DNA from: Caecitellus pseudoparvulus
Lineage: Eukaryota > Protista > Bigyra: Bicosoecida
Direction: 5' to 3'
Length of the DNA stretch: 64,000 nt
NCBI GenBank assembly: GCA_965644315.1
Contig: CBFFRQ010000051.1
Coordinates: 66,341-130,340 of the forward strand
Made by a program: the position numbers and the translations under genes. The notes below the pieces were generated by a model. The model was not told the DNA's origin, made no database searches, and was given only the letters and a program-made list of their open reading frames with translations. Below are positions 1 through 64,000 of the stretch, piece by piece (the first letter of the stretch is position 1; each line of letters opens with the position of its first letter).

Positions 1-94
1 CACCCTCCCGCCGGCAACGGCCCCAGCCCCGGCACCCACTGCTGCGTCTGCCCCACCGCGGAGCGCAGCCCCCGCCCCGCCCAGTGCAGAGGTC

Positions 95-3000
95 GTGTCA
101 GCTGCACAGCTCATCCAGGCCCAGGCGGCACTGAACAACGCTGACCTGGGCAGTGGCACGCGTTCCGTGGCTGTTCCGGGCGGCGCCGCCCCAACACGAG
201 CACAGCGAGCAGAGCTGAATGCCTGGTGGGTGCGGCACCTGCGGGGGGCGCCATCTGTGCGATCACGGGGGGCCAGCCAGTGGGACAAGCGCACGACGGC
301 GGACGGACGACCTCACATCGCGGACATCCTGGCAGGTGTGGCCGAGGCCGGCGGCAGCGGCGGCGTCGGTGCAACGCCCGTGTCGGGGTTCAGCGGCGGG
401 GACACGCCCCGCAGCGTGGCGCAGGTGCCGTCCACACCCATGTCTGTCGTGTCCAAGTTGGAGGACCGCGTGGGGGGTCTGGGCGTGGGGGGGGATGACG
501 AGTGGGACGCGCCGGTGGCGCTGCGTAGTGTGCCACAGCGAAGCGGCGGCAGCGGCGCCACGCCCAGCACTGCGCCAGTGCAGGGATCAGGCATTGGCAT
601 GGCAGAGTCAGTGGATGACACTGCATCGGTTGTCGGCTCAGTGGTGGCAGGGGATGACGACTGGGACCTGGTGACGAGCAATGCGAGCTCGCGGCGTGGC
701 GGCTCTCGGCGGTACGGCGCATACACCCGACACCGTGACCGCATCGGGGAGGGGGGTGACGAGGGCGACGATGATGCGGCCTTCGAACGGGCGTTCTACT
801 CTGGGGAGGATGGTGCGGCCATGGGTGCTGTGGAGGGCGGCGGCGACGGCGCAGGTGCACTTGCGGAATCTGCACGCTTCACAGCCCGAGCTGCGGCTGC
901 CGGCATGGTGCCCAAGGGCGAAGCGAAGGAGAAGGGCAAGTCAGCCGCTGCGACGGCGATGCACCGAGACCAAGAGGCTTGGGAGAACTCCCGTCTGCAC
1001 CGTTCCGGCGTCGTGGCGGGGGGCCGAGTGGACCTGGACGCCATGGACGAGGGGGGGCGGCGCACGCAGCTGCTCGTGCGGAACATCCAGCCCCCCTTCC
1101 TGGACGGGCGCATCTCCTTCACGACACAGAGCGCCATGGTGCCTGTGGTGCGCGACCCCACGTCAGACATGGCCATCATCTCCCGCAAGGGCTCTGAGCA
1201 GCTGAAGTGGATGCGGGCGGAGAAGGAGAAGAGCGCCTTCCGACCGAAGTTCTGGGAGCTGGGCGGCACGCACATGGGCAACGTGACGGGGGCGGAGGCG
1301 AAAGTGGAGGAGGAGCTGGACGAGACGGCCAAGGCTCAGGCTGCGCTGGCCATGGCACATGAGCAGGTCGCAGAGGCCGAGGCTGCGGCGCCGTCTGGCG
1401 CCGACTACTCAGCTGCCGCGGCAGGGGGGCGGAACCCCACCACGGAAGCTGCCCTGCGCGCAGAAGCGGCCAAGCACGTGTCTGTGGCAGATCGGGAGGA
1501 TGCGGGGGGGGAGGAGGGCGACTTCAAGTCGCGCTCGCAGTTCGCCAGCCACATGGGCGAGAAGGGCGCCGCCGTGTCCGCCTTCGCCAAGGGCAAGAGC
1601 ATCCGGGAACAGCGGGAGTACCTGCCGGTGTTCGCGGTACGAGATGAGCTCATGCGTGTCATCGCGGAGAACCAAGTCATCATCATCGTGGGCGAGACGG
1701 GGTCGGGCAAGACCACGCAGCTGACGCAGTACCTGCATGAGGAGGGGTACACGGACTTCGGCATGGTGGGCTGCACCCAGCCACGCCGTGTGGCAGCCAT
1801 GTCAGTGGCCAAGCGAGTGGCAGAGGAGGTGGGGACACCACTGGGGGACACCGTGGGGTACGCCATCCGTTTCGAAGACATGACGTCAGAGCGCACGGTG
1901 GTGAAGTACATGACCGATGGAGTGCTGCTGCGCGAGAGCCTGCGGGAGCCAGACCTGGACCAGTACTCCGCCGTGGTCATGGACGAGGCCCACGAACGCA
2001 GCCTGAACACGGACGTGTTGTTCGGCATCCTCAAGAAGGTCGTGCAGCGGCGGCGGGATTTCAAGCTCATCGTCACGTCTGCCACCATGGACAGCGGCAA
2101 GTTCTCCGCCTTCTTCGGAGGCGTGCCCATCTTCCACATCCCCGGGCGCACCTTCGCTGTGAGCGTGTTCCACACGCAGTCCCCCGCCCAGGACTACATC
2201 CTCGGCGCTGTGAAGCAAGTGCTGGACATCCACATCACGCAGCCGCCGGGGGACGTACTGGTGTTCATGACGGGGCAGGCGGACATCGAGGCCACCTGCT
2301 GGCTGCTGGCGGACTGGGTGAAGCGCAAGGGTGTGAAGATGGGCCCCCTCCTCGTGCTGCCCATGTACTCGCAGCTGCCTGCTGACCTGCAGGCGAAGAT
2401 CTTCCAGGCAGCACCCCCCGGCGCGCGGAAGGTCATCGTCTCCACCAACATCGCTGAGACCTCCCTCACCGTGGACGGCATCAACTACGTCGTGGACAGC
2501 GGCTACTGCAAGGTGAAGGTGTACAACCCCAAGGTGGGCATGGACTCCCTCACAGTGGTGCCTGTGTCGCAGGCCAACGCCCGACAGCGCATGGGCCGTG
2601 CGGGGCGCACGGGGCCCGGCCTGTGCTACCGCCTGTACACCCAGCGCGCGTTCAAGGATGAGATGCTGCCGGCGACAGTGCCGGAGATCCAACGGACCAA
2701 CCTGGGCAACGTCGTGTTGTTGTTGAAGAGCCTGGGTGTGGAGAACATGAAGGACTTTGACTTCATGGACCCGCCCCCAGCGGACAACATCCAGAATTCC
2801 CTGTACCAGCTGTGGGTGCTGGGCGCCCTGGACAACACGGGTGCCCTGACGCCGCTGGGGCGGGAGATGGTGGAGTTCCCCCTGGACCCCGCCCTCTCCA
2901 AGATGCTCATCATGGGGGACCGCCTGGGGTGTTCGTCTGAAGTGGTCACCGTCGTCTCCATGTTGTCCGTGCCAGGTGTGTTCTACCGCCCTCGGGACCG

Positions 3001-3880
3001 GGAAGAGGAGTCAGACGCGGCGCGGGAGAAGTTCTTCGTCCCGGAAAGCGACCACCTGACCCTTCTCAATGTGTACCTGCAGTGGCGCAAGCACGGGTAC
3101 AGCGGCGCGTGGTGCACGGAGCACTTCGTGCACATCAAGGCACTACGCAAGGCGCGGGAAATCCGTCAGCAGCTCATGGACATCATGCAGCAGCGGCGCA
3201 TGCAGCCCAAGACCTGCGGGCACAACTGGGACGCTGTGCGCAAGGCCATTTGCTCCTGCTACTTCTACAACTCCGCGCAAATGAAGGGCGTGGGCGAGTA
3301 CATGAACCTGCTGACGGGCATGCCGGCCCACCTGCACCCGTCCTCGGCCCTGTTCGGGCTGGGGTACACGCCCGACTACGTCGTGTACCACGAGCTCATC
3401 CTCACCACGAAGGAGTACATGCAGTGTGTCACGGCTGTGGACGCAGAGTGGCTCGCGGAACAGGGCCCCATGTTCTTCGAACTGAAAGCCACCGGCGCAG
3501 CACGCCTGGCACAACGGCGTCGAGAACGAGCGGCACAGGCTGCCATGGACGCGGAGATGTCCGCCGTGGCGGCTGCTGCTGCCAAGGGCGGCATGGGGCC
3601 GCCTCCCTCCCGGCCGTCTGCTGCTGTCGTGGCTGCTGCGTCGGCTGCAGATGCGGGTTCCAGTGGCACGTTCCAGGTGGGCGCGGCGCTGCACAGGGCC
3701 AAGCGGGCCAAGGTGGCACGCTCCGCGACAGAGGCTGCGGCAGCCGCATCCTCTGCCCGGCGCCAGGAGCGCGAGGCTGCTGCCACCCCGCTTTGGAGCG
3801 GCCAGGGCGCCATCGCAACTCCTGGCGCCACGCCTCTGTCCCGAGGAAGGGGAGGGGGGGCTCGCAGGCGGGGCCTGTGA
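95..3880 (+). CDS. DHX38: Pre-mRNA splicing DEAH-box RNA helicase PRP16 (probably 5'-partial; true start likely upstream of the window)
   Basis: Motifs [39 protein letters not shown] and [15 protein letters not shown]16-type N-terminal signatures [11 protein letters not shown] and [16 protein letters not shown]. Bases 1-89 look like a C-rich intron end (..CCAG/TGCAG). Confidence 0.95.
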
Positions 3881-4210
3881 CGCCGCGGCCTACGCTTGCA
3901 CCAAATTTCACAAACCACAAGTTTCCATGGCGACTCAGCTGCTTGACAGGCTTGCGCGCGTGTCTCAGTGACTTCCGAGCCCTTTGCTCCAGGGACTGGC
4001 GCGGCGTTTCACTGCGTCAGCCTCCACCCACACTCATCCCGGCAGGCAGCGTGTCTTCCGGCTGGGGCGTGGGGAATAACTAGCGGAACTTGTATATCTA
4101 GGTCATTTACCTGCCCTGACTCGTCAGAGCAGTTCTGCCGGGCCTGTGGCATCCAGTGCGCTTGGCAACGCGTGGCGTTTCGCTGCAGCTTCACGCCAGA
4201 TTCAGTCAGG

Positions 4211-5100
4211 ATGGCTGACGCGTCCACTCGTGATGTGAAGGTGGTGCTGTTGGGGGACACAGGTGTGGGAAAATCGTCCATTGTCAGGAGGTTTGTCACA
4301 GAGGCCTTTGACAGGTACAGCGAGCCCACCATCGGGTACGTGCCGACAGTCCAGTCGGGCGCTGCCAGAACCCAGCATGCTCCGTGGGCATTTCCAGCGG
4401 CTGAACACTGGCACACAACGGCTCACACCCGGTGCATTCACAGGGCGTCTTTCATGTCCAAAGCCATGCAGGTGGATGGGCAGTCCATCAAGTTCCAGGT
4501 GCGATGTCGCGCAGTGTGTGTGCCGGCGGCGTGGTGGCAGTCGCCTCTCCGCCCTGGCGTGAGCTGCGGGTGACCCGGCTTCCACCGTCGCGCAGTGGTT
4601 CTGCGCCCTTTCCTCCACGCTCCCACCGCGGCACCTCCCCTCCCACACCCCACTCATCCTTGCACCACCCTTTCTCGCAGATTTGGGACACCGCCGGGCA
4701 GGAAAAGTACCACAGCCTGGCCCCCATGTACTACCGCGGCGCCGCTGCCGCCATCCTCGTGTACGACATCACCCGCAACGGCTCCTTCGACACCCTGCGC
4801 AACTGGGTGAAGGAGCTGCAGACCAACGGGCCAGCTGGCATTGTCCTGAGTGTCGTGGGCAACAAGTGTGACTTGGCGGAGCAGCGCGCCGTGCCCATCG
4901 CCGGTGCACAGGAGTATGCTCAGGACATGGGGGCGGAGTTCTTCGAGACCTCCGCCAAGGCCGACACCAACGTGCGGGACGTGTTCCAGGGCATCGCGGC
5001 GCGCCTGCCCCCCCCGGGTGGCGATGGCGGGCGGGAAGAGGACGTGGAGCTAGGCGCCCGCAGTGGCGGGGGGGACGGCAAGGGCGGCTGCCCCTGCTGA
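4211..5100 (+). CDS. Rab GTPase, Rab22/Rab5 (RabF) family; exons 4211-4335, 4444-4498, 4681-5100
   Basis: Motifs GDTGVGKSS, PTIGASF, IWDTAGQEKYHSLAPMYYRG, GNKCD and ETSAK, with a C-terminal CPC prenylation motif. GT-AG introns restore the frame. Confidence 0.93.
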
Positions 5101-5144
5101 CGGCTCGCGTGTGTTCCAGGAATGCATTGGCTGCTGCAGGGTGC

Positions 5145-5895
5145 TCAGGCCATGGTCAGCTCCATGATGGCGTTCACCATGTCGCCGTCGTTGCTCTTGA
5201 GGGCCTTGATGGCGGCGGCGCGCGACACGTCGGCCTGCTGCATGACCAGCTCGATGTCCTTGGCCTCCAGGTCGCCGGCGTCCACGTCCTCCTCATCAGC
5301 GGCGTCGTCAGACTTGCCGGCGTCAGCAGAGGCGGCGCCAGCGGCGGCCTGCTGGGCGGCGGCAGAGGTGGGCATCTGGAACTGCTGCGCGGCAGCGGCG
5401 GCGGCCTGCTGGGACAGGTCCTCGATCTTGGCCTCGCCGAAGACGACGTAGGTGTCAGAGTTGCTGCTCTTGTACACATCGGGGCTGGAGAACACGAACA
5501 GGATCTGAGGGGGGGGGGGCGAGGGCAGCGGTGTGCGGCAGTGTCCGTGGAGCGGAAATCGACGCCTGGCGATGGCCCAACGCACGTTCTTGCTCTTCTT
5601 GATGGTGATGCGGGTGATGCCAGGCACGGGCTTCATGCCCAGCTTCTGGATGGCCTTGCGGCTCTTCTTCTCGGCGCGGTTGGCCTTGCTGCTGCCAGAG
5701 CTGGTGGTCTCTGTGAAACGAACATGTCAGTGCGGCAGTGCAGCAAGGCCAGCACACGACGCAAGCAGACCTCGCGTCCGCAGGCGCACGGCACGCACCC
5801 TCCTCGGCAGTCTCCTCAGCAGCAACCTCGGGCTCCTCGACGGGGGTCTCCTCAGCGGGGACCTCCGCGGGCTTGGTCTCGGCAGTGGTGGCCAT
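5145..5895 (-). CDS. NACA: Nascent polypeptide-associated complex alpha subunit; 3 exons
   Basis: [32 protein letters not shown]|[27 protein letters not shown], plus a UBA-like C-terminus [36 protein letters not shown]. Confidence 0.95.
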
Positions 5896-6311
5896 GTTGA
5901 CTGGTGTGGTGTGTCGTGTCAGTTGCTACGCAGCAGGAAGCAGCAGGCTCAGGGGCAGGCAATGCGGTGGGAGCTGTTGGAGAGTTGAAAGTACACTGAT
6001 ATGGTCCTGTGTGCGTTGCCTTTCTGCCCCGCATGCACCGCAGTGCGAGGGGGGCTCCACTGCGGCCGAGTTGCGGATTTCGACGACCACCTGCCTGCCA
6101 CACACCCCCCTCCCCCCTGTGCGACAAGCAGCCGCTCAACTACAACCTCAGCTTGCTTCAATTTAAACACAGCCATGAGACGCCCATCTCCGTACGCGCT
6201 GCTGAACTCTCACACGGCTGCTTGAATCCGAGTGGCGGTGCGAGTTTGCGGAAGTAGCCACTTGCACTGACAGTGCCTTGTTGGCTGCCTGGCACTCGAC
6301 GGCGCAGCGCC

Positions 6312-7455
6312 ATGGCATCCATTCTCAAGTTCTTCAACGGACAGGCCCAGAGGTATCATGCCTCGGCTAAGCGGTACGCCCACTGCGCGCTTTGGCGCGA
6401 CACGCCTTTGGCGTCTTGCACAGCTTTCCGCACCTTGCTGCCCAGATACAAGACCCCCGACAACAGGGCGGTGGCTGCCGCGACCTCCAAGACGCTGTAT
6501 GTGGGCAACTTGGCCTTTGTCACGACGGAGCAGCAAATCATCGAGGTGTTCCGGCGGTGCGGCCCAGTGAAGCAGGTGATCATGGGCCTCAACCGCGAAA
6601 GCCGCAAGCCTTGTGGCTTCGCCTTCGTCATGTGCGTGCCGGCCAGCCCACGGGCCCCAGGCCAGCCAGCACTGCACGCACCCCCCAACTCCGCTGCACT
6701 TGCCCAGCTACCATCGCCGTGACAGCGTCGTGGCGGCGATGAACTACCTCAACGGCAGCAAGCTGGACAACCGGTACATCCGCCTGCAAATCGACAAGGT
6801 GCGTGACGCAGCCCTCAGAGCCTGAACCGGATACGCACACCAACGACAGTCTTCAGTCTGCCCCCCACTGCCTGTGACTGACTCGGTTGAGTCACGACTC
6901 CCCGAGCCTGTGCAACATGAAACGCAGCCGTTTCAACACCGCTGACAGGCAGCCTCTCACGCCTGCAGTGGCTTTTGACGTCTCACATCCACCACGCTTC
7001 CTGCGCAGGGTTTCCGTGAGGGACGCCAATTCGGCCGCGGTGTCACTGGCGGCCAAGTGCGTGATGAGTTGCGTGTGGACTTTGACGGCGGGCGTGGTGG
7101 CCTCGGCGTCTTGGCAGCGCAGCGCACGGCACTCTCACGCCGCTCAGCGGGACACCGCGCCAGCATGGCTGAGTTCACTGCTCAGTACGCAGAGGGGTCA
7201 GGCGGTGGTGGGCACGTGCGTCGGCGTGGCGGAAACGGTGGCGCGGCGTGGGATGGCCAGAAACGCCGCCGAGGGCGTGGAGGGCACGACCGCCGCCGCA
7301 GAGAGCCCGTTGCTCAGCGGTACAGCGCGCCAGGTGCTGCCGCCCAGCGGCCGCTTGAGGAGCGCCTGCACAGTTCCCTGGGTGCCGCTCCAGCCGGAGG
7401 TGGCGGAGGCCGGCGGCAGCGCAGCCCCCCACCGCACAGGGTGCAAGGGGAGTAG
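6312..7455 (+). CDS. NCBP2: Nuclear cap-binding protein subunit 2 (CBP20); 4 exons
   Basis: [52 protein letters not shown], then [31 protein letters not shown]. Introns at about 6374-6445, 6632-6707 and 6799-7008. Confidence 0.93.
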
Positions 7456-7728
7456 TGCTGCGTGTGTCTGGTGTCTACTGCTGCGTCGCCTGTTTGCGTC
7501 AAATGTAATTGTTGTTACTTGCGCTGGGTGTCATCCCAGCACAGAGTCCGGGTTGTCAAGCCCGGCGTGCAGCCAATTTCAGACGACCACTTCGCCCTGC
7601 TTCACCACGAGCTTGTTCTTTGTCTCTGCACACGGGACAGTGCATCACGTTCTCCTCTGCGCAGCGCTCCTTGCAGCAGTGTTGGCGTGGTGGCTTGCGG
7701 AAGTTGCTGCGCCACCCAAGTCTAAAAC

Positions 7729-9183
7729 ATGGCCACAGCGGGCGGGCCCTCTGATGGGGACACTGTCACACAATACCCAGCTGAGAATGAATGGGGACTG
7801 ACCGCCCTGCACTTGGCGGCAGCGGCAGATGATGCTGAGGCCATTCGTGCTCTTGTGGCGTCCGGGCTCAGCCCAGACGTCGTCCCACGACCCAAGTTCC
7901 ACCGCATGACACACGGACAGGACACACCCCTGCACACAGCCGCACGAAAGGGCAACACCGCAGCTGTAGCAGCCCTCCTGCAGTGTGGCGCCACCCCTGG
8001 GTGTTTGAACAGGGACGAAGCCGTGCCAGCGGCCGTCGCGATGCGTTTTGGGCGGTGGGACGCAGCTGTGCAGCTCCTGGAAGCCTTTCCCTACTGCAGT
8101 GACTACGGCCGGTTCGTGCCTCCCCGAGCTGCTGCAGTGAAACAGGGCCGACCAGACATCTTGGGGCTCCTGGTGCGGGCCCAGCCTCAAATCGTGCTGG
8201 GGCCGAGTGTCCACTTCCGCATTCGTCTGCCGCAGCGGTCGCCCATGGCATTCACCAGCACCATGCTGTGGCTCGCCTGTGCCTTCCAGCAGCCGGAGTG
8301 CTTGAAGGTCATCCTCAAGTATGGGCCTCGCCCACTGCCCCTGCACACCTTCCCTGAGCAGGGCCTCAAGACCAGCCCTCTCGCCGCTTGCTTCCTGCGC
8401 GAAAACTTGGCTGCCGGCGCCGCCTGCATTTCCCTGCTCCTCGCCGCGGGCGCTGACGCAACGCTGCCAGAGAGGAACGGATCAAGTATTCTGCACTTTC
8501 TGAGGGACCGCGTTCGCGCCATGGGGCTGCCTGCGGGAGAGCAGGAGAAGGCTGAGCGTAAGGCTGGTTGGCTTGCCGTGCTGCAAGCGTTGCTGAAACA
8601 CCCTGCGTTGCATGGTGGAGTGAGGCACCCACAAGGCAAGTCAGCTATGAACTACTGGCTGAACAGGCGCCCGATCCCAGCGGCGAAACCCGCCCACGGT
8701 CCGCCATTTCATGTGGAGTACTGGCAGCTCGTCTGCGCGTTGCTGCGCAGCATCCCAAAACGCCGCCGTCGCCGCGTGATGCACCGCGAGTGGGAGGGCT
8801 CCCCTTCGCCCATGCACGCACTGTGCCGAACCGCCTCCGCCCCCCTGCACCACTGGGGGGCGCTCGTTCTGCAGGCGTTTGCTGCAGGTGCGAGTGTCGA
8901 CGAGACACCACCAGAGAGTCTTGGTGCCGCTGGCGGCGTTGGTGCCGGCACGGCGACGGACGGGCAGCCGACCTTGCCAGCCCGCCAGACGTCTCCTCTT
9001 GGCTGCCTGCCTGGAGAGGACCTGGCTGAGGCTTTGGGCCGCCCAGAAAGCACTTGTCCTTGGGTGGTCCACGCGGCAACCCCCTCCTACGCTTTGCGCG
9101 TGACGGCTCAGCTGTGCTGTGGGTGGCATCGCTGGCGCCTGCGCAGACACATGCTGCTGCTGCGGCAAGAAGCGGAAAAGTGA
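7729..9183 (+). CDS. Ankyrin-repeat protein
   Basis: Ankyrin-like motifs WGLTALHLAAA, GQDTPLHTAARKGNTAAVAALLQCGA and ISLLLAAGADATL in a 484-aa ORF. Confidence 0.8.
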   Translation: MATAGGPSDGDTVTQYPAENEWGLTALHLAAAADDAEAIRALVASGLSPDVVPRPKFHRMTHGQDTPLHTAARKGNTAAVAALLQCGATPGCLNRDEAVPAAVAMRFGRWDAAVQLLEAFPYCSDYGRFVPPRAAAVKQGRPDILGLLVRAQPQIVLGPSVHFRIRLPQRSPMAFTSTMLWLACAFQQPECLKVILKYGPRPLPLHTFPEQGLKTSPLAACFLRENLAAGAACISLLLAAGADATLPERNGSSILHFLRDRVRAMGLPAGEQEKAERKAGWLAVLQALLKHPALHGGVRHPQGKSAMNYWLNRRPIPAAKPAHGPPFHVEYWQLVCALLRSIPKRRRRRVMHREWEGSPSPMHALCRTASAPLHHWGALVLQAFAAGASVDETPPESLGAAGGVGAGTATDGQPTLPARQTSPLGCLPGEDLAEALGRPESTCPWVVHAATPSYALRVTAQLCCGWHRWRLRRHMLLLRQEAEK

Positions 9184-9525
9184 AAAATGGGAGGCAATGT
9201 TGCGCATCTCCAGCCCCATCCTCCCTTCATTTGTTGGCGGATGGGCGTTTAGGAGCTCAACGAATGCTTGGCATGCCGTTTGGAGCAAGTGACAACATTG
9301 CTGCAGTTGCCAATGGTTGTCGATGTCAACACCCGGGCTGCAGCAGCAGGATATAAAGCGAAGCCTACTGAGTCAAGCATCACTGCCGCTGCAAGCTTCA
9401 CCTTGCCAGTTCTCGCCCACAGCATTAGACGGCCACGAGGGAGCACCTGTGCAGTTGCGCAGCACTAAGCAAAACGTCCATGAGAGCAAACTTGCGAGGG
9501 GGCAGTGCCAATGCATTGCCACACA

Positions 9526-12199
9526 CTATCCATATACCTCCGGGCATGCGTTCATGCCCACAAGCTGGTTGGCATACTCCACTGTGGCGTACAAGCTCTT
9601 GCACCCCTCTGACACGCGGTCTGCGATGGCTTGCTGGGCCTTGTCCTGCACTGCTGGCGGCAAGCTGGCCAGCCCGCTTCCGTCGGGAGCACCCACCTCC
9701 CGCAGTACCTGCATGTACGCCGCATCCACCAACTCGCTCCGCAAGCGCGCGACAGTGGCAGGGTCCACCCCCGTGCCTCCCTGGGCCAGTGCATGTGCGG
9801 CGTCCACTTGTGCAGGCGTGAGCCCATCTCGAGGGTGGATGGGCCGACGACAAGGGTGAGGGGGGCGTTGCTGTGCAGACACTGGTGCAGAATGCAAGTG
9901 GGACCCCTCTCTGCACGTGCTGCGTTGCAGCAAGCCCAGCTCTGGCACGCTTCGCCATGTTGCTGGACCTGTCGCGGCAGGGTGCGGCTCAGTGCGTTCG
10001 CCCACGGAAGACACTGAGGATGCACCCTCCCAAACTGGCCTTGCAGTGCTCTCGTGATATTCTGCTGTGGGAGCACCAGAGTCGTCGGCTTTGCCTAGAA
10101 CCTCCCGCATGCGCGCCAGCACCGCATAGAAGTCACCCGGCAACTGCACTGACTCACTTGACTCCAAACTCGCTGTGCCAGAGGCCTGCTGCCTGTCGTG
10201 CCAGCCTTCAGGCTGATCTTGAGCGTCAGACTCAGAAGCCACCCCGCTGCTGGGCGAAGGGCTGGGTGGCACTGACTCCGAGTCACTGTCGAGTGACGCC
10301 AGCGGTGACAACGCACCCACCGAGCCATGGGCCGCCACTTGCCCCTTATCATCATGGATAGACTGTTCTGCAGCGCTGGCTTGTGGTGTGCGATCTTTCG
10401 TCGCGCCTTGGTCGGGGCAGGTCGGCTCAGGGATTGGGGCAGGTTGAGCCCCCACCCTGCTGCGTTCATGTGTCTTGACTACGGGGTGTGGGACTTGGGG
10501 CGACTGTGCCGCTCGCCGCACGGGCCCTGCAGCAACCACTGCATCCCGCTCAGGGGCATGCTTCATCCACGCTGCCTGCTGTGCGGGTGTGGCGGCACGG
10601 AGCGCGGGTGGAGCAAGGGATGGCAGGTGCGTGCTGGGGTGGGGCGGAGGCGAGGGCGGGGCGCTGCGCAGCCCGTCCCTGGGCAGCTCCACTCCAGGTC
10701 GAACATGCGATCTCACATCGTGGTGCGCCTCTGAGGGTGTCTGTGTCCCCACGGAGGTTCCCCGCGCTGGCTGCGCCTTGTGCGCCTGCCGTGTGGGGTG
10801 GATGTCCACTGCTGCAGCCCGGATGTGGTGTGTCAACGCCGCAGCTGGGGCCAAGGGGGGTGTGGGCGGACTAGACAGCTTGTTTGTCGCCCGTGGCGGC
10901 GTGTGGCAGTCGGCAGGGGTCATGGTGTCCACCGCCTGCACAGCGGGGGAGGAGGGCGGCGGGGCACTTGCCAGGCAAGTGCTCTGATTAGGCGCCCCTC
11001 CCAGGCCCCGCACAGGCACAGGCGGTCGCGAGAGGCCTGCTTGGTGCAGTGCCACCACTTGCTGCGCTGTGTGTGTGCGGAGGTGGGCCATGCCCGCTCC
11101 GCTGCCTGCTGCACTGTGCTGCAGCCACCACGCCGCGGGCACAGAGATGCCACGTGCTGCCTCCACGGGAACGATGTAGTCTTCAAGAGCTGCAGAAGCA
11201 GAGGTCTGGGTGGGAGCAGGCGGTGAGCCCTTGGTAGGCTCTGTGCTCGCTGCCTGCCGCCCCTCCCCGTGGTGTGCGGCATCTGCCTCGAGGATGCCAA
11301 GGTAGGCGCGTAACGCATCAGCGGCCTTGCTGCAGCCGGTGGCCGTCGTGCCAGGGGCCGTGACGGCAAGGAGGGCTGTGCGCTTTTCACACTGCGCTGC
11401 GTGGCGCTGCACTGCAGCCGAGGCGGCAGGCGACGCAGGGGCAGGGCCCTCTGTGCTGGGGCTGGCCGCAGCATGAAACGCTCCATCTTCACGGGCGCCT
11501 GCAGGACTGATCAGTTTGCGTTGTGGCGTTGGTGATGCTGCCCGTCCCCGGTGCGGTGTGTCTGAGTGTGGCGGCGACGGCACCAGAGCTGCTTGGCGGC
11601 TGCCGTTGTGCACTGCCACACCTGGCTTGCTGGTCGGTGTGTCTTGCACGCTGCCGCAACGGCGAGGTGTGTGATCTGTGCATGTGGGAACTTAAACTGT
11701 GCCATGAGCAGCCAGTGTGTCCAGCCAGGCGGCTGTGCAACGGCCGGCGTTTCGTTGTGTTGCTTGCGACGGAGCGTTACGCACATGCAGAGCCAAACAG
11801 CACACGCCGAGGCGATGGCAAGGGCGCCTCTGCTGCCACAGCCTCTCGAAGCGAGTCCAGGACACGACCAATTGCAGAGGAGGCCGTGGAACGCATGGTG
11901 ATGGCCTTGACGTGGGCCACAGTGTGCTTTGGCAGGGCTGGTAGCGGGCTGGCTGAGGGACGCTTGTGCAGGGGGGGCACCCACTTCCCCGTGTCGATGC
12001 AGTGCAGGAGGAGGACGGCATGGTGGCAGCGGTCCCGCAGCCACACCGGCACATTCGTGGGCGCCACGAGCTCCTGCAGCCACAGCTTCACCCTCACACG
12101 CAGGCCTGCGTCCAGGGTCCGCGAAGCAGCTGCCTGCTTGCAAGCCTGCAGGAAGGCAGCCAGCACCGCGTGCAGAGGGGTGGGCGCAGGCACATCCAT
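9526..12199 (-). CDS. DUF4485 (CEP112 N-terminal-like) domain protein with a long low-complexity region; at least 2 exons
   Basis: Exon 1 (RVRVKLWLQELVAPTNVPVWLRDRCHHAVLLLHCIDTGKWVPPLHKRPSASPLPALP) matches the DUF4485 pattern as I recall it. A 707-aa P/A/S-rich ORF follows on the same strand. The joining intron is approximate. Confidence 0.55.
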
Positions 12200-12356
12200 G
12201 ACGCGTGCAGAAATACAAGACACATCAAGGAGGTCTCTGGCCCTGGCCTGTGCAGTCGGAGTTGATTTGGCCGCGCTGCCGGGCGGAGTGCCTGCGGAAA
12301 TTGCTCACACCTGAACCGCCGGCCTTCACCTGGCCTTCGCCGCCTGGGGGCCCGGC

Positions 12357-13130
12357 ATGCAGGTGGTATCCCAAGGAACTTTTCTATCCTCCCTACTGAG
12401 GCGTTCAGTGCCCCTGCGCCATGCAGTGGGCATTGACTGGGGCTCTTCCAAGCTTGGAGTGGCGCTGTGGCGTGTGGAGGAAGATGCTGTGCTCCCGTTG
12501 ACGACTCTGCGGCCGCCGCTCCTCAGCACCGGTGCGCCCTGCAGCATGCAGAACTGGACTGCACACTGCAGCACAGCACTGCCACACCCCCCGCCCTGCG
12601 CTGCAGACCGAAGCGCCTTCATGGCTCGTGAGCTGTGGCAGTTGCTGCGGCGCCGGCAGTGCACGCACCTCGCTGTAGGCTGGCCCCTCACGCCGGCTGG
12701 CGCTGTGGGCACCACATGCCAGCGAGTGGCAGACTTCCTTCAAACACTGCAAGGTCACTCTCCACCACGTGCCACTGAGCCGTTGCAGGTGGTGTTGGTG
12801 GACGAGCGCGGCACCAGCGCAACAGCACGGCAGGTTCTGGCCGGGTCAAGCAACGCAGGAGCAGTGACTTGGGGAGCCGGCCGCATCCTGGCCGACGTGG
12901 CGCCGGCGCAGAAGCTGAAGCCGAGTCAAGCTGCCAAGGTGGATGCCATGTCGGCCGCCCTCGTGCTGGAGATTCTGCGCGCTGCGTTGCCGGCGCCCAG
13001 CGAGTCAACGCCCGAACACGCCACCACGCCGTCGCTGGACGTAACGGGGCGGCAGGCACAAGAGACCGGCATGCCCAGCTCCGCCGGAGCGCGAGCAAGT
13101 CGTCGCTGGCTGCGCAAGGGGCACAAATGA
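12357..13130 (+). CDS. YqgF/RuvX-family RNase H-fold nuclease (pre-16S rRNA nuclease / Holliday junction resolvase-like); probable intron 12532-12606
   Basis: The four YqgF motifs occur in order: VGIDWGSSKLGVA, LAVGWPLTPAG, VLVDERGTS, KVDAMSAALVLE. Confidence 0.85.
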   Translation: MQVVSQGTFLSSLLRRSVPLRHAVGIDWGSSKLGVALWRVEEDAVLPLTTLRPPLLSTGAPCSMQNWTAHCSTALPHPPPCAADRSAFMARELWQLLRRRQCTHLAVGWPLTPAGAVGTTCQRVADFLQTLQGHSPPRATEPLQVVLVDERGTSATARQVLAGSSNAGAVTWGAGRILADVAPAQKLKPSQAAKVDAMSAALVLEILRAALPAPSESTPEHATTPSLDVTGRQAQETGMPSSAGARASRRWLRKGHK

Positions 13131-13176
13131 CGTGCACTGCGCCCGAACCTGCCCAACACGCAGTGCCATGCATTGG

Positions 13177-14171
13177 TCACTTGGCAGCCTCGCCCTCCAA
13201 GTGTGTGAACAGCTGCAGCAGGAAGTCCACGTCCTGGGCGCCAGAGGCCGTGTAGGTGCTGGTGGCTTTCGGCTCCGCTGTGGCACCGGCCTTGGCTGGC
13301 ACGGCACAAGTGCCGTCAGCTGCGCATGCAGCAGCATCGGACACGGGCGCATCGCCCACATCAGTGGCTCCCGTGCTGGTGTGCAGGGATACGAGGAAGA
13401 ACGGCACTCCGCTGATGCGGTACGTCTTCATGAAACGCTTCACCTCGTCGTGCACGTGCTGTGTGCCTTCATCGCTGCTCAAGAATTTCTTCGCTTCGGC
13501 AGCGTCCAAGCCAGCCGCACCCGCCGCTTCCGCCAACACGTCCAAGTCCCCAATGTTCTTCTCATCCTCGAAGTACGCTTGGAACAGTGCCGAAATCAGT
13601 GCATCCTGCTTCCCAAATTGGTCTGCCCACTCCACCAGGCGGTGCGAGTTGGTCGTGTTCGCGACCATGCCACCGTACTGCGCAGCGGAGCCGAGTCACA
13701 CGTTGCGCTGGGCCAGCCAGCAAAGCCTGCAGCGCAACGCACGGAGAAATTGATGCCTTCTGCCTTGCCCACCTGCACCATATATGGCAGCATCTGTGCC
13801 ATGCGCTCTTCCCCGAACTTCTTCTTGTACCTGAGTCCCCAGGGCGAGGGCAGCGTGGAGGTAGCGACGCAGGCGCCGCTCCCTTCAGGCCACGCACGAG
13901 GCCATCTTGTCCACTCCTTCCACTGGCAAGGACGGGTCCAGGAAGAACGGATGCCACTTTACTTCAAATGTGGCCGTGCCACCCTCTGCCTTGTACTTGT
14001 CAATGGCCTTCTCCAGGCGTCGCTTCCCCACGTAGCACCTGGGCAGGCGGGCAGCGTGCGGGTGCATCCAATTTCCGCACGGAATCCACGTGCCAGCCCT
14101 CGCCGACAGACGCACCAGGGGCAAATGTTATCCGATACGACGTCCACCTTGAATGTTTTCTTGCTAGCCAT
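13177..14171 (-). CDS. DsbA-family (FrnE-like) thioredoxin-fold oxidoreductase; 4 exons
   Basis: Spliced reading gives VDVVSDNICPWCYVGKRRL, WHPFFLDP, NTTNSHRL, LFQAYFE, ISGVPFF and SGAQ. The CPWC motif is split by an intron (TG|G). Confidence 0.9.
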
Positions 14172-14419
14172 GTTTGCAAACGCCCTGTACCAAGCCTGCT
14201 GCGTTGCCACTCGCGTGCACTGAGCAAACGTTCGACGTGCTGGTCTCAACAGCATGCTCTGCTGCCAGCGCCGACAACAATTGGGCTCGAGCGTCAAAGA
14301 AGACACTGCAAGGGAAGGGTGTGGGATGGAGCACTTGGTTCTTTGTGCTGTTTCGGTATTGTGTCATCCCCTGTCCTGCATTGGTTTTGCTCAGTCGGCG
14401 AGGAGGGAAGCTGCATGCC

Positions 14420-15569
14420 ATGGCCCTGCGCGTGTCAGGCAAGACTGTGCTTGGGGCTGCGGTGCTGGGGGGGGCAATCGGGGGCATCGGGGGGACTGCC
14501 TTCCATCAAGTTGCTGCAAAGATCCCTGGCCGGTTCATCCATGACCAGCCCTTTGCTCCGGCGGGAGCTGGAGCGCTTGTGGGTGCTTGGTGCGGGTGAG
14601 TGCTGCTCAACATGCCATGAAGCCATTCGCGCGCCCCACTCAGTCCTCTTGGTTGTGCACCACAGTGTCTGGTATCCCTTGCACGCTCGATTGATGGCTT
14701 GGTTCAAGCGCAAGCGGACTTCTTCGCGCGCAACGGTGCGAGTGGCGTTCGAGTGAAACGCCAGCGAAACACTTGCCCCTTGCATCGGCCGCCCCCACCC
14801 CCTGCAGAGGCTATTTCTGAAAGTCATGCTGGACACCATACCCAGCACAGTTGTGTCCACCGTTGTGGCATTCTGCATTGTCTCTGCTGCAGCCCGGACG
14901 GATGCCTTCATGATTTCAGTGCACGGCTTGGGGCTGCCGCCTTCAGCATCCCGTGAAGCTGCTGCGCGGTACGCGAAAGCCACCGCGGAACTGGCAGCAG
15001 GACAGCCCAGGCCAACTCGCCAATATGCCGACTGCCCTACACAGCAGCAGCTGGAGGCTTGGGGTGCATGGGTGCGGCAGATGGAGAGCACGGCAGCCCC
15101 AGGCTCGGCCCTGCACGAATGGGGTCCGAAAGACGTCTGCACCAGTACCTTCTACCCCCGCGCCCTGGCCCGGGCCGCGCACCACCCCCAGGAAAGTCCC
15201 CTGCGAGACCCCAGCGTAACACGCCAGGCGCTACAGGTAGGCGGTGCGCACGGCCTGGTGGCACTGGATGCTCGGCGCCGGGCGCTGTCCCAGGCCTGGT
15301 ACATGACCAGCACTGGTGCCTGGTGGCCTCTGTGGCTCGTGGGCTCGGCAGTTGCCTTCCTTGCCGTGCCCCCCCCCGTTCGCCCGCTGTGGGGTGTACT
15401 GCAGTGGTCCGCAGTCAACGCACTGGCTCACTACCACCCGCCCGGCACGCACGGCTACGCACCACCAGGCCACAAACCACGCGTCCCACCAGGCAGCCCG
15501 GACGATGAGGGCCCCCCAGAGGCGTCTGCCACTCGCAGAGGCGGAGGCAGCAAGCCCAGCATGGTGTGA
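14420..15569 (+). CDS. Hypothetical membrane protein, multi-exon
   Basis: ATG at 14420 followed by a glycine-zipper-like hydrophobic segment (GAAVLGGAIGGIGG), a GTGAGT donor near 14596, and a downstream 247-aa ORF with hydrophobic segments. No family recognised. Confidence 0.5.
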
Positions 15570-15643
15570 TGGGCCCATGCCTGGCCCAGCCAGGCAGCAG
15601 GGGCCATGTGCCCTCAGTCGACCGCTGCTGGGCTGTGCCGCCG

Positions 15644-18600
15644 TCACAGCAAGTCCTCGGCATCGTCAGGGTCCTCGAAGCCGCCTGCGATGCGCTGCAA
15701 GAGCGCGGGGGGCAGGGGGATGAACAGCCGCTCCAGCCCGCCGCCCCCCTCCGTGCGCTGGGTCGCGACCAGGGCGTGGTCGGTGAACTCCACCAGCACG
15801 TTGCGGAAGGCGATGTCGGTGCTCACCAGCATGCTGTCTTGGCAGGCAGCGTACCATTCGTCCCACACCATGCCGCCCTCCTCGGGGTTGTCCAGCTGTT
15901 CTTGCGCGAGGATGGCCAGGATGGCGCGGTGGTTGGGGGTGAGGGACTTCAGAACGTATGCGACGCCCGTCTTGGCTGTGCTCTCGCGTTCCGGCAACAC
16001 ACTCGGAACATGGGGCGCCTCGCTCGCATAGCGCTTGAAGGCACTGCAATCCACGTGCACCCACCTTCCCAGCTCACGCGCTTGCCCGCTCATCAGCACG
16101 CCTGCGTTCACGTGGTCGGTGGATGCGACCAGCTGCAGACGAGGGCACGCCGCCAGGATGGCCAGGCCTGCCTGTGCCTCAGGAGACCGGAATCCGTGCC
16201 CGTCCAGGTTGTGCAGCACCAGGCACAGCGTCCGGCCCGCAGTGCTCACTCGGCAGGTGTCCACGACGGCAGCCAGCTTGGAGACGGCGACACCCCCCAC
16301 ACGCCCACGGCGGCCCAAGGCATCCAGGTCCAGGCCTTGGCCCCGCACCACTCGAGCGGCACCCGCCGTGGCACCTGCTGCCTGGACGGGGGTCCAGTCT
16401 TCACCCTCCTCCTCCGCGTCGCTGCGACCGCCGGCCGAATCTGAGCCACCCTCATCATCGCCAGCCGCCGACGCGGCTGCCGCAGGGCTCGGCCCAACGA
16501 CACAGCTGCGCCGAGCTCGTTTGGCAGCCAAAGCTGTGCGGCGCCCCTTGTCGGGGTCCTGGGTGTCATCGCTGGAGCGTGCGACCTGCTTGCGGCGGCG
16601 CTTGCGACCGCCGGCTTTCACGGCCGCCGTCGGACCAGGCTGGCTCGCGTGCTCGTCACGCCCTGCACTGGCAATGTGCAGGGTAGATGTGGTGTCTTCA
16701 TGCCCTGCAGATGCAGTGAGGGTGATGGGGGGCGCTGGCGGCAACCCGGCAAGGCGTCGCCAGTGACGGGACAAGTGCTGGCGGATGAACCTGTACTGGT
16801 GCTCCTCCACGTCCTCTGAGGCCAGGAGAGGGGGGTTCCCTGCGCGGTCTCCCATGAGGAGGTCCGGGTCCACTGCTCGGTTGGTGGGGTCCAGCTGGGG
16901 CAGTGCTCGAGGGGGGGCAGTGGAGCCCCGCCGACCGCCTGTTCCGCGTCCCCGCCGAGCGTGCGCTGAGGCACTGTCGCCCGCCACGTCCTCCAGGGGG
17001 TCGAAGGCGGAAAAGCCCCCCTCGTACACCTTCACCCCGCCCAACACTAGGCGCTTCTGCACTTCCAAGCCATCCTTTGATCCCCCCAGCACCACCTGCA
17101 AGCTGCCCTGCGCATTCACTGTCAGCCCCATGGTGTGCAGCGCAGAGGGAACGGCACTGGACCCACTGGCCCACAGGCTTGGTGCCGCGCTTGCACGCTG
17201 CAAGCTGGTCCACGTTGACGCGTCAGTGCTGGAGCTGGTGCCGGCGGGCGACGCATCGCCCCCCATGCACGCGGCGACGAAGCGGCAGTGGTCCAGAACA
17301 GAGGCGAACGTGGACGTGCGCCCCAGGAACTTCTTGCAAATGAGGTTGCACAGCCCCTTCAGGGTCACTCCAGGCGTGTACCCATTCACCACCAGCACCG
17401 ACGCCTCGTGCACCAGCGTGCCGGCAAACTCCTCAAGCAGCGCCTTCTTCGAGCCGACGCCGTACGCGAGAATGCTGCGCCCAGACGTCAGTAGGGACCG
17501 CCAGTGCCCAAACTGCTCACGAATGTGCCTCGTCAACACCGCTGTTCCGACCTTGTTCCGATCTGGCAAGCTCGCCACGACCTCGTCCGCCTTGGCGTCA
17601 GAAGGCAAGCTGCCAATGTCCACAGCGCGCTCGCTGGGACGGGCGCGCTTGCCGCGAGACGCGCCACCCGGAACCGTGAGGCGGTGGTGTGTGAAGAACA
17701 TGTCTTGATAGGCTGTGTGGGAGCGTGCAGTGGGGGTAGCCCTGCGACGGCGCCGCCCAGCGCCGTGTTCATGGTCGGCAGTTCGGCCGCGCTGCCGCGG
17801 AAATTCGCTGTCCGAGTCATCGCCGCTGCCAGCCGTACCACCCTCTTCATCAGAAGACATAAGAGCAGTGGGTGTGGGCAGAGACAGCAGGCTGTCTGGG
17901 TTGAGGCTCATGTACACCTTGCCTTCGCCCTGCCCGCCCACTGGTAGTGCGTGTTTGGCGGTTTCTTCGTCCGCCAGGGCTGTCTGCGCAAGGTGGGACG
18001 GCAGGCACACCATCTTCCCAGCCTTGTGTCGCTTCTCGGCACAGGTACTGCAGAACCAGTCCCCCGGAGGCACCGCTGACAGCGGGGGGTCAGCACAAGC
18101 CAAGTGGCACACAGACTCACACGCGTCGCACACGACCATGAGAGCAGCATTGTCCGTGCCACGGCACACGACACAAGGTGCCGATGTGTCCACCGCTGCC
18201 GTTGTGCTGTGTTTGGGGCAGTACGCGAGCTTAGCGACTTCCCCCTCGCCTTCCTCTGCATCCCCCTGGTGCAGCGCCATCTCCACGTTCGCGCGAATGC
18301 CGCACAGTGGGTGGAAAGCCGCACAGCACGTGCCAAAACAGCACTGAATGGGAGCGCCCCGTGAAGAACTCGCACGCTCCAGCAGGGCTGGCCCTGCCCA
18401 GAATGCCTTCTCACCGACCCGCCCACCAGACGTCTTCAGCGGCGCCTTGGCACTGTACTTCCACCGCAGTGTGCCCTTCTTGTACCAACAAGTGTCTGGC
18501 GGGAACACGCCCCTGCCAGCCTCTGCCTTGCGCTTCTTGCACAGCGTGCACGGCAAGTCCCAGCGCTCCGGGTGCACAGTGGCCAGGCCACACGGGAAAC

Positions 18601-20588
18601 TCAAACCCTCTGCATCTTTGAAGAACATGCCTGGCGTCCACAGCGCACAGCCAACGTGGCACCAGGCAACAATGCCCCCATTAAGACCACCATCATCGCC
18701 GCCAGGGGTTTCGGGGGTAGCTAGCGGTTTCAGCGCCCGGTTTGAGCGGATGGGGCACAGAACACACTTGGGTGCCTGCACGCCCGCCCTGCACGCCTCA
18801 CACACGAAACCTGAGGTCGGAATAGGACCAGGCACTCCTGGTAGCTGTTTGGCATCGGGTGGGCTGTCTGCATCGGGTTCGTAGAATCGAGGCTCAGGCC
18901 CAGGCGTGCTGCGCTGCGGTACCGCTGGCACTCTGTGCCTGCCATCGCTCGACAAGTCCACACCAAAGCACGCCTCGTGCACACCGAGTCCGCAGCACTC
19001 ACACACCACTAGGGGCGAACCCTTGTCCCCTGCACACCCACACACGCCACACTCAAGGTCCTCGCCAACGGAGATGAGGACACCCCTGCCATCGCGAGTC
19101 TGGGGTGGTTTCTCTTGCTGTACAGTTGCGGGCGGGGGTGCAGTGTCGCTTGGCTGACTCATGGCACTCGAGCTGGCCTTCGCCAATTGCACGAGCAGTG
19201 CAGCTGCACTGCCCTTGGGAGGGCGCGATCGCTTCTTGCCTCCTGAGCGCTTGCCGTCACTGGCTTCTGAGACTGCAGCGTCACCGCTCTTGCCCGAACC
19301 AGCCTTGCTACCACTGGCCTTGCCCGAACCAGCCTTGCTACCACTGGCCTTGCCAGCACCAGCCTTGCCACCACTGGCCTTGCCCGAACCAGCTTTGCCA
19401 CCACTGGCCTTGCCCGAACCAACCTTGCCCGAACCAACCTTGCCCGAACCAGCCTTGCCAGCAGTGGCCTTGCCCGAACCAGCCTTGCCCGAACCAGCCT
19501 TGCCCGAACCAGCCTTGCCAGCACTGGCCTTGCCCGAACCAGCCTTGCCCAAACCAGCCTTGCCAGCACTGGCCTTGCTCGAACCAGCCTTGTTTGCACT
19601 GCTCTCCTCGACCTCTAGCTGAGCAGGCACAGCGTCACCGAGCATGCCGCCCAACTGCTCTTTGGCAGTGCTTTGCAGCATCTTCGCTGTGGCCTTGCGC
19701 TGGCGGCGTGATACGCGTTTCGCCGAGGACATGTCTGCTGGCGCCGATGACGGCACACTGGCAGTGTCTGTAGCGGGACTGGAGGCTGCTTGTGCCAGTC
19801 TTCGGGCGCGAGAGGCCTGCTTGAACGCGGCAGCGGACAGAGCAGGGGAGGTGGCCGGCTGCTCGGTCAACCCGAACGTGTCATCGGCAGTGTTCGCAAG
19901 ACTGCGCCGGCCCTGGCTGCGGTAGGTAGCAGCCTGCTGCAAGAGTGCGGAAGACTGCCCTGCTCGGGCAGAGCGGTGCATGGCATGTGCGGCACGGCCG
20001 ACAATGGAGCTGGGTGTGTGGGGCGGAGTGGAGGCGTGGTGGGATGGAGTGGACTTCGCAGACAACGGGCGACGAGACGCTGGGAGTCTCTTCCCTCGGC
20101 GCTTGGGCGTGGAGGGCGCCTCAAAGTCGAATTCGTCCGCCGCCTTTGGGCTGGGAGCAGGGTTTGCTGTTTGGACAGGAGTTGGTGGGGTGACACCAGT
20201 CACGCCAGAAGGGACGGAGGTCACCCCATCATTCGGAGAACCTGCGCAGGGTAGCATTATGGGTATGTGGCTCTGTATAACGTGGTTTACTGGTCGTAGC
20301 GAAGGCTTGCAGTCTTGAACAGCGCAAGGTGTGTCAGCGGCGCTGTCGCTCAAATGCCGCACAACCACACGCACGCTGCTCGGAGCCAGGGAGACTTCCT
20401 GCAACCCGTTGGAAGCGCCTTCGCAGAGGCTTTCCTGTGGAGGTCGGGACTTGACTTTCGACATCCCCAAGGGAGGACAGCTTGCTCCCAGATGTGAGGG
20501 GCTTTGCCGGCACAGCAGGTTCGGTGTCTGCAGCCAAGTCTGAGGCGCCCGTGCTTCCCCTGCGGCGGCTCAAGCGTCGTGCAGGCAT
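15644..20588 (-). CDS. ORC2: Origin recognition complex subunit 2 fused to N-terminal PHD / Zn-knuckle / PHD (PZP) and a further PHD finger; exon 1 20588-20375, intron 20374-20242
   Basis: ORC2 motifs FGHWRSLLTSGRSILAYGVGSKKALLEEF, VVNGYTP, LVLHNLDG, LVASTDHVNA, VLKSLTPN and LVEFTDHALV. Three Cys/His PHD-type fingers lie upstream in the same uninterrupted ORF. Confidence 0.88.
19287..19594 (-). repeat. Coding 15-bp minisatellite, about 20 units, encoding (G/S)K(A/V)(G/S)(S/A/G) pentapeptides
   Basis: The plus-strand unit TTGCCCGAACCAGCC and its variants repeat in tandem; the translation has a Lys every fifth residue. Confidence 0.95.
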
Positions 20589-20979
20589 GCTGAGGGGAGG
20601 ATTACTCAATGGTGCACAAAGTAAAGGTGCGAGTGTGTCTTGAGCCTCACGTGGCGGGAGCCAACTGAGCCTCTTCCTCGCCCGATGAGCTTCGCAATTT
20701 CCGCAGGCACCTGGCAGCTGCAAGGACGCTTGGACAGTGCTAGGACGGTAGAGGGGCTGGGAACAAAGCTGGCCAAGCTAACCTAACCAGACTTCCCCAG
20801 ATTCCCCTCTAAATTTTCATGGGTGTCAAGTTTGACGCTCGACGGCAAGTGGCCTGGCGCGGCAATCTTCCGGACTTCGCCATATTCCCCGTGCTCACCA
20901 CCACCACATCCTGCATGTAGGCCAGGCTGGAGCCAGTGCAGGGCGCAGGCAAGCACGTGGACATCCACCCACCGCCAGC

Positions 20980-22800
20980 ATGGCCAGCCCAGCACCGACC
21001 GCACCACACGCACGCGCCTCGGCGCCGGGCAAGCTCATCCTCTTTGGCGAGCATGCCGTGGTCTACGGCAAGACAGCCGTGGCAGGCGCCTTGTCGGACT
21101 TGCGTGTCTTCGTCCGAGCGGTGCGTCGTGAGGCCCTGCCTCCGTCTGCAGGCCGGCATCGCACGCTTGCGCGTGCTCACACAGGACGCGACACGGGACG
21201 GCGCCTTGACCATCAACATCCCCGCCTTGGTGAAGGGGGCTCAAGATGTGGCTCTGACATGGCCTCTGGAAAGCCTAGATGGGCCTGTCATGCAGGCTCT
21301 GGCTGCGTGTGGTGCGTGCAGCGCCACTGCGTGCCGCATACCACTGCGCCATGCAAGCTTTGTCGCCGGGCACCCTGCGCAGATGCACGCAAGGCCGTGC
21401 AGCCCATTCCTGGCGTGTGTGAGGCGTTGGAGAGTTTGTGCACAGAGTACGACCCTCTCATCCGAAAGGCCATCATTCCCACTGCCTTCCTGGCTCTTGC
21501 AATGGTGGGAGGGCATCTTCGGCGTGAAGGTGCAAAATCCGCAACCTCCTGCACTGGCCTCGCGGTGCACATTGAAAGCGACACCAGCACCTTACCTGTA
21601 GCAGCAGGGCTAGGTTCTAGTGCCGCCTTCTCAGTGGCCACGGCAGCTGCGCTTCTGGCCCTGTTCCGGCAGCTGGAAGGCAAAGGCATGGCCGGGGAGC
21701 CAGCAGGTGCTGCTGGCGCTCCACACACACCACTGGCTGGCGAGCCCGTGGTGGTGCCCTCTGAAGCGTCCCTGTCCCTCATCAACGCCTGGGCGTACTC
21801 TGCCGAGACGCTCTTCCACGGTGCGCCATCAGGCCTGGACAACACGGTGTCCACGTATGGCGGCGCCATCGCGTACCGCAAGTCGCCCCAGTACATCCAC
21901 CGTGTCCAGGACATGCCGCAGTTGCCGATCCTGGTGACGAACACGAAGGTGCCGAAGGACACCAAGGCCCTCGTGGCGGGGGTGCGCACGCGGTACGACG
22001 CCCACCCCACCATTGTCGCGCCCATCATCGACGCAATTGAGGAGGTGTCCAACGCCTTCCTTGAGCAGGTGGAGCACCACGCCGTGACCACCGCCGACGC
22101 ACGCCGCCTCATGGTGGGCGCCTCAGCCGACGGCAGTGAGATCGCGCACGCCTCCAACCGGGGCACCTCCGCCCAAGGCAGCGGCGGCCTCTCCAGCCCT
22201 GTGCCCACAGAACCCGGCCGCCCTCGTGTCCGCACCGTGTCCTGGGATGCCGCCGCCGGCAGCCTCGTCGCAGACACACAGCAGCTCATCCACATGAACC
22301 AGGGCTTGCTGGACGCACTGGGGGTGGGGCACCCCGCCATTGACGCCGTGCGCGCCACTGCTGCGCGCGTGCTGCCTGGAGCGGCCACCAAACTCACCGG
22401 AGCAGGTGGAGGTGGCTGTGCCTTGACGCTGCTGCCCGAGGGGGTGGGGGCGGAGGGGGGTGACGCGCTCGTGCAGGCCCTGGAGCAGCTCAGCTGGGCA
22501 TCAGGCAAGCATGGCGCCCATGTGCCCTTCGTGTGTGTGCGTACGGCCATGGCTGGTGCAGGCGTGCTGGTGGAGCAGCCGTGTCTTGTGTCTGCAGCCG
22601 CCTCGGCTGAGCAGGCAGACTCTGACGTCACGACCGGCGTGTACGTGTCGCGGCGCCGGGCTGCCCTCATTGCCGCAGACAAGCGGCGCCGAGAGGAGCG
22701 GAAGCACTTGACGCACTTCATCGTGCCGCTGGGCCTGGCACTGTCGGTGGGGGCAGGTTTGTTGAAATCCTGGCTGGGCAAGGCCGCAGCACCGGCATGA
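20980..22800 (+). CDS. MVK: Mevalonate kinase (GHMP family); introns 21121-21184 and 21312-21382
   Basis: Motifs SAPGKLILFGEHAVVYG, LPVAAGLGSSAAFS, HGAPSGLDN and KLTGAGGGGC. Confidence 0.93.
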   Translation: MASPAPTAPHARASAPGKLILFGEHAVVYGKTAVAGALSDLRVFVRAVRREALPPSAGRHRTLARAHTGRDTGRRLDHQHPRLGEGGSRCGSDMASGKPRWACHAGSGCVWCVQRHCVPHTTAPCKLCRRAPCADARKAVQPIPGVCEALESLCTEYDPLIRKAIIPTAFLALAMVGGHLRREGAKSATSCTGLAVHIESDTSTLPVAAGLGSSAAFSVATAAALLALFRQLEGKGMAGEPAGAAGAPHTPLAGEPVVVPSEASLSLINAWAYSAETLFHGAPSGLDNTVSTYGGAIAYRKSPQYIHRVQDMPQLPILVTNTKVPKDTKALVAGVRTRYDAHPTIVAPIIDAIEEVSNAFLEQVEHHAVTTADARRLMVGASADGSEIAHASNRGTSAQGSGGLSSPVPTEPGRPRVRTVSWDAAAGSLVADTQQLIHMNQGLLDALGVGHPAIDAVRATAARVLPGAATKLTGAGGGGCALTLLPEGVGAEGGDALVQALEQLSWASGKHGAHVPFVCVRTAMAGAGVLVEQPCLVSAAASAEQADSDVTTGVYVSRRRAALIAADKRRREERKHLTHFIVPLGLALSVGAGLLKSWLGKAAAPA

Positions 22801-23021
22801 GTGCTGCCACACCCCGCTCAAATGCACAAATCTGGGCCCACACTGCATGCTGCGTGAATGATGGATTGAGGTGGCTTCTGCATCCATGCGCGGTCCGCTG
22901 CCCTTGACACTAGCCTCCATAGTGTGCCCAGGCGCAGGCTGCTGCCCAGCTCGGGAGTTTCGCCTGTGCCACCTCTGGAAACCCTTTGAATGGATGAGCG
23001 GGGTGATTTCTAAGTTTCAAC

Positions 23022-24389
23022 ATGGCAGGGCACCTGCAGCTGACGTTTATCGATGATGACGACATTCTGGGCGACGCAGGCCCCGCCCTGACTCCTTCGT
23101 TCTCCATCACGCAGCCTCAACAGGCTGGCGCCAGCGGCGTTTCATCTGCAGCAGCAGCGCACGCCAGGCCTGTCCCCGACCTCGATGACAGCCAAAGAGA
23201 GCCTGCTGCGGCATTTCAATACTCCCTCAGCACATTTTCCCAGCCAGATGTCTCGCGACCCATTTCGCCAGTCCTGCCGGCGAGCTCCCTGGGCGGATCT
23301 GTGCGAGGGCGAGAGCCAACGCAGCCCCTCCCCGTCCCGGCACCCTCCACGCTGACAGCCCCCAGCCCCAAGCGGCCACGCGCCGTCCCAGCATACACGG
23401 CAGGCAATGCCCTCCTGGAGGGCACGCTGTCCCTCCCCAGCCAGCCCTTCATGCCCCCCCCTCCACCCCGCACCTCGCCCCCGCGTGCTGGAACGGCAGC
23501 CGCAGTCCCGTCTCACGCAAGCGCCAGGCAGCCCCCTGCCAGCCAAGGGAGCGGTCATGTGTCTGGGATCGTGCAGCAGCAAGGCTCAAGCCAGGCGTCG
23601 GCTGGGGTGCCGGAGTTTGGTGCTGCATCGCCCCAGCAGTCCGGCACCCAAGCGAGTCCACACGCCACACCTCCTCGTGACGCAGGCGCCGGGGGCCAGA
23701 CCAAGACGCACATCCCAGGCCCGGCTGGGGCCTTCTTTCGCGGAGGTGGGGACGCAGACACCTCTGGCCTGCCTCCTAGCCACGCTGATGCGGATGACAC
23801 GTCTGCCAGTGCAATCCCCGCAAACCCAGCGGTGCCCGAAGGTGGCGAGCCCACGTCAGGGATATTCGGTCCTGGCCAGCGCGTGGACGCGGCGTGGTTG
23901 TCCACAGGTGCCTGGCGCACCCTCGCCATTGATCTGGACCTGCCACCCGAGGCCACGCCCTGGGGGCGAGTGGAGGGTGCCGCCGCGCCTACACCGTCGA
24001 GTGCTCCTGCCGTGCCCAGCACCGTGGTGCCGTTGCGCACCTTCACATTACGGGCAGCGGAGAACCCACGCATGTGCTGGAAAGGTGTGCCTGGCGTGGG
24101 CGTCGTCATCACAGCGTACAGGGCCACGGCAGCAGGGGCGCTGGCGACGGTGCAGGATTGGTCTGGCAGTGCGCGCGCACTGCTTGCCAGGGACGTCGTG
24201 CAGGACTTTGGCAGTCGACTGGGCGTGGGCAGCTGCCTGTCCCTGGCAGGCGTGGCTGTCATACAGCCCTCCCCTGGCGTGCTGTACTTGAACGTGCTCT
24301 CTGACACGGTGAGCAAGGTGTACGCCAGCGACACGCGCCAGCCCGCGCCACGACACACCCAGCAGCAGTCACAATCGGGTTCTGGGTAG
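23022..24389 (+). CDS. HROB: HROB/MCM8IP-like (DUF4539) OB-fold protein
   Basis: A disordered N-terminus containing IPGPAG is followed by KGVPGVGVVI..VQDWSG..LGVGSCLSLAGVAVIQPSPGVLYLNVLSDTVSKVY, matching the HROB OB-fold pattern. Confidence 0.75.
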   Translation: MAGHLQLTFIDDDDILGDAGPALTPSFSITQPQQAGASGVSSAAAAHARPVPDLDDSQREPAAAFQYSLSTFSQPDVSRPISPVLPASSLGGSVRGREPTQPLPVPAPSTLTAPSPKRPRAVPAYTAGNALLEGTLSLPSQPFMPPPPPRTSPPRAGTAAAVPSHASARQPPASQGSGHVSGIVQQQGSSQASAGVPEFGAASPQQSGTQASPHATPPRDAGAGGQTKTHIPGPAGAFFRGGGDADTSGLPPSHADADDTSASAIPANPAVPEGGEPTSGIFGPGQRVDAAWLSTGAWRTLAIDLDLPPEATPWGRVEGAAAPTPSSAPAVPSTVVPLRTFTLRAAENPRMCWKGVPGVGVVITAYRATAAGALATVQDWSGSARALLARDVVQDFGSRLGVGSCLSLAGVAVIQPSPGVLYLNVLSDTVSKVYASDTRQPAPRHTQQQSQSGSG

Positions 24390-24629
24390 CTGGCACACGG
24401 CGGGCAGGCTGCCCATCATGCGTTTCACTGTGACCCGTCATGCACGCACGTGGCGAGCAGCACTGGGTGGGTCGTGGTGCGTGTCCAGAGCCAGAACACG
24501 AGTGCGCACTATACGCTACACGTCACTCGTGCATTCGCCTCTCTTCTGCTCGCCAACGGTCACGCCTACTCAGCCCACCCTAACCAATGCACCTTGGTTT
24601 CATCTTTTCCATCATGCACTGCAGCCTGT

Positions 24630-26467
24630 CTAGCCCGAAGGGGTGTCGGCCTTGACAGCTTCGCCTGACAAGTCGAACGAGGCTGGTCGGGGAACACTGC
24701 GGCGTCGCGTGCTCTGCAGTCCCCAGCCTTCTCGGCGTCGTTTCTGCCCGCCAACGGGGACCGCCGGCCCTGCACAAGCAGCCTTGTCGGAGAACCCCCG
24801 CGGAGGTGCAGCCGTGACGCGCAGGCGCGCCATCAACGCCTCATGCTCGGTGGCAGAGCGCACACTCGTCATGCGGCTGACCAGCCACTCCAGGCGACCT
24901 TCCCGCAGCGACTCGCGCCGGGCGTCCAGCCACGCGAGCGCGATGAACGGCAAGAGCAGCTGCAGGTGCGCCCACGACAGAGTGTGGAAGTGCCCCTTGG
25001 AGAGGTCAGGCGGGGTGAGGTCGCCCCACCCTGAGTCCCGGGGGTTGGGCCCCACGGCAGCGTTATACGCCACCTGCACGAACCTGTACAGCTTGTCGGC
25101 CTTGGACTCCCTGGTGCCACTGGCAGCGTCCCGCAGTGAGGCCAGCAGCAGGTCCTCGAGCAGAGGGGGGTCCTGGCCGTTCCCCAGCACGCCGATGGCG
25201 GCGAAGTTGGCAGCGTGCAGCGCCTTGATGTCCGGCTTGGTGAAGGACTCCTTCCCACCGCGGGCTCTCTTTGGCCTGTACCATGCAATCCAGTCCTCCT
25301 CCTCAGTGTTCCCTTTCAGCACTTGGATGCGGTGGTCAACCTCTCGGCGGCCGGCCGCTGAGCGGCTGACAGCATCTCCGCCAATCTCTTTCTGAATGCC
25401 CACAATCCCCGTCGCGCCGTCCATGAACTTCCGAACACGCGCTCGCATGCGCTTTTGACCCGCAGCGTACCCACCCATGCCCTCCCTGACGCTGGCGACG
25501 GCTGCTTGCACGGCCGCCCACACCGCGGAGTGCTCCCCTTCCGAGACCCCCTGCAAGGGGGCCTCCAAGCCCAGGGCGCCCATCCACTCTGGCAGGCGAC
25601 TCTCCTGGCGCTCCACCATGGCCTTGACTGCATCCAAGGTCCCGCCCCCAAAGACACCCACACCCCCCTCCAAGACGGCCCGGGTCCACAACCGGCGGAA
25701 GGCGGCCGCAGGGTTCCCCTGCCCTTCGCCAAATGCAACCAGCGGGCAGTCCTGGGGCTTGCCTCCCTGGGCTGTGCTGACCTGCACTGGACTTGAGATC
25801 GCCTGCAGAAGGGCTGCGTTGGCCTGCACTTGGCGCTGAAGTTTCAGGGTCGTGGCGGCCTGCACTTGGCGCACAAGTTGCGCGATGGTGGCGGCCTGTG
25901 CTGCCACGATCTCCTCCACCACCTGCATGTGGATGGCAAGGCCTCTCAACAACTTGCGCCTGGCACGCGCATCGGAGCTGCTGGTAAGTTTTTGCAGATG
26001 TGGGAGGTGGATCCCGTCATGCCAATCCTGGCTTCCAGCGGTGGCGGGCGCCTCGCCTGCGCAGGAGCGAAGCCAGCCAGTGCATGCACAAGCCAAGCGC
26101 TGCGTCTTCAGCACGTGCAGCCGGGCGTACCTGCACCATCTGACGGCTGCTCAGATTGTCCTTCAAGTGTTTGCATCAATGCTGCAAAGCTTGCCCGCAG
26201 AAATTCCCTGCCTGAGGGGTCGGCGCAGGCACAGGCGTGTTGGCGTGGCGTGTTTGAGGAAAAACTTGCCACAGCAAACTCACGGCTCAAGGTCCCAAAG
26301 TCGAAGCCTCGGCTTCCTCGCCCCTCGACACGTGTCCCTTGTAGCCTTTCCTCTGCAAATCGCCTCACTTTCGTCTTGGCGGCCGTGTGCTTTAGAGCAG
26401 GGAGGGTGCTCGGCGCACTGGCTGCGTCGACAGGGGGCACCTGCCCCCCTGAGGGAGGGGCGCTCAT
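24630..26467 (-). CDS. Orphan hypothetical protein, at least 2 exons, in putative mobile-element island 1
   Basis: ATG at 26467, then a GTACGC..CGCAG intron near 26130-26058 joining into the 494-aa ORF, which reads like a globular/helical protein. No family recognised. Confidence 0.55.
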
Positions 26468-26629
26468 GAGGGGAGTGGGCTTGCACCAGGGATCTAGTCG
26501 CAACAAACATACAAATCAACAATACTTGATCACAGGAGAGGTGTTGGGTTTGGCGAATGGTGCAGACTGCCCCACTGTGGTGGCGTTGCAAGTGCGGTAA
26601 TTGCTTCTGCCTGCGCAGTTTGAGCAGAC

Positions 26630-27280
26630 ATGGCCTCGCACGATGAGGTCGCGATCTGCCCGTACTGCCAGAAGACCTTTGTTAACTCCACTAGAGTTTT
26701 GCAGCACTTGCGTTTCTGCAAGAAGAATCCCCACACCATTGGCACTGGGCTCCACCGCAGCGTGAAGAAGTCTCACCGCCTTCGTGCCCGTGACATTCGC
26801 TTTGTTTACAAGGCTCCACAGCTCACCCATGCAGCATCCCCCAAAGTTGGGGCCACAGCCCAGCACGATGCAACAAATCATGTTGCTGCTCAGCCGGTTG
26901 CAGGGTCTCAAGCGGCCCCTGGTGCCAACGCAGCCGCTGGCGCAGGCGCTGCCGCACCCACTAGCGCACCCACGGCAAAGCCAGTAGCAGCCCTCCACTA
27001 CGCTCCACAAAGCCTGGAGTCCAGCGATGACGAGTCCAGCGATAGCATGTTCGCTTCTGAGCCAGAATCGCTTGGAGCGGCTGCTTCCCCCGACTGGTCA
27101 TCGTCCAGCTCTTTCAGCGAAGAGAGCGATGAGGGTGATCAGGAGTATTGGGACTATTGGATCGATGAAAGTGTCGAGGCTGGGGAGCCGGCTGCCCGCC
27201 CTCCCTCCACTGCGCACACCTCCCAGACACCCCAAACATCACGCGGTGAAGGTCTGCTTGAGCACATCGTGCAGAAGTGA
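26630..27280 (+). CDS. Orphan protein with an N-terminal C2HC zinc finger and an acidic/Ser-rich tract; may continue in another frame to 27416
   Basis: CPYCQKTFVNSTRVLQHLRFC fits C-x2-C-x12-H-x3-C. Confidence 0.55.
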   Translation: MASHDEVAICPYCQKTFVNSTRVLQHLRFCKKNPHTIGTGLHRSVKKSHRLRARDIRFVYKAPQLTHAASPKVGATAQHDATNHVAAQPVAGSQAAPGANAAAGAGAAAPTSAPTAKPVAALHYAPQSLESSDDESSDSMFASEPESLGAAASPDWSSSSSFSEESDEGDQEYWDYWIDESVEAGEPAARPPSTAHTSQTPQTSRGEGLLEHIVQK

Positions 27281-28127
27281 TGCGATCCACGCAGTCCGAG
27301 CGTACGACTGGGACTGTCTTGTTGCTGTGCTCCAGGAGGCCAAGTCCATGTCGGAAGCCCTGCTTGTCATCCGGGCTCACATGCCTCAGCACCCCAAAAT
27401 GAAACCCCCAAAGTAGTAGTTGCAGCACCTGAAACAGCACTCAGTCGCAGGGGGTGGCAAATTGAGAGCTGCGGCTTTCCGTGACACCGCAGCACGCCAA
27501 GCAGCGCTGTACACCTGACTGCAATAAGCACCGTAGCGTGGTACTCTTCACAAGCCGAATGGCTTGATTTGTGTCATAATTCACGGCATTTGTGCCGTCC
27601 AATGGCGCTTGAGCCGCGCACTGATCTCTGGCGCACAGCTCCATGCAGCAGCACCGCAGCACTCCTTCCTGCAAGGCAAGCTCAATGTGGACACAATAAT
27701 GTGTAGACTAAGCGCGTGTGTGCTCCCGGCTTCAGAGCGAGTGTCGCGCTGTGCTGGACAGAGGCCTGGCGCAGCAACCGCGGCAGGAGCCTGCCTGAAT
27801 CTGAGCCCGAGGCTTCGTGTGAGGACACTAAGGCTCAAGGTACTTGATGTCCTTGACTGAGACTTACCATTCGTGCAGTTTGGAATGAGCGGCCCTGACA
27901 GCTGTGTGCCTTGTCGCGGACCCTACCTCGACTCTGGCCCCCCTCGAAACTGCACCTTCGCAGCAGCAGCAATCCTTCACACAGCTCTCTCCAACGACCA
28001 TCAGACTCTCAAAACACGCCACTTGTACACTTTTCCTTGTCATTTAAAGACACATTGAATTCATTTTGTTGGTTTTTCCCAACTCGCCAAGACGTGCCCG
28101 CTGAGGGAACCGATACGCCACGTTGCA

Positions 28128-29978
28128 GTGACTTCAGGCTGCTGCGGAATTTGTGGCACAGGCAACATGGGGGACTTCCCGAGGCAGGGGAGTGCAGTGC
28201 ACATTGTGAAAGATGCTTTCTTCACAGCTTCCCAAGCAAGCACATGGTTGCGAACGTCAATGCCGGGAGGAGCTGGGGTCGCAACGCCGGGCAGTCACGC
28301 CAGCCGCGCAAAGCAACGCAGCAGCCTTGTCTTCGCATTCTGTCATTTCGATGAGGTGGGTGCGGGACTCCTTGTGCAGCACATAGGGCAGCACAGCACA
28401 GGAAGAAGTGCATTTGCTCGGCTGGTGCTCCGCCACTGCACCGGCGTGCGATGGTTTCTCAGCGCACTGGACAACGCCGCCCACAGCTGCGCTGCATGGC
28501 GGCAAGTCACGAGGTTGGAAGTGTACTGCCCACGTGGGCAGCTCACAAGCTCAAGACCCAGTCTGCTGTGGAAAACAACCACCTTCCCAGCCCTGGAAGA
28601 GCTCACGCTTGCAGGCTGCACGCAGTTTTCCGTGGCAGCCTTGCAGAATCTGGCCGGAACTGCTCGACGGGCTGGATTGGTCCACCTGCGCAGACTCAGC
28701 ATGTGGGGGTGTGGCCTTCGCATGAACGCCAACACGATGCACAGCTTTGCGGACATCATTAGACACTTGCCGGCGCTTCGTGAGCTGGATCTGAGCCACA
28801 ACCCAGACCTGTTCCAGCCACTGCTCCTTGCGCCAGCTGCCTCCCCAAGGCATGCTGCCGATGAGGAACACCTGCTACACAGCTTGAGGGAGCTAAACCT
28901 CACAAGCTTGAACCTGTCAGCTGTCCAAATGGGTGGCCGTGGAGGCATCATACTGTCAGCCGTGCTCTCCAGCTGCCCAAGCTTGCAGCGCCTCAATGTG
29001 GCAAGCTGTGGGCTATCTTCAGCCACACCCCTGGCCGACGTACTGTCCAGCAGCATGTTGCCCTGCCTCACTACGCTTGACCTATCGGACAACGCATTCT
29101 CGCCACACGCTCAGCCAACCCTGTTCGCTGCACTGTCAACCCTGCGATGCCTCGAGAGCCTGACCCTCACCGCATGCAACTTGGGGCCAGGAGCAGGCCG
29201 GCATCTCTCCCGTCTGCTGCGCAGGTGTCCTCAGCTGAGCATCCTGCGCGCTGATCAAAACGACCTCACCTTCTCTGATGGCCAGTCCGTTGCTCCCGCC
29301 CTCATCAGTGCGCAGCGCTTGGAGAAATTGGACTTGTCGCACAATATGCTGGGCAGCGACGGCGTTCTGGCCATCATTTCGGCAGCTGGGGAGCACCGCA
29401 CCCTGAAGCGCCTCAGTCTGTCTGGGAACCAGTTCTCATCTTCCATTGTCGATGCGGCGGCCACTGCCATGGTGAGTGCCCGGGAAGTCAAAGGGAGGGA
29501 GGAGGCAGCCGCCTTGCACCGTCTTCTCGCCTGGGCTGCCTCGTCGCGGCTCCTTCCCTGGAAGCGAACGCCAGGTCGCCTTTGCCAGGCCCAACTGGGC
29601 GTGTCCTTGCATCATGAAGGACCCATCGCAGCCCAGCAGCGATCAGAGGGAGGGCCCCTGTGCCAAGATACTCGTGCCCTTCCTCCGCCTCCACCGCGTC
29701 GCCCCGCTCCACCACCCGTTCGCCACCACCACCTTCCTCGACCGACACCCGCACCGCCTTCTGACAGTCACACTGTACCGACCCCTGCCGATTCAAGCAG
29801 ACCTGTCTCACATGCAGCCATGCGCAGGGCTCTGGGCGTGGAAGTTGTCCTACAGCGGGTACTGTCGTTCTGGAGTCCAGGGAATGCGCTTGGGGCGTGG
29901 AAGCTGGAGGTGACGCTCGATAGACCGCGTGTTCTCACACGGACAGCCCACCCAAGCGCAGCACAGGGGCAGCTGTGA
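28128..29978 (+). CDS. Leucine-rich repeat protein (RNI-like/NLRC3-type LRRs); start uncertain
   Basis: Repeated LxxLxLSxN motifs: LRELDLSHN, LTTLDLSDN, LEKLDLSHNMLGSDG and LKRLSLSGN. Confidence 0.8.
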   Translation: MTSGCCGICGTGNMGDFPRQGSAVHIVKDAFFTASQASTWLRTSMPGGAGVATPGSHASRAKQRSSLVFAFCHFDEVGAGLLVQHIGQHSTGRSAFARLVLRHCTGVRWFLSALDNAAHSCAAWRQVTRLEVYCPRGQLTSSRPSLLWKTTTFPALEELTLAGCTQFSVAALQNLAGTARRAGLVHLRRLSMWGCGLRMNANTMHSFADIIRHLPALRELDLSHNPDLFQPLLLAPAASPRHAADEEHLLHSLRELNLTSLNLSAVQMGGRGGIILSAVLSSCPSLQRLNVASCGLSSATPLADVLSSSMLPCLTTLDLSDNAFSPHAQPTLFAALSTLRCLESLTLTACNLGPGAGRHLSRLLRRCPQLSILRADQNDLTFSDGQSVAPALISAQRLEKLDLSHNMLGSDGVLAIISAAGEHRTLKRLSLSGNQFSSSIVDAAATAMVSAREVKGREEAAALHRLLAWAASSRLLPWKRTPGRLCQAQLGVSLHHEGPIAAQQRSEGGPLCQDTRALPPPPPRRPAPPPVRHHHLPRPTPAPPSDSHTVPTPADSSRPVSHAAMRRALGVEVVLQRVLSFWSPGNALGAWKLEVTLDRPRVLTRTAHPSAAQGQL

Positions 29979-30085
29979 CCTGGCTGATCAACTGCACGAA
30001 CCACGAAGAGTGAAGGATTCAGTGACTCACTGCGGACCGGCGCCAAACAACATGAGGCGAATGCAACATGAATTCACTGCCAGCA

Positions 30086-33000
30086 CTAGGTGCCCTTCAA
30101 GGTCTGGGCAATGACCACTTGGGCGATGTTCAGTGCGGGGTAGTAGCTGCTGAGAATGGACACGAGGACGAGCATGACCAGGGTGCCGAAGAAGAGGGCA
30201 TAGGGGAAGATGAACTGGAACGGCTGCTCGGTGAAGAGGTTGAACTGCAGCGTCAGCGTGATTGACACCAGCATGCCCACGACGCTGCCCATGATGAAGG
30301 AGGCCAGCACGACGGACAGCGCCTCGTACACGTACACACGTGTGACTTGGTGGATGGTGAGGCCCAGGGCTCGCAGCACGGCCAGCTCGCGCGCGTTCTC
30401 CCGCACGTTCGCCGTGAAGGACAGCCAGGAGGCAAAGAACGCCAGGACCACTGCGAGGGCGGCGATGAAGTAGAAAAACACCTCCAACCCAAGCAATGCG
30501 CTGGCAGTGCTGGCCAGGAGGGCCTCTGTGTCTTGCACTTGCACGTCCGAGCTGCGGATGATGCTCTTCAGAGCGTTCGCGATGAGGGTCGTGTCGTCGC
30601 GTGAGGCTCGGTCAGACATGCTGATGAGCAGGCGTTGCTTCGGCAGTCCCAGCGCCCTGTCGTCCACCAGGCTGGCATCTGCCTCGCACAGTGCCGCAGT
30701 GGCCAGCCGCAGCTGCACTTCCCCGAGCACCAGCCCTGCCTCGCCGCCCTCCAGGAGCAGGCGCCAGTACCGCGCAGAGAACGGCGACAGGCGCACGGAC
30801 TGGAAGCCTGCCCCTGCGTCGTCCACTTGCAGGGCCAGGGTGCCACGTGTGGACCAGGGCCCAGTCAGGGAGCCCCCCGCTTGCAAGCGAAGACGCCTGG
30901 GGTAGCGGGCAGCCTGGTTCGACACCGTGCCGGGAAACCAAACCCGGAGACCGGATACTGCGGGGCACTCTCGGAGGTCCAGCGTCAACCGCGCCGCGTC
31001 CACTGTGGAGTCCCATGCCAGCCCCGTGGCCGTGTCATCGTCCACAACTGCAGACACGTTTCGCACGGCGGTTTCGGCCCCCGCTGCTGCGCCCAGCTCG
31101 CCGCTGAACTGCGGAGTGGGCACCATCACCAATTCAGACGCGAATTGCTGGGAGCCGTTCACGCTGGTGTATGCGGCGGGGGGGGCGCCCCACGCTGGCA
31201 GGGAAGGCAGAAACGCCGGCGAAGCGGTCATGCCGGGGATTGCTGAGACCGCGCCATTCTGGCCCGCCTGCCCCTCTGATCCCGACTCCTCCTGGGGTGT
31301 GCTCTCCCCATCCCCCTCCCCGCTACTTCCCTGCCCCTCGCCCGCCTCCTCGTCCACTTCCCCGCCAGACTGGGTTTCAGAGGCAGCATCCAGCGCCGTG
31401 CCCGAATCCACAGCCTGCAGGAGGGACTGCTCCGCTTGCAGCAGCACCCTGCCAAAGTCCTGCATGCGCAGCAGCTGGGGGCTGCCTGCTGCCGCCTGCT
31501 GGTAGGAGGAGAAGAAGAACGCGGGCAGTTTCTGCACCATGCCGCGCACCTTGCCCAGGAACCGCTGGCGGATGAAGGCCGTGTCTTCCTCCGTCGACGC
31601 GGTGACACGGAACAGCATGGGCGTGTCAGTGGTGACGGATGCTGCGTCTCGCACCGCCTCAGACACCAGCATGTCCACGTACTGACGGTAGGCCACCTCA
31701 GCCGCCAAGTTCAGCCCGGGCACCGACACGGCCAGGGACGCCACGCAGAGCAGAGGAGAGGTTGAGCCGTCCCGGGAGGCTGCCTCGCCACACCGCTGCA
31801 CACACTCGTGATAGTCAGCGAAGCGAGGTGAGGCCTCCCGTCCTGCGCTGGGGTCGCTAGCGTTAACGAGGAAACGTGCAGGCGTTGGCGCGCCGTCGCC
31901 GTCAGTTGACGATCCGTTCACACACACATACAACGGGAAGGAGGCCTCCCCTGAGACAGGCGGCGGCGGCACAGCCTGGATGTCACCCTCCACGGGCAGG
32001 GTCAGCTCCCCTGCCCCCTGGTACAGCGCCCGGATGGCGTTCGTGTCGGTCCACTCCTCACCGCCACGCACTCCACCGCCGCCGCCGCCGCCCGACAATG
32101 CTGCAGGCACGCCCGCGGTGGCTTTCTCTGTGATGATGGTAAAGTCATCAGCGTACGTGGCGTCGAGGAAGTTCTCCTGCAGGCCGAACACTCGCGTGGA
32201 CAGCAGGGGCGTGCCGGCGAGGTTGGTGTTCGCTGTGAAACGGGCCGGCAACACGTCGGACATGGCGTAGGTGACAAAGGTGAAGGCGGAGATGAGGCCG
32301 CCTGGCCCGGTCTGGGTGGCCAGGTATGCCTCCAGCTCAGCTTGGGGCAGGGCGGCCGCGTCGGCGCCGCCAGGGGACAGAATGAGCAGGTCTGCGCCGA
32401 TGAAATTCCGCACGTTGGTGCGGATGCTCTCGCTCTGCAAGCCCACCATGGCGCCGGCAAAGAGCAGGAAGGCCGTGGAAAGGGCGACGATGTACGCCGT
32501 CTTGCGATTGCGGCTGCGGTGGCCGGAGAGATTCTTGGTGATGAGGTGCTGCAGGCGCGCGTCGGGGCGGCGGCACAGCATGGCGGCCAGCACGCCGCGC
32601 TCCAGGGCAGGCGTGCCCATCTGGGTGAGGATGGTCAGCCCCAGCACCATGGCCATGAGGATGGCGTTGAGGATGGCCAGGAAGATGTCGATGCGGGACA
32701 GGACGAAGGACAGCGGCACGAGGTAGTACGTGACGAAGCCGATGAGGATGAGGGTGAGGGCGGTGACGGTTTGGGTGGGACTGAGGCCCACCTCCGCCAG
32801 GCGCAGCACCACCACCGTCACGTCGTGCATGCCGGAGTGGTACAGGTCCAGTGCGTCACGCAGGGTGCCGCCCAGGGCCCGGCGAATGGGCCCCACTGTC
32901 GCGATGGCCGGCACCAGGATGCCGTACGCCACCCCGTACGCTACGCCCAGCCCTGGCAAGCCCAGGCTGATGGGGGCGGAGGCAAAGGCGCCCACGCCAG

Positions 33001-34740
33001 CGGCGATGCCGGCGTACAGCACAGCAGCTGCCGTGAGTCCGATGAGGATGCCGGGCAGGGCAAACGCTGCCGTCTGCACGCCCAGCACTGCGACGAGAGT
33101 GCCGTTCTGCATGCCCAGTGCGCGTAGCATGCCGTACTCGTACGTTTTGGCTTCCGTGTCGCCCAGCATGAGGGCGTACACCACGACACCGGAGAGGCAG
33201 GCCAGGATGAACACGACAGTCTGGAAGGTGACGTCCAGGAACAGCTTGATGAAGCGCAGGCCGTTCAGGGATGTGGCCATGGGCAGCGTGGCGGCGAAGA
33301 AGTACTCGTGCCCGAGACTGGCCCCCACGGACGTGGAGAACTCCGTCATGGCGCCCAGGACATTGTTGGAGTCCCGGATGTAGATGTCCAGGCGGCCAGC
33401 CGCCTGCACTGTCACGGCCAGTGCGAATTGCTGCATGAGGGCGTAGTCAAGTGCCGCCACTCCGGCGCGAGCCGTGACGAGGGCGTCCTGCAGTCCGCCG
33501 TCACCCAGCGCCAGCAGGGGTCCAAACTGGGCAGAAACAAGGTCCAGGGCGTCGGACAACTGCTCTCGCAGCCACTGCGCGACGAACTTGGCCTCCAGCA
33601 TGACGACGTTTCCGAGGAGGGAAGACCATTTTCCGCGGGGGAACTCCACGCCCTCCACCACCGTCGCATCCATCTGCAGGTCCACCGCGGCGCCCAGCAC
33701 GGCGGCAATGCCCTGTGTCACAGCCGTCGTGTCCACTGGGATGAGGTCCAGGCCTGGAATGGCGCTGGTGTCCACTGCAACGCCCAGCGACGCGGCAATG
33801 GCATCCAACAGCTCTGCAGCGGACACTGTGCCGCCGACGCCAAGCGTGGCCGCATCCACGCCCAGCAGCGCCAACAGGGCACTGGCAGCGGCAGCTGAAG
33901 GCGCTGCAGCAGTGCCGTTGCCGCCGCCTGCCCCGCCGGCAGCGCCTCCAAACGTGTTGAGCAGGGAGACGAAGTCCACCGTCAGTAGCACACGCTCGCC
34001 GGCAGCGCCTCGCACACCGATCTCCTTCAAAGCTGTGGTGGACTGCAAAGGGAGGGGGGGGGCAGGGGAGGGGGGTGCTTGTCTGCGGCAGGGGGGTTCA
34101 TAGAAGCGCATCGTCGAAACGCACCACGTAGGCTTCCTCCAGTCCCAGCGGCCGCCGGCTCCAGGAGCTGCCCAGCTGCAGCCCGCTCTCCTGTTCCGAG
34201 TCCAGGGCGAGGATGATGGTGGTGGTGTTCCGGGTGGGCTGTTCCCTGTTGGCCACCCGCCCCAGCACCGCCCAGCGGGGCGTGGCGCCCAGCACGTCCG
34301 CGTTGCCGGCCAGACGGAGGTCAATGTCTGTGAAGTTGAGGAAGGGGGGAGCCCCTGCCGCGCCGAATTCAGGCGTCAGCAACATGTCGTCCGATCCAGA
34401 GTTGTCTTCGGCAAGGCGGTAAAAGATGGTGGGGCTGTGGTGGGGGGCGGGGGCGGAGTGCTGGCGGAGAGGCTCGAGCCAGCGTTTCACTGCCCACGCA
34501 CGTCAAGCCAATGGCACCGATCAGCAACGCCGCGAAGGACACGACCAAGGACACAGTGCACAGGCCCATGCAAAACTGTGCCCGGTCCCGTTGGATGCTG
34601 CCCGCGACGTAGGTGGTGGCCAGGCTGCATGCGGCTGAGCAGGTTCGCTGCGCACTCCAGCGAGCTGCGGCATCAGACTTGGCGGCTGCTGGCCTACCCT
34701 CGGGCACGCCAGCGAGGCGGCCTGAGGCAGTGAGTTCCAT
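30086..34740 (-). CDS. Large FtsX/MacB-like permease-family membrane protein (two FtsX domains) with a discoidin/F5-8C-like insert; about 3 exons
   Basis: FtsX motifs KTYEYGMLRALG and ENARELAVLRALG, each followed by transmembrane bundles. The N-terminal TM exon starts at ATG 34740. Confidence 0.82.
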
Positions 34741-35019
34741 CTGCGCTGGCTCCACACGCAGCTTCATGGGCTGGGTGCAGCCAGTTCGCGCAGGGGGGCC
34801 CTTGTGCAGGCTGCAGCGGCGTCGGCCTGCCGGCTGGCGTGGCGTTTCACAGGTTCGGCCAGGGGGGTGCTCGGCTTGCAAGTCCTGCCCAGCGTCAGGC
34901 GGAGATCTAAGGCGGTAAGCAGTGTTCGGTATGCATAAAGGGTACTTTATTTCCAGTAGTGCAGGTTTCACCCGCGCGGAGTCGATTATAGCAGCGCCGC
35001 AGCCACTGAGTGGCCCAAG

Positions 35020-36693
35020 TCACAGCTTCGCAGCGGCCAGGGATGGGTGCAGGCCCAGCACTCCTCCTGCCGCCTCATTTGCGGCGCGAATGCCGCTGCG
35101 CATAGCCCCATGCACTGTCAGAGGGGAATCCTCCTCGACATTTCCCCCCGACGTCGCCTCTCCGGCAAACAGCACCCTGCCGTCAGCGTGCGGTGCTGCC
35201 AGCAACGCCCGCGCACCAGCCGCTTCCTGCAGCGTGGGGCAAGTGTAAGCACCACCAATCCAGGGCGTGTCTGCCCAGGAAAAGACGCTGCCGCCACGAA
35301 ACGCCTTGGAGAAGTCTGCCGCCCGTGCGCATGGATGCTGCCCGAACATGCGCGTGAGCTGGGAGAGAAACGCCGCTACCACCACTTGAGGCGGCTGGGC
35401 TGTGAGCGCGTCCGCTTGAGGGCCCATGGCGAAGCCGATGCAGAACCAGGGAGCTGGAGCGACTGTGGTGTCGCTTGGCGGTGTGCCGGTGCCGGAAGCG
35501 GGTGGGGAGGCGGGGCTGGTGGTTGCTTTGCCAGCTTGCAGCGCGGAAGCCAAACCGGCCAGGCCCTGTGCGTGAGGGGGCACCATGGGCGGCTGCACGG
35601 CCAAGCCCACACCCTGCGTGCAGTTCATCCACATTTCCGGGATGGCCTCGCCTGCCGCCACCGCCCCCATGCAGTCAGCTGGCCAGGGGCGCCACGCGAA
35701 ACGCAGCGCCACCTTGACTCCGTTGCGCAATGCAATGGACCGCAGCGCATGCTCACGCAGCGGCGACAGGGGCGGGCTCAACGTCAGTTTCTTCTGCAGC
35801 AGCACGGGCGGCGTGCAGGTGACGATGACTGCCTTGGCACGAATGCTGTGCTGGGCAGCACTGCCATCCAACTCGGCTGCCCGGTGCACTGCAGCAGGCC
35901 CCATTGCCACACGGAGGGTGACAGGGAATGCGGCGTGGCTGTCCTGGGCCGAAACAGACACATGTGTCACTGCGCAGTGCGTGCGGGCCTGCAGGCCCAG
36001 GGACAGCCAGGACACGAGGTGGGCGAAGGTGCCTGCCATGCGGAAATCGGCCTCCTCCCCGTCCTTCTCCCACGCCGCTTCGAACTCCGCCACACGGTGC
36101 ACGCTCAGCTCCTCCAGGCGCCCCCCTGCAGTGTTTGCGTACCCTGCTGCAGCCATGTCCAGGGCGTCGCCGCCGATGCCCTCTGCGTGCAAGTAGGCCG
36201 CGAAACTTGCGGGGTGATGTGGGCTGCTGGGCGCCTCCGATTTCCGCACGCCGCTCGCCTCCGCCACTTCCCCCAGGACCTCGTGCAGGTGCACCATGTC
36301 GTCTGACAGCTCATCGAAACGCATGAGTTCTCCCCTGCGTTGGACCCAGTAGTACCCCGCCCCGCCGCACGGCGCCTCCTCCTCGCTCGGCCCGCCATCG
36401 CCCTGGCTCCACGTGAACAGTTGCCGCAAGTGGTGCCCTGCTGCCTGCGCCAGGGCGGTGATTTCGTTCGCGAAGCCGTGTACGAACTCTGCCCCCACAT
36501 CCAGCGGCGCGCCCTGCAAAAACTCCCAGTCCTGCCGCAGACGCCCCCCGAGCCGGTCCCCAGCCTCCAGCACCAGCACGCTGCTGGGCGCCAGACCGTG
36601 GTGCCGCACCAGGCGCTGGGCGGCGCTCAGGCCCGCTGCACCGCCCCCAATCACCACCACATCAACACATGCAGGCAGGGCGGCGCCGTCCAT
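35020..36693 (-). CDS. Flavin-containing amine oxidase (MAO/PAO/LSD1-like family)
   Basis: Motifs VVVIGGGAAGLSAA, LEAGDRLGGR, GAEFVHG, W..GGAY and LFAGEAT..TVHGAMRSGIRAA. Confidence 0.9.
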   Translation of the reverse strand: MDGAALPACVDVVVIGGGAAGLSAAQRLVRHHGLAPSSVLVLEAGDRLGGRLRQDWEFLQGAPLDVGAEFVHGFANEITALAQAAGHHLRQLFTWSQGDGGPSEEEAPCGGAGYYWVQRRGELMRFDELSDDMVHLHEVLGEVAEASGVRKSEAPSSPHHPASFAAYLHAEGIGGDALDMAAAGYANTAGGRLEELSVHRVAEFEAAWEKDGEEADFRMAGTFAHLVSWLSLGLQARTHCAVTHVSVSAQDSHAAFPVTLRVAMGPAAVHRAAELDGSAAQHSIRAKAVIVTCTPPVLLQKKLTLSPPLSPLREHALRSIALRNGVKVALRFAWRPWPADCMGAVAAGEAIPEMWMNCTQGVGLAVQPPMVPPHAQGLAGLASALQAGKATTSPASPPASGTGTPPSDTTVAPAPWFCIGFAMGPQADALTAQPPQVVVAAFLSQLTRMFGQHPCARAADFSKAFRGGSVFSWADTPWIGGAYTCPTLQEAAGARALLAAPHADGRVLFAGEATSGGNVEEDSPLTVHGAMRSGIRAANEAAGGVLGLHPSLAAAKL

Positions 36694-37114
36694 GTCTCAC
36701 GTGCGCTGGCTCGGGGGTGTGCGAGGTGCCAGCCTGGGCAGGGATCAACACAGGCGAAAGAGGAAAGGGCACACAGCAGTGTGGGGGACGGATTATGGGC
36801 ACGGTGCGCCTCCATCGGCCGGTTGCGGTGTTTGAATGTGAGGGTGAAGTGTAAATTGCCGCCTGCGCCGCAATGCCACTTCTCTCGCGGCACGGCACTT
36901 CATCGCACAACCAGGACGCACTACGCACGCCAGATCACAACACAAAATCACCAACAATCTTTCCCAAGGAAATCCAACCCTTCTCCCCTCATCGCTTCTC
37001 TGCTGCCGCAACTCTTGGCGCGCGACAAGCTCTGGCTTTCGCTGCGGAAATCGGTTCCAGACTCCTCTCTGGCTGACCCAGCACACACGCCGCCACTGCA
37101 CCGTCCGAAGCACC

Positions 37115-38795
37115 ATGGCTGACGGAGGTCTCGCATGCACCCGCATCCTGGCAGGCGCCGGGCGCGGCGGGCCCCTGCCCAAGGACCACGAGGAAGTGGT
37201 GCGTGGCGCTGCACGTCGCAGTGCGACACCTGCGCCACGCCACACACCCCCGCTCACCCCCCCCGTGCCCCGCAGCAAGCTGCCCTGCGCCGAGTGCGCA
37301 GCGACATGGCCACACGCGGCATGGGGAGCCTGGGCAACCTGGGCCGCGCCTTCAAGCGCACCGACTGGAACGGCAACAAGAAGCTGGACCGTGACGAGTT
37401 CGACGACGCACTGCGCTCCGTGGGCGTGTTCCTGAAGTCCCAGGAGCTCTCAGCAGTTTTCCGTGCATTTGACATGGACGGCTCTGGCGCGGTGCGTGGG
37501 CGGGGCAGGCGCCGGCGCTGCCTGCGCTGTGCCGTTTCGCGTCGCGTGCAACTTCGCACGGACACCTTCCACGCTCCCCGCGTGCGCCCAGGTGAACTAC
37601 GACGAGTTCCTGCGGGGCATGAAGGGGCCCATGAACGAGCGGCGCATGGCCATGACCAAGCGCTGTTTCGACTACATGGACAAGGATGGCAGCGGGCAGC
37701 TGACCATCGAGGTGCGCCTGGCGCCTGCACGCTGCGCTCTGCGCCGGGTCTGCTTGCAACCCCCGCCCGGCCTTCGCCCTGCACAGGACCTGAAGCAGTA
37801 CTACACGCCCTCCGCCACCGCCATTGAGAAGTGGCTGAACAAGCAGCTCCTCAGCGGCGTGTCCCCCCGCACACCCATGGCGCACTCCAAGACGCCCCCC
37901 GCCTCGCCCGACCACTTCCTGTCCACTTCCCAGGTCGCCCATGGCCCCAGCAGTGCGCGCGTGGGCGGCCAGGCGGCAGTGGACGCTGTGGGCGACGTCC
38001 CCACTACATCGGGCCCCCCTGGCGATGGGGGTGCTCACACCAGCTCCACGGTGCGCTGGGCCAGCGACACGGGGGCGGCGTCCGCTCAGCTGGGCAGCAC
38101 GAAGGCTGTGCAAAGCCAGGCGGAGGCAGAGCGTGCGGCGGCGAAGGAAGCCTTGACGATGGAGTTCCTGAACAGCTTCGAGGGGGCGCGGGGGGACGGC
38201 AACGGCATCGTGACGTGGGAGGAGTGGGTGGACGAGCACGCCGACCTGTCCGCCTCCATCCCCGACGACGACCTGTTCATCGGCATCATGGAGAGCGCCT
38301 TCATGATCACGGAGGACCCGGATGGCGCCGTGCAATCTGACATCGCGCAGGTGGAGCGCCGCCTGAAGCGCAAGTTGGAGGAGAAACGCCAAGGGTGCGT
38401 GGGCGCGACCAGCTCGGCGCCAAGTCGCCCTGTGCGACACAAGACACCCGCCCTGCCCCACTGCGCAGGTCTGAGGACGCCTCTCACACATGCGTGCGCC
38501 TGATGAAGTACTACGACGTGGACCACAGTGGCTACATCACCGCTACGGAGTTCCGCAAGGCGCTGGCAGACCTGGGCATTTCTGTGGAACGGCGCCTGGT
38601 GGGCGGTGCGTGCGCGCGTGGCACGGCAACCAAGCACCCACGCCCCGCATGCCACACACACTCACCCCCACCACAGAGATGTTCCGCAAGTACGACGCAG
38701 ACTCCAGCGGCGGGCTGGACTACTTGGAGTTGGGGCACAAGCTGTTCGCGTACGACCCCGCCGATGGCTACGTCACCACCGCCTCTGCCATGTAA
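37115..38795 (+). CDS. Calcyphosin-like EF-hand calcium-binding protein; about 6 exons
   Basis: Spliced reading gives RGMGSLGNLGRAFKRTDWNGNKKLDRDEF, DMDGSGAVNYDEFLRGMKGPMNERR, DKDGSGQLTIEDL, DGNGIVTWEEW..SASIPDDDLF, plus two further EF-hands. Confidence 0.88.
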
Positions 38796-38865
38796 CGCAC
38801 GAGCCTGCCGCCGCACCAATGCATGCATTGCCAGGCAAACACCCTGCTGCTGCACGTGAGCCGCC

Positions 38866-41262
38866 TCAGCGGTCCTCTGGCACCTCCGCCGCGATGCGTT
38901 TCAGCTCCGCACACACCGTGTCAGCTGACGGGCGGCAGGCGGGGTCGGCGTGCCAGCAGCTCTCCAGCAGCGCCGCGAGGTGGGGCGGCAGGTCGGGCGG
39001 GATGTGGGGCCGCGCCCCCTTCACCGTCACCTCCCTCAGCACCACCTGCGTGGGCAGGTCTGCGAAGGGGCGGGAGGCAGTAGCCACCTCCCACAACACG
39101 ATGCCCAGGGAGTAGATGTCCACCGCCAAGCCGTACGGCGTGCCCTGCAGCACCTCCGGCGCCACCCACGCAACGGTGCCGATGTCTTGCTCTGCGTCGG
39201 GTGCCAGGGCGGCTGTGGCGGTGCCTGCAGGGGGCAGGGCAGGTGCTCTGCTGCCAGGCCTGGGCTGCAGCCGCGGGCCAGTCGGCAACGCGGTGGCCTG
39301 TCCGAAGTCCGCCAGCAACACGCGGCCGTCCGTCTGCACGAGGAAGTTGGGTGATTTTATGTCCCGGTGCACGATGGGGGCGGGTGTGCGGGTGTGGAGG
39401 TGCCGCACAGCCCGTGCCGCATCCAGCCCCATGCGCAGGCGGTCACGCAGGGAGGTGGACGGGCCCTGGTTGTGCAGGAAGTCCCACAGGCTGCCTTGCT
39501 GCGCCACGGCAAACACCATGTCGATGTAGGGGGGCCGCATGCACATGCCGTGGTACTTGATGATGCGACTGTGGCGCAGAGCGCTGAGGAGGACGTTCTC
39601 GGAATGGTACTTGGCGAAGGTGCTTTCGCCGAAGCTGTCAGGCAGCACACGCTTCACAGCCACCTCCCGCCCTCGCCAGCGGCCCCGGTACACCCGACTG
39701 TTGGCGCCACGCCCCAGCTCCTGCCGCGTCAGCACTGCCAGGTCGTGAGGGGGAATGAGGAGGTGGGGGGCGACTGCAGCACTGCTCCCGCTCACTTCCG
39801 CACCCCCACCCGCGACAGCACCCAGGTGCGGCGACGCCGCCTCACCCGCCGAACTGCCCTGGGACTCCTGGCGAGGGCGCGGTGCAGCCTGCACCACTGT
39901 CTCCTTACCCTGTGCCAACAGCGGCACTGCCAACCCCGCACTGCCATACCCCGCACCTTCACCCCGGACACCTGCTGCTGCCGCCGCGTCACGCTGGCCT
40001 GCCCCCCCCGCGCCAGTGGACACGGCGGCGGCGTCCACTTTGAGCGTGTCCAAGAAGTGCAGCGCGTACGAGGCTCGCCTCAGGCGGCGCCGGCCATGCT
40101 GCAGCAGCTGGTGTCCACTGCCTGTGCGGCGCAGGTGCTGGCTGCCAGGGGAAGGGGGGGGTGCCGGGAGGGGCACGCCGCTGCCGCCGCCCACCCCGAC
40201 CTCGCCACGCATGTCCAGGCTGGTGGAGCGGTGACGGTCCCGGAAGGCAGCCGTGCGGGGGGGGGGTGCAGCGGGGGAGGGGGGGATGGACCCCCCTAGA
40301 GCTGCCGAGGGGAGGGGTGCGCCAATCGCCCAGTCTTCGCCGAGGCCTGCGCCGCGGGCTGACCGCTCCGTAATACGCAGCACCTGGCGCTGCGTCATGA
40401 CAGACTTGAGCGTGGCGAGCCAGTGGCGGGAGTCAGACGCGAGGGCGACGTAGAGGACAAGGGGGGTGCCGCCTGCACGCACGACCTTGAGTATGGCCCC
40501 CACCAGTGACTCGGAGATGCCTGCTGCGATGGAGGCAGCTGACAGGCTGCGCCAGAAGAGGTTGAAGGCGGCATACGTGATGCTGGCAGAGCGAGTGGCG
40601 TGGGCGTGTTGGCAGGCGGGGCGCAGGAGCAGGTAGCCGTGCAGAGCACAGGGCAGGAGGAAGAAGGTGCAGTCCAGGGCAGTGTGCAGGCGCTGGGACC
40701 AGTTCATGAGGTCGTAGTTGAAGGCGATGGTGGTCATGACGGCGAGGGCCAGCGCCAGCAACGCAGCGTACTTGACGGCTGACCCGATGGCGTGCCCAGA
40801 CGGAGTGGGGAAGACGAAGAACAACGCGACGCCTTCCACGAGGAACTCGAAGAGAAACCAGTACAGAAAGTACAGCGCCGAGTTTTGCAGCCAGTGTGAC
40901 TCGTGCACGAGGAGCTGCGCAGTGATGGCGCCGTCAGTCTCCACTGCCTCTGCCGTCGAGTCAACAGCGCCCGAGTACCAGCCAGGTGGAGTGGGGAAGG
41001 GCCCCGGCACCGCCAGCAGGCACGTGCGGGTGGTGAAGATGGCAAACGCCAGCCACATGATGGGCTCGTACAGCGGCAGGATGAGGAGGGCCGTGTTGCG
41101 CCGGTGCCGGCCAGGTGCAGCTGTGCCAGTCGGGCGAGCTGCGTTGGCCAGGGCGCTCTGTCGGACACGGAGGGCGAGGAGGAGGGAGATGCAGCTGGAC
41201 ATGATGCCTATGGACACTTCCAGGAGGAAGGACAGGTCAAAGTCCAGGCTCATGTCAATCAT
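38866..41262 (-). CDS. Seven-transmembrane domain fused to a TKL protein kinase
   Basis: About seven hydrophobic segments ending in DSRHW, then kinase motifs LGRGANSRVY, VAVK, HRDIKSPN, DFG, GTVAWVAPE and DIYSLGIVLWE. Confidence 0.88.
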   Translation of the reverse strand: MIDMSLDFDLSFLLEVSIGIMSSCISLLLALRVRQSALANAARPTGTAAPGRHRRNTALLILPLYEPIMWLAFAIFTTRTCLLAVPGPFPTPPGWYSGAVDSTAEAVETDGAITAQLLVHESHWLQNSALYFLYWFLFEFLVEGVALFFVFPTPSGHAIGSAVKYAALLALALAVMTTIAFNYDLMNWSQRLHTALDCTFFLLPCALHGYLLLRPACQHAHATRSASITYAAFNLFWRSLSAASIAAGISESLVGAILKVVRAGGTPLVLYVALASDSRHWLATLKSVMTQRQVLRITERSARGAGLGEDWAIGAPLPSAALGGSIPPSPAAPPPRTAAFRDRHRSTSLDMRGEVGVGGGSGVPLPAPPPSPGSQHLRRTGSGHQLLQHGRRRLRRASYALHFLDTLKVDAAAVSTGAGGAGQRDAAAAAGVRGEGAGYGSAGLAVPLLAQGKETVVQAAPRPRQESQGSSAGEAASPHLGAVAGGGAEVSGSSAAVAPHLLIPPHDLAVLTRQELGRGANSRVYRGRWRGREVAVKRVLPDSFGESTFAKYHSENVLLSALRHSRIIKYHGMCMRPPYIDMVFAVAQQGSLWDFLHNQGPSTSLRDRLRMGLDAARAVRHLHTRTPAPIVHRDIKSPNFLVQTDGRVLLADFGQATALPTGPRLQPRPGSRAPALPPAGTATAALAPDAEQDIGTVAWVAPEVLQGTPYGLAVDIYSLGIVLWEVATASRPFADLPTQVVLREVTVKGARPHIPPDLPPHLAALLESCWHADPACRPSADTVCAELKRIAAEVPEDR

Positions 41263-41577
41263 GGCGGGCACGGGCGGGGTGTGTGTGCCGGGTGTGGCAT
41301 CGAATTCCGCTCGCAACGCCAGCGCACGAGTCCGGGAGCAGTGCCCCCGCGCCCCCGCGAGACGGCGCCTGGGTTGGCGGCAACGTACTGTGCCTGTTGT
41401 GGTTTGGCCGCCTCAGTTGAACTGCGGGGGCGGTGCGGCCATGGCAAGCGGTCAAGTGCCGTGGTGAAGTGCGCCAGGGTGATGTAGGGGCACTGCACTT
41501 CATTTGCCACCCCCATCCGCGGAGGCCGCTGACTGACGCGTTGTCGCACAGCCCGCGCTGCACGGCCAGCAGGGGGC

Positions 41578-43881
41578 ATGCTTGCACCCTACCCAGCGCT
41601 GCCACGAGACCAACATCCGCAGCTGCGCCGCCTGCGTGCCCCGCGCCGCCTTCTTCCATCGGGCGCCGTGCAAGGGGCAGCCTTGCAGCTCCAAGCCCCG
41701 CTGTCGCACGGTACAGCACGTGCTGGTGTGGCCCGTCTCACCAAGCCACCGGCAGGGTGGCGAGGCTGTCTCGTGCTACAGCTGTTCTGGGTCCTTGGAA
41801 GCACCTCGCGCCTCGCGACCCGCGGAAGAACCCGCCAGGCTGCCGCACAGCGGGCAGTCTGGAGCGTCTGTCTGCTGCACTGCACCATCCCCCCGACACC
41901 TCCGAAGCAGCCACCAGCCCTGCAAAAAGCGCCCCACAGCACAAACCAAAACGTGCCCTTTTCCTGCTCCGGGACTGTCTCTGTGCAATGCGCCACCCCA
42001 CTCCGCCCTCCTCTCTCGCGTAGCGCTGCCAGAGCAGGCGGCGGCAGCGCGTTGGCAGCTGATCACGCTTGGCCTTCCGCCAGCAGCGCGTGGCGGCAGG
42101 ACACCCTGAGCCAGGCGCAAGCATGGCCAGCACAGCACAGCCCGCATACAACGGGCCTGCCCACGAACACTCCCAGCCCACCAATGCCTTGAACAGCTTC
42201 CTGTCCATGCTGCGCCGGTGTGACACGTCTTGGCACGTGCTGCCCTGTGCACGGGGCGAGGCGGCGGCGGTGTCCATGCCAGTGCTCGTTGCGACTGCGC
42301 GCAACGCAGAAGTTGCGCGGGAACTGTCCAGGTGTTGCTCCACCCAATCCTTTGCGTCTGTGAAGAACGCCTGCACGCGCCTGCTGAGGCACGCTCGCAC
42401 TCGGCTGCCGAAGGCGCTCTCACCTCGACGACTTTCAGGGGACAAAGACCAAGGGTGAGCGTGCCGGGAGTCGTGTGCTGCCTGGCGTCAGCCCTGCAGC
42501 CATGCTGAACCTGTCTCGTGCACGGCCCACACGCGCCGCTCGCGCGCTGGCGCAGGATGAAAATGCTGCTGAAAGTGCGCCTGATTGGCCCGGCAGGCGG
42601 CGCCCCGCGTTACGAGCGCGCCAACCCCAGCGGCGTGCAGGACAGCGGCGTCCTGCCAGCCATCGTCTTGCCCATGTTCGGTGCGTTGCCGCGTGCTGAC
42701 GGGGCGAGGCCGCCGCCCAGCCCCGGCAGGGCCCGGGAGACGCCCCGGGGTGCCTGGGCGTTTCTTGGACACCCCCTGCCGAGGCCTCTGTCCAAGGCGG
42801 CACTTCACTGCTGCCCGCCCCGCCGCGCAGGCATGCCCTTCTGCGCCTTGCAGCGCAACAAGCACACGCGGCGGAAAGACGCCGCACTGAGGCAGGACGA
42901 GGAGATCTTCGCCCTCGTGCGCTGGCTGCGTGGCTTGCTGGAGCTCTCCGTTGCCGAGCTTCCGACGGTGGTGGGCGGGCACGAGGCTCCCTGGTGCCAA
43001 CGCACGCTCGCCTGCCTCGCCAGCATGCGAGCCTCGGTTGGTAAGGCCAGGGACTGCGTGTCGGGGCATGAAGACCTCTTCCTCATGTCCGAGCTGTGGC
43101 TACAGAACCTCGTCGGTGCGTGCGCAGCCCTGCCCGGAACCGCTCCCGCAACGCTGCCAGCGGCCACCAAAACAGAAGCTGCTGCTCCGAAAGCCTGCCC
43201 CGGTCACCCCCCGCGCGTCTGTCCTGTGCAGACCACGGCTTCCTCCTGCAACACGCGGATGACGCCCTGACCGCCCGCCAACCAGCCCTGCCGCAGCAAA
43301 GCAGCCTGCAAATGCTCGCTGCTCAAACGCTGCAGCAGCAGCGGCAGCAAGTCACGGCTTACCACCCAGGCATGCACCCTGGACAAGCCATGCCGCTGCC
43401 CTACCACGGACTGGGCATGCCTGCCGCGCCCTGGCGCCAGACTGCCTTCAACCCGACAGCCATGTACCCTGCACAGGCCCCGCATGGGCAGGCAGCGCCC
43501 GTGGCTAGTCACCCGCCAACCCATGCCGCCGGCGCACCTGGGCAGGTCAGCGCCTGGCAACCCCCCCCACTCGCCGCGCCGCGCCCCTTCACGGCCACCG
43601 GCAGCAGCTTGCACGACACGGAGATTTCTGACCTAGTCACCACCTGGCATGGCCCTGCCGGCTCCGCTGCCTCCAATGCGCTGTCCAAGGCGCTGGCATG
43701 TGTCGCCCCGCCAGCGGCGCCGTCGTCGGCAAGCACCTCCGGCACAGAGCTCAAACAGGCCCCCCTGGGCAAGGTGCCGCCCATCGCCGCCTTTGAGGGT
43801 GCTCCTGGCGGTGCTACTGCGGGTAGCAAGGTGGTCACGCCCCCCATCGGCGCGCAGGCGGTGACCTTCTTCGGCGAGTGA
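41578..43881 (+). CDS. Hypothetical multi-exon protein with a Q/P-rich C-terminus; 5' end uncertain
   Basis: Successive plus-strand segments linked by GT..AG introns (for example near 42455-42556 and 43116-43231) end at TGA 43881. No family recognised. Confidence 0.4.
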
Positions 43882-44462
43882 ACCGCCTTACACCCAACCG
43901 CGGCACCTGCCGCGCCGGCACATGCCGCCCAACCCTGCCGCCTTCCCCGGCCACCGCCACTCCCTGGCGCACACTTGTGCTTAATTCTCGTGTATTTCAA
44001 TCACTAGCACACCTCAATGCATCACTTTGGGGCAGAGGCGCCCTTCCAAAGCTCCGCGCAAAGCTTGCGGATAAATTCGACTCTGCGTCTCAGCCACGCG
44101 CTCGCAGTGGGGCGACAGCGTGCTGTGACGAAGAAGACACTACGCCAAGCACCTGACGTGGCACTCGTTGCCCTGGCCGTGCCGCGAACAGGGGGCGAGC
44201 CTGCCATTGCAGAGGGCGGCTGGAAGAGCGAAACGCGCCAAGGGCACGCCCAAGGCCCACCACACAAACACGGCACAGACACATGCAACCGCTTCGCAGC
44301 CACTGACCAGCACATGAAGCACCCCCCATGCCCCCCTCTCACGCCCTGCTCGTGCGGAGTGGAGACGCAGCAGCTTGCCCCCGGACCTGAACGCCTGAAC
44401 GCAGCTGACAGTGGGACCCGCCCGGCAAGTCCGCACAGAGTCCGCACGCAGACCTGGCGACA

Positions 44463-45044
44463 CTAGAAGCAGCAGTCGCAGTCAAAGGGGCAGAGGTCTG
44501 TGCCGCCGCCCTTGCCCACTTTGAGGGCGTCCAGGGAGTAAATGTTCATGCCCAACTCCGCGTCGAAACGCAGGGGTGTGGGGGAGTCATCCCCCCGCAG
44601 ACGGTTGGCAGCCGCGCCCGCCTCAGACAGGCGCTTCACACGCGCTGCAATGGCTGCTGCCTCGGCCTCGGCGGCCACGGCGGCTGCTTCGGCGGCTGCC
44701 TCGGCCTCCGCACGCTTGGATTTGGCTGAGGCAAACATCTCGTTGATGTCCAGGCCGCCGCCCTTGCCGCTGCCCTTACGCTTAGCCTTGCCCCCGCTCG
44801 GCGCAGACTTTTCTGCGGACGTGGGAGGGGCGGCGCGTGCAGCGGCATGGCCCCGTGCACAGGGACTGGCTCCCGGCAGCTCGGGGGAAGAGTGTGTCAA
44901 TTTCCGCAGGCACGCACCCTCGCGTCGCCGCTTGGTGCCCCTGTCACTTGGGGACTGTGCAGACTTGGACGCCTTCTTCGCCTTCTTCTTCTTTGCCTTC
45001 TTGTCCTTCACTCTGCGGGCCTGAGCCTCCCCAGCGTCGGCCAT
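44463..45044 (-). CDS. DUF1764 domain protein; 2 exons
   Basis: Lys-rich N-terminus, DINEMFAS, and the C-terminal signature IYSLDALKVGKGGGTDLCPFDCDCCF. Confidence 0.85.
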   Translation of the reverse strand: MADAGEAQARRVKDKKAKKKKAKKASKSAQSPSDRGTKRRREGACLRKLTHSSPELPGASPCARGHAAARAAPPTSAEKSAPSGGKAKRKGSGKGGGLDINEMFASAKSKRAEAEAAAEAAAVAAEAEAAAIAARVKRLSEAGAAANRLRGDDSPTPLRFDAELGMNIYSLDALKVGKGGGTDLCPFDCDCCF

Positions 45045-45235
45045 GGCCTTCTTGACGGTCGCCGCCTGGAACGAGCCAGCTGTGTCGCCCAGCAGTGCGC
45101 ACTGCAGCAACTCGACTTCTGCGGCACAATTCAAAGCAGCAGCAGCGCGACTCGCTCGGCACGACATCGCAGGGAGCGGCATTGCAAAGTGCTGCGCCAG
45201 CGCAAGTGTGTCGTCGGCTGGCTGAGCCTGCTCTC

Positions 45236-47657
45236 ATGGCAACGGTAGGCGGCGTGAAGCGGCCGCCGCCCCCCTCTGCCGCTGACGGGGAAGAGGAGGG
45301 TGCCGGCGCTGCAGAGGGCAAACACGTGCTGGAATCTTCCAGTGATGAGGACAGCGACGCGGGGGTGCAGCCGCCTCCCAAGCGCAGTCGAGGAGAGGGC
45401 GACGTGCGTGCTGCCTGCGGAAACTGGCGCTGCCGAGGCCCACACGCCGCCACGCCTCACCTCGCCACAGGACGCGGGCGCCAGTGACAGCAGCGAAGCG
45501 GAGGAGGATGATGACGACGACGTCTTTGGCAGCGAGGACGAAGAGCTGTTCGACGATGACGAGGAGGAGGAGGAGGAGGGTGGGGGGGGTGGTGCTGCCA
45601 CCTCTGGCGTCGGCGGCACAGCGTTGGACGGCGGCGAGGACAGTGACTCGGACGACTCGCTGGCGTCAGTGGCCAGCTTCAAGGACGGCTTCGACTCTGA
45701 CTTCGTGGGGGGTGCGGAGGACCGGGCCAAGCTGGACGCCATGCCGACCTTCATGCGTGCTGCGGAAATTGAGGACCGGCGAGTGGCACGCGCACAAGGC
45801 CAGGCGCTGGTGGCTGCCCGGCGCGCGACCGTGACCCAGAAGCGGCGCGCACGGGGCCTGGCTGTCGGGGGCGACAGCAGCGGCGAGGAGGACGTCGTGG
45901 GCAGGCTGTCGCGGCGCCGGAGCAGTGCCGCGCGTCATGCAGCCGCTGCTGCCGCGGAGAGCTCTGGCTCGGAGGAGGAGGGTGAGTGGACGGCCCAGTC
46001 CAAGAAGAAGATCCGGTCCCGGCAGAACGCCGTGAAGCGGCGCAAACACAAGTTCAAGCAGCTGACAGAGGACTGGATGGAGGAGGGTGAGGAGGGTGAG
46101 GAGGAGGGGGGTGAAGGGGGGGCTTACCACAGCGCAGGCGGCGTGGACTCCGCTGAGGAGGAAGCCATTCGGCAGGAGCTGCGCGCGACGGCACATGAGG
46201 ATCTCTCGGATGACGAGCAGCAGCGGCGGCGTGGTGAGGCGGCGCGGGCGCGGGAACCGCTGCACGAAGGCGTGTTGGTGGCGCACGGTCTGCTGCGCCG
46301 TGCGTGGGTGGTGGAGCACTGCCAGTGGGACTTCTTCAAAACCGTCACGCCAGGCATGTTTGTGCGTGTGCGGGACCCCAAGGCCAGCTCCAGCTCGGGG
46401 TATGTCCTGGGCATTGTGCAGCGCGTGGTGGCGGGGCAGCGGGAGTACACTGTGAAGGATGCAGCTGGGCGGGCGTTTCAAATGCGGCGGCGGTTTGAAG
46501 TGGTCGTGCCAGAGGTGGGCCTCAGCCCCCGCCTGGTGAAGCTAGACACCATTTCCAACATGGACTTGCCTCCGAAATACGCCGGTGCCCCGGCACTGCA
46601 GCGGAATCAGGCCAGAGCACGCATGGTGCGCAGCGAGCTGAAAGCACTGCACGCGGCGGCAGAAGCGGCTGGACTGCCAATTCCCACTGCCTCGGAAGTC
46701 AGAGCGCGCCGAGAGGCCCTGGTCCAGGCGCAGAAGAGCCACTCTGCCAGTGCTGAGGAGGTGCAGCGCAGCGCACGGGCCGCACGCTTGGGTGCGGATT
46801 TGGCCACCGTGGAGAACTTGACAGACCTGCGGCAACACCTGCAAAACGACGCAGCCAAGCTGAGGGAAGTGCTGCAACGGGACCACGGCCTGACGTTCCC
46901 GCCCGGCACCATCATGCCGCTGCCTGCAGCACACCCCCTGCGTTCCGCCCGCACGCCAGAAGCACGCACTGCACTTCAGCTGCACGGCGAGCTCAGTCGG
47001 GTGGAGGGCAAGCTGGCCGCCGCAAACAGGGAGAAGGAACAACGCAAAGCGGTGGACCAGGCCGCTCGCAGCCACCACGCGCGCATTGCGCGGGCCAAGC
47101 AGCGGGAAATCCGTGAAGCGCAAGCTGCGTACAACAAGCAGCAGGCCCGCCTGAAACGCAGCAAGGAGTACCGGGAAGCCAGGGCGAAAGACCCCACAGT
47201 GCGGGTGGACACCGACCCAACACAGCTGTGGGACACGCGTGACAGCTCTGTCATGAAGGCTGAGCTGCAGCAGGCCAAAATCGCCGCTGCAGCGCCCAGC
47301 GGCGAAAAAACCGCCGACACGCCAGTTGCCGCAGCGTCGCCTGCCGCGGCGTCGGGCGACGCTCTGGGCCTCACAGACACAGGCGCCTCAGGCAGCGCAA
47401 CGAAGGCATCTTTTGCCCACGCAGCATCCACGGCCAGCCGTGTCCTGGCTCAAGGCGCCACGGCACGCACCGTGCCAGCGGCGCCTGCCACTGCAGCTGG
47501 CGCTTCCGCCCTGCAGACCCTGCTGGCCAAGCTGCCCGAGGCTGGTGTGCCGGCGGCAGCGGCAGCACCTGCCCAGACGCCAGCCTCGGGCAAGCCGCGC
47601 CTGAGCTTTGCCCAGTTCAAGGCGCGTCACAGCAAGGCAGCGGCCAACGCATCGTGA
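45236..47657 (+). CDS. RTF1: RTF1-like PAF1-complex subunit (Plus3 domain); intron about 45404-45470
   Basis: HMD-like segment DGFDSDFVGGAEDRAKLDAMPTFMRAAEIEDR and Plus3 segment LLRRAWVVEHCQWDFFKTVTPGMFVRV..LDTISN. Confidence 0.8.
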
Positions 47658-47761
47658 CCCGCGCAATACAACTTCAGCCACACTGAACGCCGCCCACGGC
47701 CGGAGGAAGGTGCCTTGCGTTGGTTACCGGGTTTCGTTGTCTGCCTTGATCCACGCCCGCC

Positions 47762-50157
47762 ATGCCAACAGTCGTCTTCGTCAATGGCGGCAAGCGCAGT
47801 GCCGTCACCGTCACGCCCATGCAGACGCTGGTGGGTCAACTGCCACTCCCAGCGCACGGCTGCCGCACAGCGTGACAGGCACCTTATCTAACGTGTTTTC
47901 CCTGCACAGCGCCAAGCCCTGGATGCGTTCTGTGAAGCCAAAGGGCTGGAGGTGCGTGGCCAAGTGGCATCGCCCAAAACGAAACGCCCGCCTAACGCCG
48001 CCTCCCCGCCACCGCCTGCAGCCCTCAGACTTCACCCTCGTCGATGGCGGCAAAGCTGTTGACATGCATAGTCCATATAGATTCCTTGGTTTGCATCGGA
48101 ATGCCACGCTGACTCTCAAGGGCCCGTCAGGTGCGCCTCGTCCACGCCTCACCCCGCCCAGGCATGCTCACACGCCGGTCGCCCAACACAGGTGCCACGC
48201 GTACACCCCGCGCCACCACGGCCCACGCCTCTGCTGCTCCTGCTGTGGGCTCTGGCGCTGGCGTCGCCCCTGCACTCGAGACTCCAGTGCGCGTGGCGGT
48301 GCAAGGCCCAGCAGGCCGCAGCACACTGAGCGTGCCCCCCTCCACCACCCTCGCTGACGTCTTGCGGCGCGCACTGCCAGACGCCGCCCTGGCTGGCATG
48401 ACCATCACACTCATGCGCAGAGCGCTGCAGCACAGCGACCTGGACAAGACCATGCTCGGTGCGTGGCGTGCGGAGAGTCCACAGCCCAAAGGCAACGCAC
48501 GCACAAACCCCACCCTGCCCCGCCACACGCAGAGCTGGGCGTCGGCTCAGGCGGTGCGCTGTTCCGAGTCACCACTTCAGCACCTGCGAGTCAGGCTCCC
48601 GCCGCATCCCCGCCCCAGCCCGCTCCCGCCACCACCACCCCGCCCACCACGGAAGGAGGTGCCAGCGAAAGCAAAGGCATCACGCAGGCCGCCCAGAGCC
48701 ACCCGACACCCCCCCTGGCCCCCTCTGCAGCAGAGGCTGTGGCCAGGGCAGCTGTTGAGGCCCTGCGCAGCGCCGCCTTTGACGAGGACAGCCTGGCAAC
48801 CCTCTCACTCGTGCTGCGCCTGTTGGACAATGTGCTGAAGGCGCCAGGCAGAGCCGAGCGCAGGGCAGTGCGCCTGGCCAACCCGAAAATCGCAAATTGC
48901 ATTGGAAAGTGGCCGCCGGCCGTCGCGTTGCTGCTTGCGGCGGGTTTCCTGCCCACGCGGGATGCGCCAGACTGCTCGGATGTGCTCGTGCGCACTGCCC
49001 CTGCCGAAACTCACGCAGTCCTGGCCCCCACTGTTCTGGCCACTGCTGCACGCTTGGAGCAGGCGGGAGACCCTCCACGCCTTGCCCTCCTTCCGTGGGC
49101 AGAGGACTCCGACGCTGTCGTGGCTGTGCGCTCCGTGGTGGCGCAAGAAATCTCCACCATGACCGGAACGCCTGCGCCGCCCCTCCCAGATGTGCGCGCA
49201 GCGGCAGCAGCCGCCGCACAGGCGCAGCAAGCAGCCTCCACCTTTGACATTTACTCGTCTTCGTCATTTTCCACGGCGCCGCAAGCTGCCAGCGTGCGCG
49301 CTGCCGCAGCAGGGCCCAGCCTCATGGAGCAGCGCCTGGCGAAACTGCAAGCGGCCGAGGCGGCAGCACGCGCTGCGCTGCCCTTCTCTGCCGCATCCCC
49401 GCCACCCCGTGACACACAAGCCATTCTCCCCTCCACTTTGCCTGGGTACAACCCTGGCAAGTTCCTCCCAGCGGACAAGCCAACGGGCATTCCCGTCGTC
49501 CCACCCACGCCCGGGCGGCAAGCGAAATCCGGCGTGTCAGACGGCGCGGCGGTGCTGGCCATCGCCAAAGCAAGAGCAGATGCAGCTGAAAAGGCCTCCC
49601 GCTTCAGCTCGCAGGCAGAGCGAGACGTGCAGGCCCTCCAGCGCAAAGTGCTGTACCCGAAAACCCTCCTGCGCGTGCAGCTGCCAGATCGCACCGTGTT
49701 GCAAGGCTGCTTTGCGCCAGATGAGCCCATCGCAGCGGTACTTGCCTGGCTGGGCGACTGCATGCAGGATGGCGTAGTGGACAAGGCGGGCATGGCAGTG
49801 TACATCTCGCCTCCCCGCCGCACCCTGCCTTCTACAGGCACCTTGGAGGCGGAAGGCCTCGTGCCCAGTGCGCTGCTGTACGCGAGCATACCGCCGCCAC
49901 ACACACCCTTTCGCGCTGAAGATGTGCTGCTGCCGTCTCTTCTCGGCAGTAGCCAGGCCACCCACACCCAAGTGCGGCAGGCTCTGGAGCAACACCGCCA
50001 CGCGGCCGCCAACCAGGCACAGACAGCGCAGGAAACCGCGCCAACGCCACAGCCTCCCCCACAATCGTCAGAGACCGCGAAATCGGCGCGTGAACTGCGC
50101 GAGGCCCGCCTGGAAGCCATGGCCCAGCGCATGCTGGGCGGCCGGCGGAAACTGTGA
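47762..50157 (+). CDS. TUG/ASPSCR1-like p97 cofactor (UBL-UBL-PUB-UBX), multi-exon
   Basis: Spliced N-terminal TUG-UBL1 (GKRSAVTVTPMQTL|RQALDAFCEAKGLE|PSDFTLVDGGKAVDMHSPYRFLGLHRNATLTL), PUB (LLDNVLKAPGRAERRAVRLANPKI..LLAAGF) and UBX (YPKTLLRVQLPDRTVLQGCF..GLVPSA). Confidence 0.8.
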
Positions 50158-50318
50158 GCAGCCACTTGCAACACTGGCCACAACACTGCAACGGCCCGTT
50201 TGAACTTGCCAGAGTTGCGAATGCATTCACGGGTTGTGTTTTGAGCTACAAGTATGCATTTGTGTCGTGTTCCATGTAGTGCTGCAGGGTTTGGGCGATC
50301 TTCCAGCTTGACTCCGCA

Positions 50319-51083
50319 TCACCGGCGAAGTCGACTCCACTTGTCGTCCTCCTCCGCTTTCGCCCCTGCTTCCTTCTTCAACGCATGCTGCGCCTGCCTG
50401 GAACCAAACTTGACAGCCCTCTCCAGCAGCTCGCGCGCCTTGTCAGCGTTGCGCTGCACGCCGAAACCTCGCTTGTAGAACTGTGCAAGCTTGAACGCAG
50501 CTGTTCCATTCTCCCCGTCCACGGCCATACGAATTAACTCGACTGCCTTCTGTGGGTCCCGCTTAACCCCCTTGCCTTCCGCATACAAACTTCCCAACAT
50601 GTGCAAGGCAAAGTTATCTTTTCCTGCCGCGGCCTCCTGGTAAAGTCGCGCAGCCTCAGCATAATCCTGATCCACACCCCTACCCATGGCGTACATCTGC
50701 CCCAAACTAGCAATGCCCCTGACGCAGCCTGCAGCAGCTGAGGCTTGATACAACCTCACTGCCTCGGTGTCATCACGGGGTATCTGCCTGCCCGTTTGGT
50801 ACCGCCTGCCGAGCTTGCACTGACCGTCCGGGTTGCCTTGCGCCGCCGATGCACGGTACCACCTCAACGCTTCCTCCTGATCCTCACCCACACCTTCCCC
50901 GTCACTGTACATCTTGCCAACACGCCACTGTGCCTCCGCATCGCCCGCCTCGGCGCCTGCCAAACACTCCTCAAACGACTTGCCCTCCCACACCGTCCCA
51001 CCTCCCTCACCACCTGCCACCTCACCAGCTTGCGGTGCTGCTGCACCTTGAGGAACTGCCGTCCCGCCTTCTTCGGCTGCCAT
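50319..51083 (-). CDS. Sel1-like repeat protein, copy A (5 repeats)
   Basis: 36-aa SLR units of the form LG.MY..G.GV..D...A..WY..AA..G. Confidence 0.9.
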   Translation of the reverse strand: MAAEEGGTAVPQGAAAPQAGEVAGGEGGGTVWEGKSFEECLAGAEAGDAEAQWRVGKMYSDGEGVGEDQEEALRWYRASAAQGNPDGQCKLGRRYQTGRQIPRDDTEAVRLYQASAAAGCVRGIASLGQMYAMGRGVDQDYAEAARLYQEAAAGKDNFALHMLGSLYAEGKGVKRDPQKAVELIRMAVDGENGTAAFKLAQFYKRGFGVQRNADKARELLERAVKFGSRQAQHALKKEAGAKAEEDDKWSRLRR

Positions 51084-51559
51084 CGCAACCTGCGCAACAC
51101 AAGCACCCACAACGTGCAAAGTAATGCACAGCACATCTCTGCTCTCCTTGTCCACACACTCGCTCCCCTGCCAACACGCGGTGAGTCGATCACCCGTGCA
51201 CACAAGCGCAAGTGCTTGCGCAACCACACTCCCTACACCACGCCTACGACGCGCACACCTCCCCTTACGACACACACAGCAATGCACGCCATCACCCTCA
51301 CACTACATACACAGCACGCCAGCTGCTGCCACGTCGCCTCGCGCTCACCCCCACTCACCTGGGTATGCTCGCTCTGCTTGGCTGCTGGCCACTTCGCTCG
51401 TGGCGGGTGAGCCAATGCTGCTGATGCTGGTTGCGTGACTGTTGCAAGGACGGTGAATTTGGCTGTGTTTGTGATATGGTTTGAGGCGCAGAGTATAACG
51501 TGCCCGGGTGTTGGAGGATCTGGCAAGGCCACCCTCACCTCCTTCGACAGAGGATCAAC

Positions 51560-52627
51560 TCACCGCCGAAGTCGACTCCACTTGTCGTCCTGCTCCAGCT
51601 CACCCTGCGCCTCCCGGGACCCAAGACTCGCAGCCCTCTCCAGCAGCTCACGAACCTTGCCGGCGTCGCGCGCCACACCCACACCTCGCTTGTACAAGCG
51701 TGATAGTCTAATCATTGCAGTGGTGTTGCCCTGGTCCACAGACCGCTGGTACCACTCCACAGCCTGGTGGGCATCCTGCTCCACGCCCTGTCCTCGTTCG
51801 TACATGCCCCCCAGCATGTGCTGGGCAAATCCGTATCCAGCCTCAGCCGCCTGCCGGAACCATCGTGCAGCCTCAGTGTAGTCCTGATCCACACCCTGAC
51901 CCTTCAGGTACGCCTTCCCCAAGCTTGTAAAGCCACTTGGATTCCCAGCATCCGCTTGAGCATGAAACAGCTCCATCGCCTTGTCAGGATTGTGCTCCAC
52001 TCCCCGACCTTCCAAGTACAGCTCCCCAAGCTTCAAAACAGCTGTTCCGTTGCCCTGCTCAATGGCCATCTGAATCAACTCCAGCGCTCGGCGGTAGTCT
52101 TGCTTGACACCTCGCCCGTCCGCATACATGCTCCCAAGCATGTGCTGGGCAAAGTCATTTCCACCCTCTACAGCGATGCGGTACAGCCGAGCTGCCTCGT
52201 CGTAGTCTTGAGCAACGCCTTGGCCCAAATCGTACATATTCCCAATGCTCCCGGTACCGCGAACACACCCCAAGGCCTCTGACTCCTTGAACAGGGCCAT
52301 GGCTCGATCGAAGTCGCGCTCCACACCTCTCCCAGTTTGATAGCCACGCCCGACGCCCCACTTGCCGACAGCGTTCCCCTGCTCGGCAGCCTTGGAGTAC
52401 CACTGAAACGCTTCACGTTCGTCCCTGGCGACACCTTCCCCGTCACTGTACATGTCACCCACCCGCCACTGTGCCTCCGCATCACCCGCCTCGGCGCCTG
52501 CCAAGCACTCCTCAAACGACTTGCCCTCCCACACAGTCCCACCTCCCTCACCACCTGCCACCCCTCCAGCTTGCGGTGCCACTGCGTCTTGAGGAACTGC
52601 CGTCCCGCCGCCTTCTTCGGCTGCCAT
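51560..52627 (-). CDS. Sel1-like repeat protein, copy B (8 repeats)
   Basis: Intact ORF with eight SLR units. Confidence 0.9.
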   Translation of the reverse strand: MAAEEGGGTAVPQDAVAPQAGGVAGGEGGGTVWEGKSFEECLAGAEAGDAEAQWRVGDMYSDGEGVARDEREAFQWYSKAAEQGNAVGKWGVGRGYQTGRGVERDFDRAMALFKESEALGCVRGTGSIGNMYDLGQGVAQDYDEAARLYRIAVEGGNDFAQHMLGSMYADGRGVKQDYRRALELIQMAIEQGNGTAVLKLGELYLEGRGVEHNPDKAMELFHAQADAGNPSGFTSLGKAYLKGQGVDQDYTEAARWFRQAAEAGYGFAQHMLGGMYERGQGVEQDAHQAVEWYQRSVDQGNTTAMIRLSRLYKRGVGVARDAGKVRELLERAASLGSREAQGELEQDDKWSRLRR

Positions 52628-53106
52628 CGCAACCTGCGCAACACAAGCACACACGCACATGCACGTCACTGCCTGCACACCTCTGCTCTGCCTGCCCACA
52701 CATTCGCCCCCGGCCACCACGCTGCACATTTACTCATACCCGCAAGCGCAAGTGCTTGCGCAACCACACCCCTACACCACGCCCACGACACACACACCTG
52801 CTCGCATGACACACAGCAGTGCACGCTACCATCTCACACTACATGCACAGCACACCAGCTGCACGTCAGCTGCTGCCAGGTCGCCTCGCGCTCAGCCGCA
52901 CTCACCTGGGTACACTGGCTGTGACTGGCTGCTGGCCACTTCGCTCGTGGCGAGTGTGCCAATGATATTGATGCTGGCTGCGTGACTGTTGCAAGGACGG
53001 TGAATTTGACTGTGTTTGTGATATGGTTTGAGGCGCAGAGTATAACGTGCCCGGGTGTTGGAGGATCTGGCAAGGCCACCCTCACCTCCTTCGACAGAGG
53101 ATCAAC

Positions 53107-54206
53107 TCACCGCCGAAGTCGACTCCACTTGTCGTCCTGCTCCAGCTCACCCTGCGCCTCCCGGGACCCAAGACTCGCAGCCCTCTCCAACAGCTCACGA
53201 ACCTTGCCGGCGTCGCGCGCCACACCCACACCTCGCTTGTACAAGCGTGATAGTCTAATCATTGCAGTGGTGTTGCCCTGGTCCACAGACCGCTGGTACC
53301 ACTCAACTGCCTGTTGAAAGTCCTGCTCCACGCCCTGTCCTCGTTCGTACATGCCCCCCAGCATGTGCTGGGCAAATTCATCTCCAGCCTCAGCCGCCTG
53401 CCGGAACAGCCGTGCAGCCTCGGTGTAGTCCTTGTCGACACCCCTTCCTTTCAGGTACGCCAGCCCCAAGTTCGTACAGCCACTTGGCATTTCCCAGCAT
53501 CCGCTTGCAGCATGAAACAGCTCCATCGCCTTGTCAGGATTGTGCTCCACTCCCCGACCTTCCAAGTACAGTCTCCCCAAGCTTCAAAACAGCTGTTCGC
53601 GTTGCCCTGCTCAACTGGCCATCTGAATCAACTCCAGCGCTCGGCGGTAGATCTTGCTTGACACCTCGCCCGTCCGCATACATGCTCCCAAGCATGTGCT
53701 GGGCAAAGTCATTTCCACCCTCTAGCAGCGATGCGGTACAGCCGAGCTGCCTCGTCGTAGTCTTGAGCCACACGCCTTGGCCCAAATCGTACATATTCCC
53801 AATGCTCCCGGTACCGCTGAACACAGCCCGCAAGGCCTCTGACTCCTTGAACAGGGCCATGGCCTCGATCGTAAGTCGCGCTCCACACCTGCTCACCAGT
53901 TTGATACCGCCACGCCCGACGCCCGCACTTGACCGACAGCGTTGCCCTGCTCGGCAGCCGATGCACGGTACCACCTGAAACGCTTCACGTTCTGATCCTC
54001 ATGGCGACACCTTCCCCGTCACTGTACATGTCACCCACCCGCCACTGTGCCTCCGCATCGCCCGCCTCGGCGCCTGCCAAGCACTCCTCAAACGACTTGC
54101 CCTCCCACACCGTCCCACCTCCCTCACCACCTGCCACCCCTCCAGCTTGTGGTGCTGCCACTGCGTCTTGAGGAACTGCCGTCCCGCCGCCTTCTTCGGC
54201 TGCCAT
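53107..54206 (-). pseudogene. Sel1-like repeat copy C, multiply frameshifted (pseudogene or consensus artefact)
   Basis: B-like sequence broken into 3-4 reading frames by many 1-2 nt insertions, with interspersed A/D-type patches. Confidence 0.7.
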
Positions 54207-54681
54207 CGCAACCTGCGCAACGCACGCACACACGCACATGCGAAAGCAATGCACAGCACGCCTTTGCTCCCCTTGCCCATGCATTCGCCCCCCTGCCACC
54301 ACGCTGCACGATTTACTCATACCCGCAAGCGCAAGTGCTTGCGCAACCACACTCCCTTCACCACGCCTACGACGCGCACACCTCCCCTTACGACACACAC
54401 AGCAATGCACGCCATCACCCTCACACTACATACACAGCACGCCAGCTGCTGCCAGGTCGCCTCGCGCTCAGCCGCACTCACCTGGGTATGCTCGCTCTGC
54501 TTGGCTGCTGGCCACTTCGCTCGTGGCGGGTGTGCCAATGCTGCTGATGCTGGTTTCGTGGCTGTGGCAAGGACACTGAATTTGACTGTGTTTGTGATAT
54601 GGTTTCAGGCACATGTATAACGTGCCCGGGTGTTGGAGGATCTGCCAAGGCCACCCTCGTCTCCTTCAACAGAGGATCAAC

Positions 54682-56100
54682 TCACCGCCGAAGTCGACTC
54701 CACTTGTCGTCGTCCTCCTCCGCCCCCCCTGCTTCCTGCTTCAGCTCATCCTGCGCCTGCTTTGAACCAAGATCTGCAGCCCTCTCCAGCAGCTCACGAA
54801 CCTTGCCAGCGTTGCGCGCCACACCCAAGCCTCGCTTGTACATGTGGGCCAGCCTGTAGATTGCAGTGGCGTTGCCCTGCTCCACCGATCGCTGGTACCA
54901 CTCTACTGCCTGTTGAAAGTCCTGCTCCACGCCCTGTCCTCGTTCGTACATGCCCCCCAGCATGTGCTGGGCAAATCCGTTCCCAGCCTCAGCCGCCTGC
55001 CGGAACAACCGTACAGCCTCAACATAGTCCTTGTCAACCCCATTGCCTGACAGGTACGCACGCCCCAATTCGGTCACCCCTAGCATGTTTCCAGCATCCG
55101 CTGCTGCTTGAAACAACTCCACCGCCCTGCCAGGGTCGTACATCTCACCTTCACCTTTCATGAGCAGTCTCCCGAGCTTCACCATCCCAGAGACGGTGCC
55201 CTGCTCAGCTGCTCGCTGGTACCACTTCACTGCTTTCCGAAGATCCTTCACAAGCCCACGCCCTTGCTCATATAGTTCCCCCAGCATCTGTTGGGCGAAA
55301 CCGTTCCCAGCCTCAGCCGCCTCCCCGAACTGCCGTGCAGCCTCAGTGTAGTCCTGTTCGACACCCTTGCCTGACAGGTACGCCTGCCCTAAGCTCGTCA
55401 TTCCTCGAAGGTTTCCATCTTTGGCTGCCGCCCGAAACAGCTCAACTGCCCTGGTAGGATCGTACATGGCACCTTGGGCGTGCATGAGCAGTCGCCCCAG
55501 CCTGACCATCGCAGTACTGTTCATCTGGCCAACTGCCCGTTGATGCCACTCTGCTGCTTGCTGCAAGTCCTTCTCCACGCCCTGCCCTTCCTCATACAGG
55601 CCCCCCAGCATATGCTGGGCAAAATCATCTCCAGCCTCAGCCGCCTGCCGGAACAACCGTGCAGCCTCAACATAGTCCTGATCCACACCCCTGCCCATGG
55701 CGTACATCTGCCCCAAACTAGCAATGCCCCTGACGCAGCCTGCAGCAGCCGAAGCTCGGAACAACCTCAGCGCCTCGGCGTCATCACGGGGTACCTGCTC
55801 GCCAGTCTGGTACCGCCTGCCCAGTTTGTACTGGCCGCTGGGGTTGCCTTGCGCCGCCGATGCACGGTACCACCTCAACGCTTCCTCCTGATCCTCATCC
55901 ACACCTTCCCCGTCACTGTACATCTTGCCAACACGCCACTGTGCCTCCGCATCACCCGCCTCGGCGCCTGCCAGGCACTCCTCAAACGACTTGCCCTCCC
56001 ACACCATCCCACCTCCCTCACCACCTGCCACCTCACCAGCTTGCGGTGCTGCCACTGCGTCTTGAGGAACTGCCGTCCCGCCGCCTTCTTCGGCTGCCAT
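54682..56100 (-). CDS. Sel1-like repeat protein, copy D (11 repeats); may start at ATG 56454 in the leader exon
   Basis: Intact ORF with eleven SLR units. Confidence 0.9.
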   Translation of the reverse strand: MAAEEGGGTAVPQDAVAAPQAGEVAGGEGGGMVWEGKSFEECLAGAEAGDAEAQWRVGKMYSDGEGVDEDQEEALRWYRASAAQGNPSGQYKLGRRYQTGEQVPRDDAEALRLFRASAAAGCVRGIASLGQMYAMGRGVDQDYVEAARLFRQAAEAGDDFAQHMLGGLYEEGQGVEKDLQQAAEWHQRAVGQMNSTAMVRLGRLLMHAQGAMYDPTRAVELFRAAAKDGNLRGMTSLGQAYLSGKGVEQDYTEAARQFGEAAEAGNGFAQQMLGELYEQGRGLVKDLRKAVKWYQRAAEQGTVSGMVKLGRLLMKGEGEMYDPGRAVELFQAAADAGNMLGVTELGRAYLSGNGVDKDYVEAVRLFRQAAEAGNGFAQHMLGGMYERGQGVEQDFQQAVEWYQRSVEQGNATAIYRLAHMYKRGLGVARNAGKVRELLERAADLGSKQAQDELKQEAGGAEEDDDKWSRLRR

Positions 56101-56825
56101 CGCAACCTGCGCAACGCACGCACACACGCACATGCGAAACAATGCACAGCACGCCTTTGCTCCCCTTGCCCATGCATTCGCCCCCCTGCCACCACGCTGC
56201 ACGATCACCCATGCACAAGCGCAAGTGCTTGCTCAACCACACCCCTACACCACGCCTACGACGCGCACACCTCCCCTCACGACACACACAGCAATGCACG
56301 CCATCACCCCCACACTACATACACAGCACGCCAGCTGCTGCCACGTCGCCTCGCGCTCACCCCCACTCACCTGGGTACGCTGGGTCTGCTTGGCTGCTGG
56401 CCACTTCGCTCGTGGCGAGTGTGCCAGTGCTGGTGATGCTGGTTGTGTGAACATGATTGAGACTCTGACTATGTTTGTGATTGGATTTGAGACAGTGTGC
56501 ACTGTGTGACGGGGTGTCAGTTGGCGTTTCTCATAAACACAACCACTTGCAACTAGGCCAGGCACCCCCCCCCCGACGAGGCAGACCCCCCCCCCAAGTC
56601 CAAGGACACGCCCACGCGGGAATGCGACGGCAAGACACTTTCAGACTCTTGACGTTGTACTGTGCAGGCCTGCCTTGCACCTTTCGCTGCCTGTCGCTTG
56701 CGTTGTGCCGAGCTTTGTGCTTCGGAACACGCACGCCAGTAGCCGGCTACTTCCGCCGAGCTCACTCCGCGCATCGCACCTCGCGAGCGCTCTGTCGTGG
56801 TTCAGCCCACCTCAGTCCGTCCAAC

Positions 56826-57620
56826 ATGCCTAAGAAGCGCCGGTACGTGGGGTCGAATGTGGCGGGGATGCGGGCTGCGGGCGTCTGCAGGCGAAAGAGT
56901 GTTTGTCCAAAGTCCGCACCAGCAGCAGCTCACCTGTCCCTCCTCCCTCTCGTGCACAGCAACGGCGGCAGGTCCCGCAAGGGCCGTGGCAAGACCACCC
57001 TGGTCGACTGCGGTCACTGCCGATGCAAGCCCCCTAAGGTGCGTGCGGAATGGGCGCCAGGCAGGCCGAGGGTTCGCATCAGTGCAGTGCAGCAGGTGTG
57101 AACAGGCCGGGGGGGCCAGGCCTCCGCTCGTGGCTTGAAATGGCAGGCAGTGTCTTGCATTCCATGCAAGTGTTGTGTTGTTTGCCTTTTCTACCCCGGG
57201 CGGCGGTGGTGGGCTGCTTTGTGGCGGCGTGTGTCTGTGCAGGCCTGCGGCTCTGCGGCTGCCTGCCGTGTGCACCATTCGCGGCATACCCTGGACGTCA
57301 CGCCGCCCGTCTTCGCTCCGTTGCAGGATAAGGCCATCAAGCGCTTCTCCGTGCGCAACCTGGTGGACTCTGGCGCCATGAACGACCTGAAGGCCGCCTG
57401 CGCCATTGACGGTGCGTGTGCAAAAGCCGCAGGGGTTAAGACGTCCCCGCACACGCCGACCCCTCCGCCTGCCGCAGCCTATGAGCCCCCTAAGCTGTAC
57501 AGCAAGAACTACTACTGCGTCTCTTGCGCTGTGCACTCCCGCATCGTGCGCGTGCGTAACGCACAGGCACGCCGCGTGCGCGAGCCCCCTGTCCGCATGC
57601 GCCGCCCCCGCCGGGACTAA
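56826..57620 (+). CDS. RPS26: 40S ribosomal protein eS26; 4 exons
   Basis: MPKKRR|NGGRSRKGRG..CGHC..PK|DKAIKRFSVRNLVD..|PKLYSKNYYCVSCAVHSRIVRVR. Introns at 56843-56959, 57039-57326 and 57412-57477. Confidence 0.95.
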
Positions 57621-57828
57621 GTGGCTAGCTGTGGAGGAAGTGTGCGCTGCCGGCCCGCTCCACATGGGCTTTGCAATGCACAAACAGTACACTCTGTCCA
57701 TGCTTGGCTTCGGTGCATTGCCCGGTTGCGGCAGGCTGAGGGCGGATGTCCCGCTGGCTCAGCCTGGCGCTTGGGGGCCAGCTCCCCGTCCACCACCACT
57801 TGACTCACGCACGTTGCAGAGGGGCAGG

Positions 57829-60800
57829 CTACAACAGCCCGCCCAGGGCGCCAACCACGCCACCCAGGCAGTCCCCAAGTCCGCCACAGACATCCCCCAG
57901 GCTGCCACACGCCGAACAGACGCCGCCGGCACACTCGCCGACGGAGCCCAGGAGGCCCCCCGCCGCGCCCATGCACTCCGGCACGGCGTTGCAGACGGAG
58001 GAGCAGCAGTCCCCCGCACTGCCCACGAGGTCGCCGCACTGCCCGCAGACGCCGTCCACCAGCCCGCCGGCACAGGAGCCACAGGCGCCGACGATTTCGC
58101 AGGAGCCGCACTGTCCCAGGCAGTCCTGGGCACCGCTGGCGATGCTGCCGAGGCAGCCGGGGACACAGCCACAGGCGTCGCCGCAGAACTGCCCCACGTC
58201 CCCGAAGCAGTTGTCCAGGAAGCCAGCCACGGGGCCGCAGTCGCCGCAGCAGCCAAACACCTCAGACAGGTCGGCGCCACAGCAGTTGCAGGCGGCGTCC
58301 CCCATGCCGCCCAGGGCGCCCCCCACTGCTGAGAAGCCGCTGGAGAAGGCGTCGCCGGCGCCGGACGCCATGCTGCCCATGCCAGCGACGAGGCCGCCGG
58401 CGTCGCCTGCGACCAGGCTGCCCACCGCCACGGCACCCGCCACGGCGGCGCCGACAGCCACGACACCCAGCGCCACCTTGGCGCCCGTTGGCAGTCCGCC
58501 CTTGGAGGCTTTGGACTTGGGGTCGGCCATCTTGGCGTTGCGCTTGGCGGGGTCGGCTTCCGCTGCGCGGCGCTCCTGCACTTCCTTCTCGGTGGTGGGG
58601 AAGGCCACCATGGCGGTGTGGGCGCAGGGCACGGAGTTGGCGACGGAGATGGCCACGATCTTCTCGCGCATGGCCATGACCTTGGGGTCCTTCGAGGAGT
58701 CGCCCCCCGCCAGCCAGTGCCCCGACACCAACAGGTCCAGCTGCTGCCGGGCGAACACCTTGGTCACGGGCACGAGGCTGGAGGAGTAGACCGGGATCTG
58801 CCGCTCCCACGCCCGGCCGTCGGGCAGACGCCCCCGGATGCCGATGACCTGCGGGTGCTGGCCGATGTAGCGCCCCGACACAACCACCGGCGCGCCGCAG
58901 TACAGGTCTGGGATGGGCGACGGGTACACCTCCAGGCCGCCGGAGTAGCACTGGGGCGGCATGCCCACTGCGATGTCCAGCAGCACGGGGGCGGAGGCCT
59001 TCTGCATGAGGGAGATGATGTTCTCCTGCAGCGTTTCAGCGCGCAGGGCGTTGTCGAAGTACCCTCGCCCCACCTGGGCGCTCTGCTGCAGGAAGTAGTC
59101 GTTGCACCAGCGGCCAATGCCGAAGGTGAAGAAGCGGTTGGGCGGCAGTTGCTGGGAGACGAGGGTGGCGTTGGAGGACTTGATGTAGCCGACGATGTGG
59201 TGTTCGTTCGGAACAGCGCCGTCGGTGAGCAGGAACACGATGGGCACCTTGGCGCCGGCAGTGGAGGGCGAGGCGGGTGCGGAGGGGTGCACCTGCCCGG
59301 GCGCGCCACGGTGCGGCCCCTCCTCCTGCTCCCCCCCCATGGGCCCACTGAGCGGGTTGCTGGCCGACATGCGCCCATCCTGCGTCACCACCGGCGCGGC
59401 GCCCACACTGCCCCGCAGCAGCGCGTTGGCCTGCATGACAGGCGTCAGGATGTCCGTCATGCCTGCCACCTCCACCGTGCGCACGTAAGCCTGGGCGGCA
59501 GACTTGTTGGCGGGGGTGGCGGGCACCAGGCGCACGCCCATGGCGCAGATGTCCTGCAGCTGGGCGGGCACGGCGGGCGGCGGCATGCCTGCCTCCGCCG
59601 CCTCCCGCTGGGCCGTGGCGGTGGTGGCGCCGTACTGCGCCTGGTCCTCCGACCGCCAGGCAGGCATGCCGGGGCGCCACCAGACGCGGCGCGAGTTGAA
59701 GACACACACGGCAAAGTCGTCGTTGGGCCCCAGTTCGTCCAGGCACCGCACGAGGGCGTCCTTGGCGATGTTGATGGTGGTGCCGGCCATACTACCAGAG
59801 TTGTCCAGCAGGAACACCATGCGCCGGCCGAAGGTGAGGGAGACACTGGACAGCTTGGGCGGGGACATGAACAGGATGAAGGAGCCGCCGTTCTCGCCGC
59901 GGGGCCCCGGCAGGTTCTCCATCAGCGCCGTCGCGGCGATGTCGGACGACCAGGCGTTGTACGAGACGACGAAGTCGCGGTTCTCGAAGGGCTGCCCCGG
60001 AGTCAGCTGCAGCTTGAAACGCTGCATGCCCTGCACGATGGGGCCCTGGCCCTGCACAGCCTGCATGGGGTGTGTGGAGACGCCCCACCGGGACTCTGGC
60101 GTGCCCGTGTTGATGTCTGCGTACAACTGCAGTGCCTCGTGCACCGGGCGCTCGCAGACTCCGCCGGGGAAGGTGAGGGGAACGTGCAGGGAATACTCGC
60201 CCTGCCGGAAGCGCAGGTTCTGGAAGTAGTTCACCTCCACGTTCATGACGGAGTTGCCGGGCGCTGCCGGGAAGGGCAGGCGGAAGATGTCAGGGTTGTA
60301 GTCCAGGCCATCGGGGCGGTATTTGGTCATGGCTCCCTGCATGGCAGGGTTGCCCTTCTGCTCCTGCGCCACCTGCGTGTCCATGACCACGGTGTCGTAC
60401 ACGTTGCCGTCAGACAGGAACACTGTCGCGGAGGACATGGTGCCGTCTGGCGTCATGGGCACCTGCGAGGGCGGGGAAGGCGCGCCGCCGTGCCAGATTG
60501 CTGAGCGCCAGTCAAAGGGGCGCTCCAACGCGCCGGCGCCGGCGCCGCCCTGCGCTCACCTCCAGAATGCAGTCCACGGCGTTGGGCAGGGAATTCACAA
60601 CTTGCGCCGTGATCTTCACGAATGCAACTGTGCAGCGGTGGGGGAGTGGCGCGTCAGTGCAGCGCACAGCTTGGCTTTGCTGGTTGCCGCGGCACGCGCC
60701 GGCAACCCCTGCAAGGCGCACACTCCCAGGCGCAGCCCGGCACAGGAGGAAGAAAGCACCATGCGGATCGGGAATCCCATGGTGAAGGTGCAGACCACCG

Positions 60801-60965
60801 CACAGCGCCGCGGCACGCACCTGCCACATGCACCTGCACGTTGACAGTCATGTTGCGCACAGGAAGCAGCAACGGCACCTCCCCGCTCAACGCCACGACA
60901 CGGGTGATGCTGGGCTTGGCCTCCACATCAAAGGGCACGGGTGGGATGGACCCTCCTGCAGACAT
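57829..60965 (-). CDS. vWA-domain protein (inter-alpha-trypsin inhibitor heavy chain-related) with a C-terminal hydrophobic segment and Cys/Gly-rich tail; 3 exons
   Basis: MIDAS-type motifs FLLDNSGSMAG, GMTDI and FLLTDGAV, plus FTFGIG..CNDYFL and EVYPSPIPDLYCGAPVVVSGRY. Start at ATG 60965 with two 5' introns. Confidence 0.85.
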
Positions 60966-61088
60966 GGCTCCGTAGGCTGCGCTGCCGGCCTGAAGCAGGG
61001 GCGTGGTGCAGTGCACCTGAGCCGGTTCCACTGCGCCTGCCGTCACCTGAGCGCGCTCTGTAAGGAGAGTTTGAAGAGTGTTTTTTTT

Positions 61089-61299
61089 CTAGAGCTCAAT
61101 TTTGCGCTAGTGAAGTGAGTGGGGCGACTGCAATGCTAGTGAGAATGCATGCCCAGAGGCACACTAGTGAGCGGGGGTGGTTGTGCTCGGTACTAGTAAA
61201 TTTCGCTGGGCGAGGCGCTACTAGTACGGAGGGCCGCCCAGCGCACTACTAGCGCACCGCCCAGCTGGACATTTTTCCTAGTAGTACATTCTTCGCTAG
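61089..61299. repeat. Phased array of nine CTAG palindromic cores with unique spacers
   Basis: CTAG starts at 61089, 61107, 61136, 61164, 61193, 61221, 61249, 61278 and 61296. Confidence 0.9.
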
Positions 61300-61414
61300 C
61301 GCAACAAGTTCGGTCTGCCGTGAATCGATTGCATTGAAACACACCTTGACAACCTGAAGAACAATGAAGTAGCTTCAGCACGGATGGCTCGGCGCCAGGT
61401 CGAGGGAGGGCATG

Positions 61415-63456
61415 TCAGGTTATCCTGGACACAATTTTGTGCGTAAGCACGGCCATCTCCGTCTGTACGTGGTGCTTCATGCGTAACGACGTCCACAGCA
61501 TGGCCAACATACAGCACGCACGCACCTTGTCGTCAACGGTCAGGCTGCTCAGGTCCCCACAATCAGTCACCCACTGCTTGTTCTTCACGTTCAAGCAGTC
61601 GACAGCAACGTTGTACGCAGCCTCCATCCATCGTAAGACAATCCTGGCCCCTTTTGCCACATCTTCTGGGCCACTGAGCGCCGCTTCCAAACGCCTGAAG
61701 CTGGGGTCGAAACGGGGGCCGCTACTGGAGTCCTCGGATCCCCGGCGTTTGAAAACAGCCTTGATGGTGGTATGATTGACGATGGCCTCACGGGCAACGT
61801 TGACTTCCTGCAAGCACAGGCGGTGCCTTGATCGATCAGCCCTTTTTTTGCCCCTCTCAGCCTGTGGCACAAAGAGAATGCATGAGAAAGGAGCATTCGG
61901 GCCCAGCATCACCTGTGCGGGTCTAGACTCACACACATACTTACCTTGGGCACCCAACTGTGGCGGTACTCAGGGTCCTCGGAAGACACCTCGAAGAAGG
62001 CTGGGTCGTGGTCAAGCTGAATGCTTGCACCTCCGGTGCACTTCTCATGGACTGGCTCGTACTTCCTCTGCATCTCGTGCCACGGTTCGAACTTTCCTAG
62101 GCATTCCGAACTGCGCAATGCTCAGAAGTCTGCTATGCTGCGCTCCACGGACTCGGAAGGAGTCCTCTGGGCACTCACCTCGTGATTTTGGCGCGGCACT
62201 TGCTCCTGACATTGCTCATGGCGGCCTTCAGCCCGGCGTAACTCGCACTCTTGCTGCTCTTCGCCATGTCCTTCAGCGCGCAAAGCACGCCACCCCGCTC
62301 GGTAAGCTCCTTCTGTATCGAAACCTTCCTCGCTGCTGCTATCACGTTTTCGAGGCATTTGAACTTCCACGGTGCTGAGAACCTAGGGTCGTCTAGAGCC
62401 CGGCTCGTGGCTTGTGCTCCAACCGGCACCCCATCTCCCCCTTCCTCTGTGGCTCCAGCCACCTCTCGGGCAACGTTCTGCTCGGCCTCAACTGCCTCGA
62501 TGGCTGCTCGTAGTGTGTCTACCAGGTTCTCGGGGTCTGCCAAGATGAACGAAGGGTTCTCGAGGATGAGGTCGACCACGATGCGGCGGGCTTCTGCCCT
62601 GAACTTTCGGGGCCATGGGATTGAGTCTGCGCCCCCACGGGCTCTAAGAGTTCACCCAGCTGGTCTCCCCCACGAGCTCCACGTTTCTTGGAGTTCTTTG
62701 CTTCCTGCTTCTGCGTTAGTGGACCAACCATACCCACTACCTGTGAAGTTCTGAATTGCCCCAGGCCAAGTGAGAGTTGGACAAGGGACATGGTGTTTGC
62801 GCTCCAAACGAAAACCTCGTTCAACAACTCGATGAGACGTTTCTCGCTGGGCGTGCCAATAGACTCAAGCAGCTCCTTCGCCGATTCAAGCTTCTCAGCA
62901 AGGTCAAGCGGCCTTGGTGCCTTGATCGGTCTGCAGCTCGCCATTGTATTTGCGGCGAAGGCTTCTGGGGAAGGGGAGCGGGATTGGTCCGGTCCAACGA
63001 AGCTTAGCAGTGGCCGTTAGAACGCTGTGGCTACCGTGACTGCAGAGCAGGTACGTACGAGCCGCAATGGCAGCACTAGAACCGCCCCTAGCTGTGCCGA
63101 ATAGCTCCCTGTCATCAAGGCATGTGAGTGCGTTGGCATCACCTGCACATGATGCTAGGGTGGGGTGGGGAGGCGCTGCACGGGCGTCGATCCTGTGGCG
63201 CGAACCAGTACGTACCATTACCCTCCAGAACGTCAGGCACCCCAACGACGGACCCAGTGCAGTTGCCAGGGTGAGATGCCCAAAGCACAACATCCCGTCG
63301 ACGTTTCCCGGCCATCACAGCTTTGGCAGCCGTGCTGCGGTTGAAGAGGTGTGCAGCCTCGAGGGGTGTGGCGATACTTAACGAAGCCACGACACTTGCC
63401 GTTGTGTCCCCTGCATCCTCGCTGTCAGAGCCCATTTCATCAAAGTGAAGTGACAT
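61415..63456 (-). CDS. Orphan multi-exon protein in island 2; one junction near 62.6-62.7 kb unresolved
   Basis: Successive minus-strand ORFs. The first two introns (GTACGT donors; 63215-63143 and about 63058-62965) restore the frame. Further GTGAGT and GTAAGT donors lie near 62178 and 61944, and the stop is at 61415. Confidence 0.5.
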
Positions 63457-63747
63457 GGTGAATGGTTGGGGTGGGTGTGCAACAAAAAGCGTATCTGAGG
63501 ACTTGGTGGGTCTGAAAGTACATGCAACGGTGGAATGTCGAGACAGACTGGAAATGCACTGGACGAGGTTGCAAGGCGCCTTCAATGCCCACAGCCCAAC
63601 ACACACCAACGACCAACATGAAGATGCTACGGCTGCCTGGCATTGTGTTGCGTTCTCGCCTCGCTGTGCGCGTTGCGTACGTACGGTAGGGGCGCCAACG
63701 CAAGCAACGGAACTCCGCCGGTGCCCTCACGCTACAGAAGACTCAGA

Positions 63748-64000
63748 ATGAGCGCCCGCTGCAAGCTCTGCAACAAGGAGTTCGACGACGAACGAGCTCT
63801 TGGCGGCCATATGGTCCATTGTCGTCGCAGGCGGATGAAGGCGTACAAAGAAGCACAAGTCCAACGGCTTCGTGAGGTTCAGGAGCGGCTGGCTTCAGAA
63901 GCTCGAACTACTCGCCTTGAACGCAAGCGCCACCAGCAAGCCGCGGCGCGGCCTCAACATGATGTGGGTGCCAAGCGCATGGCAGCCGGGCACTCACAAG
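63748..64000 (+). CDS. 3'-partial ORF with an N-terminal C2HC zinc finger
   Basis: MSARCKLCNKEFDDERALGGHMVHCRRRR.. stays open to the window end and is absent from the ORF track. Confidence 0.6.
   Translation, partial: MSARCKLCNKEFDDERALGGHMVHCRRRRMKAYKEAQVQRLREVQERLASEARTTRLERKRHQQAAARPQHDVGAKRMAAGHSQ

Follow-up and report, generated by a model that had tools for sequence, protein, structure and literature searches.

A phased array of CTAG palindromes as the probable left subterminal repeats of a divergent, Plavaka/CACTA-like transposon in Caecitellus pseudoparvulus

The window analyzed here, a stretch of 64,000 nucleotides whose end is also the end of its contig (C51), consists of host DNA up to position 61039 and of a transposon from position 61040 onwards. 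Shortly inside the transposon, nine CTAG cores are found at positions 61089, 61107, 61136, 61164, 61193, 61221, 61249, 61278 and 61296, spanning 211 bp (61089-61299) and separated by gaps of 18, 29, 28, 29, 28, 28, 29 and 18 bp. The first core is directly preceded on its 5' side by a T8 run (61081-61088), and GC content falls from ~0.66 to ~0.56 at the start of the array. The sequence-only reading of this DNA had described nine cores with these gaps, in a window otherwise sparse in CTAG and following a T8 run at a shift in base composition, and each element of that description was confirmed. The host part of the window (1-61039) contains 34 CTAG, or 0.56 per kb, and the Poisson probability of nine CTAG in 211 bp is ~1e-14 at this host rate and ~1e-9 at the rate of the element interior. 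Nine CTAG were reached in none of 5000 dinucleotide-preserving shuffles of 61040-61340 (mean 2.0, maximum 7), and neither six consecutive gaps of 28 or 29 bp nor a mirror-symmetric gap series arose in 200,000 random placements. Furthermore, CTAG is the most depleted 4-bp palindrome of the host DNA (observed/expected 0.17), and ACTAGT, absent from all 61 kb of host DNA, occurs eight times in the two ends of the element.

Several repeats are superimposed on the array. Sites 2-4 read CTAGTG on the plus strand, that is, CACTAG on the minus strand. An outer module composed of a T-run, CTAG, 14 nt and CTAG (61083-61110, plus strand) recurs as an inner copy of the same composition (61272-61299, plus strand), the two forming a direct repeat (D1) with 71% identity; the inner copy is conserved in the sister family described below, and a module similar to 61083-61110 is present at the right end of the element, inverted and at an equal distance from the terminus. 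Sites 6 and 7 lie in a 30-nt inverted repeat (I1, 61205-61265, 80% complementary), which is the core of an imperfect palindrome of ~110 bp extending over sites 5-8.

Searching the host genome (30.6 Mb in 215 contigs) with positions 61040-61330 returned twelve 100% matches and several more at 69-88% identity, and the stretch is therefore multi-copy. At seven left junctions, unrelated flanks all switch to identical sequence at window position 61040, starting with CCGTCAC. Both termini were read on a full copy (L022), giving a transposon of 6847 bp with 7-bp inverted termini, CCGTCAC...GTGACGG. The genome contains approximately eight near-identical copies (seven left junctions and eight right ends, ~100% identity); contig breaks inside the repeat split four of the left and five of the right junctions, and the whole unit is present on two contigs, C69 and C49. 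As judged by its match to these two copies, with both of which it is 100% identical, the window contains the first 2961 bp of the transposon (61040-64000, plus strand), the contig ending inside the element. The left terminal inverted repeat CCGTCAC (61040-61046, plus strand; GTGACGG at the right end) is thus delimited by seven independent junctions, and the array starts 50 bp inside this left end. The terminal 50 bp up to and including the T8 run (61040-61088, plus strand) are strongly conserved between the two families (alignment A1). An Rfam scan of 55000-64000 produced no match.

From left to right, the element is composed of CCGTCAC with the 50-bp block, the left array (element positions 50-260), a gene termed ORF2 on the minus strand, an intergenic region of ~800 bp, a plus-strand open reading frame of 1087 aa, the right array (6493-6826) and GTGACGG. 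ORF2 is an orphan spliced gene oriented divergently from the transposase gene, and its stop codon lies ~120 bp from the left array. Its last exon, which carries the stop codon (61415-61813, minus strand, 5' limit approximate), is an open frame with 59-63% amino acid identity to the sister family. The middle exon (61944-62105, minus strand, limits approximate) was recognized as a tblastx frame conserved in the sister family, with a splice-donor-like sequence at its 3' side. The first large exon (62175-62944, minus strand) starts with an ATG at 62944, and its frame is open for 141 codons and then interrupted where the copy of the window differs from the C49 copy by a single base. The window holds only the start of the transposase gene, namely its first 84 codons (63748-64000, plus strand), in which weak Pfam matches predict a C2H2/C2HC zinc finger at residues 5-25. 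The intact 1087-aa transposase frame was read on the C49 copy, in which both frames are open; it is broken in the C69 copy.

The copies also differ by single-base lengths at short homopolymers (61714, 61843, 62437 and, in ORF2 exon 1, ~62520). These differences break some frames, and several of the positions also vary among the contigs of a public run (X3) that carries the same organism label as the source; they may be either real mutations or homopolymer assembly errors. The C49 copy with both frames intact (L023, C49:147275-155110) is without the last 16 bp of the right end, and the direct repeat on its flanks measures 15-18 bp (GCTCCCGCCAGGGTG, perhaps preceded by GGC) in place of the usual 2 bp, which marks it as the product of an aberrant insertion or repair.

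The right end of the element carries an array of its own, with eleven CTAG in the last 355 bp, nine of which read CACTAG. The right-hand CACTAG motifs are inverted relative to left sites 2-4, so that the two arrays are mirror images with respect to the ends, and the last 380 bp, when reverse-complemented, show a weak alignment to the first 300 bp of the element in which the CTAG sites are in register. A counterpart at the other end of the island, anticipated by the sequence-only reading, is thereby found in the form of a mirror array and an inverted terminal heptamer. The gaps of the right array (18, 43, 29, 18, 44, 40, 17, 42, 30 and 49 bp) are not evenly phased and, since they and those of the sister family range over 17-50 bp at this end, strict phasing cannot be required for function.

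Five complete copies belonging to two families are flanked by a 2-bp target duplication, the dinucleotides being AT (C69) and CG (C102) for the family of the window and TG, CG and TG for three copies of the sister family. Furthermore, each of the split left junctions (AA, TG, GC and AT) pairs with exactly one split right junction showing the same dinucleotide. In the window, the left copy of the duplication is the TG at 61038-61039. We compared public contigs over positions 59500-62500, and in three runs (X5, X7 and X8, comprising marine metagenomes and a second organism label) contigs of 1.7, 8.8 and 11.4 kb pass through position 61039 with the element missing and only one TG where the flanks meet. 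These contigs match the host flank to exactly 61039 and then continue with GCAGGGGTTGAC... for at least 255 bases, a continuation that corresponds to the DNA beside the right end of the element on contig C19, minus one TG. Because three other runs have the site empty with one TG, the element at 61040 is an insertion polymorphism, and its occupied allele has TG on both sides. Both the target-site duplication and the empty-site alleles that had been proposed as signs of transposition were thus recovered.

Since the empty-site contigs run from the C51 flank directly into the C19 flank, C51 and C19 abut through this copy of the element; identical element copies break this assembly, and the two contigs meet inside one of them. 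On C19 (470805-482056), right end and left array lie ~11.2 kb apart, not 6.85 kb, which may mean either that the copy shared by C51 and C19 contains an insertion or duplication or that the path of the contig is chimeric. Over positions 61015-62500, the ratio of summed contig word depth between element and flank is ~15-45 in run X3 and ~1-2 in runs X5 and X7, where the site is empty. This is a hint that the element recently underwent a burst in the sequenced strain, although word depth is not reliable as a copy number.

Discrete shared ends, inverted termini, a target duplication and empty sites are all present, as expected of a cut-and-paste (TIR) DNA transposon, and the element is very young, recently active and probably still mobile. 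The proposal that the CTAG array represents subterminal sites of a DNA transposon is therefore supported by the copies, the mirror array, the termini, the target duplication and the empty sites. The other option put forward from the letters alone, an origin or recombination site of an unclassified, non-transposon island, was rejected; it is not needed, and the transposon reading is supported throughout.

A second family in the same genome (family 2, hereafter the sister family) is ~68% identical to the family of the window at both ends. Its coding copy (C44:140502-152380, L041+L042) measures 11.9 kb and has a transposase with 82% full-length identity; in addition there are five or more non-coding 3.4-kb derivatives, ~95% alike, in which both CTAG arrays are retained. 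Its members are found on C44, C94, C13, C18, C65, C24, C17 and C69, and the last ORF2 exon is still open in two copies. In a comparison with the C44 copy, the bases of the CTAG cores are identical between the families at 34 of 36 positions on the left and 44 of 44 on the right (together 78/80; 94-100%), and the spacer bases at 89 of 147 and 154 of 252, respectively (together 243/399; ~61%). The left array of the sister family has gaps of 28, 29, 30, 28, 27-28 and 18 bp, sites 1 and 2 being missing, such that it retains seven of the nine cores with their spacing; its right array has gaps of 17, 42, 21+8, 18, 44, 40, 17, 43, 30 and 50 bp. Array spacing has thus been held within 1-2 bp between the families at both ends. 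This comparison shows cores and spacing conserved while the spacers drift and, as far as sequence can tell, both under selection.

The sister family also qualifies the symmetry that had been ascribed to the array. The gap series is indeed mirror-symmetric in the copy of the window, but this symmetry is absent from the sister family, which lacks sites 1 and 2. The exact mirror symmetry of the gaps is therefore specific to the family of the window and probably incidental, and it was rejected as a functional feature.

The same data bear on the possibility that the array is a decayed 28-29-bp tandem repeat, a minisatellite carried by the element in which the cores are functionless and simply its best-preserved part. 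Around the cores there are indeed short direct repeats spaced 28 bp apart (D9 and D13), and in the metagenome contig of a distant relative (L052) a genuine tandem repeat with a 29-bp unit lies ~85 bp interior to a CCGTCAC, so that the phased array could have begun as a tandem repeat. However, Tandem Repeats Finder reported no array over this region, and the spacers between the inner sites of the left array resemble one another no more than shuffled spacers do (P 0.17 for direct orientation and 0.08 with both orientations). A plain tandem repeat was rejected on these two results, in agreement with the initial judgment that this is not an ordinary one. Under neutral decay, moreover, cores at 94-100% identity and a spacing constant to 1-2 bp would not be expected beside spacers at ~61%, nor is a mirror array with the same core at the other end in keeping with it, and we consider a functionless minisatellite extremely unlikely.

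Non-autonomous derivatives that keep both arrays have multiplied in both lineages, at 3.4 kb in family 2 and at 2.0 kb in a family designated 1b, and these multiplied copies are without the transposase gene and most of ORF2. One derivative (C18:1078955-1080965, L046) is a 2.0-kb deletion product of the family of the window with 81-88% identity; it has a degenerate left terminus, TCCATAC, and has lost one CTAG (site 9 reads CAAG).

These derivatives also weigh against a role of the sites at the level of RNA or single strands, be it as a 3'-UTR element, a terminator or hairpin, or a bidirectional barrier of stop codons. Such a role would fit the location of both arrays downstream of outward-reading genes, both mRNAs of which would carry CACUAG in sense. 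The array also folds better than shuffled sequence, with z scores of -5.15 (RNA, minus strand) and -3.95 (DNA, plus strand); the imperfect palindrome of sites 5-8 is present in the sister family as well; and every CTAG provides TAG on both strands, with TAG triplets falling in all three frames. Nonetheless, palindromic repeated cores inflate folding energy in any case, covariation is weak (three independent lineages) with paired columns consisting mostly of invariant cores, and ~200 bp of DNA with 58% GC has stops in all frames without any special array. Given that both arrays are kept in multiplied copies from which the transposase gene and most of ORF2 are gone, we regard an RNA-level function as very improbable.

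To place the transposase, a 553-residue frame covering approximately its first half was compared exhaustively with 1.84 billion representative proteins using phmmer, which yielded only four relatives. The closest full-length relative, P0002, is 35% identical over query residues 317-503, also starts with a zinc finger, and matches the Pfam Plavaka family (PF18759) below threshold (E 6.7e-5, 22.7 bits versus a cut-off of 26.3). The transposase of the window's family gave no match to PF18759, and a six-frame search of the genome with PF18759 returned nothing. Transposase_21 (PF02992) was matched neither by the protein nor in the six-frame genome search, and the six-frame search for KDZ gave one weak match on C37, outside the element. 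Across all reading-frame pieces of both genes, Pfam returned only weak zinc-finger matches, and none for the last ORF2 exon, ORF2 having been searched exon by exon with its exons unjoined. A word-index profile search with alignment A3 returned no match and also missed the known relatives, and a profile search against PDB sequences gave a chance match only (E 1.8). AlphaFold models calculated from shallow alignments were too poor for use (pLDDT of 36 for the transposase core and 52 for the last ORF2 exon).

A language-model feature search with residues 340-860, a lead-grade method that agrees with the sub-threshold Plavaka match of P0002, gave a Plavaka cluster as its best hit (0.95, 174 shared features); sets of Plavaka-carrying families made up 16 + 8 of its 30 hits and Transposase_21 four. 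The transposase shows the motifs D391, D526, C541-x2-C544, H777-x3-H781 and E801; in alignment A2, the D, H-x3-H and E residues do not vary and C-x2-C is present in three of the five sequences. The CACTA-Mirage-Chapaev-Transib-Plavaka clade is characterized by a D, D, C-x2-C, H-x3-H, E pattern and by target duplications of 2-5 bp, the Plavaka branches having 2-3 bp (Kojima, PMC12730594). The element has this motif pattern and a duplication within this range. The termini of the clade are 5'-CA..TG-3' "in most cases" (PMC12730594), in contrast with the CCGTCAC..GTGACGG found in both families here. Based on these comparisons, the transposase most likely represents a divergent, remotely Plavaka/CACTA-like lineage. 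The EnSpm/CACTA affinity suggested by the sequence-only reading is thus borne out remotely, in that the transposase groups with, and shares the motif pattern of, the CACTA-related Plavaka; CACTA termini, a 3-bp duplication and a PF02992 domain, which together define EnSpm/CACTA in the strict sense, are absent.

Plavaka itself resembles the element in its 2-bp target duplication and is its nearest neighbour by the sub-threshold Pfam match and the language-model features. It differs in its termini, which are TGT..ACA in PlavakaA and CATCA..TGATG in PlavakaB; the protein of the window, for its part, falls below the PF18759 threshold (no match), and the element has no TET/JBP or PAG accessory gene. 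Plavaka has otherwise been reported from basidiomycetes and red algae (bioRxiv 10.1101/2025.02.11.637652); with a marine protist as host, the element widens the range of the Plavaka/CACTA-like group past fungi and red algae. The CTAG array is accordingly a feature of a known kind in a new and very divergent Plavaka/CACTA-like lineage and does not constitute a new genetic system. For this lineage, which is almost absent from databases, a transposon that is very young and probably mobile to this day is now documented together with its two ends, its target duplication and naturally occurring empty sites.

Very short motifs repeated many times near both ends are a property of other transposons too. 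In Ac/Ds elements of the hAT superfamily, AAACGG hexamers are repeated in the subterminal ~200 bp of both ends, are needed in cis by non-autonomous elements, and are read by a zinc-finger region at the N-terminus of the transposase. The subterminal repeats of Ds are mentioned in PMC3260210. This likeness is one of arrangement without sequence relation, Ac/Ds belonging to another superfamily and having an 8-bp duplication and irregular spacing.

The closer parallel is En/Spm, in which the subterminal repeats determine excision in cis and serve as binding sites of TnpA (PMC2613891). As in the element described here, En/Spm has many short motifs, direct and inverted, within a few hundred bp of both ends (PMC2613891). 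The ends are likewise asymmetric (here nine sites in ~210 bp on the left versus eleven in ~335 bp on the right), there are two genes, a large transposase gene and a smaller spliced one, and non-autonomous deletion derivatives keep the arrays. The differences are that the motif of En/Spm is 12 bp long, against a palindromic core of 4-6 bp here; that the sites of the left array keep a strict phase of 28-29 bp; that CCGTCAC termini and a 2-bp duplication take the place of CACTA termini and a 3-bp one; and that two divergent genes encode the two proteins, whereas the two En/Spm proteins come from one alternatively spliced transcript. No similarity of ORF2 to TnpA or to a Pfam family was detectable.

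Taken together, these data make it highly probable that the array constitutes the left subterminal repeats of a Plavaka/CACTA-like transposon, serving as cis-acting docking sites for an element-encoded protein. The arrays are identified as subterminal repeat regions because of their position, their mirror arrangement, their selective conservation and their retention in non-autonomous derivatives: the motif lies near both ends, is inverted between them, and is conserved above its surroundings in diverged relatives. Protein binding at the CTAG cores, the identity of the binder and its cooperativity are inferred. The ACTAGT-like palindromic cores, often reading CACTAG towards the interior of the element, would be the docking sites of an element-encoded DNA-binding protein, putatively a dimer, as the palindromic core suggests. 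This protein could be the N-terminal zinc-finger region of the transposase or the ORF2 product, in the part that TnpA plays in En/Spm. Many sites occupied at fixed distances might then gather the two ends, with their mirror arrays, into one complex, whereupon the DDE transposase would cut at the CCGTCAC termini and reinsert the element with a 2-bp duplication. Since CTAG is the most depleted 4-bp palindrome of the host, a protein reading this core would find few off-target sites. Against such docking sites stand the length of the core, 4-6 bp being short for a specific site, and termini that are not the usual CA..TG of the clade.

Both candidate binders diverge more between the families than does the catalytic core. 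The transposase is 82% identical overall and ~51% identical over its N-terminal 100 residues, and ORF2 is 48-71% identical; at the level of sequence, this divergence does not point to either the zinc-finger region or ORF2 as the candidate binder.

The conservation of the orphan ORF2 between families and the strong avoidance of CTAG in host DNA would also suit a regulatory use of the sites, in which an element protein binds them as a TnpA-like suppressor or anti-silencing factor, or a host silencing factor reads CTAG clusters. There is precedent in En/Spm, where TnpA, when bound to the subterminal repeats, has the further effects of blocking transcriptional read-through and of regulating the element (PMC2613891). 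Sequence cannot separate regulation from end pairing, and the two roles coexist in En/Spm, but arrays located near the termini at both ends and inverted between them fit end recognition best, and we give hardly any credence to regulation as the primary explanation. The array itself, phased and built on a very small palindromic core, could become a model of how transposases or their helper proteins recognize element ends.

The ends of more distant relatives provide a further comparison. The metagenome contig encoding P0002 (L052) has its only CCGTCAC at position 56, and ~85 bp inside it, at 143-383, a 29-bp tandem repeat of 8.3 copies with 91% matches and a GTGAGGTGG-type motif; given that a specific 7-mer is expected about once per 7.4 kb by chance, only the position of this CCGTCAC relative to the array is suggestive. 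The metagenome contig encoding a second relative, P0003 (L049), carries GACATTCA at ~28-49 and, inverted, TGAATGTC at ~6880-6950. These repeats bracket a unit of ~6.9 kb containing a divergent gene of 453 aa and a transposase of 1131 aa, and they are probably the subterminal repeats of the P0003 element. No similarity was detected between ORF2 and the accessory gene of the P0003 element.

It thus seems general in this group of transposases for the ends to carry subterminal arrays whose motifs change, and a step of ~29 bp may have been inherited within it. One could go further and propose that the conserved feature of the transposon lineage is the geometry of the array and not its motif, because two families share the 28-29 bp step to within 1-2 bp and a 29-bp step recurs, with a different, CGTGAGGTGG-type motif, beside CCGTCAC in a relative from another organism that is only 35% identical. 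We consider this extension rather unlikely. If it held, the binder would be a protein oligomer of fixed pitch, ~2.7 helical turns, that polymerises along the end, and its DNA-reading part and the motif would turn over together with the spacing dictated by the protein scaffold.

The genome also harbors at least five further lineages of the same transposase superfamily, which are 25-30% identical and have open frames of 950-1260 aa (contigs C147, C68, C161, C30, C141, C149, C43, C12, C18, C111, C169 and C50). One of these lineages is 57% identical to the metagenomic protein P0003.
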